Source: an uncultured virus (IMG/VR IMGVR_UViG_3300030000_000004) (lineage: Duplodnaviria; Heunggongvirae; Uroviricota; Caudoviricetes). From it: a stretch of 64,000 nucleotides of DNA. Below are positions 1 through 64,000 of this stretch, in pieces. The notes beneath the pieces are model-generated. The model ran no database searches, had not been told where the DNA came from, and saw only the letters and a list, made by a program, of their open reading frames with translations. The stretch's first letter is position 1, and each line of letters starts with the position of its first letter. The position numbers and the translations under genes are program-made. The DNA lies in IMG/VR virus record IMGVR_UViG_3300030000_000004, one strand, 5' to 3'.

Positions 1-46
1 TCCTGAAATATCTGAAGATAGCGACGATTAAAACAAAGGACTGAAA

Positions 47-391
47 ATGGAAGATTTAACACACGCAGGTGATAATGTCACCATGATGCAGACAATAAAT
101 AGTCTGAAAAAATTACTTGCTGATGCACGATTGGGGCAAAGTAGATGGCAAGTGACATTTGAAGTGTCAGTGGTACAACCTGTTAGGGACATAAAGATTG
201 TTGCTAAGAAGCTTGATGGATCTGGAGTAATTAAAACAGTTTCTTATCAGGATGTCCTATACTACAAAGATGATCCTTCAACACTTTTACAAATTATCAT
301 TGAACAGATGTATGTTGCTCTCATCAAACAGGAATTGATCAATGAATTGGGTCCTAAATTAACACAGGCAATACGTAATTGTATTGGATAA
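47..391 (+). CDS. hypothetical protein
   Basis: 114-aa ORF; AAGGA upstream of ATG; overlaps next gene. Confidence 0.7.
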   Translation: MEDLTHAGDNVTMMQTINSLKKLLADARLGQSRWQVTFEVSVVQPVRDIKIVAKKLDGSGVIKTVSYQDVLYYKDDPSTLLQIIIEQMYVALIKQELINELGPKLTQAIRNCIG

Positions 392-698
392 AATTATGAA
401 ATCAAAATTTTTAATATGGCTTCAAGAGAAGTTAGCAAATTTGTCAGATGCTCCATGGGCATGTTTTGAAACGACTGGAGTAGATGGTGAAGGTCGTATT
501 GGTTGGTCGATGCGCTGGAATAAAGCATTCATCGCTCAGCTGAATGCAAGAGGGTATCAATCAACAAGCGATGAAGAAACTGTCCAAACGTTTTTTATTG
601 GTTGTCAAATGCTTCCTGAATCACTTTATGGTGAGGAAATAGTTAACCCAGCTGCTACACCAAATCTTTCAAATGAAGCAAACATCCTTAAGAGATAA
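384..698 (+). CDS. hypothetical protein
   Basis: 104-aa ORF in a tightly packed operon; real start may be the ATG a few codons downstream. Confidence 0.7.
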   Translation: MDKIMKSKFLIWLQEKLANLSDAPWACFETTGVDGEGRIGWSMRWNKAFIAQLNARGYQSTSDEETVQTFFIGCQMLPESLYGEEIVNPAATPNLSNEANILKR

Positions 699-700
699 TC

Positions 701-892
701 ATGATAGTAGATTTGTCCTACCTACAAGGTGTGTTAAAATATAGAAAAATGGTCAATGACGAACCACTTGATAAAATTACATGGATCAAAAATGGAAAAG
801 AAGTGGTTATTGATAAAGCATCTTTAGATGAATGGAAATTTATTGGTTTAAATAATGTTACATTTGCTGAAGAATATTTACTAGAGGATTAA
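701..892 (+). CDS. hypothetical protein
   Basis: 63-aa ORF exactly filling the gap between its neighbours. Confidence 0.6.
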   Translation: MIVDLSYLQGVLKYRKMVNDEPLDKITWIKNGKEVVIDKASLDEWKFIGLNNVTFAEEYLLED

Positions 893-897
893 AATAA

Positions 898-1878
898 ATG
901 AAAAGAATGGTCGTTGACACGTCTAATTTGTTGTTTCGAGTTGCTGCGGCTCGTGGCAAGTACAATAATACAGGGACACCTGAAGAACAAGCTGGACTAG
1001 CAATGCATATTTCACTGCAAAGTTTGAATAAGTTCTACAAGCAGTTTAAACCAGACCAAGTAGCTGTCACATTCGAAGGACACATGAATTGGCGTAAGGC
1101 ATGGACTGCATCTGATAAATGTAAATCGAAAAAAATCTATAAAGCCAATAGAATAAAAGATTCATCAATGGAACCATTCTTCGAATTGATGAAGTCATTT
1201 GAGGATTTGGTTCGTAAGCATTCTTCACTAGTATGTTTATCTCACCCCATGTTAGAAGGTGATGATGTATTTGCGGGATACGTAACTAAATACTGTGAAG
1301 AAGGCGATGAAGTCATTGGTGTTTCTGGTGATAAGGATTTCGTACAACTCCTTAAGCACAAAAACTTTACCCTGATTAATCCTGACAAAGGCAAACCAAG
1401 AACACTTATTGATGTGTGTGGGGTTGACGATGCAGATTACTTCATGTTTGAAAAAGCATTTCGTGGTGATAAGGGTGATAATGTCTTCCCAGCATATCCA
1501 AGAGTTCAAGCAAAACGACTTCAAAAAGCAATGTCCGATGAATACGAACTCACAAAGATAATGAATGAAACTTGGGACTTTATTGATCCTGAAACTCAAG
1601 AAAAAACAACTTATCTTGTTAGAGAATTATTTGAAGAAAATAACATTCTAATGAATTTGGAATATCAGCCTGATCATATTAAAGCGATCATCAAAGAAAC
1701 TATTGAATCAGCTCAACATGAAACTGGTAAATTTTCATTCTTTGAATTTACAAAATTCTGTGGAAAGTTTGATCTAAAACAAATTGCTGAAAATGGACAA
1801 CAGTTTGCTGACCTATTTAATGCATCACCAGAACGTGCAGCTCAAAAGGCTTTGAAGAAAAGCATATTGTCATTTTAA
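898..1878 (+). CDS. rnh: RNase H / 5'-3' flap exonuclease (T4 Rnh-like)
   Basis: Motifs VVDTSNL, YKANR, EGDDV, SGDKDFVQL, GDKGDNV. Confidence 0.9.
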   Translation: MKRMVVDTSNLLFRVAAARGKYNNTGTPEEQAGLAMHISLQSLNKFYKQFKPDQVAVTFEGHMNWRKAWTASDKCKSKKIYKANRIKDSSMEPFFELMKSFEDLVRKHSSLVCLSHPMLEGDDVFAGYVTKYCEEGDEVIGVSGDKDFVQLLKHKNFTLINPDKGKPRTLIDVCGVDDADYFMFEKAFRGDKGDNVFPAYPRVQAKRLQKAMSDEYELTKIMNETWDFIDPETQEKTTYLVRELFEENNILMNLEYQPDHIKAIIKETIESAQHETGKFSFFEFTKFCGKFDLKQIAENGQQFADLFNASPERAAQKALKKSILSF

Positions 1879-1908
1879 TCACAACCTGAATATTTACGTC
1901 AGGATAAC

Positions 1909-1916
1909 TATAAATA
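1909..1916 (+). promoter_or_regulatory. T4-type late promoter
   Basis: TATAAATA in the intergenic region upstream of ORF 1991. Confidence 0.75.
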
Positions 1917-1990
1917 TTGTATGTCGATAAGACATTTCAGGGTTTATTTAAAACGTTTACGTTATCCCACAATATTTACAGGAGATTCAC

Positions 1991-2428
1991 ATGGCAGTAG
2001 CAAAAGACACAATCGAATTAACACCAACGACTTTCCCTCACATCTTCCGCTGTGACATTGATGATAGCGGTTTATTGAAGGAAATTCTTCTTGTTAAGAA
2101 ATTTACAGATGGTACCATCTATTATGTAGAAATTGGTACTCTTCACAACATCGATAAAGCACGTATCAAGAAGATCGTGACTTCACAACATGCAACAAAA
2201 TATGAAGCATGGGAATTGTTGTCTCAGTCGAAATTGTCAAATGGTATGAATGCTCTTGACTTCTTCCATAGCAACAACGTTAAGTCTAAGAGACCTAAGG
2301 GTGCTAATGCAAGTGTTACTGGTGGATTGGAAACTGTTCAAGCTTATAGTTCAGATAATATTATCGGATCAGAATTTGTTAACCCAGCCGAAGCAACATT
2401 GGACCAAAACTCCAAACAGTTCATGTAA
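1991..2428 (+). CDS. hypothetical late protein
   Basis: 145-aa ORF with AGGAG RBS, its own late promoter and a downstream terminator. Confidence 0.75.
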   Translation: MAVAKDTIELTPTTFPHIFRCDIDDSGLLKEILLVKKFTDGTIYYVEIGTLHNIDKARIKKIVTSQHATKYEAWELLSQSKLSNGMNALDFFHSNNVKSKRPKGANASVTGGLETVQAYSSDNIIGSEFVNPAEATLDQNSKQFM

Positions 2429-2446
2429 GATAAATAGAACTTCAGG

Positions 2447-2478
2447 AAACTGGGTCCATATGGACCCAGTTTTATTTT
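2447..2478 (+). terminator. intrinsic terminator
   Basis: Perfect 26-bp palindrome AAACTGGGTCCATATGGACCCAGTTT followed by a T-rich tract. Confidence 0.75.
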
Positions 2479-2564
2479 AACTAACTTGGATATATAATAA
2501 ATGTAAGAGCTGCTATCTATTGTAGGAAGTATGCCAACCCTTAAATAAGGAAGGAATAGCCACA

Positions 2565-3191
2565 ATGGCAACTAAATCAAATTTTTTAAACTCTATCTTT
2601 TTAATCGTAGCATTATCTATACCACTATCGTTGGGTACCAGTAATATCAACTACACACATTATGACTCTCAAGAAGATCATGTTGATCAGCAACCTAAAA
2701 GACCAAAGATCACAAAATCGATAAGTCAATATCAAAAGAATCTATTAGCATTAGCAAAAAAATTAAATATCGTAAATGATTTACCACCAGGTACCATGCA
2801 AGGTATCATTTGGCAAGAATCAAAGGCTGGTGGGCATTTTAAAGATGTAGATAAAGTAGAAACACAACGTCACGCTATATTTTTCGGTGCAGCACAGGTC
2901 AGTTTGGTCGCAGCACAAGATGTGTTGAATAGATGGCCACAACTTAGAGAGCAGTTTAACATATCATCGAAATATGATATAAAAGAACAACTCATATTAA
3001 ATGACGTGTTCAATTTAACCATTGCAGGTAAATATTTGACATTGATGAAATCTTATGGATTCTCAACCCTTAATGAATTAGCACTTGCTTATAATAGGGG
3101 TCCAGAAGGAGCAAAAAGATATGATCCTGAAACACACCCATATGCTACAAGTGTAGCCAATCATGCAGAATTTTTAAAACAAATTGATTAA
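2565..3191 (+). CDS. SLT-like lytic transglycosylase with N-terminal hydrophobic segment
   Basis: IIWQES (catalytic Glu), GAAQV, ALAYNRGP; hydrophobic N-terminus. Confidence 0.75.
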   Translation: MATKSNFLNSIFLIVALSIPLSLGTSNINYTHYDSQEDHVDQQPKRPKITKSISQYQKNLLALAKKLNIVNDLPPGTMQGIIWQESKAGGHFKDVDKVETQRHAIFFGAAQVSLVAAQDVLNRWPQLREQFNISSKYDIKEQLILNDVFNLTIAGKYLTLMKSYGFSTLNELALAYNRGPEGAKRYDPETHPYATSVANHAEFLKQID

Positions 3192-4170
3192 AACAAAAAC
3201 ATTAGAAGAGCTGATTCTAGAAAAAATACCTGGTGGGTTTTTTGACGTTAGAGGTTTTTATTGTCTCAAATGTCAATGCTGCCATGATTATAAAGTTAGA
3301 GCAGGTTTCAAATTTGACAACGGTAAAGTGGGATACAATTGTTGGAATTGTGGTAGCTCTGCACAGTATGAAGAATTATCCAATAAGATGTCAAACAAAA
3401 TGCGAGACATCCTTCATGCTTTCAATGTCGAAAAAGATGAAATAAACGAAGTTATCAATAGTGGTTTTTTTAGTAAGGATAAAGATGAAGCGACAATATC
3501 ACTTGCATCAATCAATAAAATAAACACTAAGACTCCCGAAGTAACATTTCCAGCAGAAACATTTAGACTTGGTAATTCAGAACAAGATGAAGATACACAG
3601 ATTGACATAATCGAATATTTAGATGATAGAAAGGTTGACGTCACAAAGTATCCATTTTATTACAGTCTTCTGAAAGAATACGAAAATAGAGTAATTATTC
3701 CATTCTATAGAGATGGTAAACTTATTTTTTGGCAAGCACGTTCATTAGTAGATGATCCTAATATCAAGCGATATCTTAATTCTGTTGGTGGTCGGGAAGC
3801 GGTAATGTTCAACATGGATAAGTTGAATTCATATTCGAACTTGCCACTATTAGTTTCAGAAGGTGTATTCGATGCAATGATGTTTGACGGGATTGCGATA
3901 CTTGGAAGCAAATTGAATGATGCTAAAATTAAACTGCTTCATACTTCAAATCGTGAACTTATTTTCGTAATAGACAAAGATAACAATGGTAGGCATTTAG
4001 CTGAACAAGTCCTTAATGAAGGGTGGAAAATAAGTTTCACCGAAAATGGTACAACAGATTTAAATAATAGCGTCATACGATTTGGTAAAACATGGACAGC
4101 ATATCATCTTATGAAAAATATCCCTAAGACTACTGATGATGCGCTGTTAGCAATTAAAATAAATACATAA
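3184..4170 (+). CDS. gp61: DNA primase (T4 gp61-like)
   Basis: Zn-binding CQCCHD...YNCWNCG; RVIIPF; TOPRIM motifs VSEGVFDAM and IDKDNNG; TTG start. Confidence 0.88.
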   Translation: MIKTKTLEELILEKIPGGFFDVRGFYCLKCQCCHDYKVRAGFKFDNGKVGYNCWNCGSSAQYEELSNKMSNKMRDILHAFNVEKDEINEVINSGFFSKDKDEATISLASINKINTKTPEVTFPAETFRLGNSEQDEDTQIDIIEYLDDRKVDVTKYPFYYSLLKEYENRVIIPFYRDGKLIFWQARSLVDDPNIKRYLNSVGGREAVMFNMDKLNSYSNLPLLVSEGVFDAMMFDGIAILGSKLNDAKIKLLHTSNRELIFVIDKDNNGRHLAEQVLNEGWKISFTENGTTDLNNSVIRFGKTWTAYHLMKNIPKTTDDALLAIKINT

Positions 4171-4192
4171 TACAAAACAAAGAGGAATTAAG

Positions 4193-5515
4193 TTGGATAC
4201 ATTAAAACAGAAATTAGTATTAAGTTGTTTGGTTGCCAATAGGGACTTAATGGCTATCACAAATGGTATCATAAAGCCTTCATATTTCGATCCATCATTA
4301 AAAAAATCAGTAAAATTTATCCAGACATACTTTGAAAAGTATAAGGATGTTCCAAAGTTTCAAACGATTCAAGCAGAAACTGGATTGATGTTAGATGATG
4401 TAGGTAAGGTTGAAAAAAGTGATATGACATATATCGCTGAAGAAGTGGAAACTTTCTGTCGAAATAGAGCAATGACAGAAGCAATTTTAAGTGGACCTGA
4501 GCTTCTTGAAAAAAATGATTTTGGTACGATTCTTCTAAATCTCAAAAATGCAATCTCAATAGGATTACAGAAAGATTTAGGTATTGATTATTTTAAGGAT
4601 CCAGAAGAAAGACTTAGGAGAACATTAGATTCAGCAAAACGTATTTCAACTGGGATACCTGAACTTGATGAGGCAATTGGTGGGTTAGCAAGACAGGAAC
4701 TGATACTCTTTGCTGCTAATTCTGGCGGTGGTAAATCAATGAACATGTTGAACCTATGCAAAAATCTATTAGCACAAGGATTGAACGGTGTTTACATTTC
4801 TTTAGAAATGGGTGAAGATGTTGTTTCTAAACGGTTAGACTCAATGATTTCTAAAGTTGGTCAAGATGAACTGTTTAAGGAAATTTCAAAAGTTGCTTCA
4901 CTTATTGAAAAAGCTGGTGGAACTTATGGTAAATTCAGGATCAAACGGATGCCTGAGAATAGAACAAATATTAACACCATCAATTCATGGTTACAACAGT
5001 TGATGCAGGAAGAAGGTTTCAAGCCCGATTTTATCTGTGGAGATTATTTAGATATTATGGGAACCACTATGGATATCTCATTGGATAACTTATTCATCAA
5101 AGATAAATACGTAACTGAGGAATTTAGAAGTTTGGGATTTGATTATGATGCTATTATGATTTCTGCTTCACAGCTCGGTAAGCATGCAGCAGAAGCAGAA
5201 AAAATGGTACAAGCACATATTCAAGGTGGTAGTTCTAAAATTAACACTGCAGATTATGCTATCGGTATCAAACAGGACGATTTAATGAGAGCCTCTGGTG
5301 AGATTTATTATGAAATTCTTAAGTCTCGCAATTCAAATGGGGTTGGTAAAAGAATTCTTTTAGGTTGGGACCCAATATCACTTACGATATCGTCACTTCA
5401 AAAGAACGGTGGAGGTCTACAATTACGAAAGAAACAAGTAGTTGTAGAGACACAAATGACTAACAGAGCATCCAAACAGGATTCTTTGTTAGGTTTAATG
5501 AACATACAGGAGTAA
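4193..5515 (+). CDS. gp41: replicative DNA helicase (DnaB / T4 gp41-like)
   Basis: STGIPELD, Walker A AANSGGGKS, ISLEM, DYLDIM, SASQL, KSRN; follows the primase. Confidence 0.92.
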   Translation: MDTLKQKLVLSCLVANRDLMAITNGIIKPSYFDPSLKKSVKFIQTYFEKYKDVPKFQTIQAETGLMLDDVGKVEKSDMTYIAEEVETFCRNRAMTEAILSGPELLEKNDFGTILLNLKNAISIGLQKDLGIDYFKDPEERLRRTLDSAKRISTGIPELDEAIGGLARQELILFAANSGGGKSMNMLNLCKNLLAQGLNGVYISLEMGEDVVSKRLDSMISKVGQDELFKEISKVASLIEKAGGTYGKFRIKRMPENRTNINTINSWLQQLMQEEGFKPDFICGDYLDIMGTTMDISLDNLFIKDKYVTEEFRSLGFDYDAIMISASQLGKHAAEAEKMVQAHIQGGSSKINTADYAIGIKQDDLMRASGEIYYEILKSRNSNGVGKRILLGWDPISLTISSLQKNGGGLQLRKKQVVVETQMTNRASKQDSLLGLMNIQE

Positions 5516-5520
5516 TCAGA

Positions 5521-5787
5521 ATGACGACAAAAACAATCACGTACAATGGTCAAATCTATCAGCTTGATAACTTTGATGAAAAGGTTGGACAGTTAGTTTC
5601 AATTCATGAAACTTGGAAAGCCGATGTTGTTAAGGAACGATTAGCACTCGCTAAGACTGAAGCAGCACTTCGATCACTTGAATCTGAATTAGCAGTACTA
5701 GTTGAACAACAACTAGCAGTGTGGAATACACCTAAAGTTGAACAATCGGACGAAGTTGTGGCTAAAGGTCAGCCAATCGAGCCTTAA
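5521..5787 (+). CDS. hypothetical coiled-coil protein
   Basis: 88-aa ORF with AGGAG RBS. Confidence 0.65.
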   Translation: MTTKTITYNGQIYQLDNFDEKVGQLVSIHETWKADVVKERLALAKTEAALRSLESELAVLVEQQLAVWNTPKVEQSDEVVAKGQPIEP

Positions 5788-5808
5788 TATTAGGTAAAAT
5801 ATAAAGTT

Positions 5809-5852
5809 CGGGACATCTTTTCATTTAGATGTCCCGCTTTTGTTTCTGTTTT
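5809..5852 (+). terminator. intrinsic terminator
   Basis: Stem CGGGACATCT/AGATGTCCCG followed by T tracts. Confidence 0.8.
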
Positions 5853-5853
5853 G

Positions 5854-5861
5854 TATAAATA
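5854..5861 (+). promoter_or_regulatory. T4-type late promoter
   Basis: TATAAATA 25 nt upstream of the ORF 5887 start. Confidence 0.8.
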
Positions 5862-5886
5862 GAATATTATTATTGCGCGTGTAAAT

Positions 5887-9189
<3,303 letters not shown>

Positions 9190-9200
9190 GACCCACTAGC

Positions 9201-9530
9201 TTGATAGCACCAACGTTTAGTTACAATGGTGCTGTTACAGAAGATGTGAATGATGAAGAGAAGTGGAATATAAGTTTGACCATTAATTCACTTCTCTTAA
9301 TTAAAAATGGAACTTCTATCAAAATACCAAAATCTAGGTTTGATAAATTTAGTATTATTTTGGATGAAAGAAGAAGTGGATCAATACGTAATGGTAGAAA
9401 GTCCTTCTCATTTAAACCTACCGATGATGGGTTTATGATATCTGATGATACTGGAGCTGAGGGTACATTATTACCACAGTCACAGATTGATGAAATTTTA
9501 CAATTGATAACAAATAAAGAAGATAAATAA
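9201..9530 (+). CDS. hypothetical protein; possibly a -1 frameshift extension of ORF 5887
   Basis: TTG start; frame is open back through the A AAA AAG at the end of ORF 5887. Confidence 0.65.
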   Translation: MIAPTFSYNGAVTEDVNDEEKWNISLTINSLLLIKNGTSIKIPKSRFDKFSIILDERRSGSIRNGRKSFSFKPTDDGFMISDDTGAEGTLLPQSQIDEILQLITNKEDK

Positions 9531-10217
9531 ATGAAATTTCCTTATAAGGACATCGTAGCAAGTGAATGCATGGGGTATAGGATTTATGGTACGCCAGAAA
9601 ATAATTACTATCCATCAATAACAACAGTACTAGGTAACACGGTAGGAGAAGAGAAAAAAGCAGCTCTCGAAAAATGGAGAAATTCATTAGGTCATGAAGC
9701 TGCTGATAAATTTACTCGTGAAGCAGCATCTGCTGGAACAAATGTTCACTTATTAATTGAACGATACCTTAAAAAGGAAGATCTGATTCAAGGTGATAGT
9801 TTTTCCGTTCATGAAATGAGTATGTTCAAAGCTATTAAAATGGATCTAAATAAAATCGATGAAGTGTGGGGGCAAGAAGTTCCTCTTTACTCAGATCGAT
9901 TGGGGGTTGCTGGTAGATGTGATTGTGTTGGGGTGTATAAGGGAATAAAATGTATCATAGATTTTAAGACGTCATCTCGTATCAAAAGTACGAATGATAT
10001 TGAAGATTATTATCTTCAACTCTGTGCATATGCACAGATGCATAATGAAATGTTTGGTACAAATATAAGTAATGGGATAATTCTAATGACATCTGCTGGT
10101 GGTTTTCCTCAACGATTCAGTGTTGACCTTACAGAATACATTGAAAAATTAGAAAAACGTGTAAATACTTTTTATACACAAATAAATATGAAATTAAATA
10201 CAGAGGAAACAAAATGA
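9531..10217 (+). CDS. PD-(D/E)XK exonuclease
   Basis: YPSITTVL, GTNVH, EVPL, AGRCD, IIDFKTS, QLCAYA. Confidence 0.88.
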   Translation: MKFPYKDIVASECMGYRIYGTPENNYYPSITTVLGNTVGEEKKAALEKWRNSLGHEAADKFTREAASAGTNVHLLIERYLKKEDLIQGDSFSVHEMSMFKAIKMDLNKIDEVWGQEVPLYSDRLGVAGRCDCVGVYKGIKCIIDFKTSSRIKSTNDIEDYYLQLCAYAQMHNEMFGTNISNGIILMTSAGGFPQRFSVDLTEYIEKLEKRVNTFYTQINMKLNTEETK

Positions 10218-10822
10218 GCATTATTTTAACTTCAACTAATACTCTTGATGTCACGTTGATCGGTAAACTTTCTGAACTATTAGAGGCTTTTGGTTTTTCA
10301 GTAGTGACAGAAACAAATGACGTTATCATTTTTGATGTCATTCCAGTTGACACACACCTTGATTTAAGCGCGCCAGATATTCAAGACATTGAACAGACGG
10401 TTGTTATTCCTGAACCAGAATTCACAGTGCCTACTGAACCAGAATTTACTGCTTCGCTTGAAATTCCTGTAGTCAATCTTGAACCAGTGATTGACCCTAC
10501 TGAGATTCTCCCATTAGCTCTACCAAATGTCATCATCAAATCTCTTTATTGTGCAACTAGCATAAAATGCTCAATCGATGATTCATCAGACTTTAGTGTG
10601 TTGAGATGTAAAAATCCAATGATTGAAAAGAGACCAGATGGATTTAGCATTTTTGGTATAGGAAATGATGTATATAAATACCCAACGTCACAACAAGGTG
10701 GTATATTAGTCACATTACATTGTGGTGATCGGGAATTTGATTTAATTCTTAAATTAGCACATACCGATGGTGAAGAAGAAGTGGTCATTGGACAGAATGA
10801 CAAGCACTGTGTTACGGATTGA
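10214..10822 (+). CDS. hypothetical protein with acidic/Pro-rich linker and possible degenerate retropepsin-like C-terminal domain
   Basis: CSIDDSSDFSVL...EVVIGQN pattern. Confidence 0.55.
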   Translation: MSIILTSTNTLDVTLIGKLSELLEAFGFSVVTETNDVIIFDVIPVDTHLDLSAPDIQDIEQTVVIPEPEFTVPTEPEFTASLEIPVVNLEPVIDPTEILPLALPNVIIKSLYCATSIKCSIDDSSDFSVLRCKNPMIEKRPDGFSIFGIGNDVYKYPTSQQGGILVTLHCGDREFDLILKLAHTDGEEEVVIGQNDKHCVTD

Positions 10823-11535
10823 TCATGATAAAATACCAAAAGAATAATATCGTATTTAGAATTGCATCGGCGCAAGCGATTTCAACCTTTAAGAGTGATC
10901 AAGCGGCATCATTTCTTCAGTTGACTCGCAAAGAATTATCATTCAATGATATTTCAAAAGAATCGGTGTTGCTCGAATACGATAGATTTTTCCAATGGAT
11001 AATGAAAATTGAACGATTATGTTTAGTTTCTGGTCAGAGCCATTTTACACCTCAATTGATAGCGACAGTTTTTGAATATTTTGATGAGGAAATATTTGCT
11101 ATTGAAAATATAATGGATAGTTATCCAGATGTGTTTCCTCAAACAGCAAGAAACTTTTCAAAATTGTTACATGGGATGGCTAGAAATATCATCAGTGCTA
11201 AATTAAATCATGGAGAAGGAGAGCGTTTAGATACCTTCTACATCTTGATAGTAAAACTTATTTCAGAATATTTGTATTTTACATTGTTGTCTTTCCACGA
11301 ATTTAATAACAATGTTCTGTCAGATGAACCATTAGCTTTCCTATGCTTGTCTGATTTCGGTAATGATTCTGAAACTTGTTTCGATTTAGAAATGAAACGT
11401 TTAAGTTTCTTTAAAGAATGTGGAAGAAAGAATTTCACTGTTAAAAATTATTCAAGTGACCCATCACTTACATCTTCAATCATTAGACAGATAACAGTGC
11501 CAGATGTAACGTTTATTCCAGAAGAAATAAGTTAA
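10819..11535 (+). CDS. hypothetical protein
   Basis: 238-aa ORF coupled to the upstream gene. Confidence 0.7.
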   Translation: MIMIKYQKNNIVFRIASAQAISTFKSDQAASFLQLTRKELSFNDISKESVLLEYDRFFQWIMKIERLCLVSGQSHFTPQLIATVFEYFDEEIFAIENIMDSYPDVFPQTARNFSKLLHGMARNIISAKLNHGEGERLDTFYILIVKLISEYLYFTLLSFHEFNNNVLSDEPLAFLCLSDFGNDSETCFDLEMKRLSFFKECGRKNFTVKNYSSDPSLTSSIIRQITVPDVTFIPEEIS

Positions 11536-11591
11536 AATTCCCTGCAATACGATAAATATACTGTATCAATCAGTAGGCGAATCGAATTAAC

Positions 11592-12293
11592 ATGGATATG
11601 GATATACTTATAAATTTTTTGAAACCATTAATTACATCATTATCCCCAACATCATTTTTAGGGTTAATATCTTTACTGGCGCTTACAGTTTTACTTACTT
11701 TGAAAATAATGAGCAAAATACCTAAATCAAGTGACTCTTCTGGAATGTTTTCTTTTATGACTGGCCAAGCAGATGCTGAAATAGGTGAAGAAGAAAACAT
11801 GATAAGTTTACAGAAAAAGTTGGATATGTTGATACTAACAATCGATACATTAACGACGAATCAAAAATTTGAATACCAAACTGAAAAAATTATTCAAGGT
11901 CTCAATGGTCTTAAAACTGAAACACAAAATACTTTAGAAACATTAGATGATCATGATAGCAGAGTTTCTGGTATTCAGAAACAGGTAGACGAGATAGTAA
12001 AACAAATAAATAATGAATTCAATGAAATAAAGATGCAATTAAAGATGCAGACTCAACAGCAACATCAAGATATTGAAGCTGCTAAAGAGCTTCAACAACG
12101 TATGCATGGTATCATTTCTAGAACAATTTCACAAGTAGAAAAAGTCGATGAATTTATTAGAACCACTGTACCAGAATTCAGAAGTTACAATAAAGATGTA
12201 ATCAAAGATTTAGCTGATCTGTCAACAGAAGTAGCATTAATTGAACGCAACATACAGAATTATATAACAGTACGCAATACACATCTTAGATAA
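11592..12293 (+). CDS. membrane-anchored coiled-coil protein
   Basis: N-terminal TM segment FLGLISLLALTVLLTL, then long heptad-rich helices; GATAAATA promoter variant at about 11551. Confidence 0.7.
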   Translation: MDMDILINFLKPLITSLSPTSFLGLISLLALTVLLTLKIMSKIPKSSDSSGMFSFMTGQADAEIGEEENMISLQKKLDMLILTIDTLTTNQKFEYQTEKIIQGLNGLKTETQNTLETLDDHDSRVSGIQKQVDEIVKQINNEFNEIKMQLKMQTQQQHQDIEAAKELQQRMHGIISRTISQVEKVDEFIRTTVPEFRSYNKDVIKDLADLSTEVALIERNIQNYITVRNTHLR

Positions 12294-12304
12294 ATTAAAA
12301 TCAT

Positions 12305-12943
12305 ATGCACAAATCACCATTTATAGTTAAACAAGATTTCCTGTCACCTTTACACTGCGAAAGTATCTTATCTGATATTCAGGTATTATCACCTGATACT
12401 GATGATAAGGGTGAACCTCAAAAAATAGAAAAACATGTTCTAAAATGGGAACAAGAAATCATTGAACGTTTTAGACCTCTTATTCCTGAAATTGAATCTA
12501 CATATGATTGTTTGTATAGAGGATTAGAAAAACCAGTTTTTCAATACTTTCCAGAAAATGCAAAATCTCCAGCTGAAAAACCAGGCTGCGAAAATTCTAT
12601 GTTTGCTAGGAAAAAATGGGTGATGGTTAAGGATGTTGATTTGGTTGGTTTCATTTGGTTGAAAAATTACAACAATGCTGTTCCACTTGATATTAAATCA
12701 GAAGTTTACGGTGGTAAATTAGAATTTCCAGCTTTCAATTTTAGTTTGGTTCCACAACAAGGGACATTAGTTTTGTATCCAGCTGGTCCACATTTCATAT
12801 CTGTTATTTCACCTATCTTATTGGGTGATTTGTATCAAATCAAATTGAATATATCTATCAAACAGACAAATGGTGGACAATATTTTTATCAACCACAGAA
12901 GCACCCAGGTAAATGGGAACAATGGTTTGAAAGTTATTTTTAA
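12305..12943 (+). CDS. 2OG-Fe(II) oxygenase-fold protein, apparently lacking metal ligands
   Basis: DFLSPLHCE...FIWL...YGGKLEFP...PQQGTLVLYPA pattern typical of P4H-like oxygenases. Confidence 0.7.
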   Translation: MHKSPFIVKQDFLSPLHCESILSDIQVLSPDTDDKGEPQKIEKHVLKWEQEIIERFRPLIPEIESTYDCLYRGLEKPVFQYFPENAKSPAEKPGCENSMFARKKWVMVKDVDLVGFIWLKNYNNAVPLDIKSEVYGGKLEFPAFNFSLVPQQGTLVLYPAGPHFISVISPILLGDLYQIKLNISIKQTNGGQYFYQPQKHPGKWEQWFESYF

Positions 12944-14463
12944 GCTTCGTTAATTTTTTTTCTGTAGTAATCGACACCCTGTCGATCAACACCTCTAACA
13001 GCATTTCCAACGCCATCATGGTGAATGAGCCCGTAAATAAAGGTTCCTTTATCGTAGGTGGCGTATTTGTTTGCAACGTCTGATGATAATGTAACTCCAG
13101 CTAATATCGTTTTATTAGAAGTGTTGTAATCATTCCAATATTTTTTCTGTTCATCTAGATAGAATCTTATCTGTGCTTTAGTAGAAAGATAAGCATTGGT
13201 TCTATTTTCATATGAAGGATCCACACTTATCTTCTTAAAATAAATACTTGCGATCTTATCTAACATCTGAAATAATCCTAATGCAGAAGATGTTGGATTT
13301 TTTGCAGTTGGAATATTTCTACTTTCAATCTTTGCCATAAATCTAAGTAGCTTCTTATCATCTTCATCTAATGATGCATCTTCTGATAGTGCTTGTTCCA
13401 TACCTGGATCACCTGGAGATAATCCTGGACCAGGAACTTCAGCTGGTGCTTGATTAGGTAATGTCTTTGGGCAGTCATTTGCTCTTGCAGCTTCTGCTTC
13501 TTGAGAAGTCATACCCTTATTACCATTAGAAACATTTTTCTCATTAGTAGGAACGCCTGGTGCAGAATTATTATCGGCTGCTACAAAATTTCCATTTATA
13601 TAATCTACTGGATCAACTGGATTTTTGTATCCACCTTTGTGAATTTCAAAATGTAAGTGGGCTGCTGTTCCAACACCTTCACTTCCTTCTTTTGCTATTT
13701 TCTGCCCAGCTGAAACTTGTTGTCCCACCTTAACATAAATGTCTCGCATGTGACCGTATAAAGATGTAGCGACTATTTTTCCATCTGCAGATTTATGTTC
13801 AATCTGTATCCAATTTCCATAGCCAGAAGCTGGACCAGCCTTAACAACTGTACCATCAGCAGTTGCAAGTATCTCACCAAGTTCCGTACCAGGTTGAGAT
13901 ATGTCAATGCCGGCGTGTAATTTCTTTTGACCTGTTACTGGGTGGACACGTTCTCCGAATGGTGAAGTTATTCTTCCATTTGGAGTATATGGGAATACAA
14001 ATTTGACAGTATCCGATTTCGTACCTTTTTTAGGAAAGAAATTATATTCTCTTGAATCAATAAGACCTGCTGCATCAGATGCTTTTATCAACACCTTATA
14101 ATTTTTCTCAGCATGTTCTGTTGACACGGTTCCAGATAATCGCCCATTCAAAAATGACAGTTCAGATAATGGATTAGCACCATCGTTAACAGAAATGTAC
14201 CATTCTGTTACAACTCTATCTGATCCAGGAGTAAGAGTAAACTGCTCATCAACTTTTAATTCTAAATCAGAAGTAAGTGTGTTATTGTTGATTTTGTTAA
14301 TAGGTTTCTGAGCAGAATCATCCATCATGCCGCTTTGATTACCAGCACGTTTAGAATAACATTCAATATTTTCACCCTGCAACATTTCTGTTGGTTGTTT
14401 ATATTCAGGTATTGGAGTCCACTGAAGCGATTTTTGTGGTTTACCGCAGTCTGCGCAAGTCAT
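12940..14463 (-). CDS. multi-domain peptidoglycan hydrolase (Ig-like + M23 peptidase + transglycosylase-like)
   Basis: ITSPFGERVHPVTG, HAGID, YGHM, HLHFE (M23); IESRNIPTAKNPTSSALGLFQ (SLT-like). Confidence 0.85.
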   Translation of the reverse strand: MTCADCGKPQKSLQWTPIPEYKQPTEMLQGENIECYSKRAGNQSGMMDDSAQKPINKINNNTLTSDLELKVDEQFTLTPGSDRVVTEWYISVNDGANPLSELSFLNGRLSGTVSTEHAEKNYKVLIKASDAAGLIDSREYNFFPKKGTKSDTVKFVFPYTPNGRITSPFGERVHPVTGQKKLHAGIDISQPGTELGEILATADGTVVKAGPASGYGNWIQIEHKSADGKIVATSLYGHMRDIYVKVGQQVSAGQKIAKEGSEGVGTAAHLHFEIHKGGYKNPVDPVDYINGNFVAADNNSAPGVPTNEKNVSNGNKGMTSQEAEAARANDCPKTLPNQAPAEVPGPGLSPGDPGMEQALSEDASLDEDDKKLLRFMAKIESRNIPTAKNPTSSALGLFQMLDKIASIYFKKISVDPSYENRTNAYLSTKAQIRFYLDEQKKYWNDYNTSNKTILAGVTLSSDVANKYATYDKGTFIYGLIHHDGVGNAVRGVDRQGVDYYRKKINEA

Positions 14464-14489
14464 ATGTGTTTATATTGCTTTTTAAAAAG

Positions 14490-14846
14490 TTACTTTTTTG
14501 ATGCACTGTTTAACGTTTCTGCGTTAATTTCAGTAGCTTTCTTATTGAGTTTTTCACTTTCTGAGGTGAAAAATTCACCTATTCCAATAATTTGATTCTC
14601 TAACTGTTTCATGCGTTCTTCAGAAGCAATCAACATTTTGGCTGCATCTGATTGTTTAGCTTTATCAATATCGATTTTAGCTGCATTTAGTGGCAAAGTC
14701 AAAAGTTGTGCAGGAGGTATTCTGATAACATATTCAACCTGTCTTACAATTTGAGGTTCTGGTTTTACGATATCTGGATTGTTCCACGTGCACCCACTCA
14801 ATGAGATAATTGCCACTGATGACAATAATGTGATGTATTTTTTCAT
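14490..14846 (-). CDS. o-spanin (Rz1-like lipoprotein)
   Basis: Start moved to MKKYITLL; lipobox LSGC; RIPPAQLL; directly follows the i-spanin. Confidence 0.75.
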   Translation of the reverse strand: MKKYITLLSSVAIISLSGCTWNNPDIVKPEPQIVRQVEYVIRIPPAQLLTLPLNAAKIDIDKAKQSDAAKMLIASEERMKQLENQIIGIGEFFTSESEKLNKKATEINAETLNSASKK

Positions 14847-14847
14847 A

Positions 14848-15309
14848 TTAATTTTTCCTATTGTCTTGAATACCACGCATAGTCTCTTTTAATACAGGAG
14901 AAAGAGCTCCGTCATTAAGAGGATTTTTTATCAATTCATCAACACGGTTTGATAAAACGTTTAATGCAACTTTATCATTTTTGGATAAAGTATTCAATTT
15001 GTCAATTGCACGCTGTGCATCAGCTCTTTCACTTTTAAGTTGATCAACAGTTTTAAGATTTTCATTATTGGCACTAGAGACAACTGTCAAATTATCTTTT
15101 AATGTTTTGTTGTTATCTGTGAGAGTTTTGTTGTTGGTTGTTAAAATGCTATTTGTAGAAGTTAATTCTTGAATGTCCGATCTTAAACTGTGTACATACC
15201 ATAATGACCCCGCAGCTAACAATATCACTATAGTAATTATGATACTTCTAGTGGAAGAGAATATCGTACCGAAAATAGTACGACCTATTGATAAAATAAA
15301 TGCCACCAT
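14848..15309 (-). CDS. i-spanin (Rz-like)
   Basis: Single N-terminal TM segment, periplasmic coiled coil, adjacent lipoprotein gene. Confidence 0.75.
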   Translation of the reverse strand: MVAFILSIGRTIFGTIFSSTRSIIITIVILLAAGSLWYVHSLRSDIQELTSTNSILTTNNKTLTDNNKTLKDNLTVVSSANNENLKTVDQLKSERADAQRAIDKLNTLSKNDKVALNVLSNRVDELIKNPLNDGALSPVLKETMRGIQDNRKN

Positions 15310-15319
15310 GGTATATCCT

Positions 15320-15553
15320 TTATTGATTGGATATTAATTTAACCTGTCCGGTTCTTGGAGTTGTCCAAGTTATTAATATCTGGTTTTCTGAATTATGAAT
15401 TATTGATAATGGGAATGCTTTCTGTAGATTCCCAAATGTATCGTGAGCCAAAACTTCTACTACTGGTTCTGTACCAAAATCGTGATCAATCGTCCAAGTT
15501 GTGCTCAAAGTTTTTTGAGCAAAGTCTAAAAATTTTATTCCAAAAATTGTCAT
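15320..15553 (-). CDS. small virion/fibre-associated beta-domain protein
   Basis: One copy of the WxIxHxxGxxPxVxV domain shared with neighbouring genes. Confidence 0.65.
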   Translation of the reverse strand: MTIFGIKFLDFAQKTLSTTWTIDHDFGTEPVVEVLAHDTFGNLQKAFPLSIIHNSENQILITWTTPRTGQVKLISNQ

Positions 15554-15562
15554 AATTTTTCC

Positions 15563-15808
15563 TTAAGCAAGAATGATTGCAATTCCAGTTTTTGGGCGCG
15601 AATGGGTAACTGTTACAGTGTTTGCATCTGTGTATTTTATTTCGACTGGATTCACTTTAGTTAATTGTGAATTTATATCAATAAAAACGTCAACAATTGG
15701 AACACCTTTACTACCATTGCCACCTAAACTGTGATGAATTACCCAATCAGCCGAAGCGACTGATTGTTCATGTCTATAAACTGATGGTGATACTGTTTTA
15801 CCTAACAT
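15563..15808 (-). CDS. small virion/fibre-associated beta-domain protein
   Basis: YRHEQSVASADWVIHHSLG...PIVDV; paralogous to neighbours. Confidence 0.65.
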   Translation of the reverse strand: MLGKTVSPSVYRHEQSVASADWVIHHSLGGNGSKGVPIVDVFIDINSQLTKVNPVEIKYTDANTVTVTHSRPKTGIAIILA

Positions 15809-15817
15809 ATATTTCCT

Positions 15818-16420
15818 TTAAACAAGTTTAGCTTGTCCGGATTGTGGAGTACTAAATGTGACGGTTACAGTATTCATGGTATCAAAAGTTATTGACATTG
15901 GTTGAACTTCTTGGTTACCAACAAATATTCTAACAATCGGATATCTACCTAACCCGTGTGCAATTGACCAAGTCGTTGATGGAGTCGTTTGATAGAACTC
16001 ATATGCATACGTTGGCAATGCTTGACCTTCTTGTGATCCTGAAAGGACAACAACTTTACCCTGTGTTGATGAAGCAAACGACACAGTTATTTGATTAGCA
16101 CTATCAACCGAAATATCATCAGGTAAAATCACTCTATTGTTGAGATCATAAACCATTATTGAAACGTTCGTCGTGTTAAGTGGATGTGAAATTACCCAAC
16201 TAACAGCACTAGTATTTTGAATGTGAGTATAAGTGGTTATCTCATTTGTTAATGGAACCCAGGTTGGTAATTGATCAACAATATCAACGCAGATATAAAG
16301 GATACGATCCTTAAATACAATTTGACCTACTTTAGGTGTTGCTGGGAAATACGTATCTAGAGGAATAACAGCCTCTTTTAAAGCATTCTGTTGTAAGTGT
16401 GCTTCGCCAAAAAATTTCAT
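15818..16420 (-). CDS. virion protein with two WxIxH beta domains
   Basis: N-terminus resembles that of ORF 16538-18976; two tandem C-terminal domains. Confidence 0.7.
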   Translation of the reverse strand: MKFFGEAHLQQNALKEAVIPLDTYFPATPKVGQIVFKDRILYICVDIVDQLPTWVPLTNEITTYTHIQNTSAVSWVISHPLNTTNVSIMVYDLNNRVILPDDISVDSANQITVSFASSTQGKVVVLSGSQEGQALPTYAYEFYQTTPSTTWSIAHGLGRYPIVRIFVGNQEVQPMSITFDTMNTVTVTFSTPQSGQAKLV

Positions 16421-16480
16421 AATGATTACCTCTTAAGAATTGATAAATCTATTTATTCGTTTCGTACAATATCTTCACAA

Positions 16481-16510
16481 AATAAAAGGGAGATTGATCT
16501 CCCTTTTATT
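16481..16510. terminator. intrinsic terminator after the 812-aa fibre gene (symmetric)
   Basis: AATAAAAGGGAGAT-TG-ATCTCCCTTTTATT. Confidence 0.8.
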
Positions 16511-16537
16511 GTTTTACAGATTTAAATCTGAATCAGA

Positions 16538-18976
16538 TTAAACTGCTACAGAAGTCTTAACACCAGTAACGATAACCTTACAAGCCACTGGGGAAGTAAA
16601 GGTAACAGTCAATTGATCAGCACTGTCGAAGTGGATACTTTGTGGAATAACAACTTCGTCAGAAGCAGTTTCAACAATAGTAACGTTACAGTATTTTTGA
16701 CCAATGTTGTGTCCAACTACGTGAGTTGAAGCTGAAGAACCATCATACAAGAAGTATGTTGTTTGGTTTTCAAATTGTGAAGTACCACCATTGTAAACCA
16801 ATGTCTGTCCAACAACTGGAGTATCAATAGTTACATCGGTTAATGAGTCAAGAGCTTTTCCAACTAAAGATACAGCACCTGCAGTAACTGAGAAGTCAGC
16901 AGCATCAAAGCTTGCAAGACCCTTAGCAGCATCAGTTGCATCAGCTACGTTGATAGTAACTGAACCATCAGTAGCAACAGTGGTGATAGGAGCAGAACCG
17001 CCAACAACACTGAATGAAGAACCTAAAGCAGTTGAACCAGCACCAGTAGTACCAGTGTAGCCAACAGTGCTAAATGCTAACTGTGCATTATCAACACCAC
17101 CTGCCTTAATAACAACGTTACCAGCAGTTACTGCGAAGTCAGCAGTAGCGAAAGTAGCAACACCCTTCTGAGAAGAAGAAGCATCAGCAATTGTCAACGT
17201 GAAGGTTGATGTACCAGCTGGGGATTCAGTAACCAAAGTAGAAATACCTTGAACAGAGTCACCCTTAACTTGAAGAGTATCACCAAGCACAAGTGCATCA
17301 GTACCAACATCACCATTGATAGTGAATGATGGGTGAAGCAACATTGCATTTGTAACACCGCCTGCACTGATCTTCAAACCAGAAGCAGATTGTTCCAAAC
17401 CAGCACCATCAAGAACGAATGTCAATTGGTCACCAGTGTTTGTACCAGTAAGCTGAACAGCTTTACCAGAAACAATATCAATACCAACTTCGTCAGTAGG
17501 CAATTGAGCAATACCTGCACCCAAATTAACGCTTAATACATTACCAGATTTTGACAAGCCATCACCAGCAGTAATTTGACCAGTACCAGTGAATTGAACC
17601 CATGCTGTACCAGTGAAAACATAACCAGATTCGTCAGTCTTATCAAACAATGCCCATCCATCTGCAGGAGTATCACCAGCATTTACAGCTGTAGCAGAAG
17701 TAGCAGTGTAGATTTTTCCATCAGTCGTGTTAAGGTAACGATTACCAACTGTCATACCACTTGTAGGTACAGCTGCGACGACTGCGGTAACTGGAGCTTG
17801 CCAAGACAATCCACCAGCTAAAGAATCAACGTAACCCTTTGTAGCAGCATCGGTCGCTACGGTTGGAGAACCAACAGCTGCAACTTTATTACCACCCATA
17901 TTAAGATCACCAGTCATTGTGTCACCAGCTACGTTAACGTATACGGTATCAACCAATGCAGTAATATCAGCTGTAACAACAGGAGTATTACCAACTACGC
18001 GACCCTTGCTATCAACAGTCACCTTGCTTAATGATCCAGTAGCTGCTTGGGTAACAGTAGCAAGACCGAATGTTGTATCGGTTGATACACCATCACTAGC
18101 ACCAGTAATAACCAAGTCAGAAGAAACAACAGCTAATGCACGAGTTGTTGCAGAACCATCAGCAGTACGTACTACGTAACCGAAAGATGTAAGACCTTCA
18201 ATAGCAGCCAAGTCATTTGCCAAAGCAAATGTTGGTTGACCTGCAATACCAGCTGGGTCAGAAATTGTCAAACCTTCAGTTGGAGCAACAAGCGTACGTG
18301 CTGCGAAAATGTTATCAGCAGTTTGAACGATAATACCAGTACCTGAAAGGCTAGCAAGTGAAGTCAAACCAGTGTCTAGAGGTTGCTTAAGATCCAATTG
18401 ACCTTGAATACCAGAAGTAACGCCATCAACAAAGTTCAATTCTGTTGTTGAAAGAGTAGCACCGTCAAGAATGTTTAATTCGGCTGCTGAAGCAGTTAAA
18501 TCGGATACTTCGCTAACTGTCAATGTGTTATTGACCCATGCGGTACCATTGAACTTAAGGAACTGTCCGTCAGTTGGTGTAGAAATTGTTACATCACCAA
18601 GTTCAGCCAAAGTATCTGCACTAGCTGCTTTATCAGCCAACAAAGTCAAAGCTTCTGTTACGCTTCCAGCAGCTGCAATAACTGGAACACCTGTAAGTGC
18701 TGATGAGTTGAATACACCATTTGAAGATACGATAGTGCCAAGAGAAGCTTCAATAGAATTTACTTCTGTTTGAAGATTTGCTGCATTACCACCAGTAGCA
18801 AAAGAAACCCATGCTGCTCCATTGTTGTAATAGAAAAGTGCGTCGGTAGTATTGAATACTAAACGACCCTTTTGATTTGAATCAAAAGTTGGGGTTGATG
18901 CTAATCTTTCAAAATATACATTTTGAATTTCAGAAGTTGAATCTGAATTAAGAACTAAATTACCATTAAGTTTCAT
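16538..18976 (-). CDS. fibre-like virion structural protein
   Basis: Gly/Thr/Ala-rich; GDTMTGDLNMGGNKV...TDAATKGYVD fibre motif; repeated ADA..KG.A.F..ADF.VTAG; own promoter and terminator. Confidence 0.75.
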   Translation of the reverse strand: MKLNGNLVLNSDSTSEIQNVYFERLASTPTFDSNQKGRLVFNTTDALFYYNNGAAWVSFATGGNAANLQTEVNSIEASLGTIVSSNGVFNSSALTGVPVIAAAGSVTEALTLLADKAASADTLAELGDVTISTPTDGQFLKFNGTAWVNNTLTVSEVSDLTASAAELNILDGATLSTTELNFVDGVTSGIQGQLDLKQPLDTGLTSLASLSGTGIIVQTADNIFAARTLVAPTEGLTISDPAGIAGQPTFALANDLAAIEGLTSFGYVVRTADGSATTRALAVVSSDLVITGASDGVSTDTTFGLATVTQAATGSLSKVTVDSKGRVVGNTPVVTADITALVDTVYVNVAGDTMTGDLNMGGNKVAAVGSPTVATDAATKGYVDSLAGGLSWQAPVTAVVAAVPTSGMTVGNRYLNTTDGKIYTATSATAVNAGDTPADGWALFDKTDESGYVFTGTAWVQFTGTGQITAGDGLSKSGNVLSVNLGAGIAQLPTDEVGIDIVSGKAVQLTGTNTGDQLTFVLDGAGLEQSASGLKISAGGVTNAMLLHPSFTINGDVGTDALVLGDTLQVKGDSVQGISTLVTESPAGTSTFTLTIADASSSQKGVATFATADFAVTAGNVVIKAGGVDNAQLAFSTVGYTGTTGAGSTALGSSFSVVGGSAPITTVATDGSVTINVADATDAAKGLASFDAADFSVTAGAVSLVGKALDSLTDVTIDTPVVGQTLVYNGGTSQFENQTTYFLYDGSSASTHVVGHNIGQKYCNVTIVETASDEVVIPQSIHFDSADQLTVTFTSPVACKVIVTGVKTSVAV

Positions 18977-19020
18977 GAGTTATCTCCTAGGATTGTTGAC
19001 TTAAATTATTCCGTACTGTT

Positions 19021-19028
19021 TATTTATA
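19021..19028 (-). promoter_or_regulatory. T4-type late promoter
   Basis: TATAAATA on the - strand upstream of the fibre gene. Confidence 0.75.
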
Positions 19029-19254
19029 GAATTCGTCTAGTTGCCGTTGTTAAAGCCTTAATTGCTGAATTAAAAGCGACAGGTTCAACCAACACTGAAC
19101 CCAAATCATAATCCATAAGAACCTGACTCGGTACTTCAGGAAAAAAGAATATACCTTTGTTCCCAATCTTTTCAATGGTTTCTAACTTAAAACCTAGAAC
19201 TTTTAAAGATGCAGCAAGAATAATATCTTGGGTTTCTATTGATTTGTTTTGCAT
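19024..19254 (-). CDS. small protein resembling DUF5659 family
   Basis: ETQDIILAASL..LGFKL...F.F pattern (recalled resemblance). Confidence 0.6.
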   Translation of the reverse strand: MQNKSIETQDIILAASLKVLGFKLETIEKIGNKGIFFFPEVPSQVLMDYDLGSVLVEPVAFNSAIKALTTATRRIL

Positions 19255-19294
19255 ATTATTTCCTATTGTTACATTGCTATAAATCGTATAAGTT

Positions 19295-19302
19295 TATTTA
19301 TA
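19295..19302 (-). promoter_or_regulatory. T4-type late promoter within an inverted repeat
   Basis: TATAAATA on -; arms TTGCTATAAAT / ATTTATAGCAA. Confidence 0.7.
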
Positions 19303-19314
19303 GCAACTAACGAA

Positions 19315-20286
19315 TTAAAATGCAAAAATCATAGCTCTCCCAGAAATAGGAGAGCTAAACATTACAAGTAATGTGTTATTTTCTATTATTTTTATTTTAT
19401 CAGGAATGATAACTTCCCAGTCATCATCGTAAACTGTCACTTGGCATCTAAAAGAATTCATGTTATGTGTAACTAACCACTGAACAGAATCAACCGATTG
19501 AACATGTTCGTAGCCAGAAACATTACCAGTGCCGCCCGTGCCACCTCCACCTGGTATTGAATCAACTTTATTATTTAATCGTTCTAGTGCTTCTTGAACA
19601 TTTGATGCATTTGGAAGAGTTGATATAGGTAGAATATCAATTGATGTTGCTTGATGTCTCCAACCCACATCACCAGACAGATGATGATTTAAATCTGATC
19701 TAAGTTGAACAATATCAACATTATTTATTAAACCTGATATTGTGAGGCTTTTAGTTGATATAAGATTACCATCAGCATCAATTCTGAATACTGGTGAACC
19801 ACCAAAAATATTACGAACAGAAACTAAATCGACTATAGGAACAACACCAGAATCAGGTTCAATTTTTAATGGTGTTGTTGAACGTGATTTAGGAGAAATT
19901 AACCAATGATCACTATCTTGAACGATTGTATTGATTGTACTAGATGAACCTAGAACTTCTAAGTCACCGGTTATCGTTACTTTTCCAGTTTCAGAATCTA
20001 TTTTGAAATAGATACCATCATCAGTATCATCGGATATTGTTAAATCTTTACCCGTTGACAACTTAATATTTGCTGATCCATTGACTGTTTGACTACTGTC
20101 ATAGACATGCTGGAGCGACAGCATTTGACCGCCGCCTGGAGCAGAACTCTGTCCATCATCGAACAGCAACCCTCTACCATTAACTGTCCAAGATTCGTTA
20201 GATGTACCACCAGCATTTATTATACCACCATTAGGTAGTTGCCCTAGTATACCATCTGTTTCTAAAATAATTGGTTTATTGCTCAT
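19315..20286 (-). CDS. virion structural / fibre protein
   Basis: ASNVQEALERL segment, Gly linker, C-terminal W.V.H domain. Confidence 0.65.
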   Translation of the reverse strand: MSNKPIILETDGILGQLPNGGIINAGGTSNESWTVNGRGLLFDDGQSSAPGGGQMLSLQHVYDSSQTVNGSANIKLSTGKDLTISDDTDDGIYFKIDSETGKVTITGDLEVLGSSSTINTIVQDSDHWLISPKSRSTTPLKIEPDSGVVPIVDLVSVRNIFGGSPVFRIDADGNLISTKSLTISGLINNVDIVQLRSDLNHHLSGDVGWRHQATSIDILPISTLPNASNVQEALERLNNKVDSIPGGGGTGGTGNVSGYEHVQSVDSVQWLVTHNMNSFRCQVTVYDDDWEVIIPDKIKIIENNTLLVMFSSPISGRAMIFAF

Positions 20287-20287
20287 C

Positions 20288-21292
20288 TCATCTGATCCTC
20301 ACCGGTGGAAAAATGTTCAGATAGATAGAATCTCGTTCATAAACATAACCAACTTGTTGTACTACACCGACTGTTGGAGGAGTTAAACGTAATTCTCCAG
20401 TTGCGCCACAAAAAAGTGGTTTGTTTATGTTAGCATCTGTCCAATCCCATTGTTCATTTCTAACAACACCATTAGAAATAACTTGTGCCATTTCTTCTTG
20501 ATGATGATCTGCAATAACAATACCACTGACAAAACTTGTAAGATTTAAACAAGATGCAAGACCTATTCTAAATTGTGGTAAAAATGAGACTAAATGATAT
20601 TTTGGTAATTCTTCAGCAGCTTGTGAATAAACCAATGCCATATCGAATTTAACATTTTGACCGCTAGTTTGATTTATTATTAAGCTAGATTCTGTAGTTA
20701 CAAATGTTCCATCAGATTGCTTTAGTGGTTTATTGTTTATACCTAAAATCAAATTACCTGCTGGCCATGTTCCAGTAGATATACCAACCTGTGATCCAAG
20801 TGGATATGAGATAATATTTGCTGACGAATCATAAATTGCAGCAAATAGTCGTACTTTATCTTGCCATGTTCCAGCTACTGTTGGAGATGGTTTTCTAAAA
20901 ACACGCATCCTAAAATTGATTAGATCAAACCAATGCGTATCGGCAGTTGGATTAACAGGTTCAGTTGCAGATACAATTGGTGGAACTAATGTCCATCCAC
21001 GTGATAATCCACCAGTACCTAAATCGATATCCCAAAATAAATATTGTGTTTGACCAGAAGCCGTTAAAGGACCATTCTTTGTTCCAACAACATCAGACCC
21101 CCAAGCACCCACAATAGATCGTGTTTCTTCAATAAGATAATTACTACCATAATGACAAAATGTTAGGATAATCGGTTCATTACCAACATTCAAATCTATT
21201 GAAGCACCTGATAGACTAGTTTTTTGTAACCAGTCTGCTCCAGATAAATTTGTTTGGCGTCTGACGATTCCTTGTCTGAAACCTAATTGCAT
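20288..21292 (-). CDS. virion structural protein
   Basis: In the baseplate/fibre operon; C-terminal KPLFCGATGELRLTPP...QQVG segment. Confidence 0.6.
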   Translation of the reverse strand: MQLGFRQGIVRRQTNLSGADWLQKTSLSGASIDLNVGNEPIILTFCHYGSNYLIEETRSIVGAWGSDVVGTKNGPLTASGQTQYLFWDIDLGTGGLSRGWTLVPPIVSATEPVNPTADTHWFDLINFRMRVFRKPSPTVAGTWQDKVRLFAAIYDSSANIISYPLGSQVGISTGTWPAGNLILGINNKPLKQSDGTFVTTESSLIINQTSGQNVKFDMALVYSQAAEELPKYHLVSFLPQFRIGLASCLNLTSFVSGIVIADHHQEEMAQVISNGVVRNEQWDWTDANINKPLFCGATGELRLTPPTVGVVQQVGYVYERDSIYLNIFPPVRIR

Positions 21293-21296
21293 AATT

Positions 21297-21896
21297 TCAA
21301 CTCACGCTAATTGTTAATGAGTAGGTTATAACCAGTTCTCTATTACTTGTCTTTAATATAGGTGAAAATATGATGTGGGTTAACAATAAATTGTCATAGG
21401 TAAATAATCCTAATTCATCAAATGCATATTGTGCTTCAGGATTTGGATTACCAGGAGTATCAGTTGTGTCTTGACCAGAAGGTTCTCCAGCAGCAATAGT
21501 TGCTGTACAGATAACAATAGTTGTAGTATCAGGTGCAGGGCTTTCTTGGAAGGTTACAGAATTTTCTGAAGGTGTGCTTGATTGAGCTTCATCAATTACC
21601 TCAGAATATGTTGCATTGTAAAGTGCTGCTGATGATCCAGTAGTATTTGGTGACTGATAAGTAATCATATTCATACTATCGATAGAAGAACCACCATTAC
21701 CAAGTTTCAGTTTATAAATGTGATTCAGTCTAATGCCAGACGTTGAATCTGCTGCCTCATTAGATAAGCCTCTAGCAATTGCAATTGCCATATTTTTGTT
21801 ATGGATCGCATTAAACTTATCTAAAAGCACCTCACCAGTGTTTTTATCAGCAATATGTACATGACCTGTAACTTTAGTTTGAATAGTTGAATTCAT
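21297..21896 (-). CDS. baseplate/tail structural protein
   Basis: VTGHVHI...NAIH...LGNGG...FDELGL...LLTHIIFSPILKTSNRELVITYSL, typical of myophage baseplate proteins. Confidence 0.7.
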   Translation of the reverse strand: MNSTIQTKVTGHVHIADKNTGEVLLDKFNAIHNKNMAIAIARGLSNEAADSTSGIRLNHIYKLKLGNGGSSIDSMNMITYQSPNTTGSSAALYNATYSEVIDEAQSSTPSENSVTFQESPAPDTTTIVICTATIAAGEPSGQDTTDTPGNPNPEAQYAFDELGLFTYDNLLLTHIIFSPILKTSNRELVITYSLTISVS

Positions 21897-21930
21897 TATT
21901 TCTCCGGCATTAGTGGTAAATTATTAACTT

Positions 21931-21938
21931 TATTTATA
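21931..21938 (-). promoter_or_regulatory. T4-type late promoter
   Basis: TATAAATA on -. Confidence 0.75.
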
Positions 21939-21948
21939 GATTCGACAA

Positions 21949-24900
21949 TTATTCAAGTGATAGCCTGAAAGGTACAGGAACAGTTGTTGTGAATGAAAAA
22001 GATAAAGTACTCATCGTTTCTACAAGTTGAGGGAATGGGAACATATTTGGCACCGGTGATTCTGTTTGTGAACCTGATAATGATTCAACAATAAGAGTTG
22101 GGCTTCCAGTGTACGTCTTGTTGAGAACGGTTATTAAGTATTCTGGACTTGAATCACGTATGATTAATCCAGATGGGTGTTTAAGTTGGTCAAACACGAT
22201 ACTCAACCTTTCTGGTGGGAAAACAATAACAGTATCATATGGATAATAATCACTATCATATGCATAGACATCATAACCATATTCAGTTTCTGTTACTTCA
22301 ATTTCACGTATCGTCAATCCTTCATTGATACTTGACCCTAAAATGTTTTCATTTTGTGTCTGTTCAACAAAAATACTTGGTTCAGCTGTTTTGTTTGGGC
22401 TTATCCAGTCTGCTGCATTATCTGTCCATTCATAGTTACCAGAACCTGGTGGATTTTCTATCATCTTAGAAGCAAAACCATTAGTAAATCTGGCATCGTA
22501 AACATCACAGTCATATGGGAACAAATCGTATCCGTATGGAGCAAAAGGTAATGCTCCACCTTCAACAAAATGGATACTCATAGAATCTATGAATTTGAAA
22601 TCTGTTTCTATAAGAGAACCATTAACACCACTTTCAGTTATATGAATTTTAACTAGGTCAGTGAAATTAAATTTCACCTTAACATATGTTGTTAAGTTTT
22701 CTGTAATCTTTACTCTAATTGTTTGACCATATGATTCATCTGGCAAGAATAGAATCGAGAATTTGGTGTTGAATTTTAAATAATCTGTTACAAAAGAAGT
22801 ATCAAATGTTAGCGTACCAGACGCATTAATGTTTGTATTTTCATATCTTAGTTGATTAATAGTGAATACTTTCCTATTTGGATTGCTTCCCAAATAGGCT
22901 TCAACTTTAGTAACCAATTCTGGAAATACAGAATTAACTCTAAACTCAAGTGGAATCCAATCATCTACAGCTGCTAATTCTGGATAAGCAATACCACCGT
23001 TTATAATTTTGAATCTAACTCTTTCAATGTATGCTTTATCAATGATGATTTTATCGCCATCAACAACACCATCAACAGAATTTACAATAGTGTTACCGTG
23101 AATGTCTACCGTAGTAGGTCTATCAACGGCTCTGAAAATTACTGATCCATTGCTATGATAGAATGGGAAGTATTCCTCATTGTAAAGAACGGCTAAACGA
23201 TATTGCTCAGCATAACTTTCATACTTCGTTGATTGATAACTAAATTCATCATAGTGTGCATTCGTAGAATCTGAAGCGAAATATGTGTATTTAGGAACCA
23301 AGAACACATTTACTTGGTCACCATATTGATATTTTGCTTCTGTTGGTGAAGTGTTAATTCTAAATGATGCATAACCATCTGACCAATCTTTATCAATTTC
23401 TAAACCATTTCTATACCCATAAAGATTGTTGAAGACTGTAGCAGTTTTGTCGTCAATAAATGTTATCATGTATTCAGATGGTTCTGCTATGCTGCTAACA
23501 GGTTTCAATTCAACAAATTGAGTGGATGAACTTACTCTCCCACCGACACCAATCCATACTCCATTACCATATGCAATAGAATTGAATGACTTGCCGATAT
23601 ATGCTGTCCATGTAGTACCATTAGATGATGTAGCCGTCATACCATCCAAACCAACCACAACAAATTTTCCATCACCGAAAGAGATGTCAGAGAATGTACC
23701 GTTGTTAAATAATGACAAATTCATCCACGTCAAACCTGCATCAGAAGAAGTTAAAATTGTTCCTGTATTTCCGACGGCAACAAAAATATCAAGTGATGGT
23801 TCGTAAATTACTGAATTAAGATTTTCAGTTGTTACTTGAGGCATAATGGTCCAAGTAACACGATTGAGCGATCGAAGAATCGTACCATTATCACCAACTA
23901 TAATGATAGGTTTATCCATTTCATCTAATGCACTTGAATTAGTATCTAACCCACTTGATGACCAGGCAATATCATTAAGATTACGTGATGTTCCACTAGT
24001 CTGAGATACCCATGCATTAGAAGCTGTTGACGTTAAAATTGTACCATTATCACCAACAACAATTATACAGTTGATTGATGGAATTGAGGATGAGGTTGAT
24101 CCAGCTGCATACAACAGATTGGGTATCTGCTCACAAGCGTTTAAATTTTCAGTCGTGTTGGTTGGTTTATTTATCCAATTTATACCATCCTTTGTGGTAT
24201 AAATTTTGCCATGTTCACCGAGTACTACTAATCTTCTTTGAGGATACAAAGGTGAAGGAGTAAATATTCCATCTGTACCACTTAACCAATCTTTACCATC
24301 TAATGAACCACCAACTATAGAATTATCCCCAGTGATATAAAATTTACCATTGTCAAATGATATATTTCTAATTACTTGATTGTTACTAACAGTCGTGACC
24401 CAACTACCATCATTACTAGTTGTTGATGTGGAGATTGTTGAGTTTGATAATTTTGCAAGATATTCAAGTTTTGGAATTTTAAAACCAACTTTACCATTCC
24501 AATACCATTCATCAAATTTTGCATTTTCTTGCCAACCAGATATGCTTCCGTAAACCAATAGATTGTCAGCAGATTTAGTTGTTTCAAATGTGATAGTATC
24601 TCCTGATACAAATCCATCACCTAAAGATATAGAAAAATGAATATCATCTGTCTTCAATGATAAATTATCTGCTAAAACATACGTCTGTGAACTTAAAACA
24701 TTCGTCAAGTTCACATCAGTGGAACGTACAAGTGTGTAAGATGCTCCATTAAAACTGATTGACCAAAATACATTTTCACTTACATAATCTAAACTTACAG
24801 TGTGTATGCTAAGTGAAGGCAAAACCGTTCTATCACTAAGAGTTGTGAATGACAGCTTTGGTTTACTTGCAATAGCAATGGGATTGGTTTTAATGATTGA

Positions 24901-26127
24901 CCAATCTTCCTCTATAGCAGTTGGAGAAATTGTTATTTTGTTATGTGGGGTTAAAACAAAAGCGTCACTTGGAGAAATGCTTTCATTTATATTGCTTTCA
25001 TAGATGAAAGATATAAGCATGTGAGTGAATGTGTTACCTGGTAAACATGTTCCTATCAAACCAGAATATTTACCCGTAACAGAAATCAATCCAGGGTTAG
25101 TTCCAGTTGTCAACCAAATGTATGGTTCTAATTCTGGTTGTGATTCAACTCCGATTGCTAATCCTAAAATACTATCACAGTTGGATGAAGAAATTCGTGT
25201 CCATTCTCCCACTTCAACTCTATACAAACTGTTCAATGTCGTATCTGTTTGATTCTTCACAAGCACGATATCACCAGATACAACATTTGTACCATTTACG
25301 TTTTGAGGGCCAACTAAAACCAATTGAGTTGTTGAGATAGCCTTTATCGCTGATAGTTTGACTTTTAATTCAATGAAGTCATCTATACATTCTAATGTCC
25401 ACTGATCATAATTTCCATTTTGAATTTCTGAAATTGTACCAAATGAGGTGTTAACATCGTTGTAATGAAGATAACCTTCTTTGACTGGGAATTTAGATTT
25501 GTAAGAAGCTAGCAATTTTGGATCATTTTCATTAACACTTAAATTCAATTCTTTCCATGTTTGATCATTTCTAGAAGTAAAAGAAAAAACACCATAGCTT
25601 AAAAAATAATCAAATGATTCTTGTTGTGTTACCCCATTCTTAGAAACATATGGGATACTAGGACCATCCCAACGCTTCTGATTGAACACCCCATTTGAAG
25701 GAATATTACTAATTCCAGAAATCTGAAGATCATCATCCCGCCCTTTAATAAAAGGGTTCTGTTTCTTGGATAAATCTGTATTAAAACCGATACCGGCCTG
25801 TGATGAATGACTAGCAAGTTTAGGCAATGACAACCATGGTACAGGCCAAGTAGTTCTTGATCCATCTGATGTTAAGGTTTTTGACCAGCTTGAAGAACGT
25901 TTTGCTCTAGAGCTATCAGTTGCAACGTTTGGCAAAATATCGGCACCCAAAAATGCCAATATTTGTTTATCATCGGTTACCTTAACGTTCACTGAATCGT
26001 TAAAGAGATACTGTTCGACTATTTCAGATAATTTAACGTGGTATGGTTTTACATCTAAAACATAATTTATTAAACTATCGATATGTCCACTTGCTACAGC
26101 TAAATACCGACTATTAGTAGAACTCAT
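21949..26127 (-). CDS. large baseplate/adsorption protein with BNR-like beta-propeller repeats
   Basis: YVLDVKPYHVKL N-terminus; repeated VGDNGTILTS...W units; YDxxPYD motifs. Confidence 0.75.
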   Translation of the reverse strand: MSSTNSRYLAVASGHIDSLINYVLDVKPYHVKLSEIVEQYLFNDSVNVKVTDDKQILAFLGADILPNVATDSSRAKRSSSWSKTLTSDGSRTTWPVPWLSLPKLASHSSQAGIGFNTDLSKKQNPFIKGRDDDLQISGISNIPSNGVFNQKRWDGPSIPYVSKNGVTQQESFDYFLSYGVFSFTSRNDQTWKELNLSVNENDPKLLASYKSKFPVKEGYLHYNDVNTSFGTISEIQNGNYDQWTLECIDDFIELKVKLSAIKAISTTQLVLVGPQNVNGTNVVSGDIVLVKNQTDTTLNSLYRVEVGEWTRISSSNCDSILGLAIGVESQPELEPYIWLTTGTNPGLISVTGKYSGLIGTCLPGNTFTHMLISFIYESNINESISPSDAFVLTPHNKITISPTAIEEDWSIIKTNPIAIASKPKLSFTTLSDRTVLPSLSIHTVSLDYVSENVFWSISFNGASYTLVRSTDVNLTNVLSSQTYVLADNLSLKTDDIHFSISLGDGFVSGDTITFETTKSADNLLVYGSISGWQENAKFDEWYWNGKVGFKIPKLEYLAKLSNSTISTSTTSNDGSWVTTVSNNQVIRNISFDNGKFYITGDNSIVGGSLDGKDWLSGTDGIFTPSPLYPQRRLVVLGEHGKIYTTKDGINWINKPTNTTENLNACEQIPNLLYAAGSTSSSIPSINCIIVVGDNGTILTSTASNAWVSQTSGTSRNLNDIAWSSSGLDTNSSALDEMDKPIIIVGDNGTILRSLNRVTWTIMPQVTTENLNSVIYEPSLDIFVAVGNTGTILTSSDAGLTWMNLSLFNNGTFSDISFGDGKFVVVGLDGMTATSSNGTTWTAYIGKSFNSIAYGNGVWIGVGGRVSSSTQFVELKPVSSIAEPSEYMITFIDDKTATVFNNLYGYRNGLEIDKDWSDGYASFRINTSPTEAKYQYGDQVNVFLVPKYTYFASDSTNAHYDEFSYQSTKYESYAEQYRLAVLYNEEYFPFYHSNGSVIFRAVDRPTTVDIHGNTIVNSVDGVVDGDKIIIDKAYIERVRFKIINGGIAYPELAAVDDWIPLEFRVNSVFPELVTKVEAYLGSNPNRKVFTINQLRYENTNINASGTLTFDTSFVTDYLKFNTKFSILFLPDESYGQTIRVKITENLTTYVKVKFNFTDLVKIHITESGVNGSLIETDFKFIDSMSIHFVEGGALPFAPYGYDLFPYDCDVYDARFTNGFASKMIENPPGSGNYEWTDNAADWISPNKTAEPSIFVEQTQNENILGSSINEGLTIREIEVTETEYGYDVYAYDSDYYPYDTVIVFPPERLSIVFDQLKHPSGLIIRDSSPEYLITVLNKTYTGSPTLIVESLSGSQTESPVPNMFPFPQLVETMSTLSFSFTTTVPVPFRLSLE

Positions 26128-29100
26128 CCATCTGCTCCTGAGTAGAATTATCTGTTACCTTAGTAACAGAATTAACCGTTATAAGTGACGTTTTAAAAAT
26201 GTCACTAAATTCATAATTTTTAGAAAGTGCGTCTTCTAAAGTATCAAAAAATATTTCATTAATTTGAGATGCACGACCTTTGTTCCAAATGAGGTTCATT
26301 GTTAATCGTGCAGTTGCAGCATCTTTAAACCATTTGTCACTATCATCAAAATTCAATGCAGAAATATAATCTGGTACTATCTTATTTACGAGATTTAGGG
26401 TAAGTTTGGTATTGAGTATCGTGTTAGTGATAGAAACTTTTAACAGTTCAGAATCAGCAAATATTCTTCCATTACCAAAACCATATCTACTTCTAGTACC
26501 ATTACGTAAATCATAATCAATACGTGTTTGAGAAGGTAGTTTATTACCACCAATATCTTCACCAGCAACAGCATCAGTTAACGTATCCCAAAGTTGAGAA
26601 GGTATTTTAGATGACTGTTGTTTTCTGATCAACACCCATTCGGTGTGAACGTTTTTAAGGCTCAACTCTTCTGGATCATCCAACAACGTAAAGTTACGCA
26701 TCATTCTCAACTTATATGAATCATTTTTTGTCACAAATCTGTTTAATCCAGATACAGCAAACGAATCATAAGATGCTGTACTGTTTATCAATCTAGCATA
26801 AATCATGTATGTTGATGGACCGCTCTTCAGTAAATTTTTAGCTTCTAAAAGAGACATTGATTTGTTAGATTGTGAAATAGATTTATCTTGCACCCAGAAA
26901 TAATATTTCGTTCCGGTTACATTTCCATCAGAATTTCTTACTTCAAGTTGAGTATATTCATAATCAAGTTTATATTGAGTTTGAATAGAAAAATCATCGG
27001 TGATTGATGGATCAAATGCAAGGTCTGAATCAGAAGGTGCATATGCCCTATAAATCATAGTCACATTGAAACCTTCAGATTTTTTATTTATCATTCTCAC
27101 ATAGGTTCCTTGATCAAGGATTACTATTTCATATTCACTAGGATTAATCTGGATACCATTTACGTAAACTGATACTCTGTTTATATCAACGTCTGATGGA
27201 ACAACGAATGAAACAAGATTGACTCCATCAGAGATTTTGTCATACTTTTGTTGAGATAAAGCGGCCCAGTTTGACCATGAAGATGAATATCGTGTAATCT
27301 CAGTTCCATTTTTCAATGTTAAAGTGTTAGCACTCTTTTTCATTTCAGCGACAACTGCAGCTGATGCATTTACTTCAGATACATCTCCTAAATATGGAAG
27401 CCAAGTGTTGTTAGGATAAATTAAATCAGCATCTAACATCGTTTGTGTTGGGACTTCCCATGTTCTCCATTCATACTCTGAAGAAGAATAGTTTGGATCA
27501 GTTGAGTCATTTATGTATCGTGTTTCAGATAGGTCAATGAGTTTTGTAAATACTACTGCTTCGCGAATGAACAGATCATTTGTTGTATCAGTGATAGCTG
27601 TAATAATAGAAGCTGCAGTTATAGTTCCAGTGACAGTGCGAACATATTGGATTTGTATACCAAAAGTTTTAAATTTCACCGTTAAGATATTATCTGATTG
27701 GAGATTATCTGATACCCAATCAGCCACATCTACATCTTCGTAGAATCCCAAATTATCAATTACACGTATGACATTTTCTGTTAAGCTTTTACGTGTTAAT
27801 GAAATTGGACCTATTCTAGTTCCAAAAAGTCCACCAGTTAGTGAAGCAACACTAATGTTAGAATTCAATTCTGGTACGGATATCGAAGAAGATGAACCCA
27901 AGAAATAAGAAAGATCAGTTCCAATTACTACTTCTCCAACAGGTTTAGAATTGATCGTGTCCCATCCACCAAAATTTCTTCCAGAAACAATATTAAGATC
28001 CGAAACTCTACCTATGTCAGCAACCAATGTATTACCAGAAATCCAAATCGTTGTATCAGATGATGAACCGAATGAAGGATGGGCTGCTGCAAAACCTTCT
28101 TCAGACTTAGACCAAGCAATAGGTCTAATCTTAAGTGTTCTGTTTCTTGAGTAGTATTTCTTAAGTGCCACTCTACCAGATGCGCGTATTGAAACGTCAA
28201 TCTGAGAATCACCTTCTTCAGATTCAGCAAGAGCATCGTATCCAGAAGGGTGGACACTGCTCTCAGTCCATTCATAAAGGTCAATTGATGCCCATTCTGC
28301 TAATGATCCCCAACGTGCATGTCTTGCATCAATGTTAGGGAAAATAACAGCATCATAGTAAGGAACATAGCCTAAGTTACTTGTATCCCAAAATACTCTA
28401 CCTACTTCTCTTTTACCCCATGGTTTAAGTGTTCTATAAGAAGTGTTGTTTGTTGTTTGAGTTGAGTAATTGTAGAATGCAGGATCAGTATCCGAAATCA
28501 TGTTAACCAATTCTAATGGCGCTGTAGCATGAATGCCTATTGCAGGATGCCACAAACTAATTTCTTCAATAAGAGCGTTGTCTGAATAATCAAACAATTT
28601 TATTGGAGAATGTTTTACTGGGTTGTTCCAAGTGAATCCAGAAATGGTATATGTTCCAGCTATAGGAGCATAAATCAAATTAGCATTTATAACAGTTGCT
28701 CCACCAGTTACAGTTGGCACAACACCATGTGAATTGTGATAAATGTTTGATAGATTGTAATATCCGTTACTTGTGACAGTTAGAGTTTCTGATATCTTTT
28801 CAGCATCAAACTTCATACCATTACCAAGATCATCAATTGAATACCAACGGGTATCATCAGAATTTTCTATCTGTGTAAACAGTGGAAGTTCGTTGTATGA
28901 TGAATCATCACTTGAGTAAAATTGGAATTTTGCAAATTTCTGGAATGTATCAGCAGGTTCAATCTTAATTTCTGGGAATGTTCTTTCTCTTGCATCACCG
29001 AATGTAGCAAGTTTGTATGCCCAATATTCATCTGTAGATGCAGACTCAAACTTCTTGAAGTTAACAAAGGCATCGATAGCCATGTTAGTTCCTTTAGCTT

Positions 29101-32100
29101 GAATCAATCCTCTCCAGAAATTAAATCTTGTCGTATTGTTTACATTCAATGCATCGAAATAAGACTTATTGGTATAACCTAATAATGCCAAAGCATGTGG
29201 TGCTGTAGATGGTTCATAGAATGTCTGGCTAGCATCATAATAATTTTCCATAGCATCAACAGAAGATGTGATGTTTCTCTTAACATCATTTCCACTCAAA
29301 TAGAACCCATTAAATGATGGTTTACCATTTGATTGTTCATTACGAATAAAACTTAAGTAAGCGGTGTTAAGTCTCAATCCCAAGAAGGTATCAAAAATAG
29401 TCGCAGATGAAATTGAATCAGAGAATCTTTGGTTCATCAAGATAACATGTTCATATTCATCGATAAATACGTGTGCAGAAAAAATTGGTGTTGATGAATA
29501 AACAACAGTTCCATCATCACTTCTGATAATAGATAGTTTTGAAACTGGAATTGTTTCACCAGTTACATCATACGCCGCTTGCATAGAATATGCATCAATG
29601 AAACTACGTTCATTGAACGATGCTAAAAGCCCGTATGGGGTATTGATTGCCAATCTATCAGCAAATGGGTTTAAAATATGTCCATCACCCAGTGTCATAC
29701 CAGTATAAACAACATCAATAAGTTTTTCTAATTCAAGTTGCCAATCAACATTTCTACCAGTTTCAGCATCTGTTGTTGGATTGTCTGAATACATTGTCCA
29801 ACCTTGTTCTTCAAGACGGGCAATATATCCATAAATGAATGTCAATACGTTCTGTAAACCAGTGACGGTTTTTGGAAGAGATGTTGTTACTAAAGATGTT
29901 TTATCTTTGAATTTTTTCCATGCTAAAGGAGCGTGACTCTTGTTAAGAGCAAAGAAAGTTTCAAAATGTCCACTTTCATCTAATACATAACGTTCAACGG
30001 TTGGGTGTTGGTTGTTATATGTTTCGATTCTAAATATCCAATCATTAGCATCAGTTGGTGGAATGTAGAAACCGAAATCATTCTGAACACCACCACCCAT
30101 CTGAACTAATTGGACACGCAAACCGGTAATCCATTTACTTTCAACATTGGATGATTTTTTCAAAACTACACTGTAACTAGTTGATGGAAGATCACCCTGT
30201 GTTGTGTTGATTGATAATGTATCAGGTCTAATCATTGCACCTAAACGATGAATCAATTTAATTGACCATCCTCTGTATGATTGAGTCACATCAGATAATT
30301 CTGTATCAATGTAATTAAATCTCAATACGTTAGTGAATATTTGACCAAAACCTTTGAACACTTTAGATGTTGCTGCAACATGTGAATAAGTGTATGAAGT
30401 TCCATCGAATGATACAGTTAATGTTTCACCCATTTCATAAGGGATACCTTGATCGTTTACTTCGCCCTGATTTACCGTTACGTATGAATCAAATGTTCCA
30501 TTTACGCGCTTTGACATGATTGTTAAAGAATCACCACAGTATGAAACCGTGTATGAAATTGTACCCGCAGTGGTCATCACAACGTTAGGAATCCTAAGTT
30601 GTACATTTTCAGAATCATAGGAATTAACAATGCTTAATTTCTCACCATGTAATAAAAATTTAGAAGATGGAAGTGGTGTCAATAAATTACGTTCAACTCT
30701 GACATTAGAACCAACTTGAATATAAGTATCGCCCCAGTTCTTATTAAGAAACTCTAAAGGATTTGTTCTAAATGTTGAACGACATTGACTGTATGTGAAC
30801 TCTAGAGATTTTTTCCATACTATTTCAATTGGACCATTCTGACCAAAGGTGTATGGGTATGATGCTTTGATAGGTATTGTCGTTGATAGAGCTTCATTGG
30901 ATGCCCAAATAGATCCACTAACAAATGGTGGTAACAATTCATCGGTGCGAATATTCACACTTAATTTAAGTGATGGATGTGCAGCCTTAATATCTGTCCA
31001 CATTTGTTGTTTCCAGGTTCTAACCTGGTCAAATGATATTAGAGTTGAACCGACAGTTACTGTTCCAACATTGGTGTTTGTCCATAATGTTCCACTGTAT
31101 TCAGTTCCACCTGTAACTTTAACGCTCAATTGAGAATCGATAATGTCTGCTGATCTATTCCATCCTAATGTTGAGATGATGTAAATTCCGTTGAATTGTG
31201 GTACTGATTGATTTGTTAATAGTATTCTGTCTCCTTGAACCAATGATACACCATCAACAGTTTGAAGACCGTATAAAAGTCCTATAGAAGAAACAGCTAC
31301 ACATCTTACATCAACTGAAATTTCATTTGCTGCAACATTTGATTTATAAAGTGAATCCCAGTTTGAAGGTTTAGTTTCAGAAGCTGGAATAGCAACTGTT
31401 CCCAATTTCCAAGGTTCTAAATTTGGCCTGCATGTTGGTAATGTTGAAGGTGTAGTAAAATGTTCTTTAAGAACATCAAACCAACGTGCCTTTGATGTCC
31501 AACCAGAAGATGAATAGTTCCATGTGAATGCATCGCTCACATCATAATCAGCAGCATATGTATCGTATCCATATTTTGAAGCGAATCTATTCAATTCAAT
31601 CTCAGCGTATGATGAATTATCTGATGTTGAGATGTCTTGATTAATCTCCTGATGTGTATGAACACTATCAAATAATTTATTTTCGATTGCTAAAAGAAGA
31701 ATATTGCGGATGTTAGATGTTGAAATTTCAACCCATCTATCACTTATCGCATCAGTAGTAGTTTGCCAAACAAGACCAACAGTATCCCATTTGTAAAGTT
31801 CACCAGTTGAACCGGTTCTATTAAACCAGTATGCTCCACTCTCACCGACTTCTGGCATAGTAGTTGAATCAGAATATACATCAAATGTGAATAATTGTAA
31901 CGTAGATGGTTTGATCCACAACTGTCTAGCATATGGAAGTAATGGACGTGATTCAGAAAAAATACCAGCAGAAGAAGTACCGTCTGAACGAGTAACAACA
32001 GTCTGAACCAATTTTCTGTCTAGATTAACATTTCGTGATGATACTGGAGAAATATGACCATCATGGTGAACAACAACATTCAAACCAAGTTCATTATCAA

Positions 32101-34609
32101 ATGATACAGTTGGTAACGTAGATGCTTTTAACCCCATCATTGGTAGGGTTATAGGCCAATTTTTAACAAGCGCAGTTGAGTCACTGAAAGTATCCTTCAA
32201 TACAACATTTTCACCACGCAATTGTTCAAAGTAACCTAACAACTTAACTACATCTGTTGGAATGATGATTCTTCCAGATGCTTCTATTGAAGCAGTTGAA
32301 GAAGTAACTGATGCAAATGATGATATGTAGGTAATAAAATCGTTGATCATGAACTGATCAACACTTGATAATGCGTTAAGATATTGATTCTCAGCAAAAT
32401 CGATTAATGTGAGAGGAGAAATATCTTTCTGAATTAACATTGATGCTAACAATGGAAAGTTACTACTGAACTCTCTTACTGTACCACCCAAGCCTGGATC
32501 AAAATCCAAGTTACGAACATTATTCACACCAAGTGAAGTACCAATAAATCCGTTTTGATTCTTTATAACACTTCTAACGTGATTCAATAAATCTCCATAA
32601 TTTATTTCAACACGAGTTTCACGTTCTAAATTCTCAAACATTCTAGATGGACATGCCCATGTACCAGTAATAATTCCATCTGCAGAATCTGCAGTTATTC
32701 CACCTGGGTAATTAACAAATACACCATCACTTTCCTTTTTAACATATCTAGGAGAAGTTTTTGCATGAATATAAAATGTGAAGTTTTCACCAATTACGAA
32801 TGGGTTAACACCATTAAGTATGGTAAATTTAATGTCATCACAAACATATTGTGTGCCAACAAATGCATTGACTAATGTTCCACTTCTAGAACCAACAACA
32901 GAAAATTCTATAGGTGAAACTGCTTTTATAGTCCATCCTTGATTATCAGCGTATTCATTTATAAAGTCAACAGTTAAAGAACCTTTGTTAGTTCCACCAT
33001 TGAAAATTATAGGCAATGTTTCTATTGCATCGATGACACCCGCCTGCCAAGTAGATTTAAGCGCACCGTTATTTTTGAAGTGAAGAAGACGACCTTCAGA
33101 ATCTTTTATCCCCATACCAAAGATGTAATCACTGTTTTCAGTAGTCTTAACACGACGTTTGATTTTTAAATCTAATGGATAGTTTTGATCCTCAACATAA
33201 TAAAAAATACCACTGGTAACCTTTGCATGTGTTCCTTCATATCTATAAAGATTGAATTGTGGGATTTGGTTAAATGAATGCTTACGTTGAACATAACCAA
33301 TACCAACAGAAGGGCTAGATGGATATCCATTTAGTGTTGAGTTGTTTAATTCTAACGTGTGATCATATTCAATAATTGGGCGCGTTGCTTGAACTGCTGA
33401 CAGGTACAATGTATCCCCGTTAACAAGTAGAGCAAAATCATCACGGTGTACCCATGCATTATATTCTTGCCAATCATTTAGTTGGCTTAAACCTGATGAA
33501 GAAGAAGTATCTAACGCGAAGTTTAGATTAACATTGAAGACCCCATAAGCCTTAAATGTTTTTCCAGAATTAACATTTCCAGATTTAACATAAACAGTTG
33601 AATTATTTTTCAATGTTGATACACTATTTGCATCAATAGCACGAGGCCATTTCGTTCCGATAGTAACAACGTAAATACCATTTTCAGATTGATTGGTTTG
33701 ATTTTTTACAAGAATCCTATTTCCTGCTTGAATACTTACACCGTCAATAGTTAAGACAGAAGATAGATTTTCAACAGCACTAACAGTTCCTTTTCCAATT
33801 GGGTTAGATGATGTGAGTGTAATGAAGATGTTACTTGTGAAATAGGTAATGTTGATATTGAACTTATCACCAGCAGAAAATGGATTTGATCCAACAATAA
33901 TGTTGAATTTTAATAAACTTTGAGTGTTATCATCGAAGACAGTTACAGTTGTAACAGATGATTCCAATAAGGATGCTAACACATTTGTACTACAGGTTAC
34001 AGCTCCAACATCACTCGTCAAAACGAAATTCTGATTAGACTGAAAAGTTAGAGTGAATGTTTCAGATGGTCTGTTATTCGCCCACAATGTCAAATTTCCA
34101 TCTGTGTTGGTCGTCGCTAAGTCTACAGGTTTCTTAATTAAATCTGTATCCTTTGGTAAACCAATAACATAAAATTCAGGTTCATCATCTGGGTTCCAAG
34201 ATGAAATAGTTCCTGACCTTTTTACCCAAAAGTAGTTTGAAAAATTGATAAATTTATCGTAATTAATAGGAAAAGAGTAATTGAATGTTTGTTCTGACAT
34301 CCATTTTTTCATATTATTCGTATCAGTATCTAGCACTTCTAAACGATTCAACATATCCTCAAATGTGAACACGTTATCTTCAGCTCCAGTTTTGAATGTA
34401 AGAGCTGGCACAAGTGCATTTACTTCTCGTGATAGAGAAGAAGCCTGAATTGCTGGATCAGAAGTGTTTTGTTTTCCTATTCTGCCATTAACCAATACAG
34501 ATTGTTCTTCGGATACAAACCTGTTGAATGTATTCGAGATGAGTGAATCTAATAAATCATTTCTGTTTACTTGAGGTAATAACTTTTTCAGATCGAGATT
34601 TTGTGTCAT
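26114..34609 (-). CDS. very large baseplate wedge / virion structural protein (2831 aa)
   Basis: Follows the gp6-like gene; DKFINFSNYFW, RPIIEY, RPNLEPWK, EYWAYK, C-terminal DIFKTS. Confidence 0.75.
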   Translation of the reverse strand: MTQNLDLKKLLPQVNRNDLLDSLISNTFNRFVSEEQSVLVNGRIGKQNTSDPAIQASSLSREVNALVPALTFKTGAEDNVFTFEDMLNRLEVLDTDTNNMKKWMSEQTFNYSFPINYDKFINFSNYFWVKRSGTISSWNPDDEPEFYVIGLPKDTDLIKKPVDLATTNTDGNLTLWANNRPSETFTLTFQSNQNFVLTSDVGAVTCSTNVLASLLESSVTTVTVFDDNTQSLLKFNIIVGSNPFSAGDKFNINITYFTSNIFITLTSSNPIGKGTVSAVENLSSVLTIDGVSIQAGNRILVKNQTNQSENGIYVVTIGTKWPRAIDANSVSTLKNNSTVYVKSGNVNSGKTFKAYGVFNVNLNFALDTSSSSGLSQLNDWQEYNAWVHRDDFALLVNGDTLYLSAVQATRPIIEYDHTLELNNSTLNGYPSSPSVGIGYVQRKHSFNQIPQFNLYRYEGTHAKVTSGIFYYVEDQNYPLDLKIKRRVKTTENSDYIFGMGIKDSEGRLLHFKNNGALKSTWQAGVIDAIETLPIIFNGGTNKGSLTVDFINEYADNQGWTIKAVSPIEFSVVGSRSGTLVNAFVGTQYVCDDIKFTILNGVNPFVIGENFTFYIHAKTSPRYVKKESDGVFVNYPGGITADSADGIITGTWACPSRMFENLERETRVEINYGDLLNHVRSVIKNQNGFIGTSLGVNNVRNLDFDPGLGGTVREFSSNFPLLASMLIQKDISPLTLIDFAENQYLNALSSVDQFMINDFITYISSFASVTSSTASIEASGRIIIPTDVVKLLGYFEQLRGENVVLKDTFSDSTALVKNWPITLPMMGLKASTLPTVSFDNELGLNVVVHHDGHISPVSSRNVNLDRKLVQTVVTRSDGTSSAGIFSESRPLLPYARQLWIKPSTLQLFTFDVYSDSTTMPEVGESGAYWFNRTGSTGELYKWDTVGLVWQTTTDAISDRWVEISTSNIRNILLLAIENKLFDSVHTHQEINQDISTSDNSSYAEIELNRFASKYGYDTYAADYDVSDAFTWNYSSSGWTSKARWFDVLKEHFTTPSTLPTCRPNLEPWKLGTVAIPASETKPSNWDSLYKSNVAANEISVDVRCVAVSSIGLLYGLQTVDGVSLVQGDRILLTNQSVPQFNGIYIISTLGWNRSADIIDSQLSVKVTGGTEYSGTLWTNTNVGTVTVGSTLISFDQVRTWKQQMWTDIKAAHPSLKLSVNIRTDELLPPFVSGSIWASNEALSTTIPIKASYPYTFGQNGPIEIVWKKSLEFTYSQCRSTFRTNPLEFLNKNWGDTYIQVGSNVRVERNLLTPLPSSKFLLHGEKLSIVNSYDSENVQLRIPNVVMTTAGTISYTVSYCGDSLTIMSKRVNGTFDSYVTVNQGEVNDQGIPYEMGETLTVSFDGTSYTYSHVAATSKVFKGFGQIFTNVLRFNYIDTELSDVTQSYRGWSIKLIHRLGAMIRPDTLSINTTQGDLPSTSYSVVLKKSSNVESKWITGLRVQLVQMGGGVQNDFGFYIPPTDANDWIFRIETYNNQHPTVERYVLDESGHFETFFALNKSHAPLAWKKFKDKTSLVTTSLPKTVTGLQNVLTFIYGYIARLEEQGWTMYSDNPTTDAETGRNVDWQLELEKLIDVVYTGMTLGDGHILNPFADRLAINTPYGLLASFNERSFIDAYSMQAAYDVTGETIPVSKLSIIRSDDGTVVYSSTPIFSAHVFIDEYEHVILMNQRFSDSISSATIFDTFLGLRLNTAYLSFIRNEQSNGKPSFNGFYLSGNDVKRNITSSVDAMENYYDASQTFYEPSTAPHALALLGYTNKSYFDALNVNNTTRFNFWRGLIQAKGTNMAIDAFVNFKKFESASTDEYWAYKLATFGDARERTFPEIKIEPADTFQKFAKFQFYSSDDSSYNELPLFTQIENSDDTRWYSIDDLGNGMKFDAEKISETLTVTSNGYYNLSNIYHNSHGVVPTVTGGATVINANLIYAPIAGTYTISGFTWNNPVKHSPIKLFDYSDNALIEEISLWHPAIGIHATAPLELVNMISDTDPAFYNYSTQTTNNTSYRTLKPWGKREVGRVFWDTSNLGYVPYYDAVIFPNIDARHARWGSLAEWASIDLYEWTESSVHPSGYDALAESEEGDSQIDVSIRASGRVALKKYYSRNRTLKIRPIAWSKSEEGFAAAHPSFGSSSDTTIWISGNTLVADIGRVSDLNIVSGRNFGGWDTINSKPVGEVVIGTDLSYFLGSSSSISVPELNSNISVASLTGGLFGTRIGPISLTRKSLTENVIRVIDNLGFYEDVDVADWVSDNLQSDNILTVKFKTFGIQIQYVRTVTGTITAASIITAITDTTNDLFIREAVVFTKLIDLSETRYINDSTDPNYSSSEYEWRTWEVPTQTMLDADLIYPNNTWLPYLGDVSEVNASAAVVAEMKKSANTLTLKNGTEITRYSSSWSNWAALSQQKYDKISDGVNLVSFVVPSDVDINRVSVYVNGIQINPSEYEIVILDQGTYVRMINKKSEGFNVTMIYRAYAPSDSDLAFDPSITDDFSIQTQYKLDYEYTQLEVRNSDGNVTGTKYYFWVQDKSISQSNKSMSLLEAKNLLKSGPSTYMIYARLINSTASYDSFAVSGLNRFVTKNDSYKLRMMRNFTLLDDPEELSLKNVHTEWVLIRKQQSSKIPSQLWDTLTDAVAGEDIGGNKLPSQTRIDYDLRNGTRSRYGFGNGRIFADSELLKVSITNTILNTKLTLNLVNKIVPDYISALNFDDSDKWFKDAATARLTMNLIWNKGRASQINEIFFDTLEDALSKNYEFSDIFKTSLITVNSVTKVTDNSTQEQMDEFY

Positions 34610-34615
34610 ATGATG

Positions 34616-34686
34616 TGCGCGTAGGCTAGTACAAAAGGAATAAGGATTATTTATTTATCCTTATTCCTAAAGTTTTGAAACGCGCA
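34616..34686 (-). promoter_or_regulatory. nested stem-loop enclosing a late-promoter-like ATAAATA
   Basis: Outer arms TGCGCGT/ACGCGCA; inner arms AGGAATAAGGAT/ATCCTTATTCCT. Confidence 0.6.
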
Positions 34687-34699
34687 TTACCTGACTATA

Positions 34700-37600
34700 T
34701 TATCTTACCTGTCTCAATACAGTAGGTGTAAGAGCATCAACAATTTCAACATCATTGATACTAGCAGCAGATTGAAGTACCTCATTAAATCCTGAATCAA
34801 TAGTGAATAAAGATCCGAATGAGTTAACTGAGTAGATAGGTACAAGAACAACAGATGCAATTTGGACTGTTAATTTTTGGTGAATGAGAGCTATCAATTC
34901 AGTAGCATAAAACTTATCACCAAACTCCCAGTTTTGAATATCAAAGAAGGTATCAATAACCGAAACAACTTCAGATTTTATACGTTCATCGGAGAACGTT
35001 GCATTAGTAGATTTTACAACCTTAAAAATCGCACGAAGTTTTTGGTCTGCTTTTTGCCCAAATAACAATTTGATAGTACCTGATTGAAGAACAACCGTAT
35101 CCGATAGCATTTTGTTAGTTAGAAGATAACCATATGAAGTTCTCAATTCTAATGGGGTTGGAGGGGTTGGAACAATATCAGAATAACCCTTTACATAGTC
35201 CATCACGTTAGTGTAATATCCTCGTGTCAACAAGAAGGCATCATGGATGTTGGTGACAGATGGGTCGATCAAGTGTGTAACAGGGCTAAAATGTTGCCAC
35301 ATAAAATCTAATTCTGCAACATTTCTTTGTCTGAGTATTTTATAGCCACCTACAGTATCTGATAAATTGGTAGCATTATTTTCAAAAGTGAATGTTCCGT
35401 AACCACTAACAGTGATGCTGTTAGACGTTGGTGTAGAATATTCTGAAGATGCTAGTGATGCGCTACTAATCGTATCAGAAGATACTGTTACAAGGAAGTA
35501 AATAAATTTACCAGTTGAGAATGATATAAATTGCAAAACATTGTCAGGTGTAGTGTCACCTGCTTGCGTAAAGTTTATGGTATCAGAAGGAAGAATTTCA
35601 ATTCTATTAAAATTGATAACACCATCCGAATCATACACGAAATCAACAACATCATAAATGTCAGCTTTTTGTAATGGATATCCATTTTCATCTAGATTAG
35701 AACGTAAGATTCGTATCTTATCAAATACTGGTTTTTTGGTAGCAGAATCAATAATTTGTGTGTTCTGGTTATACCAGAATTTCGTTGTTAGACTTTCAGC
35801 AACAACTTTTATGTCTCTGCTGTAAACAAACCAATCTTCAACTTCACCAGTGTTAACGTTTGTTGTTCTATTGATTAAAAATACCCAAGAACTACCACCA
35901 TTTGAAGGATCAAAATTGACAGACTGAACTAAAGATGGAGATGATGTAATGCCCATCGTAGAACTTGACACGATTTGCCACCAACCGTTTAGGTTAACCT
36001 TACGGGAATTAATAGAACCAAATTTTCTTATTTTGGCAGTCCATACAGAATTATGTGATACATCAACAACGAATGCATCTCCAGCAGCAAAATCAGTTGC
36101 ACCTACAGTAATCATGAAATCGATAGGAGCATTAAATGTAGACTGTGATGCCCATCTAGTTCCAATATCAAGACTATAATCTGGTAGCTTACCTCTTAAA
36201 TTACTGATCACAGTAAATGTGGTAAGATCAGATGTCATCTCAATAGTGATTACTTCTTTTTTATTTTGGTAATAAGTTAACCCTACAGCAGGAGCTGCTG
36301 TTGAATCACCGTCATATGTTGTTGAAGAAGAACTGTTTGATGGATCATAAAACGTTATGTCTCCAGAACCGATAGCTTTTAAAAATCTGTTAAACTTCAA
36401 TCCAAATGTTGGTTGACTTGCAACAGACTGCAATCCAGAACCTGTATCACCAGGTGGGTATGTATTAATTCCGTCGATAGTACGTGGGATATCTGGTGTG
36501 TAAATTTTACCATCATCTGATGGATATAGAACTGGGTCTAAAATCACCGCATGTCTAATACCGTTAATGGTGGTGTACGATACTGGTTCTCCATACCAAT
36601 GCTGATCTAATGCTGATTGAATAACAGTCTTTTCATTTAAGCTTGCTGTACCTGGAGCAACGACGCCCGTACTGTATGGGTCAACATTGTTTCCATTAAC
36701 GTCAGAATAAATCGATCTATTGTCTTCAATAAATTTACGACGAGGATAGCTTATAATGCCATCAGAATTATCGCTAGAAGCTAAAACATATGTGAGCACA
36801 TTTAACAATGCATTTGTTTGAAGCATAGGTTCTAAATAAGTATCGATTATTGTTTTTGCACTAGCTTTAGTCTGTGTGACATCAGTACTCACATCATAAA
36901 AAAGAGTCATGTCATCACCAAACAATTTCACGTTTTCATACTTACGTGATGAATCATTCCATTCAATATACTTCGGTTGACCAGCAAATGTACGGTTGAT
37001 GGTTTTCAATCGTAAAATTGTAGAATCTTTTAACATGTACGTGTTGTAATCTTGACCATTGACCATGCGATTCTGTGCATAATAAGTAGATGGTGCAGAC
37101 TGTCTGACGTGTTCAATTGTTTCAGATGCAGCATTATTTTGAATTGCTGCTGTTAATGAGAACGTTGATGAAAAGGTCTGGCTAACGTTGTTCTGATTGA
37201 CGTATGTAAATCCTAACTGCTGCCCAACAATTCTGTTTGCTGGTATAGTCAAATCCTGATTAACAGAAGATCGTGTCCAAAATTGAAAATCACCAACTGC
37301 AGTATCACTAAAGTTTCCATCACCAAATACTAAAGCAATTTTGTCATTTTCCAATGTTTCTATTTCATACTTTTTACGAGATGAAGTATCATTGTTGAAG
37401 TATACATTCTGTTCATTTAATGTATCTACCTTTGACCAACTTTCAATGATGCTATTGTTGTTGTCAACACGATAAACCCAAACGTCAGTATCATTAATGT
37501 TTGAAATGCTAATTTCAATTCTTCTATTTGCAATAGGTTCAGTAATTGAATAATCGGTTTTACTCAATGATCCTTGTTTAACAAATCCTAAGAAGCCAGT

Positions 37601-38338
37601 AAAGTTTGAACTATCACCCTTACCATCATTTGCATAAATCAATGTGAATTGTGAATTGGAATCTGGAGCTTTTTCAAATGGTCCATTTTCATCAATATCA
37701 GCTGGCACTAATTCCATTTGCACTTCTTCAGATGTTCCAGATGCAGAGAATGAAAATACCCCATTTCTAAATGATGTTAAACTATTATTGAAACTATAAA
37801 GTTGCATAGTTACATCGCCAACCTGGAATGTCTTTGCTGGTTGACCAAATTTACTAGTCATGACCTTGTTGATAACTAAAAAGAATTGTTCTTTCCAGTT
37901 TGAATTGTTAGCATCATTCCAAGTAACTGTAACGTTTGATAAGTTATTACCTAAGGAATCAAATACATCTTCTGTCGTTCTTATCGTGTTAAATTTCACC
38001 AAACCTCTAGCTGGAATATTCCTCGAAGCGGTATATGAAATAAGTTTTGCTAACTTCAACACAGACTGCTTACGTTGGGCAGTCGTTATGAAATTTTCAT
38101 GTGAAGTTATATCAATTCTATATGCTAATTGTTCTGCAATATATGCAAACAATTCCAACATAGCAATAAGCTCAGAACTTTCTATAAAGTCATTGAAGTA
38201 TTCAGTGTGGTAAATTTTAAGATACTGAAGTAAACTTTCTTTGACCGTAGAATAATCATAAGAAGTAAAATTTACTTGTGAAAAAGCGTTATATATTTTA
38301 TCCCAGCTTTCTGCACTGTAGGTGTTACGGATTGTCAT
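34700..38338 (-). CDS. gp6: baseplate wedge subunit (T4 gp6-like)
   Basis: FNDFIESSE..., ENFITTAQRKQSVLKLAKLISY, FGDGNF, ETIEHVRQSAP..YYAQNRMVNGQDY. Confidence 0.88.
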   Translation of the reverse strand: MTIRNTYSAESWDKIYNAFSQVNFTSYDYSTVKESLLQYLKIYHTEYFNDFIESSELIAMLELFAYIAEQLAYRIDITSHENFITTAQRKQSVLKLAKLISYTASRNIPARGLVKFNTIRTTEDVFDSLGNNLSNVTVTWNDANNSNWKEQFFLVINKVMTSKFGQPAKTFQVGDVTMQLYSFNNSLTSFRNGVFSFSASGTSEEVQMELVPADIDENGPFEKAPDSNSQFTLIYANDGKGDSSNFTGFLGFVKQGSLSKTDYSITEPIANRRIEISISNINDTDVWVYRVDNNNSIIESWSKVDTLNEQNVYFNNDTSSRKKYEIETLENDKIALVFGDGNFSDTAVGDFQFWTRSSVNQDLTIPANRIVGQQLGFTYVNQNNVSQTFSSTFSLTAAIQNNAASETIEHVRQSAPSTYYAQNRMVNGQDYNTYMLKDSTILRLKTINRTFAGQPKYIEWNDSSRKYENVKLFGDDMTLFYDVSTDVTQTKASAKTIIDTYLEPMLQTNALLNVLTYVLASSDNSDGIISYPRRKFIEDNRSIYSDVNGNNVDPYSTGVVAPGTASLNEKTVIQSALDQHWYGEPVSYTTINGIRHAVILDPVLYPSDDGKIYTPDIPRTIDGINTYPPGDTGSGLQSVASQPTFGLKFNRFLKAIGSGDITFYDPSNSSSSTTYDGDSTAAPAVGLTYYQNKKEVITIEMTSDLTTFTVISNLRGKLPDYSLDIGTRWASQSTFNAPIDFMITVGATDFAAGDAFVVDVSHNSVWTAKIRKFGSINSRKVNLNGWWQIVSSSTMGITSSPSLVQSVNFDPSNGGSSWVFLINRTTNVNTGEVEDWFVYSRDIKVVAESLTTKFWYNQNTQIIDSATKKPVFDKIRILRSNLDENGYPLQKADIYDVVDFVYDSDGVINFNRIEILPSDTINFTQAGDTTPDNVLQFISFSTGKFIYFLVTVSSDTISSASLASSEYSTPTSNSITVSGYGTFTFENNATNLSDTVGGYKILRQRNVAELDFMWQHFSPVTHLIDPSVTNIHDAFLLTRGYYTNVMDYVKGYSDIVPTPPTPLELRTSYGYLLTNKMLSDTVVLQSGTIKLLFGQKADQKLRAIFKVVKSTNATFSDERIKSEVVSVIDTFFDIQNWEFGDKFYATELIALIHQKLTVQIASVVLVPIYSVNSFGSLFTIDSGFNEVLQSAASINDVEIVDALTPTVLRQVR

Positions 38339-38706
38339 TGTGATGCTACCTCAATTTTAAGTACGTCTCTAACATTAAATTCAATATACAGAAGGTCAGC
38401 TAAAGCGATTATGGCATTATTGTCAGGAAGGGTTAATATGTTAAGTGATACAAGTGATACGCGTGGATCATAATTGAACACTTCATTTAAATCTTCTCTA
38501 ATTATGCTTTTGGTTATCTCATCATTTGGTTCAAAAGTCAATGTTGGAATTCTTGTGCCAAAATTAGGCATCATAACACGTTCACCTTTGATCGTGTAGA
38601 TGTGATTTAATAAATCTTGTTTGACTAACTCTATATTAGAAAGACCGAAGGTGCCCCTGCTTTTCCAATTAGCAGTTGAGAACCCTCTATAAATCTTTTT
38701 GTCCAT
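38335..38706 (-). CDS. gp25: baseplate wedge subunit (gp25 / GPW-like)
   Basis: KGERVMMPNFGT, FEP, YDPRV. Confidence 0.9.
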   Translation of the reverse strand: MDKKIYRGFSTANWKSRGTFGLSNIELVKQDLLNHIYTIKGERVMMPNFGTRIPTLTFEPNDEITKSIIREDLNEVFNYDPRVSLVSLNILTLPDNNAIIALADLLYIEFNVRDVLKIEVASQ

Positions 38707-38735
38707 TATTCAATACCTCGGCACGTTGATAAGCA

Positions 38736-38743
38736 TATTTATA
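38736..38743 (-). promoter_or_regulatory. T4-type late promoter
   Basis: TATAAATA on - upstream of gp25. Confidence 0.75.
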
Positions 38744-38780
38744 AATTTTATCGATTTGATCGAAACACATATCTGAATGA

Positions 38781-40052
38781 TTATGCTTTCCACCTCTTAT
38801 TACGTGTCTGAGATGATGTGGGTCTTGTCCAAGGTTCATGACCTGGTACAACTGATGGAGTTCCTGCAGCCCCCGCACAAGCAGCAATATCAGCAGTTCT
38901 AGCTTCAGGACCGTTCAAATCAATTCTTGAAGCAGACATTTTTGTATTGCTTCCACTCTTGTAATCAGAAGTACCAGTTGCTGTAACAGCAACATTTTGA
39001 CTAGCATTGATATCAATGTTTAAATCAGCTGAAATTTTCAATGAAGCATTACTTGACATATCAAACTTACCGCATGCTGTAATTAGAATATCACTAACTG
39101 CTTTCATGTGGATTGCTGAACCTGATTGAAGCTTTATAGATCCAGAATCAGCTTTAATATTCACTGATCCACCAGCTTCTAAATTAATGTTGCCATCAGC
39201 AAACACGTTAAAGTTTTTTCCTGATCTAAAGCTAATAGACTCAGAACCAAATACATGGATATGTCCATCCTGATCTAATTCAACCCAGCTTTTTCCTTTC
39301 GCTGTTGACATGTAAATTCGTTCATTCGTATCATCAAAAATAATCTGGTGACCTTCTGCTGTTTTAAATCTTATTCTTGCTCCTTTAGGATCATCTTGCA
39401 TTATTATTGCATTATGGCCTGGAGTAACAATACAGTATGTCTGTGGATCAAGATATGATGAATCAACTGGGCTTGTTGAGTATCCTTCTGTACCATCTTT
39501 ATCATTTTTTGCTTGAGCTACTTGTCTCTCATAAGCACCACGCGATTGAGCTTCAGATGATGATACTTTATTTTGAAATTGTTCTCTCAAATTATCATAA
39601 GCAGGTTGCAGTGGTGTAAGATTACCCTTCTCATCTCCATCATCTCCAAATGGACCTAATTTACCGTTGAAGTCAGTATTTCTACCAGCTGGTAATGATC
39701 TATTACGGTGAAGTCTTGCAGTGCTAGCAAAATAAAATCTAGCTGTAGGATCAGCATTCAAACAGAAGACCAATACTGTTGCTCCTACTTTAGGAATAGC
39801 CCAAAACCCATATGCCGCATGTGCTAGATTATTAGAGGTACCATTTCCTGCTGGATATTCAGATGTGAAGCCCATAAATGGAGAAGCATATTCAGCCCAT
39901 GGCAATAATTCAGTGTCAAAATTTTCACCGTCTAATGATGGGACCCATAACTTTACACGACCCATTTGATCTGGATCAGCATTTGATATGACCTGCCCTT
40001 CCATAATAAATGGAACAGGATCATTAAGTAAATCTGTAGTTTGAGCTGCCAT
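38781..40052 (-). CDS. gp5: baseplate central spike (gp5/VgrG-like OB fold + beta-helix; no lysozyme domain seen)
   Basis: DPDQMGRVKLWVP, YGFWAIPKVG, TAEGHQIIFDD, beta-helix repeats, VPGHEPW. Confidence 0.85.
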   Translation of the reverse strand: MAAQTTDLLNDPVPFIMEGQVISNADPDQMGRVKLWVPSLDGENFDTELLPWAEYASPFMGFTSEYPAGNGTSNNLAHAAYGFWAIPKVGATVLVFCLNADPTARFYFASTARLHRNRSLPAGRNTDFNGKLGPFGDDGDEKGNLTPLQPAYDNLREQFQNKVSSSEAQSRGAYERQVAQAKNDKDGTEGYSTSPVDSSYLDPQTYCIVTPGHNAIIMQDDPKGARIRFKTAEGHQIIFDDTNERIYMSTAKGKSWVELDQDGHIHVFGSESISFRSGKNFNVFADGNINLEAGGSVNIKADSGSIKLQSGSAIHMKAVSDILITACGKFDMSSNASLKISADLNIDINASQNVAVTATGTSDYKSGSNTKMSASRIDLNGPEARTADIAACAGAAGTPSVVPGHEPWTRPTSSQTRNKRWKA

Positions 40053-40054
40053 AA

Positions 40055-42028
40055 TTATTCTGTTTTAACCTTAGGTTGTGCAATCATTGTAAATAGATGG
40101 GAAAATTCTCCACCACTAAAAGTAGTTTTAACTTTCAGCACCATATATAATCCATCATAAAACATTTTTTCAGTGTAAAGTGGTTCACCTTCAATAAAAT
40201 TACCAGCATAATCAACATTGGGCGCTTTAATATTAAGCTTGACAAAAACCCCTTGTACAGATAAATCTGGACCACCAGATAGAGGGTCACCAACATTCTT
40301 TTTGGATGCAGAATCTAATTTAGGTTTTATGAATGTTGTTATGTATTCTCTTTTTGCAGTTGCAAATCCAGTCTTCACTGAATCTTCAAGTTGACCATTT
40401 GCTAACAGTTTAGGAATATCACGACCGTTAATAATTGGTGTATGTGGAGGGACACCACCACGACTTTCAACGTCTGCAAACTTTCTAATGATATTTGGAT
40501 TTCCTCTAAGCTTCATGTCTAAATTAATAGAACCCAAAAAGTGTAGATTGGCTAATGTTTTTAGATATTCCTGTTTAGCTTTGAATGATTCAATCCCAGA
40601 AGCAACGTCTGTATTTTCATTGTAGTGATTTACAGCATTAGAATGCTGAAGAACTGTTTTGGCACCAAAAAATATAGGATCACTATCTCTAATGGTAGAT
40701 TCTCTTTCGTTAATTTTTTGATTAGACTGTTTCTCGTTAAGTTTAACATCACTCATCTTCTGTCCTGCTTCAGCATTCTGTGCTAAAGCAGTTCGACCTA
40801 ATCGCATTGCACCATTAATTGCTACAGCTGCAGCTTCTGGTTGGAATTCAATGTTCAAATCCTGAATGTGACTGTTGAAACCTGTATAAATGAAATCATA
40901 TTCAATCAAGTTTATCTTATCAGATTTAATTTTTTCTGGTGTCAAAATCTTAACAGGAAAAATGTCAAAGTGTAAAATGTATGTTGAATCATCAGATGTA
41001 ATATTTTTGATGCATTTAAAATATGCAGCAGAATCATTGTTTTTGTTATCTTTACTGAGCAGCTTTAAAAAATCTGTAGAAGATTCTAATATGAGTTTAA
41101 TAGAATCTGTAATTGATGAAGAAGCAGAAAATGTTATTTGAGAATCGGCAATAATTTTGTTACTTGCTGCTTTAACTTTTCCTCTTGATGGAAATCTTTG
41201 TTCTGAATTTTTGTTTGATTGTGCTAAATCCGGTTGAAAGTTCTTCCATTCATCGGGTAACGTAATCATGTACTGGACCAATTTTCCTGGACGTTTACTT
41301 GTTGATCCTTTGTTGTATTTGACGTAAAAATTAGTTGATGCAGTATTAAGCTGATCTTCCAATGATTGGATTAATCCACCTATTGTCTTTGATCTACCAA
41401 CAGTACTGACATTATTAACGTCACAGCGACCATTTACTTGTGCATCAGCTATTGTGTTTTTTGTTAATCCCTCAATCGTTGCAAAGGATATATCATAGAT
41501 TGATCCCGTTGCTCCAAAATTGAATCCCATTTTTAATATGGTAAATGGGATATGACATGTTGAAATGGTTTCAGTTGTCCCATCATCTTTGTGACCAATG
41601 AATAAAATAGAAAGTAAAAAGAATGCAGATGCATGTGTAGACTTTAATTTGTTCTGTGTTAAATCAGCTATATAATTAAAGAATGATAAACCGGTCGTAT
41701 CTTGTATTTTCATAGACGACAGGCTTGTCATTGCTGATGGATTAGAAACTTTTCCTGTTCCAATCAGATGTTCAAATTCTAAATCAGTAATCGTATATTG
41801 AACGAAGCGGCGAGTATCTAAAACTAAATATGCAGTGTTTTGTCCAACTGTAAAAGCTTCTCCAAGTCCAATGTTTTGAACTCTACTATAAAGTGGGGTT
41901 TTATTACTGCTACCAATAATATCAGCCATTGCTTCTGTTGAAGATGCAGCAGTCATCAAATAATGATATGAGTATGTCCTAAAGTTGTCCAGAGGATTAG
42001 GATAATTATTTGCTATTGTAACTGACAT
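40055..42028 (-). CDS. baseplate hub protein (gp27-like by position)
   Basis: NPLDNFRTYSY; LRGNP; DGLYMVLKVKTTFSGGEF; sits between gp53 and gp5. Confidence 0.65.
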   Translation of the reverse strand: MSVTIANNYPNPLDNFRTYSYHYLMTAASSTEAMADIIGSSNKTPLYSRVQNIGLGEAFTVGQNTAYLVLDTRRFVQYTITDLEFEHLIGTGKVSNPSAMTSLSSMKIQDTTGLSFFNYIADLTQNKLKSTHASAFFLLSILFIGHKDDGTTETISTCHIPFTILKMGFNFGATGSIYDISFATIEGLTKNTIADAQVNGRCDVNNVSTVGRSKTIGGLIQSLEDQLNTASTNFYVKYNKGSTSKRPGKLVQYMITLPDEWKNFQPDLAQSNKNSEQRFPSRGKVKAASNKIIADSQITFSASSSITDSIKLILESSTDFLKLLSKDNKNNDSAAYFKCIKNITSDDSTYILHFDIFPVKILTPEKIKSDKINLIEYDFIYTGFNSHIQDLNIEFQPEAAAVAINGAMRLGRTALAQNAEAGQKMSDVKLNEKQSNQKINERESTIRDSDPIFFGAKTVLQHSNAVNHYNENTDVASGIESFKAKQEYLKTLANLHFLGSINLDMKLRGNPNIIRKFADVESRGGVPPHTPIINGRDIPKLLANGQLEDSVKTGFATAKREYITTFIKPKLDSASKKNVGDPLSGGPDLSVQGVFVKLNIKAPNVDYAGNFIEGEPLYTEKMFYDGLYMVLKVKTTFSGGEFSHLFTMIAQPKVKTE

Positions 42029-42029
42029 A

Positions 42030-42404
42030 TTAAATTATTACTGGAGAAATTGTGTTAATAGGTTGACGTACTGAAGCTATACCACCTTGCTTAGATGAAA
42101 GCATTAATGAGAGTCTATCTTTTGTTGGGATCATTAATACTCGACCCGCAACTATTTCAGTTAGTGGATCCAAGATATTATTAAATTGGGCTATTACCCA
42201 CCAATAACGATCTTCACCGTAAAAAGCTGTGGCAATTTTATCTATACGACCGGCATAGATATTTTCAACTGCATAATAGATGTCAGTATTGTCTGCTGGG
42301 AAAATGTTTCTATCCCACCATTCTATTTTACCGTCAGCTATTTCTGTTGTACCACCACCAACATACCTTGAATATTTGTTGTAGACACTATTTGTATTTT
42401 CCAT
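42030..42404 (-). CDS. gp53: baseplate wedge LysM-like protein (gp53-like)
   Basis: GRIDKIATAFYGEDRYWWVIAQFNNILDP...GRVLMIP. Confidence 0.85.
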   Translation of the reverse strand: MENTNSVYNKYSRYVGGGTTEIADGKIEWWDRNIFPADNTDIYYAVENIYAGRIDKIATAFYGEDRYWWVIAQFNNILDPLTEIVAGRVLMIPTKDRLSLMLSSKQGGIASVRQPINTISPVII

Positions 42405-42405
42405 A

Positions 42406-43524
42406 TTACCTCACTGAGCTACTACTTTTTGATCCACCCATTGATGAAGATCCATAAATTTCAGATTTAGTAAGAGTACGAGCTACACTTTCAGCTTTAT
42501 TAATTTCACTCTGACTTACTGTTGTTGTTTCTTGTCTTACTTCTGCTGAAGTATCAGCAGAAGTTGTTTGATTACCATTAGAAGAGGTGTTAATTGGAAT
42601 TGCAACTGTAACAGGTTTGTATGCACCTGACATATCTCCATTTTTAAAACTATTGAGATCAAATCCACTTTGTTCTGCTGGAGACCAAGATTCTTTAAGG
42701 TCCAATGAAACAGAAACTATAACAGGAAATGGTACTTTAACAAATTTTCCATTTGCATCTCTGGCAATTGCTTGCAAATAATCAACATCGTTTGGCCAAT
42801 CCCAACTATATGATTCAAGTACACATTGAATAGGACCAATCATCTGTTCACCATAAGCAGACAATGTTAAGATTGGAGGTGGTGCACCAAGATACGCAGA
42901 AGATGTATATTTTGTATCAGCAGTTCCACTACCAACAAATGGTTTATTCCATGTCCTTATCATATTTATATAAGCCAAATTGAGAGATGCTTCTTCAACT
43001 GTTCTAGCAATTAACTTTCCTGAGATACTCCATGATCGTGCTGTTGTATTCCTAAATTTTAAAATTTCACCACCAGCATGTAATGGAGCAAATGAATCAT
43101 ATGATGCACTGTTTCGTTCTGATATGCTTGGCATAACTTCAAATACCAAAGTATTTAAACCTGAGTCAGTTGCTGGACGTTGTGTGATTGTTACTTTTTG
43201 CTCAATGGTTCGGTTGCTAGTATCATCTGAATCAAAAATTGATGCAGGAGTTGAGTCAGATGAACCTGCACCCAAAAATGCTTCAGCTGCCCCAGTGGCA
43301 GCATTTTTGACAGTAGCAACACCATTTGCGATGCTCAACGTATCTTTATTAGTTAGACTAGAAAAATTATTTACAAGACCCCTTTTCTGAAGGAAATCAC
43401 CTAATTCATCTTTAACTTTTGATACAGTTGCTGTTGCATAATTTGAAATAGTACTCAAATTAATTTGATTAGATGAAGTCTTAGGTAGACTTAAGCTGTC
43501 TTCTTCACTTAAACCAGATGGCAT
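42406..43524 (-). CDS. tail tube initiator / baseplate protein (gp48/gp54-like)
   Basis: MPSISERNSASY, GAPPPILTLSAYG, YSWDWPNDVDY. Confidence 0.7.
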   Translation of the reverse strand: MPSGLSEEDSLSLPKTSSNQINLSTISNYATATVSKVKDELGDFLQKRGLVNNFSSLTNKDTLSIANGVATVKNAATGAAEAFLGAGSSDSTPASIFDSDDTSNRTIEQKVTITQRPATDSGLNTLVFEVMPSISERNSASYDSFAPLHAGGEILKFRNTTARSWSISGKLIARTVEEASLNLAYINMIRTWNKPFVGSGTADTKYTSSAYLGAPPPILTLSAYGEQMIGPIQCVLESYSWDWPNDVDYLQAIARDANGKFVKVPFPVIVSVSLDLKESWSPAEQSGFDLNSFKNGDMSGAYKPVTVAIPINTSSNGNQTTSADTSAEVRQETTTVSQSEINKAESVARTLTKSEIYGSSSMGGSKSSSSVR

Positions 43525-43526
43525 AA

Positions 43527-44237
43527 TTATTCCTTCATTGATGATTTAATTTTAGAAAACATTTTCTTTGCTAATTCTGGTTTATGAGCTAAACCTACAA
43601 TTTCTGCAAACTCTTTTTCATAACCTAATTCAACTGCTCTCCTAGCAAGTGAACCAGATATTATATCGGTTGATATATCTCCATCTTTATGGAGGTCATT
43701 TAATGCAGCATCTAATGCTTGAGATTTTTCACCCTTCTTAGTCAATACTGCATTTTCATCTCGTGGTAATTCTATCTTGTAATGTTTTATTTCTGTCCCA
43801 TCTGGTTTCTTGAAATGCTTATTGAGAATGGAAAGGTAATCATCTATTCTATCTGAACCTGCTGCAACAGCAATAGGCTCATAGCCTTGATCTCTTAAAG
43901 ATGATAGGGCAGTAAAGGCATTCGAGGCAGTTAAAAATACTACCCCATTGGTATTACCAGAAGCCTTCATGAAATTTATTCTATCTGACACAGATAAAGG
44001 ATTTCGTGAATGGTCATCATCTGACTTGCTTCCACCGATAACAACTACAACTGGACTAAATTCTAGTCCTAGGTTTGGGTTACTTTTGATAAACTTAATG
44101 ACCTTTTTTATAACTTCATAATGACCAGCTGTGGGAGGTTGAAAACGCCCAAGTACAACTGCCACCCTCTTTTTCCCCATTGGAGAGAGGTCCTCATATA
44201 GGGTATTTAACGTTAATTGATAATCTATATCGTACAT
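43527..44237 (-). CDS. HIGH-superfamily nucleotidyltransferase (cytidylyltransferase-like)
   Basis: GRFQPPTAGH, RNPL, AGSDR, ISGSLARR. Confidence 0.85.
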   Translation of the reverse strand: MYDIDYQLTLNTLYEDLSPMGKKRVAVVLGRFQPPTAGHYEVIKKVIKFIKSNPNLGLEFSPVVVVIGGSKSDDDHSRNPLSVSDRINFMKASGNTNGVVFLTASNAFTALSSLRDQGYEPIAVAAGSDRIDDYLSILNKHFKKPDGTEIKHYKIELPRDENAVLTKKGEKSQALDAALNDLHKDGDISTDIISGSLARRAVELGYEKEFAEIVGLAHKPELAKKMFSKIKSSMKE

Positions 44238-44268
44238 GGGGTTCTTTCGAGAGATTAATTTGATTATT

Positions 44269-44276
44269 TATTTATA
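44269..44276 (-). promoter_or_regulatory. T4-type late promoter for the baseplate operon
   Basis: TATAAATA on -. Confidence 0.75.
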
Positions 44277-44306
44277 CATCAGACCTCTTTTCAGAAACCA
44301 CTGAAG

Positions 44307-44335
44307 TTTACATTCAATAAATAGTAGAATATAAT
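44307..44335 (+). promoter_or_regulatory. sigma70-type promoter for the gp55 operon
   Basis: TTTACA-17 bp-TATAAT. Confidence 0.7.
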
Positions 44336-44367
44336 AGAACATCTCCTATTATAAAGGAGAAAATATT

Positions 44368-45096
44368 TTGACAGTTTCTAAAAAAGTTAAGCCACCGAAG
44401 ATTAAAAGAGAAAAGTCTACCTCATCAGAGGGACATTACGTTGATAAAGTAGAGTTACTGAATGCAGTCCTCGAAGCGAAGAAGATAGGAAAAGTAACCG
44501 ATAAACTGATATCAATGATCTGGGCTATTGCTGAGCATTATTCCAGAAAACATAACTTCATTGGTTATTCATTTAGAAGTGATATGGTCTCAGCAGCAGT
44601 TGAGAACATGTGTAAAAATGCGCTAAAGTTTGATGCTGAAAAGTATGATAACCCATTTGCATATTACACTCAAAGTGTGTATCACTCATTCCTCCAATAT
44701 CTTGCTGATGAAAAACGTCATAGGAACATTCGTGATGCCTTATTGATTGACGCAGGTTCTAATCCAAGTTTCAACTTCCTTGAAGGTGAACGTGATGAAC
44801 AGCATTTTGAAATAAGTGAATCAGATGAATATTTTCTACCTGACGTTGATGTAGAAGTTGAGAATCTAGATAACATAACCGTGAGAGATGAACTTGCAGA
44901 ACTTCTAGGTGAAAATGAGCCTGTACCTGCTGTAATCAAACGTGAAGAAAAGCACCGTTATGCACATAGACTTCCAGGTGCAGTCAAACGATATGGTCCT
45001 AATGATATCGAAATTGATGCTGATGGTAATATCACGATAAAAACCAAACCCGATGCAAAAGTAAAGAAGACAAAAGTATCCACGCCTAACACTTAA
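44368..45096 (+). CDS. gp55: late-transcription sigma factor (T4 gp55-like)
   Basis: HYVDKVEL, NFIGYSFRSDM, FDAEKYDNPFAYYTQ, FLQYLADEKRH; AAGGAG + TTG; precedes gp47/gp46. Confidence 0.9.
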   Translation: MTVSKKVKPPKIKREKSTSSEGHYVDKVELLNAVLEAKKIGKVTDKLISMIWAIAEHYSRKHNFIGYSFRSDMVSAAVENMCKNALKFDAEKYDNPFAYYTQSVYHSFLQYLADEKRHRNIRDALLIDAGSNPSFNFLEGERDEQHFEISESDEYFLPDVDVEVENLDNITVRDELAELLGENEPVPAVIKREEKHRYAHRLPGAVKRYGPNDIEIDADGNITIKTKPDAKVKKTKVSTPNT

Positions 45097-45106
45097 GGAG
45101 TGGATA

Positions 45107-46129
45107 ATGAAACTTGCACTTTTTACCGATATACACTTCGGTGCGAAAAACAATTCATACCAGCACAATGCTGATTGTTTAGATTATATTTCCTGGTTTA
45201 AAGCAAATGTTATTGCTAAGAAGTGTAATGCGATCGTATTCATGGGTGACTGGTTTGAGAACCGAAATGCTATCAATGTCAGTACCCTGAATTATTCAAA
45301 TGATGCACTTGAGTCTTTAGATGAATTAGGACTCCCAATTTACTTTATTATTGGGAATCATGATCTTTATCACCGTGGTAATCGTGAACAATATTCAACG
45401 TATCAATTTAAAAAATTCAAAAATGTCGTCTTAATTAATGAGATGACACAAGTTGATAATATGTTGTTCTTCCCTTACTTATTCTCTAAGGAATATCCAG
45501 ATGCAGCATCAGCTATTGAAAAGATAAAACCTGAATACGTGTTTGGTCACTTTGAATTTAGAAATTTTATTGTGACTGGATCTGATAGAATGATTGATCA
45601 TGGACCAGATCACAAGATGTTTAGTATTCCAAAATACTTATTCTCTGGTCATTATCACAAACGACAAGCCCACGACAACGTCATTTACATTGGTAATACC
45701 TTCCCAACTAATTATGGTGATGCATGGGATGATGCTAGAGGTATGGCACTACTAGATACTGATAAAGAAGAAGTTGACTTTATTGATTGGAATGAATGTC
45801 CAACATACAGAAAAGTGAAACTATCAGATGTTCTAAATGGACAAGTAGAGTATCCAAACAAATGCAGGGTGAGATGTCTAATCGATATTGATATCGGTTA
45901 TTCTGAGGCTCAATCACTTCGTGAAGAAATGATTTCGTCATTAGGTCTTCGTGAATTTTCTTTAGAAGAAAATGTAGCAGAAAGAAAAGAAGCCATAGCA
46001 GGTGAAGAAATGGAAGATTTTGATATTGGATTATTGAATGATGCAGTTATCAAAATGCTACATGCTGGTGTAACAGGAACAACTACAATTAACCCTTCAA
46101 AATTAATCGAAATATATGAACGACTATAA
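45107..46129 (+). CDS. gp47: recombination nuclease (gp47 / Mre11 / SbcD)
   Basis: TDIHFG, GDWF, GNHD, GHFE, SGHYH. Confidence 0.92.
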   Translation: MKLALFTDIHFGAKNNSYQHNADCLDYISWFKANVIAKKCNAIVFMGDWFENRNAINVSTLNYSNDALESLDELGLPIYFIIGNHDLYHRGNREQYSTYQFKKFKNVVLINEMTQVDNMLFFPYLFSKEYPDAASAIEKIKPEYVFGHFEFRNFIVTGSDRMIDHGPDHKMFSIPKYLFSGHYHKRQAHDNVIYIGNTFPTNYGDAWDDARGMALLDTDKEEVDFIDWNECPTYRKVKLSDVLNGQVEYPNKCRVRCLIDIDIGYSEAQSLREEMISSLGLREFSLEENVAERKEAIAGEEMEDFDIGLLNDAVIKMLHAGVTGTTTINPSKLIEIYERL

Positions 46130-46517
46130 CTTATCTGACCAATTAAAATCTGATAGTACTATGACAACGTTAGAAGCTGTTAGGTTATGTTTGATGTTGG
46201 GATGGCATAAGGTAAATGTACAAATGGGGATAATATTACCATCTCAGGTAACACTTAAAGATTTCCGTAACGTGTTAACTGATGAAGATAAATCTGTTCC
46301 AGACTGGATAAAAGCCAAAGCAACTCGATCAAATATTCAGACTATGGAATTTGATTCTGGTTCTAGAATTTCACTTAGGCTGAAATCTAATAATTTTAGA
46401 GGCATGTCTTTTAATTTACTGTTGATCCACCGATGTGTAAATATAGAAGATAAAAACATTATTGACCTTCTACCCTGTCTCTATTCAACAAAAGCAACAA
46501 TAGGATTTTTCAATTGA
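46116..46517 (+). CDS. hypothetical protein resembling a degenerate terminase ATPase fragment
   Basis: VPDWIK...MEFDSGSRI...FRGMSFNLLLI. Confidence 0.55.
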   Translation: MNDYNLSDQLKSDSTMTTLEAVRLCLMLGWHKVNVQMGIILPSQVTLKDFRNVLTDEDKSVPDWIKAKATRSNIQTMEFDSGSRISLRLKSNNFRGMSFNLLLIHRCVNIEDKNIIDLLPCLYSTKATIGFFN

Positions 46518-48277
46518 GTACACCATTCAACTTCAAAGAAGTCATCCTCCGGAACTTTATGAGTTTCGGAAACTCTTTAACATCTGTCGATCTTAGAGAT
46601 TTCAATAGTACCCTTATTTTAGGAGAGAATGTTGATACGGGTGGAGCGAATGGATGTGGCAAAAGTTCTATCTTAAATGCTATCTGTTATGCACTGTTCA
46701 ATAAACCATTTGACAACATCTCACTTCAGAAATTAATCAACTCAACCAATGGGTTGAAAAACACCCTTATGGAAGTTAGATTGATTTTCAATAAGGGTGA
46801 TGATGAATATGAAATTTATAGATGCAGAGGTGAGACTTTTAATATCAAAATTTTCATGAATGGTGATGACATTACACTTGATAGTGTATCTGAAAATGAT
46901 AAAATGGTTACTGAAATTGTCGGTTTCAGTTATGAACTTTTCACAAAAGTTATTATCTTTTCTGGTTCGTCTACTCCATTCTTGCAAATGCCAGTATCAC
47001 AACAGCGTTCACAGATTGAAGAACTATTCAATATCACGTTGCTCACAGAAAAAGCTGTTAAGTTAAAAGAAATAATAAAGTCGACAGAAGGTAGTATTGC
47101 TATTCAAGATGCTGTCATTAAAGAACAAGAGAGTCAAGTAGTTCTGTATGAACGTCAGTGTAAAGATGCACAAGCTCGGGTGAAAAGGTGGTATGAGGAT
47201 CGTGATCGTCAGATTGTTACTCTTACAAATGAGTTAGCTCTCATCAACACATTGAATATGAGCGATGAAAAAGAATTACACACTCTAGTTTCATCTCTTA
47301 AGAAGTCAGAAGCAGAATTGAACAACCAGCTTCGCATTCATAATAATGACAGAACATCATTGAAGGCTGATATTAAGAAGTTGGGTTCAGAACTTAAACA
47401 CCTAACAGAAGACAAATGCCCATACTGCTTACAGTCCTATGAGGGTGCAAGCAACAAGCTTATTGAGAAAAATGAATCATTGATTGAAAAACAGAATGCA
47501 TTGGAAAAATTAGAAGAAGTAATTTCATCTAAGGAAGCTGAAGTTAAAGAATTGACGGATCAACGTTTAGCAGCAAATGAAATAATGCAATTCTCAAGTC
47601 TTGAAGCAGCAATTAGAGCAGAAAATTCTGCATTAACTGCACAGACTAAAATAGATGATTGGACAATTGCTATTAACCCACACGTTGAAGCACTTGAAGA
47701 CCTTAAGAATCAATCTGTCAAAACAGTATCGTATTTTGATTTGGACAATTTAAAGAAAGAACTTGAACACCAACAGTTTCTTCTTAAACTTCTAACTGAT
47801 AAAAATTCATTCATTCGTAGAAAGATTATCAGTAAGACTATCCCATTCCTTAACAAGCGACTCATTTATTATACCCGTGAAATGGGTCTTCCACATGTTG
47901 TTAAATTTGATGATGATATGAGTTGTACAGTTTCTGAGTACAGTAGAGAGTTAGACTTTGGTAATCTTTCTGGTGGTGAAAAGAAACGAGTTAATTTTTC
48001 TCTTTCATTGGCTTTTAGAGATGTGCTTCATCACCTACATGCTAAAGTGAACTGTTTATTCGTTGATGAAATTGATGGATCTTTAGATGGTAGTGGTGTT
48101 GAGAATATTTTCAAACTTCTCAAGACTAAAGTCAGAGATGAAGGTATTGGCCTTTGGATAATATCTCATAGACCAGAGGCAATTGGCAGATTTGATCGTT
48201 CACTTATAGTAAGAAAAGAAAATGGATTTTCTAGACTATATGATGAAGACAATAATGAAATAGGAGTGGTTGAATGA
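46514..48277 (+). CDS. gp46: recombination ATPase (gp46 / Rad50 / SbcC)
   Basis: NFMSFGN, Walker A NGCGKS, Zn hook CPYC, LSGGEKKR, Walker B FVDE, ISH. Confidence 0.93.
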   Translation: MSTPFNFKEVILRNFMSFGNSLTSVDLRDFNSTLILGENVDTGGANGCGKSSILNAICYALFNKPFDNISLQKLINSTNGLKNTLMEVRLIFNKGDDEYEIYRCRGETFNIKIFMNGDDITLDSVSENDKMVTEIVGFSYELFTKVIIFSGSSTPFLQMPVSQQRSQIEELFNITLLTEKAVKLKEIIKSTEGSIAIQDAVIKEQESQVVLYERQCKDAQARVKRWYEDRDRQIVTLTNELALINTLNMSDEKELHTLVSSLKKSEAELNNQLRIHNNDRTSLKADIKKLGSELKHLTEDKCPYCLQSYEGASNKLIEKNESLIEKQNALEKLEEVISSKEAEVKELTDQRLAANEIMQFSSLEAAIRAENSALTAQTKIDDWTIAINPHVEALEDLKNQSVKTVSYFDLDNLKKELEHQQFLLKLLTDKNSFIRRKIISKTIPFLNKRLIYYTREMGLPHVVKFDDDMSCTVSEYSRELDFGNLSGGEKKRVNFSLSLAFRDVLHHLHAKVNCLFVDEIDGSLDGSGVENIFKLLKTKVRDEGIGLWIISHRPEAIGRFDRSLIVRKENGFSRLYDEDNNEIGVVE

Positions 48278-48570
48278 AATTATTTATGCATAAGTCAGTA
48301 AATGAAAATGCACATGAAATGTATCCAGAAAATGTTGTATTTGCATTTGGTAAACGAACATATTTACCATTTGGAGGCATAGAAATAAAAACTATTGGTA
48401 AATATTTTAGGTTTGAATTTCCATTTATTGTTAAACGTGAAGTTTTTAGTAGTAGAAATTTCCAACTTGAAATGATGAAATGTAGATATGTTATTCACAT
48501 TTATAGCAGACATTGGATCACAACTAATGAGACACATTGGGAAGGTAAATCAGGATGGAGGGCTATATGA
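48274..48570 (+). CDS. hypothetical protein (paralog of next ORF)
   Basis: MKLF...VFAFGKR...YFRFEFPF...KCRYV. Confidence 0.65.
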   Translation: MKLFMHKSVNENAHEMYPENVVFAFGKRTYLPFGGIEIKTIGKYFRFEFPFIVKREVFSSRNFQLEMMKCRYVIHIYSRHWITTNETHWEGKSGWRAI

Positions 48571-48902
48571 AATTATTTGAAAGACGAGATGCTCTAGAAG
48601 GAGCAGCACTTACTAAAGATGTGATTTTTGTTTTTGGTAGAAAATTACGATACGATAGCAATCGTGAGAAGGTTACTAAGAATGGATGGTATTTTAAATT
48701 TGAATTTCCATTTGTGTTTGAACGTGAATTAATGGATCATAATACATTTTTAATGAGGAAATTTAAATGTCGATGGGTATTCTATTTCATGAGAAGAACA
48801 CTTGTTAATTCTTGTAAAAAAGTCAATTTTCAAATCTCAATGATGGTTCCATTAGATGCATCTAATGACCCAGTAGTTGAATCACCTCAGTCATTATCCT
48901 GA
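48567..48902 (+). CDS. hypothetical protein (paralog of previous ORF)
   Basis: Start moved to MKLF after GGAGG; IFVFGRK...YFKFEFPF...KCRWV. Confidence 0.65.
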   Translation: MKLFERRDALEGAALTKDVIFVFGRKLRYDSNREKVTKNGWYFKFEFPFVFERELMDHNTFLMRKFKCRWVFYFMRRTLVNSCKKVNFQISMMVPLDASNDPVVESPQSLS

Positions 48903-48970
48903 TTTAGTTCATAACTGGTTATGTTAAATAGATTATGCATTCGCATATTCAACTAACATAATCAGGTAAC

Positions 48971-49561
48971 ATGACAATCAAATCAAATCCAGGTGCTGAA
49001 GCACCTAAAAAAGAAAAGCGTAAACTTAAACCAGGAATGGGCAAAGCAAAAGGTAACGGTTTCGAAGGTGTAATATCCAAGAAACTATCTACTGCTTTAG
49101 CGCCATTAACATTTATCCGTAGCCCAGGTTCTGGTGCAAGAGTAGGCGGTAAAAACTTTGCTACATTCGGTAAGATGTTTGGTGAAGAAGCAATGAAGCT
49201 CTTTGTTGGTGATGTAGTAGTCACTAATGAAAAGGATGTCGGCTTAACTTTTAAGCACTCAATTGAATGCAAGTCCTATGCTAAGTCAGACAGCTTTGAA
49301 ACAATGGTTGCTGGTAACTCAAACATTTTCAAATGGTTCCAAGAAAGTGTTGTTGATGCTGAAAAGACACATAAGAATCCTCTATTGATTTTTAAATGGA
49401 ACCATACACCAATCTACGTGATTGGACTCTATAATGAAATGCCAAAGAACCCAAGATTGATCTTGGCACAAAATGATGTAACACTTAGCGTGTTTTATCT
49501 GGATGATTTACTTATTCACCCAGAATTTTGGTATACTGGTAAGAAAGAACAAAATGACTGA
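48971..49561 (+). CDS. Holliday junction resolvase (PD-(D/E)XK, Hjc-like)
   Basis: KGNGFE, RSPGSGA, GD, IECK, PLLIFK. Confidence 0.8.
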   Translation: MTIKSNPGAEAPKKEKRKLKPGMGKAKGNGFEGVISKKLSTALAPLTFIRSPGSGARVGGKNFATFGKMFGEEAMKLFVGDVVVTNEKDVGLTFKHSIECKSYAKSDSFETMVAGNSNIFKWFQESVVDAEKTHKNPLLIFKWNHTPIYVIGLYNEMPKNPRLILAQNDVTLSVFYLDDLLIHPEFWYTGKKEQND

Positions 49562-50204
49562 GCATGAAGATTTTTACAGATGGAACCTAAAGACTGACGT
49601 CTTTAGGCCAACTACTGATTTTAGTGACCTATTGAAAATTGTAGCAACGTACTATGAAATGTATGTTAAAGCTGTAGAATTTCTTGGGCCATTCATATCA
49701 AAACAGTTTGGCAACACAATGTTCTTTCCACCATCTAAAGAACAGATTGAAATGGGTATTGGTAAACAACGAACTTCAATAAGTTTTAGAGCACGTTCAT
49801 CTTTTATTGATTCACTTATATCATTTTTGGTTAGATCAAAAGGCAAAAAAGCATTGATTTATCCAAGCATCAGTTCACATCACTCAGCACAATTCCCATT
49901 TGGCACCTTTAATATTGAAGAAGTTATTGGTCCAAAGCCGGTGCTTAGAGAAGAAAAAACTGCTCGTAGAGAATCTAAACAACTGTTTAAGATAGAATTT
50001 GCAAATGCATCTGCTCCAGTCTATATTGAGAATTTGCCTATCCCTATTGCTCAGATAAATTTTCTCATTCTGAGACCTAAATTGGGCAAATTGGGTATGC
50101 CTAGTACTTCAAAATGGGAAGTACTAGTTTATAAAAAGAACCATGGATATATAATAGATCATGTAGATTCGCATATTAACCCAAAGTTTTCAGGTAAGTT
50201 TTGA
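49554..50204 (+). CDS. hypothetical protein
   Basis: ORF coupled to both neighbours; start placed at MTEHED. Confidence 0.7.
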   Translation: MTEHEDFYRWNLKTDVFRPTTDFSDLLKIVATYYEMYVKAVEFLGPFISKQFGNTMFFPPSKEQIEMGIGKQRTSISFRARSSFIDSLISFLVRSKGKKALIYPSISSHHSAQFPFGTFNIEEVIGPKPVLREEKTARRESKQLFKIEFANASAPVYIENLPIPIAQINFLILRPKLGKLGMPSTSKWEVLVYKKNHGYIIDHVDSHINPKFSGKF

Positions 50205-50479
50205 AAGTTGTTCATTGCAAAAAAGATAAGTTTGATGTGTACATTGGTCGACCTAGTAAGTGGGGTAACCCATTTGAGATAGGTAGAGATGGGACTCGAG
50301 GAGAGGTTATTGCAAAATATAAAAATTACATTTTAAATAATCCATCACTTCTATCTTGTTTGCATGAACTTAAGGGTTTAACTTTGGGCTGTTGGTGTTC
50401 ACCTTTACCATGTCACGGTGAAGTACTTATTGAACTTTACAACGAAATATACGGTGAACACCCAATACTTAAATTTTAG
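50201..50479 (+). CDS. DUF4326-family protein
   Basis: VYIGRPSKWGNPF...LGCWCSPLPCHGEVL. Confidence 0.85.
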   Translation: MKVVHCKKDKFDVYIGRPSKWGNPFEIGRDGTRGEVIAKYKNYILNNPSLLSCLHELKGLTLGCWCSPLPCHGEVLIELYNEIYGEHPILKF

Positions 50480-50487
50480 GAGATATC

Positions 50488-50718
50488 ATGAACGGTAAAA
50501 AAGCAAAGAGACTTCGACAAGTTGTTAGGTTGATGCAAGAAAAAGGAGTTGTCGAAAAAGAATGGGCTGTTGAAGGTTCTATTAAACATGTCAATAATGG
50601 TGTACCAAATATCAGACCAGATAGAGTGTTTGATTTAGATACCACTGTTACCTACCAAAGTATGCTCAAACCAGAATGTGGTAAAGCAGTTTACAAAAGA
50701 TTGAAAAATAAACAATGA
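50488..50718 (+). CDS. small basic hypothetical protein
   Basis: AGGAG RBS; MNGKKAKRLR...YKRLK. Confidence 0.7.
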   Translation: MNGKKAKRLRQVVRLMQEKGVVEKEWAVEGSIKHVNNGVPNIRPDRVFDLDTTVTYQSMLKPECGKAVYKRLKNKQ

Positions 50719-51191
50719 TTGAAATTAAACCACCTAATGAATTTACCCATGTAGAAGGTAAAAAAGTTTTTATTGCTGGGGCTATTGATATGGGTTCAGC
50801 AGAAGATTGGCAGCATAAGCTTGCTACTGAACTTAAGAATACAAATTTGGTGCTTTTAAATCCACGTAGAACTGATTGGGACTCAACATGGGAACAATCA
50901 ATTGATAACCCGAAATTTGCTGAGCAAGTTAATTGGGAACTTAATGGGTTAGAAACATCAGATTTTGTAGTGTTTTATTTTTCGCCTACATCCAAATCAC
51001 CTATAACTATGTTAGAATTAGGATTAATGATTGAACGAAAACCTTTAAGAATTCTCGTTTGTTGTCCAGAAGGTTTTTACAGAAAAGGGAATATTGATAT
51101 TGTGTGTTCTCGTTATGGTATCCCTATGGTCAATTCACTTGATGAATTGATTAGCGAATTAAGAATTTATGATCTCATTTCATCCAGTTAA
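50715..51191 (+). CDS. nucleoside 2-deoxyribosyltransferase-like protein
   Basis: VFIAGAI, DWQ, LNPRR, QVNWE, SPITMLELG, RKGNIDIVC. Confidence 0.82.
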   Translation: MIEIKPPNEFTHVEGKKVFIAGAIDMGSAEDWQHKLATELKNTNLVLLNPRRTDWDSTWEQSIDNPKFAEQVNWELNGLETSDFVVFYFSPTSKSPITMLELGLMIERKPLRILVCCPEGFYRKGNIDIVCSRYGIPMVNSLDELISELRIYDLISSS

Positions 51192-52425
51192 TGTTCAACA
51201 GGATTTAACCCGTGTTAACCCACTATTTATTGGTCATTTCTTTTCACTTAAAGGAATGCACTGGAAAAAGAGAAAACAACGACAAGGGTTAATTCTATCT
51301 GTGGCAGTTGCTTGGTGGCATTTATCGAAACACAATCTAAGTTCTCCAGGATTCATAACTGAAGAAATTCTTATCACATCATTGACACGACAAGTTAGTG
51401 ATGCAAAGGTAATCATTCTTAAATTCTTTGAAATTTTAAGGATCGGTTATAATTTCGGGAATGGTGAACGTAATGCTACGCAAATCAGTCCAAAGAAACT
51501 GAATTCTAAAACTGTTTCAGCAATTGTCAATATTGTAGATCAAGTTGTTTTTTGTCCAGGTTTACCACCTAAAGACAAAAAGTTAACAATGTCAGTGGTT
51601 ACTGTCCAACCGAGAATTCATTCTGAAGTTATTCAGCTACTAAAAACAGAAGATAGAGAAGATTTAATCCCATCGGTCAAATGGATTCTATCACAAGAAA
51701 AAATCAACTTTTATTATGAGCCTGCGGGTAATCTTTTAGCTCGTGATAAATCTGTGTGGCCTATTAAATCTATTGAGATGTGGCCGGGTTGGTTGAGAAC
51801 AAAACTTTTCGGTAGAGTTGTTGATATTGAGAATGCGTATTGTCAATTCATCATTAAGAAATTAGAAGAAAAATATAACAACCCAGTTAAACTGAATATG
51901 AAGTATCCAGATTTGCTGAGGATGAATTATGATAAGGACGTCTACAGAAAAGAAATCTGTGAAGAATATCTTCAGTTAGAACTCAATGATGAAAATTTGA
52001 AAACTGTTAAACGTTTGATCATGTCATTGGCTAACGGTTCAAATGCGACTCCTGGATTGTTGATAAGTGGTTCATCTAGATCTGAAGCAGTTAGAATTGT
52101 TACACAATCTAACCCGTTTATTAACACTGCAAATATGATTGAACTTGGGAACAAGTTATCTTCAATTGCGAAACAGTTTAAAGCAGCAAAAAAAGAACTC
52201 TGTATTCACATTCTTAAAGTTAAACCAACATTAGAAAATCAGAAGAAGATTTTCAAAATGTACTTTGAATGGGAAAGAGAAAATAGATACAAGATTTGGG
52301 AAGCAGTTAGTAAAACAGGGTTAATGATCCATGATGGATTAGATGGAATAGAAAGTGATCTGAGTGATGATGATCTAATAAGTTTTATTGAACAAGAAAC
52401 CTCAGTTAGAGTTAGCGTAGATTAA
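51169..52425 (+). CDS. hypothetical protein with family-A polymerase-like motifs
   Basis: VVDIENAY, KTVKRLIMSLANG, LMIHDGL in A-B-C order. Confidence 0.55.
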   Translation: MISFHPVNVQQDLTRVNPLFIGHFFSLKGMHWKKRKQRQGLILSVAVAWWHLSKHNLSSPGFITEEILITSLTRQVSDAKVIILKFFEILRIGYNFGNGERNATQISPKKLNSKTVSAIVNIVDQVVFCPGLPPKDKKLTMSVVTVQPRIHSEVIQLLKTEDREDLIPSVKWILSQEKINFYYEPAGNLLARDKSVWPIKSIEMWPGWLRTKLFGRVVDIENAYCQFIIKKLEEKYNNPVKLNMKYPDLLRMNYDKDVYRKEICEEYLQLELNDENLKTVKRLIMSLANGSNATPGLLISGSSRSEAVRIVTQSNPFINTANMIELGNKLSSIAKQFKAAKKELCIHILKVKPTLENQKKIFKMYFEWERENRYKIWEAVSKTGLMIHDGLDGIESDLSDDDLISFIEQETSVRVSVD

Positions 52426-52440
52426 AGAGGAATAAAAAGA

Positions 52441-52947
52441 ATGCGTGAAAAGATAGTATTGATACGGCACGGTGAAAGTTTGGCAAATGTAGATTCTAGA
52501 TATTATATGTATCCCGAAGAGATGAATATTCTTTCTGAAAAGGGTGCTAAGCAAGCTCTATTGTTGAGCAAACCTCTTAAGAATATAATAACAAGTTTAA
52601 GGAACCCTACTGTTATTTCTTCAATGTATATTAGGGCAAAGTTAACAGCATCTATTGCTCTTCATGATCACCCTCATATCAATGTGCTTGCAGATGGTAG
52701 GTTAAATGAATGCGAATTTAATGTAAATGGTAAACGTGAACCGTCGATGAGTGTAAAAACGCGGGTAAAAGGTGTAGTAGATGAACATCCTGGTTCATTG
52801 ATTCTGTTTGTGCACGGTGAATTGATGCGGCATTTAGATCAGCAAAATACCCGAGACCCACAAAATTGTGAATTTAGAATTTATGACAGAAATTCTTTTA
52901 TAGAAAATCATCTAATGATCGATCATCAGTTAATAATTGTTCCATAA
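52441..52947 (+). CDS. histidine phosphatase (phosphoglycerate-mutase family)
   Basis: LIRHGES, SSMYIRA, RLNE, VHGE. Confidence 0.85.
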   Translation: MREKIVLIRHGESLANVDSRYYMYPEEMNILSEKGAKQALLLSKPLKNIITSLRNPTVISSMYIRAKLTASIALHDHPHINVLADGRLNECEFNVNGKREPSMSVKTRVKGVVDEHPGSLILFVHGELMRHLDQQNTRDPQNCEFRIYDRNSFIENHLMIDHQLIIVP

Positions 52948-52949
52948 AA

Positions 52950-52980
52950 CAAAAAAGGCTTCCATTGGAAGCCTTTTTTG
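52950..52980. terminator. bidirectional intrinsic terminator
   Basis: CAAAAAAGGCTTCCA-T-TGGAAGCCTTTTTTG between convergent genes. Confidence 0.85.
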
Positions 52981-53006
52981 TACCCTTAAAAGTTTTGAAT
53001 TGGGGG

Positions 53007-53231
53007 TTAATAGACAGGATGTGGTGATTTTGCTGCTACCTTCAGTCGTTCATTTATAAACTCTACAGCTAATTCACGCTCACCCTGAGACATATGCAAC
53101 ACTTCACTATAAGACCATGCGCCTCTTGAATAATATGAAATTTCTAAAGCAGATTTAATTATGTGCTTTATTTCAATACCAAGTTTAGCAATTAGTTTTT
53201 GAACTGCTTGCATATCTCCTCTACCTATCAT
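53007..53231 (-). CDS. small tail/baseplate assembly chaperone (probable frameshift partner of the gp26-like gene)
   Basis: YYSRGAWSYSEVLHMSQGER; lies in the -1 frame of the upstream gene. Confidence 0.7.
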   Translation of the reverse strand: MIGRGDMQAVQKLIAKLGIEIKHIIKSALEISYYSRGAWSYSEVLHMSQGERELAVEFINERLKVAAKSPHPVY

Positions 53232-54016
53232 TCGGTGAAAAAAGACACTGGGTTGATTGGGATTTCAATATTAAAATCTTCACCACAATCTTTACAATTG
53301 CAGGTCCAAGTAAGCTTTGGTCCCCATTTATCGATTTTTTCAATCTGATCTGCAATGCGCTTAACGTGGAAAGGTGGAAGAGCTTTGATCCATTCTTCAA
53401 TATTTTCCTTGTTTATATTACCATCAACAGAATCAATAATACCAAAAAGCATCATTAAAAGATTTTTCTTTTGAAGTGCTGGTGTAATTTCTTTTACATT
53501 TTCATTCTCTTTTACAAGCTCAACAACGTGTTTGTATCTAGCTGGGTGAAGTCTGATAACTTGTCCATTGCTTAATGTAACATTGTATTCTCCAGCTGCA
53601 ACAGTTGCATCGATATAGTTCATATTCGATATCATTTCTTCAACATCAGCAACATAAGTATGTTCTTTAGCTGATTCACAAATGTGACGTGCTGAAAATT
53701 CATAAGCAGGTCCATAAGTAACTGCTCGTAAAAATACCATAAGAGCATCAACATCTTTAGATAAAAGTTCTGAAGGCTTTAAAACTCCATCTACACAGTT
53801 TTTAAAGACTGATTCGACTGCTTGACCACTGAACAGTTGATCAGGGTTCTTCATGTCAATTTCATCCATTGCTGACATAGGACGTACGTGAACTTCTCCA
53901 TCTTTTACGTTAGCAGCTAATTCTCCATTTACATAAAACAGTCCCTTTGAAGGTAACTGAAAAATTCTACCTGGCAGTTTAAGACTTGCCATCAGCGGAT
54001 TCGTTGTGTTATCCAT
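53228..54016 (-). CDS. gp26: baseplate hub / tail assembly chaperone (T4 gp26-like)
   Basis: LPSKGLFY, VRPMSAMDE, DVDALMVFLRAVTYG, CKDCG, C-terminal SFF. Confidence 0.8.
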   Translation of the reverse strand: MDNTTNPLMASLKLPGRIFQLPSKGLFYVNGELAANVKDGEVHVRPMSAMDEIDMKNPDQLFSGQAVESVFKNCVDGVLKPSELLSKDVDALMVFLRAVTYGPAYEFSARHICESAKEHTYVADVEEMISNMNYIDATVAAGEYNVTLSNGQVIRLHPARYKHVVELVKENENVKEITPALQKKNLLMMLFGIIDSVDGNINKENIEEWIKALPPFHVKRIADQIEKIDKWGPKLTWTCNCKDCGEDFNIEIPINPVSFFTE

Positions 54017-54071
54017 ATCTTCTCCTATTCGATTCTTTATAAGATCATAAATTTTCTATTTCTGAACTTAC

Positions 54072-54079
54072 TATAAATA
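54072..54079 (+). promoter_or_regulatory. T4-type late promoter
   Basis: TATAAATA upstream of the tape-measure gene; a divergent TGTAAATA variant lies at 54093-54100 on -. Confidence 0.75.
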
Positions 54080-54128
54080 ATAATTCATAGTATATTTACA
54101 TAATCTCAACTATTTTCAGAATCACAAT

Positions 54129-56987
54129 ATGGCAGACTTAAGTTCACGCGAAATAGACTTATTACTAACTCAATTATCTAAGATTTTGGGTGGATCAGGT
54201 TCAGCAATAAGAAGCACTCCAAGTTCTGGTACACGTTCTAGTGCATCAACACGCCAAGGTGCTTCAAAAGAATCAAAAGAAGCTTCAAAAGCTGTTGAAT
54301 TATCTGTAAGATCACTCAAAAAATCTACTCAAGAATTTGAAAATTTAGCCAAATTATATAAGAGGGTAGCGACAACTACTGAAAAAACAGTTGAGGATAA
54401 TGCTAAAGGTAGAACTCAATTAAAAGCAGCTAATAGAATCAAAGACAAATATGATGCTGCCCTTGAACAACAATCATCTATTCTGAATGCATATTCAAGT
54501 GAGCTGAATAAGTTTACACGTAGGGATTTCCTTGAACATATTGTTGCGACTAGAAAATTAGTAGATAATACCACAGCTTTCACTTCAAAATTAGCTAAAG
54601 CACAACAAAATTCTTCATTACTTTCTGCATCTTTACTTAATACCTACAATAAATTAGAGTTGGGATCAGTAGAGTATGAGCATTGGTTATCAATTTTGAC
54701 TGACGGTGCTAAAGGAATGGATAAAGCGTTCCTTAAAAATACAAAAGTTTGGGATGAAAAGACACAAGACTTAAAAGACAGTTTGAATCCAGAAGACTTC
54801 CAAGATTTGATAATGAAAGCAGGTCAGGCACAGTCTGTTTTGACTGAAGCCTTTCAAGGATTAGCACACTTAGGAGTTAAAGCTGCTGCAGATTTTACTC
54901 CATCTATTATGGGGGGTCTACAATCTGGAGCTGCAGGGTTAAATGGTAATGCTTCATCCAATAGAGATGAAGTAAGTAGTACCATTCTTGAAACATTAAA
55001 AAGATTCCATAGTCTAAACATTGCTATAGATGGGTTGGCAATTGATCTTGATAAAGATTTAGATCCACAGCTTGTACATTTTGCAAAGGATATCGAGAAT
55101 ACACTTCCAATACTTGCAAAATTCGAAACATCATTAGCTGCTGGAACAGACAAAATAAACAAAACGGTTGTTGCTTCACATACTGAAGTTGGTGCTGCTA
55201 TTATCAAGATGAAGGCTAATTTCGGAAGCATAAATGATGCTCTTGCTTTTATGGGTAAGACAGCCACATTTTCTGCTAATTTAGCTAAAGCTAAATCTGG
55301 AATAGGTCAATCATATAAAGACATGACATCATTCAATATTGCACAGGTACCAGCAACATTTGCTCAAGTATCATTAGAGTCAATTAAGCTTGGTATGTCA
55401 TTTGAAGAAACTGTAAAATACTTACAGGAAAATTCTAGAACGCTTGCAATCTATGGTCAAAAGGAATTCTCTACATTATCTGGTAATATAGGAGCAACGT
55501 TCAAACAATTCGGATATAATGCTGCTCAGTCAGCTTCTATGATCGGTCCAGCTATTGCTTCAGCAGTAGATTCATCTGCTGTCAATGTATCAAATGGTGA
55601 TGAACTTAATAAATTCATTAAGGAGTCGATGGATTCCTTCCAGAAGGTATCTGGTATTGTTGGAATGACAGCTGAAAGTTATTTCAAACTTAACTCAGAA
55701 CTTTACAATTCAGAAGGTATCAATAACATTCTATTGGGATTAGATAAATCTCAATCAAAACTTTATGCTGCGAACCTAAGATCACAACGTGATGAGTTAG
55801 TAGTTCGCGGAGTATCTATTGAGCAAGCACAAGAGATAATTAAACAACAAGCAGCAATGAGAGCTGAAAAAGTTGGTGATAGAGTATCAACTGCTGGTAA
55901 AATGTTCACTCAGATGCAGGCATTAGGTTTTGATGCTGAAGAGTCAATGAAGGCATACCAAACAGTTATTGCTGGTAATGCTGCTACAAAAGAAGATAAA
56001 GATTCTTTAGCAGCATTGATGCCTGAATTTGCAAAACGTAAAGCGCAATACGGTACCCAATTTAATGAATCTGGTAATGTATTAGGACAGTTGTCAAATG
56101 AATCAATCATGGAAGGTACGCAATCTTCTTCTATTGACAGTCTAACTAAAGCTTTTGATTCTGTTGTTAATGCTGATAAAACTGGGCAGAAAGTAACTAA
56201 TGCTGCCGGTGTTGCTGCAGCTGCAAAAGGAAATGAAAGTCTTGCTGGATTCAGTAATGTTATAAATTCTGTATCTTCGTTAATGTCGAACTCATTTGTT
56301 GCTGCTACAACAGGAAGCATTTTAGCTTTAGCTGGTCTTGCTGGTCAAGCATTGTTAACTGCCACTTCATTAGGTGCAGTTGGTGGAGGAAGCATCCTCG
56401 GAAAAGCAAAAGGCTTAATGGGTAAAGGGGCAGTTGGTAAAGGATTAGCAATTGGTGGTAAAGGATTAGCTGGTGGATTGGGAGGACTTGCTGGTTACGG
56501 ATTGAGTACAGTAGGTGAAGGTCAGGTAGTTGCCGGTAATACGAAAACTGGAACAGCAATGGATATCGGTGGTAACATGCTTAGTATGGCATCAACTGGC
56601 GCGATGATCGGAAGCTTTTTCGGGCATGGGCTGGGAACACTTATTGGTGGTGGGGTAGGTGCACTTGCCGGTGGGGCATATGGTCTTTACTCTAATCGTG
56701 ATACATTATTCGGTTCACCTTCTTCTGCTACTCCTACTCCTACTGTTACACCAACACCACCAGTGGATAGTTCAGCAAGTCAGGTTGCAAGTGCTGTAAC
56801 TGATTCTTCTACGCGTATAAATAACAAAGCAGATTCATCTACGCAATTATCAGCAATTGCTGAAAACACTGCTATAACTGCAAAAATACTTCAATTAATG
56901 TTCAATGATAAGGGCGTTAAACGAACATCCGGTCAATATGATAGAACGATTCCTACATTTACCGAAGCAGTTTATAACAGATCATAA
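54129..56987 (+). CDS. tape measure-like protein
   Basis: 952 aa, Ala/Ser-rich helical, C-terminal Gly-rich hydrophobic segments; adjacent to the chaperone pair. Confidence 0.7.
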   Translation: MADLSSREIDLLLTQLSKILGGSGSAIRSTPSSGTRSSASTRQGASKESKEASKAVELSVRSLKKSTQEFENLAKLYKRVATTTEKTVEDNAKGRTQLKAANRIKDKYDAALEQQSSILNAYSSELNKFTRRDFLEHIVATRKLVDNTTAFTSKLAKAQQNSSLLSASLLNTYNKLELGSVEYEHWLSILTDGAKGMDKAFLKNTKVWDEKTQDLKDSLNPEDFQDLIMKAGQAQSVLTEAFQGLAHLGVKAAADFTPSIMGGLQSGAAGLNGNASSNRDEVSSTILETLKRFHSLNIAIDGLAIDLDKDLDPQLVHFAKDIENTLPILAKFETSLAAGTDKINKTVVASHTEVGAAIIKMKANFGSINDALAFMGKTATFSANLAKAKSGIGQSYKDMTSFNIAQVPATFAQVSLESIKLGMSFEETVKYLQENSRTLAIYGQKEFSTLSGNIGATFKQFGYNAAQSASMIGPAIASAVDSSAVNVSNGDELNKFIKESMDSFQKVSGIVGMTAESYFKLNSELYNSEGINNILLGLDKSQSKLYAANLRSQRDELVVRGVSIEQAQEIIKQQAAMRAEKVGDRVSTAGKMFTQMQALGFDAEESMKAYQTVIAGNAATKEDKDSLAALMPEFAKRKAQYGTQFNESGNVLGQLSNESIMEGTQSSSIDSLTKAFDSVVNADKTGQKVTNAAGVAAAAKGNESLAGFSNVINSVSSLMSNSFVAATTGSILALAGLAGQALLTATSLGAVGGGSILGKAKGLMGKGAVGKGLAIGGKGLAGGLGGLAGYGLSTVGEGQVVAGNTKTGTAMDIGGNMLSMASTGAMIGSFFGHGLGTLIGGGVGALAGGAYGLYSNRDTLFGSPSSATPTPTVTPTPPVDSSASQVASAVTDSSTRINNKADSSTQLSAIAENTAITAKILQLMFNDKGVKRTSGQYDRTIPTFTEAVYNRS

Positions 56988-57006
56988 TACTTTGGGGAAC
57001 AAATAA

Positions 57007-58644
57007 ATGGCAGTTTGGCAAAATTATTGGAGAATTGTTACTCCTCCATCAAGAAAATCTTTATATCAACAGCCCCCAACAACTATGGTTGATGATGGGG
57101 TGAATATGAATTCAGCAGGATATGCTGCATTCTCCACAGTATCTTGGTACTCTAATTTAATGAAGGGCGCACAAGCACGTCTTCAACGATACAAACAATA
57201 TGAAGGTATGGATGTTGGTGATATTTATCGAGCTCTTGATATTATTGCTGAAGAAATATCAAATCCAGATAAACGTACTGGTTTACCTTTCATTATTGAT
57301 TATCAAACTGAAGAAAATCAACAATTACCAGATACGACTGTAACAACGATTCGTGCTGCACTTCGTAACTGGTCGAATTTCCATAACCTTCACAAAAATG
57401 TTTTCAATATCTCTAGAGCAATGGTTAAGTATGGAGATTGTTTCTTCAGAAAAACATCTGACACTAAGAAATGGGAATACATTGATCCTACTAGAGTGAT
57501 CGGTATAGAAATTGATCAAGAAGGAAATAATGTAGCATATCACATACGCCCATCAACCTTTAAGGCCGCTGTATCTGCTAATAAACCAACCACATTTAAC
57601 AATCAAGTTGATTCGGTTGAAATAACTCCTGCATTGGCAATGTTGCATTTTTCATTGTCTGATGTATGCGGTGACTCAGCCCCATTTGGTATCTCTGTCC
57701 TTCAACCAGCATTCAGAGATTATCAAAAGATGACCATGTTAGAAGATGCTGCTATCATTTATAGAATAGTTAGAGCTCCAGAACGTAGAGTTTTCTACAT
57801 TGACGTTGGTAATACTCCACCACAACGCGTCAAACAGTACCTTGAACAGATTAAGAACGATCTTAGACAGAAACGCATGCCTAATTCGTCTAATGCTAAT
57901 CAAACTGATTCTCAATTCAATCCTGAAAGTATTCAAGAAGATATTTTTCTACCTGTTGCAGCTTCTGGCCGTAGCTCACGTATTGAAACATTACCAGGTG
58001 GAGCAACATGGGAAATTCCTGAACTAGATTACTTCTTAAGTAAAGTGTTTAGAGCGTTACGTGTACCAACATCCTACATGAAGGGTTCTGATGCTGCTGG
58101 TGCACAAGTAAATGACGGTAAGGTTGGTATTGCTTATATCGAAGAACTTAGATTTGCTAATTACATTCAACGTTTACAAACGTGCGTTGAAGAAGTTTTA
58201 GATGCACAATTTAAAACGTATCTTTCGGTTACTGGTATCAATATTGATACCGACATCTTCAAACTTAAATTACCTGAACCTCAAAACTTTGCTATTTACC
58301 GTCAATCGGCATTGGATACAGATTTGATTAACAGTTTCAATGCAGTTGAAGGTGTTAAATATTTGAGTAAACGATTTATATTGAAGAGATACTTAGGTCT
58401 AACCGAAGATGATATTCAAATGAATGAAGCATTGCTTAAACAAGAACGTAAAATTGCTGACCAAGAATCAGTTGATGAACTTCAACAGATTTACGACCCA
58501 GCAGTCTATGACAATAGAAAAGAAATTGAAGTAGAAACTCCTCCAGAAGTAATTCAATCTGATACTCCTGGCGCTGAAGCTCCTTCTGCTGAAATTAATA
58601 CTGAAGTGTCGCCCGATGAAGGTTCCACACCAGAAACTAAGTAA
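57007..58644 (+). CDS. gp20: portal protein (T4 gp20-like)
   Basis: EDAAIIYRIVRAPERRVFYIDVGN, EDIFLP, IETLPGG, ALRVPTSY, EELRF. Confidence 0.95.
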   Translation: MAVWQNYWRIVTPPSRKSLYQQPPTTMVDDGVNMNSAGYAAFSTVSWYSNLMKGAQARLQRYKQYEGMDVGDIYRALDIIAEEISNPDKRTGLPFIIDYQTEENQQLPDTTVTTIRAALRNWSNFHNLHKNVFNISRAMVKYGDCFFRKTSDTKKWEYIDPTRVIGIEIDQEGNNVAYHIRPSTFKAAVSANKPTTFNNQVDSVEITPALAMLHFSLSDVCGDSAPFGISVLQPAFRDYQKMTMLEDAAIIYRIVRAPERRVFYIDVGNTPPQRVKQYLEQIKNDLRQKRMPNSSNANQTDSQFNPESIQEDIFLPVAASGRSSRIETLPGGATWEIPELDYFLSKVFRALRVPTSYMKGSDAAGAQVNDGKVGIAYIEELRFANYIQRLQTCVEEVLDAQFKTYLSVTGINIDTDIFKLKLPEPQNFAIYRQSALDTDLINSFNAVEGVKYLSKRFILKRYLGLTEDDIQMNEALLKQERKIADQESVDELQQIYDPAVYDNRKEIEVETPPEVIQSDTPGAEAPSAEINTEVSPDEGSTPETK

Positions 58645-58670
58645 TTTAAATCAGTTTTATGATCGAAACA

Positions 58671-58678
58671 TATAAATA
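58671..58678 (+). promoter_or_regulatory. T4-type late promoter
   Basis: TATAAATA upstream of gp21. Confidence 0.8.
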
Positions 58679-58706
58679 AATCATATTGATTTCTGAGGAA
58701 CTTTCC

Positions 58707-59324
58707 ATGATACCACAAATTCTTATTGAATACTACGACCCAACTTCAGTGAAGTTGGTTGAAAGCCGTGATAATCTTAAAAACCTTTATTTAGCTGGAA
58801 GAATAATGACAGCTGAACAAAAGAATCTTAACCAACGAATTTATCCTAAAGCAGAAATTCAACGCGCAGTTAATCTTATAACTGAAAAAGCTAAAGAAGG
58901 AACTGCTATTGTTGGTGAATTGAATCACCCTGAAAATCTTTCTATCGATCTTAAGAATGTATCTCACATTATTACTGAAGCATGGATGGATGGTGATAAT
59001 GCAGTTGGTAAATGTAAGATTTTAAACACTCCATCTGGAATGATTGTTCAAAATTTGATTGATGGTGGTGTTAAGTTAGGTGTATCTTCACGTGGTACAG
59101 GTAATGTTACTACTGAAGGTGTAGTTGAGGATTTTGCCTTTGTTACTTTAGACATTGTTTCTCAACCTTCTGGTCCTGGATGCTATCCAGATGTCATTCG
59201 TGAAGCTAAAGAACATACAAAGATTTTGACTCTTGCTGAAGCAGTTGTTCATGATCCTAAGGCTCAAAAGTATCTTCAGCTTGAAATTCAAAAATTCTTA
59301 AGATCACTAACAGGAAAGAAATAA
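58707..59324 (+). CDS. gp21: prohead protease (T4 gp21-like)
   Basis: KNLNQRIYP, GELNHP, VSH, LNTPSG, GVSSRGTG, DIVSQPS; start moved to the ATG after GAGG. Confidence 0.95.
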   Translation: MIPQILIEYYDPTSVKLVESRDNLKNLYLAGRIMTAEQKNLNQRIYPKAEIQRAVNLITEKAKEGTAIVGELNHPENLSIDLKNVSHIITEAWMDGDNAVGKCKILNTPSGMIVQNLIDGGVKLGVSSRGTGNVTTEGVVEDFAFVTLDIVSQPSGPGCYPDVIREAKEHTKILTLAEAVVHDPKAQKYLQLEIQKFLRSLTGKK

Positions 59325-59325
59325 T

Positions 59326-60168
59326 ATGTTAATGCAAGATTTACTACAGCTTAAAGAAGCTAACGATAAAAAAATCTATCTTCAATTCCCAGGTGGTGAT
59401 AATCACTCTGGTCCATTCAAGTCTGAAGAAGAAGCAGAACAAAAATTAGACAAACTTCTTTCACGTGCAAAATCACAAGGCTACGATCAAGAAGAAATTG
59501 ACAATTTGAAATCATTGAAGATCGTTACTGAAGCTAAGGTTACTGGAGATTCATTTAGAGTGTCTTGGACTGGTTATGGACGTAAGGCCCCAAAGACTGT
59601 TGATGCTTCATTCTTTGATGATAATGGTTTTAGTGCTAAAGCTAAAAAAGCTATTTTGGCTTTAAAGGTTAATGATGAATGGACAGATGGTGGTTCAACT
59701 GACAGTGTAACTGTTAGAAAAATAAAAGCGGGTAAAATCACTGAATCAGCCGATAGTGACAAAGATGCTATCATTTTGAAAATTGCTAAAAAATATTTTG
59801 ATGTTGATACATTGGCTACAAGAAAATCAGATGCATACGATTTCTATGATATCGCTGTTTGGTCTATGAAATCAGCTCTTGAAGCTGCATACAAAGCCGG
59901 CGCAGCATCTAAGTCTTTAAAAGAAGGTAAAGAGTATGAAGATTCATCTGACTTTGAAAGTGCCGCAAGTAAAATTGGAGATGCATTTAAGAAGCTTAAG
60001 AAAGAATTAGGATCTGAAGAAATTAAAGATTGGATGAAACAGACAGATAGCAATTTTGGTGGTAATTATCGTTTTGCTACTAGAATTGAATCAATCAACG
60101 CAGCAGTTAAAAAGTCAGATAAAGATTTTGATGCTTTATATAGCGATTTGGTTAAAGTTTCAGAATAA
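59326..60168 (+). CDS. internal head polyprotein including a DUF6900-like module
   Basis: Modules separated by LKEA, VTEA, ITES, LKEG; DTLATRKSDAYDFYDIAVWSMKSALEAAYKAG. Confidence 0.65.
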   Translation: MLMQDLLQLKEANDKKIYLQFPGGDNHSGPFKSEEEAEQKLDKLLSRAKSQGYDQEEIDNLKSLKIVTEAKVTGDSFRVSWTGYGRKAPKTVDASFFDDNGFSAKAKKAILALKVNDEWTDGGSTDSVTVRKIKAGKITESADSDKDAIILKIAKKYFDVDTLATRKSDAYDFYDIAVWSMKSALEAAYKAGAASKSLKEGKEYEDSSDFESAASKIGDAFKKLKKELGSEEIKDWMKQTDSNFGGNYRFATRIESINAAVKKSDKDFDALYSDLVKVSE

Positions 60169-60180
60169 CTAGGACTCAAT

Positions 60181-61023
60181 ATGAATGAACAATTAAGACT
60201 AAGACAATTAGCAGGACTTTCAACTGATCGTGCTGTTATGGAAGCAGGAAAAGACAAATTTATTTCTTCAGTAAAGGTTAAAGTTGAACCACCTGAAGGT
60301 TTATTTGCTAAAGAATCAAAAGCAAAGATTGTTAAATGGTTAAAAACAAATCATACTGATCTTCAAAGTGCAATGTCTTCATTAAATTTCTATATCAATA
60401 GGGCTGGTAAAAATTTAGATGCAGATAGAAAGGCAGAATTAGAATCAGCAAAAGATGATCTTAGAGCTGCATTTAATGTAAAGGAATCTTTTGATGCGAA
60501 TGCATTCAGACGGATGGCCGGACTCCCACAGATAAATATAAGAGAAGAAGATGCTGCTCCTGAAGCAAGTGATACTCCTTCTCCAGACGAATCAACTCCC
60601 CCTGCCGATAGTGATACTCCACCTGCTGAAGATGAGGAAGAAACATTACCAGCTATTATCAAGAAGATTGCTAAATCAATCCAAGGTAAAGAAGGTGAAG
60701 AACTTGAAGCTGCACTAATGAAAGTCTATGATGCTGGTGTTACCGATGGTAAGAAACAAGCTGAAGAAGACAAAGAAACTCCACCAGAAGATGGTGCCCC
60801 AGAAGGCGAAACTGCAGAACCAGAACCAGAAGATGAAGTTACTGAAGGTGTCAAAGTAATTTTGAAGGGTGGCAGTATTGGATCCAAACCTAGTGTAGGT
60901 AAAGAATTTACCGGTGATGATGCAGATACAAAAGCAAAAGAATATGCTGCTAGAATGAATAAAATTCTATCACCTGGCGAAAAATCATACTACAAAATGA
61001 AATATGTGGTTGTGAAAACCTAA
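60181..61023 (+). CDS. internal head polyprotein including a DUF3175-like module
   Basis: RLRQLAGL; VMEA, VKES, IREE, VTEG; SAMSSLNFYINRAGKNL...LESAKDDLRAAF. Confidence 0.65.
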   Translation: MNEQLRLRQLAGLSTDRAVMEAGKDKFISSVKVKVEPPEGLFAKESKAKIVKWLKTNHTDLQSAMSSLNFYINRAGKNLDADRKAELESAKDDLRAAFNVKESFDANAFRRMAGLPQINIREEDAAPEASDTPSPDESTPPADSDTPPAEDEEETLPAIIKKIAKSIQGKEGEELEAALMKVYDAGVTDGKKQAEEDKETPPEDGAPEGETAEPEPEDEVTEGVKVILKGGSIGSKPSVGKEFTGDDADTKAKEYAARMNKILSPGEKSYYKMKYVVVKT

Positions 61024-61039
61024 ATGACTAGGACAAATA

Positions 61040-61420
61040 ATGTCAAAAGAACTACTAAAAGCGATGTTGAACAACTTGATCAATGATCACCAGGAAGCAG
61101 CAACTCTTGATTTGCACTCATATTTTGTTGCCAAGATGTCGAAACTTTCAGAAGCCCAAGGGGCTGATGGTAAGAAGCCTCCAAAGATTAGTATTGAAGT
61201 TGATAAGAAGTCCAGAACATTAAGTGGATCGGTTTGGTTAGATGTCAAATCAGTATCAGAGTTTAAGAAAATCTTTTCTGATGAACATCCTTGGTCAAAT
61301 GATCTTAATGCGAAACTTAAACCTTACAATTTATCATTCCGCGATATCACAGATTATGAAATTGATCCTTGGAATGAAGGATATGAAATGGAATTTGAAG
61401 TTAAATATAAAACTAAGTGA
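61040..61420 (+). CDS. prohead core-like leader fused to an unknown domain
   Basis: N-terminal ~35 aa paralogous to ORF 61493, then LSEA. Confidence 0.65.
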   Translation: MSKELLKAMLNNLINDHQEAATLDLHSYFVAKMSKLSEAQGADGKKPPKISIEVDKKSRTLSGSVWLDVKSVSEFKKIFSDEHPWSNDLNAKLKPYNLSFRDITDYEIDPWNEGYEMEFEVKYKTK

Positions 61421-61492
61421 CAATTAAACAAAACCGAATTGGGAGCCGGTAGCTCCCTCCAACCAATGGCTCATAGCCTAAGGAGATAATAT

Positions 61493-61669
61493 ATGGACAA
61501 AAGAGAAGCACTTAAATCAATGTTAAATGCATTGATCAATGATAATCAAGAACAGGCAGCACTTGACCTTCATGGATATCTAGCTGCAAAAATGCAAGAT
61601 GTTGCAGGTTTGACTCAACAAGCTCCAGAAGATGCATCTGAAACTGTTGATGAAATAACACAAGACTAA
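61493..61669 (+). CDS. small acidic prohead core protein (58 aa; not in the ORF track)
   Basis: TAAGGAG RBS; MDKREALKSMLNALINDNQEQAALDLHGYLAAKMQDVAGL...; upstream of the scaffold gene. Confidence 0.75.
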   Translation: MDKREALKSMLNALINDNQEQAALDLHGYLAAKMQDVAGLTQQAPEDASETVDEITQD

Positions 61670-61734
61670 TTTGTACGTTTTTACTTTGAAAGCATTGAAA
61701 AGTGCTTGATTTTTCACGAATTTTTACGTAACTG

Positions 61735-61742
61735 TATAAATA
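61735..61742 (+). promoter_or_regulatory. T4-type late promoter for scaffold/capsid genes
   Basis: TATAAATA about 120 nt upstream of gp22. Confidence 0.8.
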
Positions 61743-61864
61743 AAAATGTACGTTTAACGCAGGATCATAAAAATTTTAATTTTTGTGCATCACGTCAAAG
61801 TTCAAAGCCATTAAAGACGGCTAAATTCCCAGTCTTTAATTCCCATAAAATAAGGAGAAACTGA

Positions 61865-62749
61865 ATGGACGAAATCCTACAGAAATTGCTAAATTCTGAG
61901 CTTTTAAGCGAAGATGCTAGAGCAGAAATCTCTACTCAATTTACAACTTTAGTTGAAGAGTATAAATCTACTGTTCGCGAAGATGTAACATTGCAAGTTA
62001 GAGGTGAGATTGCTGAACAATGGGCCAACGAACGCGACAGCTTAATTGAAAACGTCGAGAAATTTGTTGCAACTACACTCACTGAAGAAATAGCCGATTT
62101 GAAGGCAGACATTGAACGTTTCCGTGATCTTGAAGCAGAACATGCTGAGAAGATTGTTGAAGCTAAACACTCAATGGCTGAAACTCTTTCAGAAGAACTT
62201 GATCAACTTGTTGACAAAATGGACGCATTCTTTGATTTGCGTTTGTCAGAAGAATTCAAAGAACTTCGTGAAGACCTTGAAGTTGTTAAACAAAATGAAT
62301 TCGGACGTAAAATCTTCGAAGCATTTGCTACTGAATTTAATGGTGCACATGTTGACGAAGACTCGATTCAATCTAAGCTTCAAGCCGCAGTTGCTAAGTT
62401 AACTGATGCAGAAGGAACTATTGCTCAGCTTGAAGAATCTCAAGCTAAGATGGTTCGTGAATCAAGATTAGACAAAATACTTGCTCCTCTTAATGGAAAG
62501 AAACGTGAACAAATGTCCTTTGTTCTTCAAAACGTTGAAACTTCCCGTCTAGAAGAAGCATATAACCACTTCATCGGTCGTGTTCTTAAGGAAGATTCTT
62601 CCGAAGTACGTCCTGAAGCAGATGCAAAAACCCAACCTTTGGTTGAGTCCGTTGTAGTAACTGGTAATGAACAGACAGCTGTTCAGCCTGTAGTAACCGA
62701 AGCTGGCGATAAGTATTCTCAATTGAGAAAACTTGCTGGTATGAATTAA
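61865..62749 (+). CDS. gp22: prohead core scaffold protein (T4 gp22-like)
   Basis: Acidic coiled coil, NEFGRKIFEAF, C-terminal LRKLAGM; directly before the major capsid gene. Confidence 0.9.
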   Translation: MDEILQKLLNSELLSEDARAEISTQFTTLVEEYKSTVREDVTLQVRGEIAEQWANERDSLIENVEKFVATTLTEEIADLKADIERFRDLEAEHAEKIVEAKHSMAETLSEELDQLVDKMDAFFDLRLSEEFKELREDLEVVKQNEFGRKIFEAFATEFNGAHVDEDSIQSKLQAAVAKLTDAEGTIAQLEESQAKMVRESRLDKILAPLNGKKREQMSFVLQNVETSRLEEAYNHFIGRVLKEDSSEVRPEADAKTQPLVESVVVTGNEQTAVQPVVTEAGDKYSQLRKLAGMN

Positions 62750-62770
62750 TAAGTCCTAAGGAGAATATCA

Positions 62771-64000
62771 ATGGAACTATATGAAAACTGGCAAGAAGCC
62801 AAAGAGACCCTTCTTGAAGGGCTACCAGAAAGCAAGAAAAAGATCTTAGCTCCGGTTCTTGAAAACACCATGCAACACTTGCAGGAAACTGCTTCTGCTG
62901 GTACTCAAACTGCAGGCTCAATCGGAAACTTCCAAAAGATCGTTATCCCTATGATCCGTCGTATTATCCCTGGCACTATTGCTACGGAATTGGTCGGTGT
63001 TCAACCTATGTCCGGTCCAGTTGGACTTGTTTACTCAATGCGTTTCTTGTACGCTGAAGCAGTTACTGCTACAGCCGCTTCAGGTTCCTTTGATGCAGGC
63101 GTCAACCAAGATATTTCTGTAGGTACTGAACTTTGGGCTAACAACAGCAAGACAAAACGTTTCTATTCCTCTTCTGACGCTTCAGCACCTGCTGGCGGTC
63201 CAGCTGCTGGAACTTCTACCGGTTTCGCATCTGCAACAGCAGACTATGAAGCATTTGGTGGTCGTAAAATGACTCTTGAAGTCTTGAAACAAACTGTTAC
63301 CGCTGGATCACGTAAGTTGCAAGCTACTTGGACTCCTGAATCCATGCAAGACTTGAAGGCTTCCCACGGTCTTGACATCGAAGCTGAAATTACAGCATCT
63401 CTTTCCGCAGCAGTCGTTTCTGAAATCGACAATGAATTGATCAATGACTTGGTTGCCCTTGCAGGTACCACCGAATCATTCGACATGGCAGGTACCTTCA
63501 CCGGTGTTCCTAACTATGTTGGTGATCGTCATGCTGTTCTTGGTATCCTTATTAATAAGGTTGCTAACGAAATCGCTCGTAAGACCCGCCGTGGTCAAGC
63601 AAACTGGATCGTGGTTTCCCCATTGGTCGTATCAGTATTGCAATCAGCTGCTAAGTCTGTGTTCGCACCAGCAGTTGCCGGTTCATTCGAAGGTCCTAAC
63701 AACACTAAGCTTGTTGGTACATTGAATGGTTCTATCAAGGTTTACACCTACATCTATCACGATCAAGGTACTGAACCAATCTTGTTAGGTTTCAAAGGCG
63801 GATCTGGTGAAATGGACAGCGGTTACTTCTACTGCCCATACGTACCATTGATGAGCTCTGGTGTTGTTGTATCACCTGATACATTCAACCCACACGTATC
63901 CTTGGCAACAAGATACGGTAAGGCTACCTTTACTAACACTGGAACTTCCCTTGGGAACAGCGCAGACTACTACGGTCGCATAAGTGTAGCAAATCTTTCA
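62771..64000 (+). CDS. gp23: major capsid protein (T4 gp23-like), 3'-truncated by the window; not in the ORF track
   Basis: TAAGGAG + ATG at 62771; IPMIRRIIPGTIATELVGVQPMSGPVGL, VTAGSRKLQATWTPE, IARKTRRGQANW, YCPYVPL, TRYG. Confidence 0.97.
   Translation, partial: MELYENWQEAKETLLEGLPESKKKILAPVLENTMQHLQETASAGTQTAGSIGNFQKIVIPMIRRIIPGTIATELVGVQPMSGPVGLVYSMRFLYAEAVTATAASGSFDAGVNQDISVGTELWANNSKTKRFYSSSDASAPAGGPAAGTSTGFASATADYEAFGGRKMTLEVLKQTVTAGSRKLQATWTPESMQDLKASHGLDIEAEITASLSAAVVSEIDNELINDLVALAGTTESFDMAGTFTGVPNYVGDRHAVLGILINKVANEIARKTRRGQANWIVVSPLVVSVLQSAAKSVFAPAVAGSFEGPNNTKLVGTLNGSIKVYTYIYHDQGTEPILLGFKGGSGEMDSGYFYCPYVPLMSSGVVVSPDTFNPHVSLATRYGKATFTNTGTSLGNSADYYGRISVANLS

Follow-up and report, generated by a model that had tools for sequence, protein, structure and literature searches.

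What is encoded by the small genes between the prohead protease and the scaffold of a jumbo phage, if their set differs from relative to relative? We addressed this in a window of 64,000 nucleotides from an uncultured virus (IMG/VR IMGVR_UViG_3300030000_000004), the whole stretch of DNA analysed here, whose source is an RsoM2USA-like jumbo myophage. In it a hypervariable cassette of the late-promoter type (ORFs A, B, C and D, starting at 59326, 60181, 61040 and 61493) lies between the genes of a gp21-type protease and the scaffold. Because likely head-protease cut sites at the module joints, copies of a scaffold helix on one of the proteins and a cluster of head genes occur jointly, it is probable that the modules of these proteins enter the head and are released there by cutting, and internal head proteins are the best explanation of the cassette as a whole, with a probability of roughly 60%.

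The locus and its head genes

A sequence-only reading of this stretch had described polyproteins of small unrelated modules between protease and scaffold. These are present, and the relatives strengthen the observation, as 38 distinct gene sets were found across 65 loci (10 of which have an empty cassette) and the cassette length also varies widely. Using what we take to be the T4-type late promoter consensus, 13 motifs were found in the window against 6.9 expected (13 was reached in 2 of 100 shuffles); the count of sigma-70 promoters was no better than chance. The protease likely starts at ATG 58707, and its N-terminus bears an LIE site, as in T4. Judged from sequence, a hydrophobic-x-Glu site also closes the capsid propeptide, where E39 is invariant in 38 capsid proteins (45-86% identity), and is enriched in the scaffold (11 xE sites against 3.4 in composition-keeping shuffles, with LKED, LVES and VTEA among those quoted before). 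The C-terminus of 38 scaffolds is a conserved basic amphipathic helix in which A is invariant and L and G are each present in at least 90%, and the PA5oct and Phosso scaffolds have an identical type of ending.

Table 1. Features of the cassette and related regions of the window (a slash marks the putative cut).
Position	Strand	Feature	Remark
5854..9189	+	Late promoter motif and ORF 5887 (leader ends LIE/)	Motif count not enriched
58671..58678	+	T4-type late promoter motif TATAAATA	5' of protease and cassette
58686..59324	+	gp21-type prohead protease (Peptidase_S77)	35% identity to T4 gp21, E 2e-22
59326..59358	+	ORF A leader, 11 residues, ends LKE/
59359..59532	+	ORF A module 1 (A1), 58 aa, no known family	xE-flanked in 5 other proteins
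59533..59745	+	ORF A module 2 (A2), 71 aa, basic, no known family	In 8 other proteins
59746..59925	+	ORF A module 3, DUF6900, 60 aa	Pfam PF21841, aa 146-195, E 4e-20
59926..60165	+	ORF A module 4 (A4), 80 aa helical hairpin	Model pLDDT 89
60181..60243	+	ORF B leader with scaffold-like helix LRQLAGL, ends VME/
60244..60486	+	ORF B module, DUF3175, 81 aa, basic	Pfam PF11373
60487..60546	+	ORF B second tag FRRMAGL, ends IRE/
60547..60846	+	ORF B acidic linkers (net charge -25) flanking conserved helical hairpin	17 instances
60847..61020	+	ORF B variable C-terminal module, 58 aa, basic	Common to L008
61040..61153	+	ORF C leader, duplicate of ORF D domain, ends LSE/
61154..61417	+	ORF C cargo module, 88 aa	No relative among cassette proteins
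61493..61669	+	ORF D, conserved small core-like protein, helical domain and acidic tail	23-sequence family
61735..61742	+	Late promoter motif	5' of scaffold
61865..62749	+	Scaffold, xE sites throughout, ends LRKLAGM	LRKLAGM at 62723-62743
62771..62887	+	Major capsid protein propeptide, ends LQE39/

Putative cut sites, leaders and module boundaries

Every motif quoted in the sequence-only reading was located at its place. The sites are LKE11/A, VTE69/A, ITE140/S and LKE200/G in ORF A, VME21/A, VKE102/S, IRE122/E and VTE222/G in ORF B, LSE38/A in ORF C, and LQE39/T in the major capsid protein. Chance levels were taken from 300 composition-keeping shuffles, with 45 other window proteins as controls and 106 non-redundant proteins as the cassette set. 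The expected enrichment over background and other genes was found for the cassette: [ILV]xE[ASGE] occurs 9 times in the four window genes against 3.8 expected (7 of 300 shuffles reach 9) and 157 times in the cassette set against 94.0 (0 of 300 reach 157), and the controls have 55 against 55.2. For [ILV]xE[ASG] the cassette set has 134 against 63.5, again with no enrichment in the controls. The enrichment is specific to E, with Q not enriched and D slightly at most. In the four window genes, [LI]xE, the plain T4 motif, shows no excess (5 against 8.0). Also [LIM]AG[LIM] occurs 51 times in cassette proteins against 2.4 expected, and once in the controls against 2.1.

The RxLAG helix of the scaffold reappears as a leader on 38 of the 106 cassette proteins, and in 37 of these 38 a site follows within 22 residues (14.7 expected). 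Leaders like that of ORF A (M-[KL]-x-x-[ED]-L) were found on 32 of the 106 by a loose pattern. Leaders ending in a site are 11, 21 and 38 aa long in ORFs A, B and C, respectively, and among non-D cassette proteins 39 of 85 have [ILV]xE[ASG] in residues 4-34, as against 3 of 45 controls. The tag and site also precede lone genes elsewhere in the genomes of relatives, and in L034 they head a flavodoxin-fold enzyme. Leaders read IAG in 7 of 7 cases where the scaffold ends in IAG and in 0 of 32 elsewhere; it may be noted that this I/L covariation represents a single lineage, and that certain internal tags of L-scaffold phages nonetheless read IAG. In a tag profile both ORF B tags and the scaffold score 20-25 bits, while MQDVAGL of ORF D, which had been offered as a weaker copy, lies below the 10-bit display cut-off and is not retained as a tag. 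The profile search missed known copies in PA5oct and RsoM2USA, so its blanks carry no proof. In the nearest database record, a 17.6-kb fragment, the tag has no match. The scaffold-like tag stands for ORF B (LRQLAGL and FRRMAGL), whereas ORFs A and C have other leaders, and the tagging of polyproteins suggested before narrows to one of the four window genes.

Segments shared among relatives, as set by BLAST, start on [ILV]xE[ASG] in 22 of 58 cases against 7.2 expected, with no enrichment of D and K control motifs at these starts; where the alignments end there is no such excess (7 of 73 against 8.3). A1 and A2 sit in differing contexts in unrelated proteins, where a site precedes 10 of 12 starts (3.8 expected) and follows 6 of 7 ends (2.1 expected), counted in 13 proteins retrieved by a blind HMMER search. 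A further boundary count of 61/65 rests on hand-picked seeds, and therefore the BLAST-start and HMMER-flank counts weigh more. The internal sites separate independent modules in the polyproteins, and swap points in relatives coincide with xE sites, as had been predicted. Inside 65 module cores of relatives there is no depletion of sites (42 against 48.5; strict motif 11 against 10.7), so module survival would depend on folding alone. An apparent purge of sites from the window's own modules (1 against 6.9) was discarded, being partly circular and not repeated in relatives. In the model of ORF B, three of the sites fall within stretches of low confidence, and another is located where a helix ends.

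Proposed pathway, rival explanations and known systems

The cassette would work like the T4 capsid-targeting system, with polyproteins and a scaffold-copy tag in addition. Going by the promoter motifs, its proteins would be made late together with the protease, and a leader would bring each into the prohead: the short type in ORF A, the RxLAG helix twice in ORF B and the D-domain copy in ORF C. For the RxLAG copy, the most likely docking site is the one used by the scaffold end itself, whether this is on the capsid precursor or on the core. The gp21-type protease would then cut after [ILV]-x-E in exposed linkers, probably removing leaders and splitting the polyproteins into folded 6-10 kDa modules. 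Leaders and acidic linkers may then exit and most folded modules remain, some of them being ejected with the DNA by analogy with T4 IPI*. New modules would arise by in-frame insertion after an existing leader and site. That the cassette proteins are packaged and cut at all is likely, while effector delivery at infection is a tentative suggestion. The plug-in system put forward earlier is in this way partly upheld, in the swaps at xE sites, the portable RxLAG leader with its site, and the late-promoter context. A more specific reading, which we regard as doubtful, is that the clade reuses the last helix of the scaffold as a portable capsid-binding tag, that the head protease processes the polyproteins, and that each virion injects an exchangeable set of proteins for counter-defence or takeover, 6-10 kDa in size and recognisable from their sequence by itself, with modules like DUF3175 passing from one unrelated phage to another and adopting the local leader.

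The virion mass spectrometry of cultured relatives hints weakly at packaging. In RsoM2USA, where band identifications are graded 'most likely' in the source paper, proteins from 2 of 10 virion bands have xE-ended leaders, and its own cassette genes are absent from the 10 bands. In PA5oct the sole other LAG protein (2 peptides only, with 12 of 17 genes in its stretch also virion-flagged) and the ORF D homolog are virion-detected, and the scaffold is not. Against the pathway, the D homolog of PA5oct migrated to a gel slice close to its full-length size, and the PA5oct capsid coverage is 97.5%, so propeptide peptides were detected. ORF D matches the N-terminus of this virion-detected protein, gp151 (hhalign 87%, E 4e-6), which sits in the gp67/68 position, and resembles a conserved protein of the core more than it does cargo. 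Its profile gave a probability of 0.2% in an insensitive comparison with the single T4 gp67 sequence, no gp67 family match was found, and its Atlas matches are all under 0.9 and unnamed.

The position in the head operon, the conserved ORF D with its PA5oct counterpart, the two tags and acidic tracts of ORF B, and the unpurged module cores also suit a rather unlikely explanation, namely gp67/gp68-like core proteins acting as an accessory scaffold, whose LAG helices cross-link shell or core, whose xE sites serve to shred them, and whose pieces leave with the modules as passengers. A marine clade protein, mostly three LAG helices with acidic xE linkers, does look like an accessory scaffold, and T4 gp22, gp67 and gp68 become small peptides (PMC9958956). 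But the modules are folded, conserved domains also found as separate genes, the sites cluster at module edges whereas in the scaffold they run throughout, tags also precede an enzyme and isolated genes away from the operon, and some cassettes are empty. A role of the packaged and cut modules within the particle (DNA organisation, charge balance or ejection aid) instead of in the host is less probable still. Three window modules are basic (pI 9.4-9.7), and no host target is established for T4 IPII and IPIII, of which IPIII affects assembly (PMC9026906); however, several modules are acidic or neutral, and unrelated modules turn over quickly even between close relatives, which would suit conflict with hosts better than a structural role. 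Chance helix-type words, or recombination seams at the DNA level with neither cleavage nor targeting, would be compatible with so short a motif and with the [LI]xE count in the window, yet the boundary statistics with their D and K controls, the differing Ala and Gly codons of the three window LAG copies, and the invariant capsid E39 largely refute this.

Among known systems, T4 IPI-III and Alt with their capsid-targeting sequence, CTS (PMC9026906, PMC9958956), share with the cassette a homologous S77 protease, hydrophobic-x-Glu sites and short removable N-terminal leaders on variable small proteins. The cassette differs in having polyproteins that string together as many as four modules and have sites inside them, instead of one mature protein per gene, three leader types of which one copies the scaffold C-terminal helix, V commonly at P3, and genes located between protease and scaffold. 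The T4 review calls the mechanisms localising proteins in the scaffolding core 'mysterious' (PMC9958956). A cargo tag identical to the scaffold C-terminus makes such a mechanism directly testable.

The TFKQF-type leaders of RsoM2USA presumably resemble the T4 CTS. T4 gp67 and gp68, like ORF D, are small head-operon proteins with acidic tails, but ORFs A-C are hypervariable with folded domains, and the gp67/gp68 genes lie between portal and protease whereas this cassette comes after the protease. The phiKZ/SPN3US ejection proteins (A/S-x-E cuts) are likewise jumbo-phage head proteins with propeptides, sometimes with shared N-termini and several sites, but there each large mature protein stands singly behind a long propeptide; small swappable modules in a string, or a tag copied from the scaffold, are not described in the accessible part of that source (PMC5694885). 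P22 scaffold-cargo fusions also use the scaffold C-terminus as cargo handle with protease release, an engineered handle (PMC9962691), whereas the putative cassette tag would be natural, N-terminal or internal and of about 8 residues. Our literature search, with most subscription journals outside its scope, found no title or abstract opening on such a tag or polyproteins. If the reading is true, RxLAG would serve as a minimal tag for packaging into large capsids, and the leader-site-module grammar would predict which small uncharacterised proteins of these jumbo phages the virion already carries. Candidates for injected counter-defence proteins, missed by gene-level annotation, could then be listed.

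Module content and occurrence elsewhere

The window modules gave no defence-family match (PADLOC, 0 hits for 4 proteins) and no match to solved folds. Fold searches with ORF B and A4 returned generic helical matches alone (best VIA Z 7.3), A4 had no match in the PDB, a BFVD search gave 4 matches at E <= 0.001, all uncharacterised, and the Atlas search with ORF B gave no usable match. No relatives of ORF A, full-length or shorter, were found by word-indexed search, and no match of A4 among cultured phages; in the cassettes A4 has 12 instances behind differing leaders or modules. A Pfam search of 102 cassette proteins of relatives brought out just DUF3175 (8 proteins, 2 of them below the curated threshold) and a single FMN reductase. 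No paper on DUF3175 was found in the literature search. Of 13 ORF B homologs that were aligned, 3 (L007, L008 and L039) lack this domain between their tags, and the C-terminal module of ORF B is replaced or missing in homologs other than L008. DUF3175 also forms a stand-alone gene of ~90 aa in BCSR5, BcepSauron and phiM9, the ends of which match the VME/ and VKE/ of ORF B. Outside the cassette, ORF 5887 is a probable further tagged polyprotein; the site type claimed for it is not in excess there (4 against 5.2), but one of its sites aligns with the module start of another polyprotein.

Head-gene layout and the variable cassette

The window comes from the genome of a jumbo myophage whose major capsid protein has counterparts in Ralstonia phage RsoM2USA (62.6% identity) and XacN1 (62.1%). 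The head genes run from the portal through the S77 protease, ORF A (59326), ORF B (60181), ORF C (61040) and ORF D (61493) to the scaffold and the capsid gene. The protease shares 35% identity with T4 gp21 and has kept its N-terminal LIE word. Copies of TATAAATA, which we take to be the T4 late promoter motif, sit directly upstream of three genes: protease, scaffold and ORF 5887. Among relatives, 80 loci were retrieved with the scaffold, of 270 confirmed matches (L005 and L006 do not differ from the window), and protease and scaffold were both present in 65 of the 84 loci examined. The gap between them, which holds the cassette, is empty (10-16 bp) in 10 of these 65 and 517-4106 bp long in the other 55, with 38 distinct gene sets. 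Homing-endonuclease-like genes are seen by eye within some cassettes (see table), and such insertions could drive cassette exchange.

Coordinates of features in the window and in loci of relatives (L-numbers)
Locus	Coordinates	Feature
Window	5887-9189	ORF 5887: 1100-aa gene behind putative late promoter motif; xE-ended leader, N-terminal domain weakly RNA-ligase-like (Pfam E 0.06), long acidic tract, C-terminal modules
Window	15818-20286	~65-aa domain common to three adjacent genes (phrog_21918 region)
Window	61441-61457	Inverted repeat, rich in G+C, in the space from ORF C to ORF D; resembles a minus-strand terminator
L008	3630-4148	Homing-endonuclease-like gene
L031	767-2476	Homing-endonuclease-like gene
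L044	6043-6687	Homing-endonuclease-like gene
L058	5981-6712	Homing-endonuclease-like gene
L058	3388-5209	L058-lineage cargo; short C-terminal module in common with L173
L173	6164-8655	RsoM2USA ORF88-90; same module
L096	1495-2082	LAG-tagged cysteine-rich protein, no known family, adjoins endolysin-like gene
L105 (BcepSauron)	2965-3234	Separate DUF3175 gene, Arg-Ala-type leader
L106 (BCSR5)	2941-3231	Separate DUF3175 gene, Arg-Ala-type leader
L107	901-1633 (minus strand of locus)	Marine phage protein with as many as three LAG helices; its acidic linkers hold numerous [IV]EE sites
L130 (aquatic phages)	268-1833	Nucleotidyltransferase-like domain (by eye; no Pfam hit), internal LRKLAG tag, xE site

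Putative cut sites and module joints

Every motif quoted in the sequence-only reading is present in the window. Before counting, 23 listed ORFs (overlapping spurious frames, homing endonucleases) and their copies were left out, and the 121 cassette proteins were reduced to 106 at 70% identity. The putative cut word [ILV]xE[ASG] was observed 134 times in these against 63.5 in shuffles and 41 times against 43.1 in 45 other window proteins; the D and Q versions gave 64 against 54.8 and 18 against 19.6. In the four window genes only, the pattern first proposed gave 9 against 3.8 (7/300 shuffles), and plain [LI]xE was not enriched (5 against 8.0). ORF 5887, put forward as a further site-bearing gene, showed no enrichment (4 against 5.2).

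For 18 hand-seeded modules (two further ones, both internal, were left out), 61 of 65 instances start within 16 residues of [ILV]xE against 26.0 at random positions, a count that is partly circular because the seeds were chosen by hand. Internal alignment starts set by BLAST fall on [ILV]xE[ASG] in 22 of 58 cases (against 7.2), where D and K controls were not enriched; alignment ends showed no enrichment of the site (7 of 73 against 8.3). A blind HMMER search with the first 141 residues of ORF A found 14 proteins; one was a fragment of A, and the 13 others have module A1 (5) or module A2 (8) with differing neighbours. A site precedes 10 of 12 testable A1/A2 starts (3.8 expected) and follows 6 of 7 testable ends (2.1 expected); most of these swap points lie at xE sites. 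ORF 5887 and one of the 13 have a module in common that begins at aligned sites (E 2e-6). A PA5oct gene resembling ORF 5887 by eye is without the leader and was not virion-detected.

BCSR5, BcepSauron and phiM9 encode DUF3175, the module between the two tags of ORF B, as a gene of its own (about 90 residues), with ends matching the putative cuts after VME and VKE of ORF B. The different, Arg-Ala-type leader of this gene in BCSR5 and BcepSauron suggests that modules may move between phages of different protease codes. Three of 13 aligned B-like proteins have no DUF3175 between the tags, and the C-terminal module of these homologs is different or absent. The model of ORF B (mean pLDDT 65, pTM 0.31) resolves into distinct folded units and short helices for the tags; three of its sites fall where confidence is low, and VKE lies at the end of a helix. 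Module A4 of ORF A is modelled as a confident helical hairpin (pLDDT 89).

Scaffold-like tag and other leaders

Conserved across 38 scaffolds, the scaffold C-terminal helix also closes the scaffolds of PA5oct and Phosso. A helix of this type is the leader on 38 of the 106 cassette proteins, and in 37 of these LAG leaders [ILVM]xE follows within 22 residues (14.7 expected). Tag and site also head lone genes elsewhere in the complete relatives L092, L096 and L097, and a flavodoxin-fold enzyme in L034. In the lineage with an IAG-ending scaffold the leaders read IAG in 7 of 7 cases, against 0 of 32 elsewhere; this covariation represents one event only, and IAG is also read in some internal tags outside the lineage. 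The three loci whose scaffold has lost the Gly have no LAG leader, but are almost without cargo. Of the window's cassette proteins, ORF B alone carries the tag. The short leader of ORF A is of a type present on about 32 of the 106 proteins, and that of ORF C is a copy of the ORF D domain. ORF D is a conserved family that matches the N-terminus of PA5oct gp151; an insensitive comparison of its profile with the single T4 gp67 sequence gave no match. The C-terminal module that RsoM2USA ORF88-90 and L058-lineage cargo have in common, besides leaders, is a possible second, C-terminal tag.

Proposed prohead loading, a rival accessory scaffold and virion data

Most likely, the leaders would carry cassette proteins into the prohead, where cleavage of exposed linkers by the protease, after [ILV]-x-E, would release folded 6-10 kDa modules, some to be ejected. 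These proposed steps are modelled on T4 and P22. In T4, gp21 cleaves after L/I-X-E, foreign proteins can be packaged by a CTS of 10 residues, and GmrSD is blocked by IPI (PMC9026906, PMC9958956 and PMC5694885); P22 cargo is loaded through scaffold fusions (PMC9962691). Judged by sequence, the cassette would work like the T4 CTS system but appears to lack one of its defining features, a single mature protein per gene, and adds a scaffold-copy tag. Among the papers listed in literature searches, no title or abstract start described such a tag or such polyproteins. Family, defence and fold searches found no known activity for any module, so that the effector role is putative, suggested by rapid turnover.

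The strongest alternative is an accessory scaffold, all pieces of which would leave the head. That the tag can serve in a protein of this type is shown by the marine phage protein, in which acidic linkers with xE sites accompany three LAG helices; it is encoded away from the head operon and is itself a candidate accessory scaffold. The middle of ORF B may also be accessory-scaffold-like. The 65 module cores show no depletion of sites (42 against 48.5), which counts against survival of the pieces. For XacN1, passages of PMC5852040 gave nothing bearing on virion presence of leader- or tag-bearing proteins. Virion proteins of two other relatives give some hints. The 10 virion bands named for RsoM2USA in PMC8504454 include ORF89 and ORF132 and none of the cassette genes. 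Both ORFs have an N-terminal leader of TFKQF type that ends in xE; such a leader starts six genes and the motif lies near the end of a seventh, so that 2 of 10 bands against 7 of 486 genes gives a post hoc p of about 0.008. In the PA5oct virion data (PMC7318152 and its supplementary table S5), the ORF D homolog was detected with 8 peptides and the only LAG protein besides the scaffold with 2 (its locus number inferred from neighbours), and the scaffold was not detected. Against these hints, 12 of 17 genes near that LAG protein are also virion-flagged, and the capsid coverage of 97.5% implies that peptides of the propeptide were seen.
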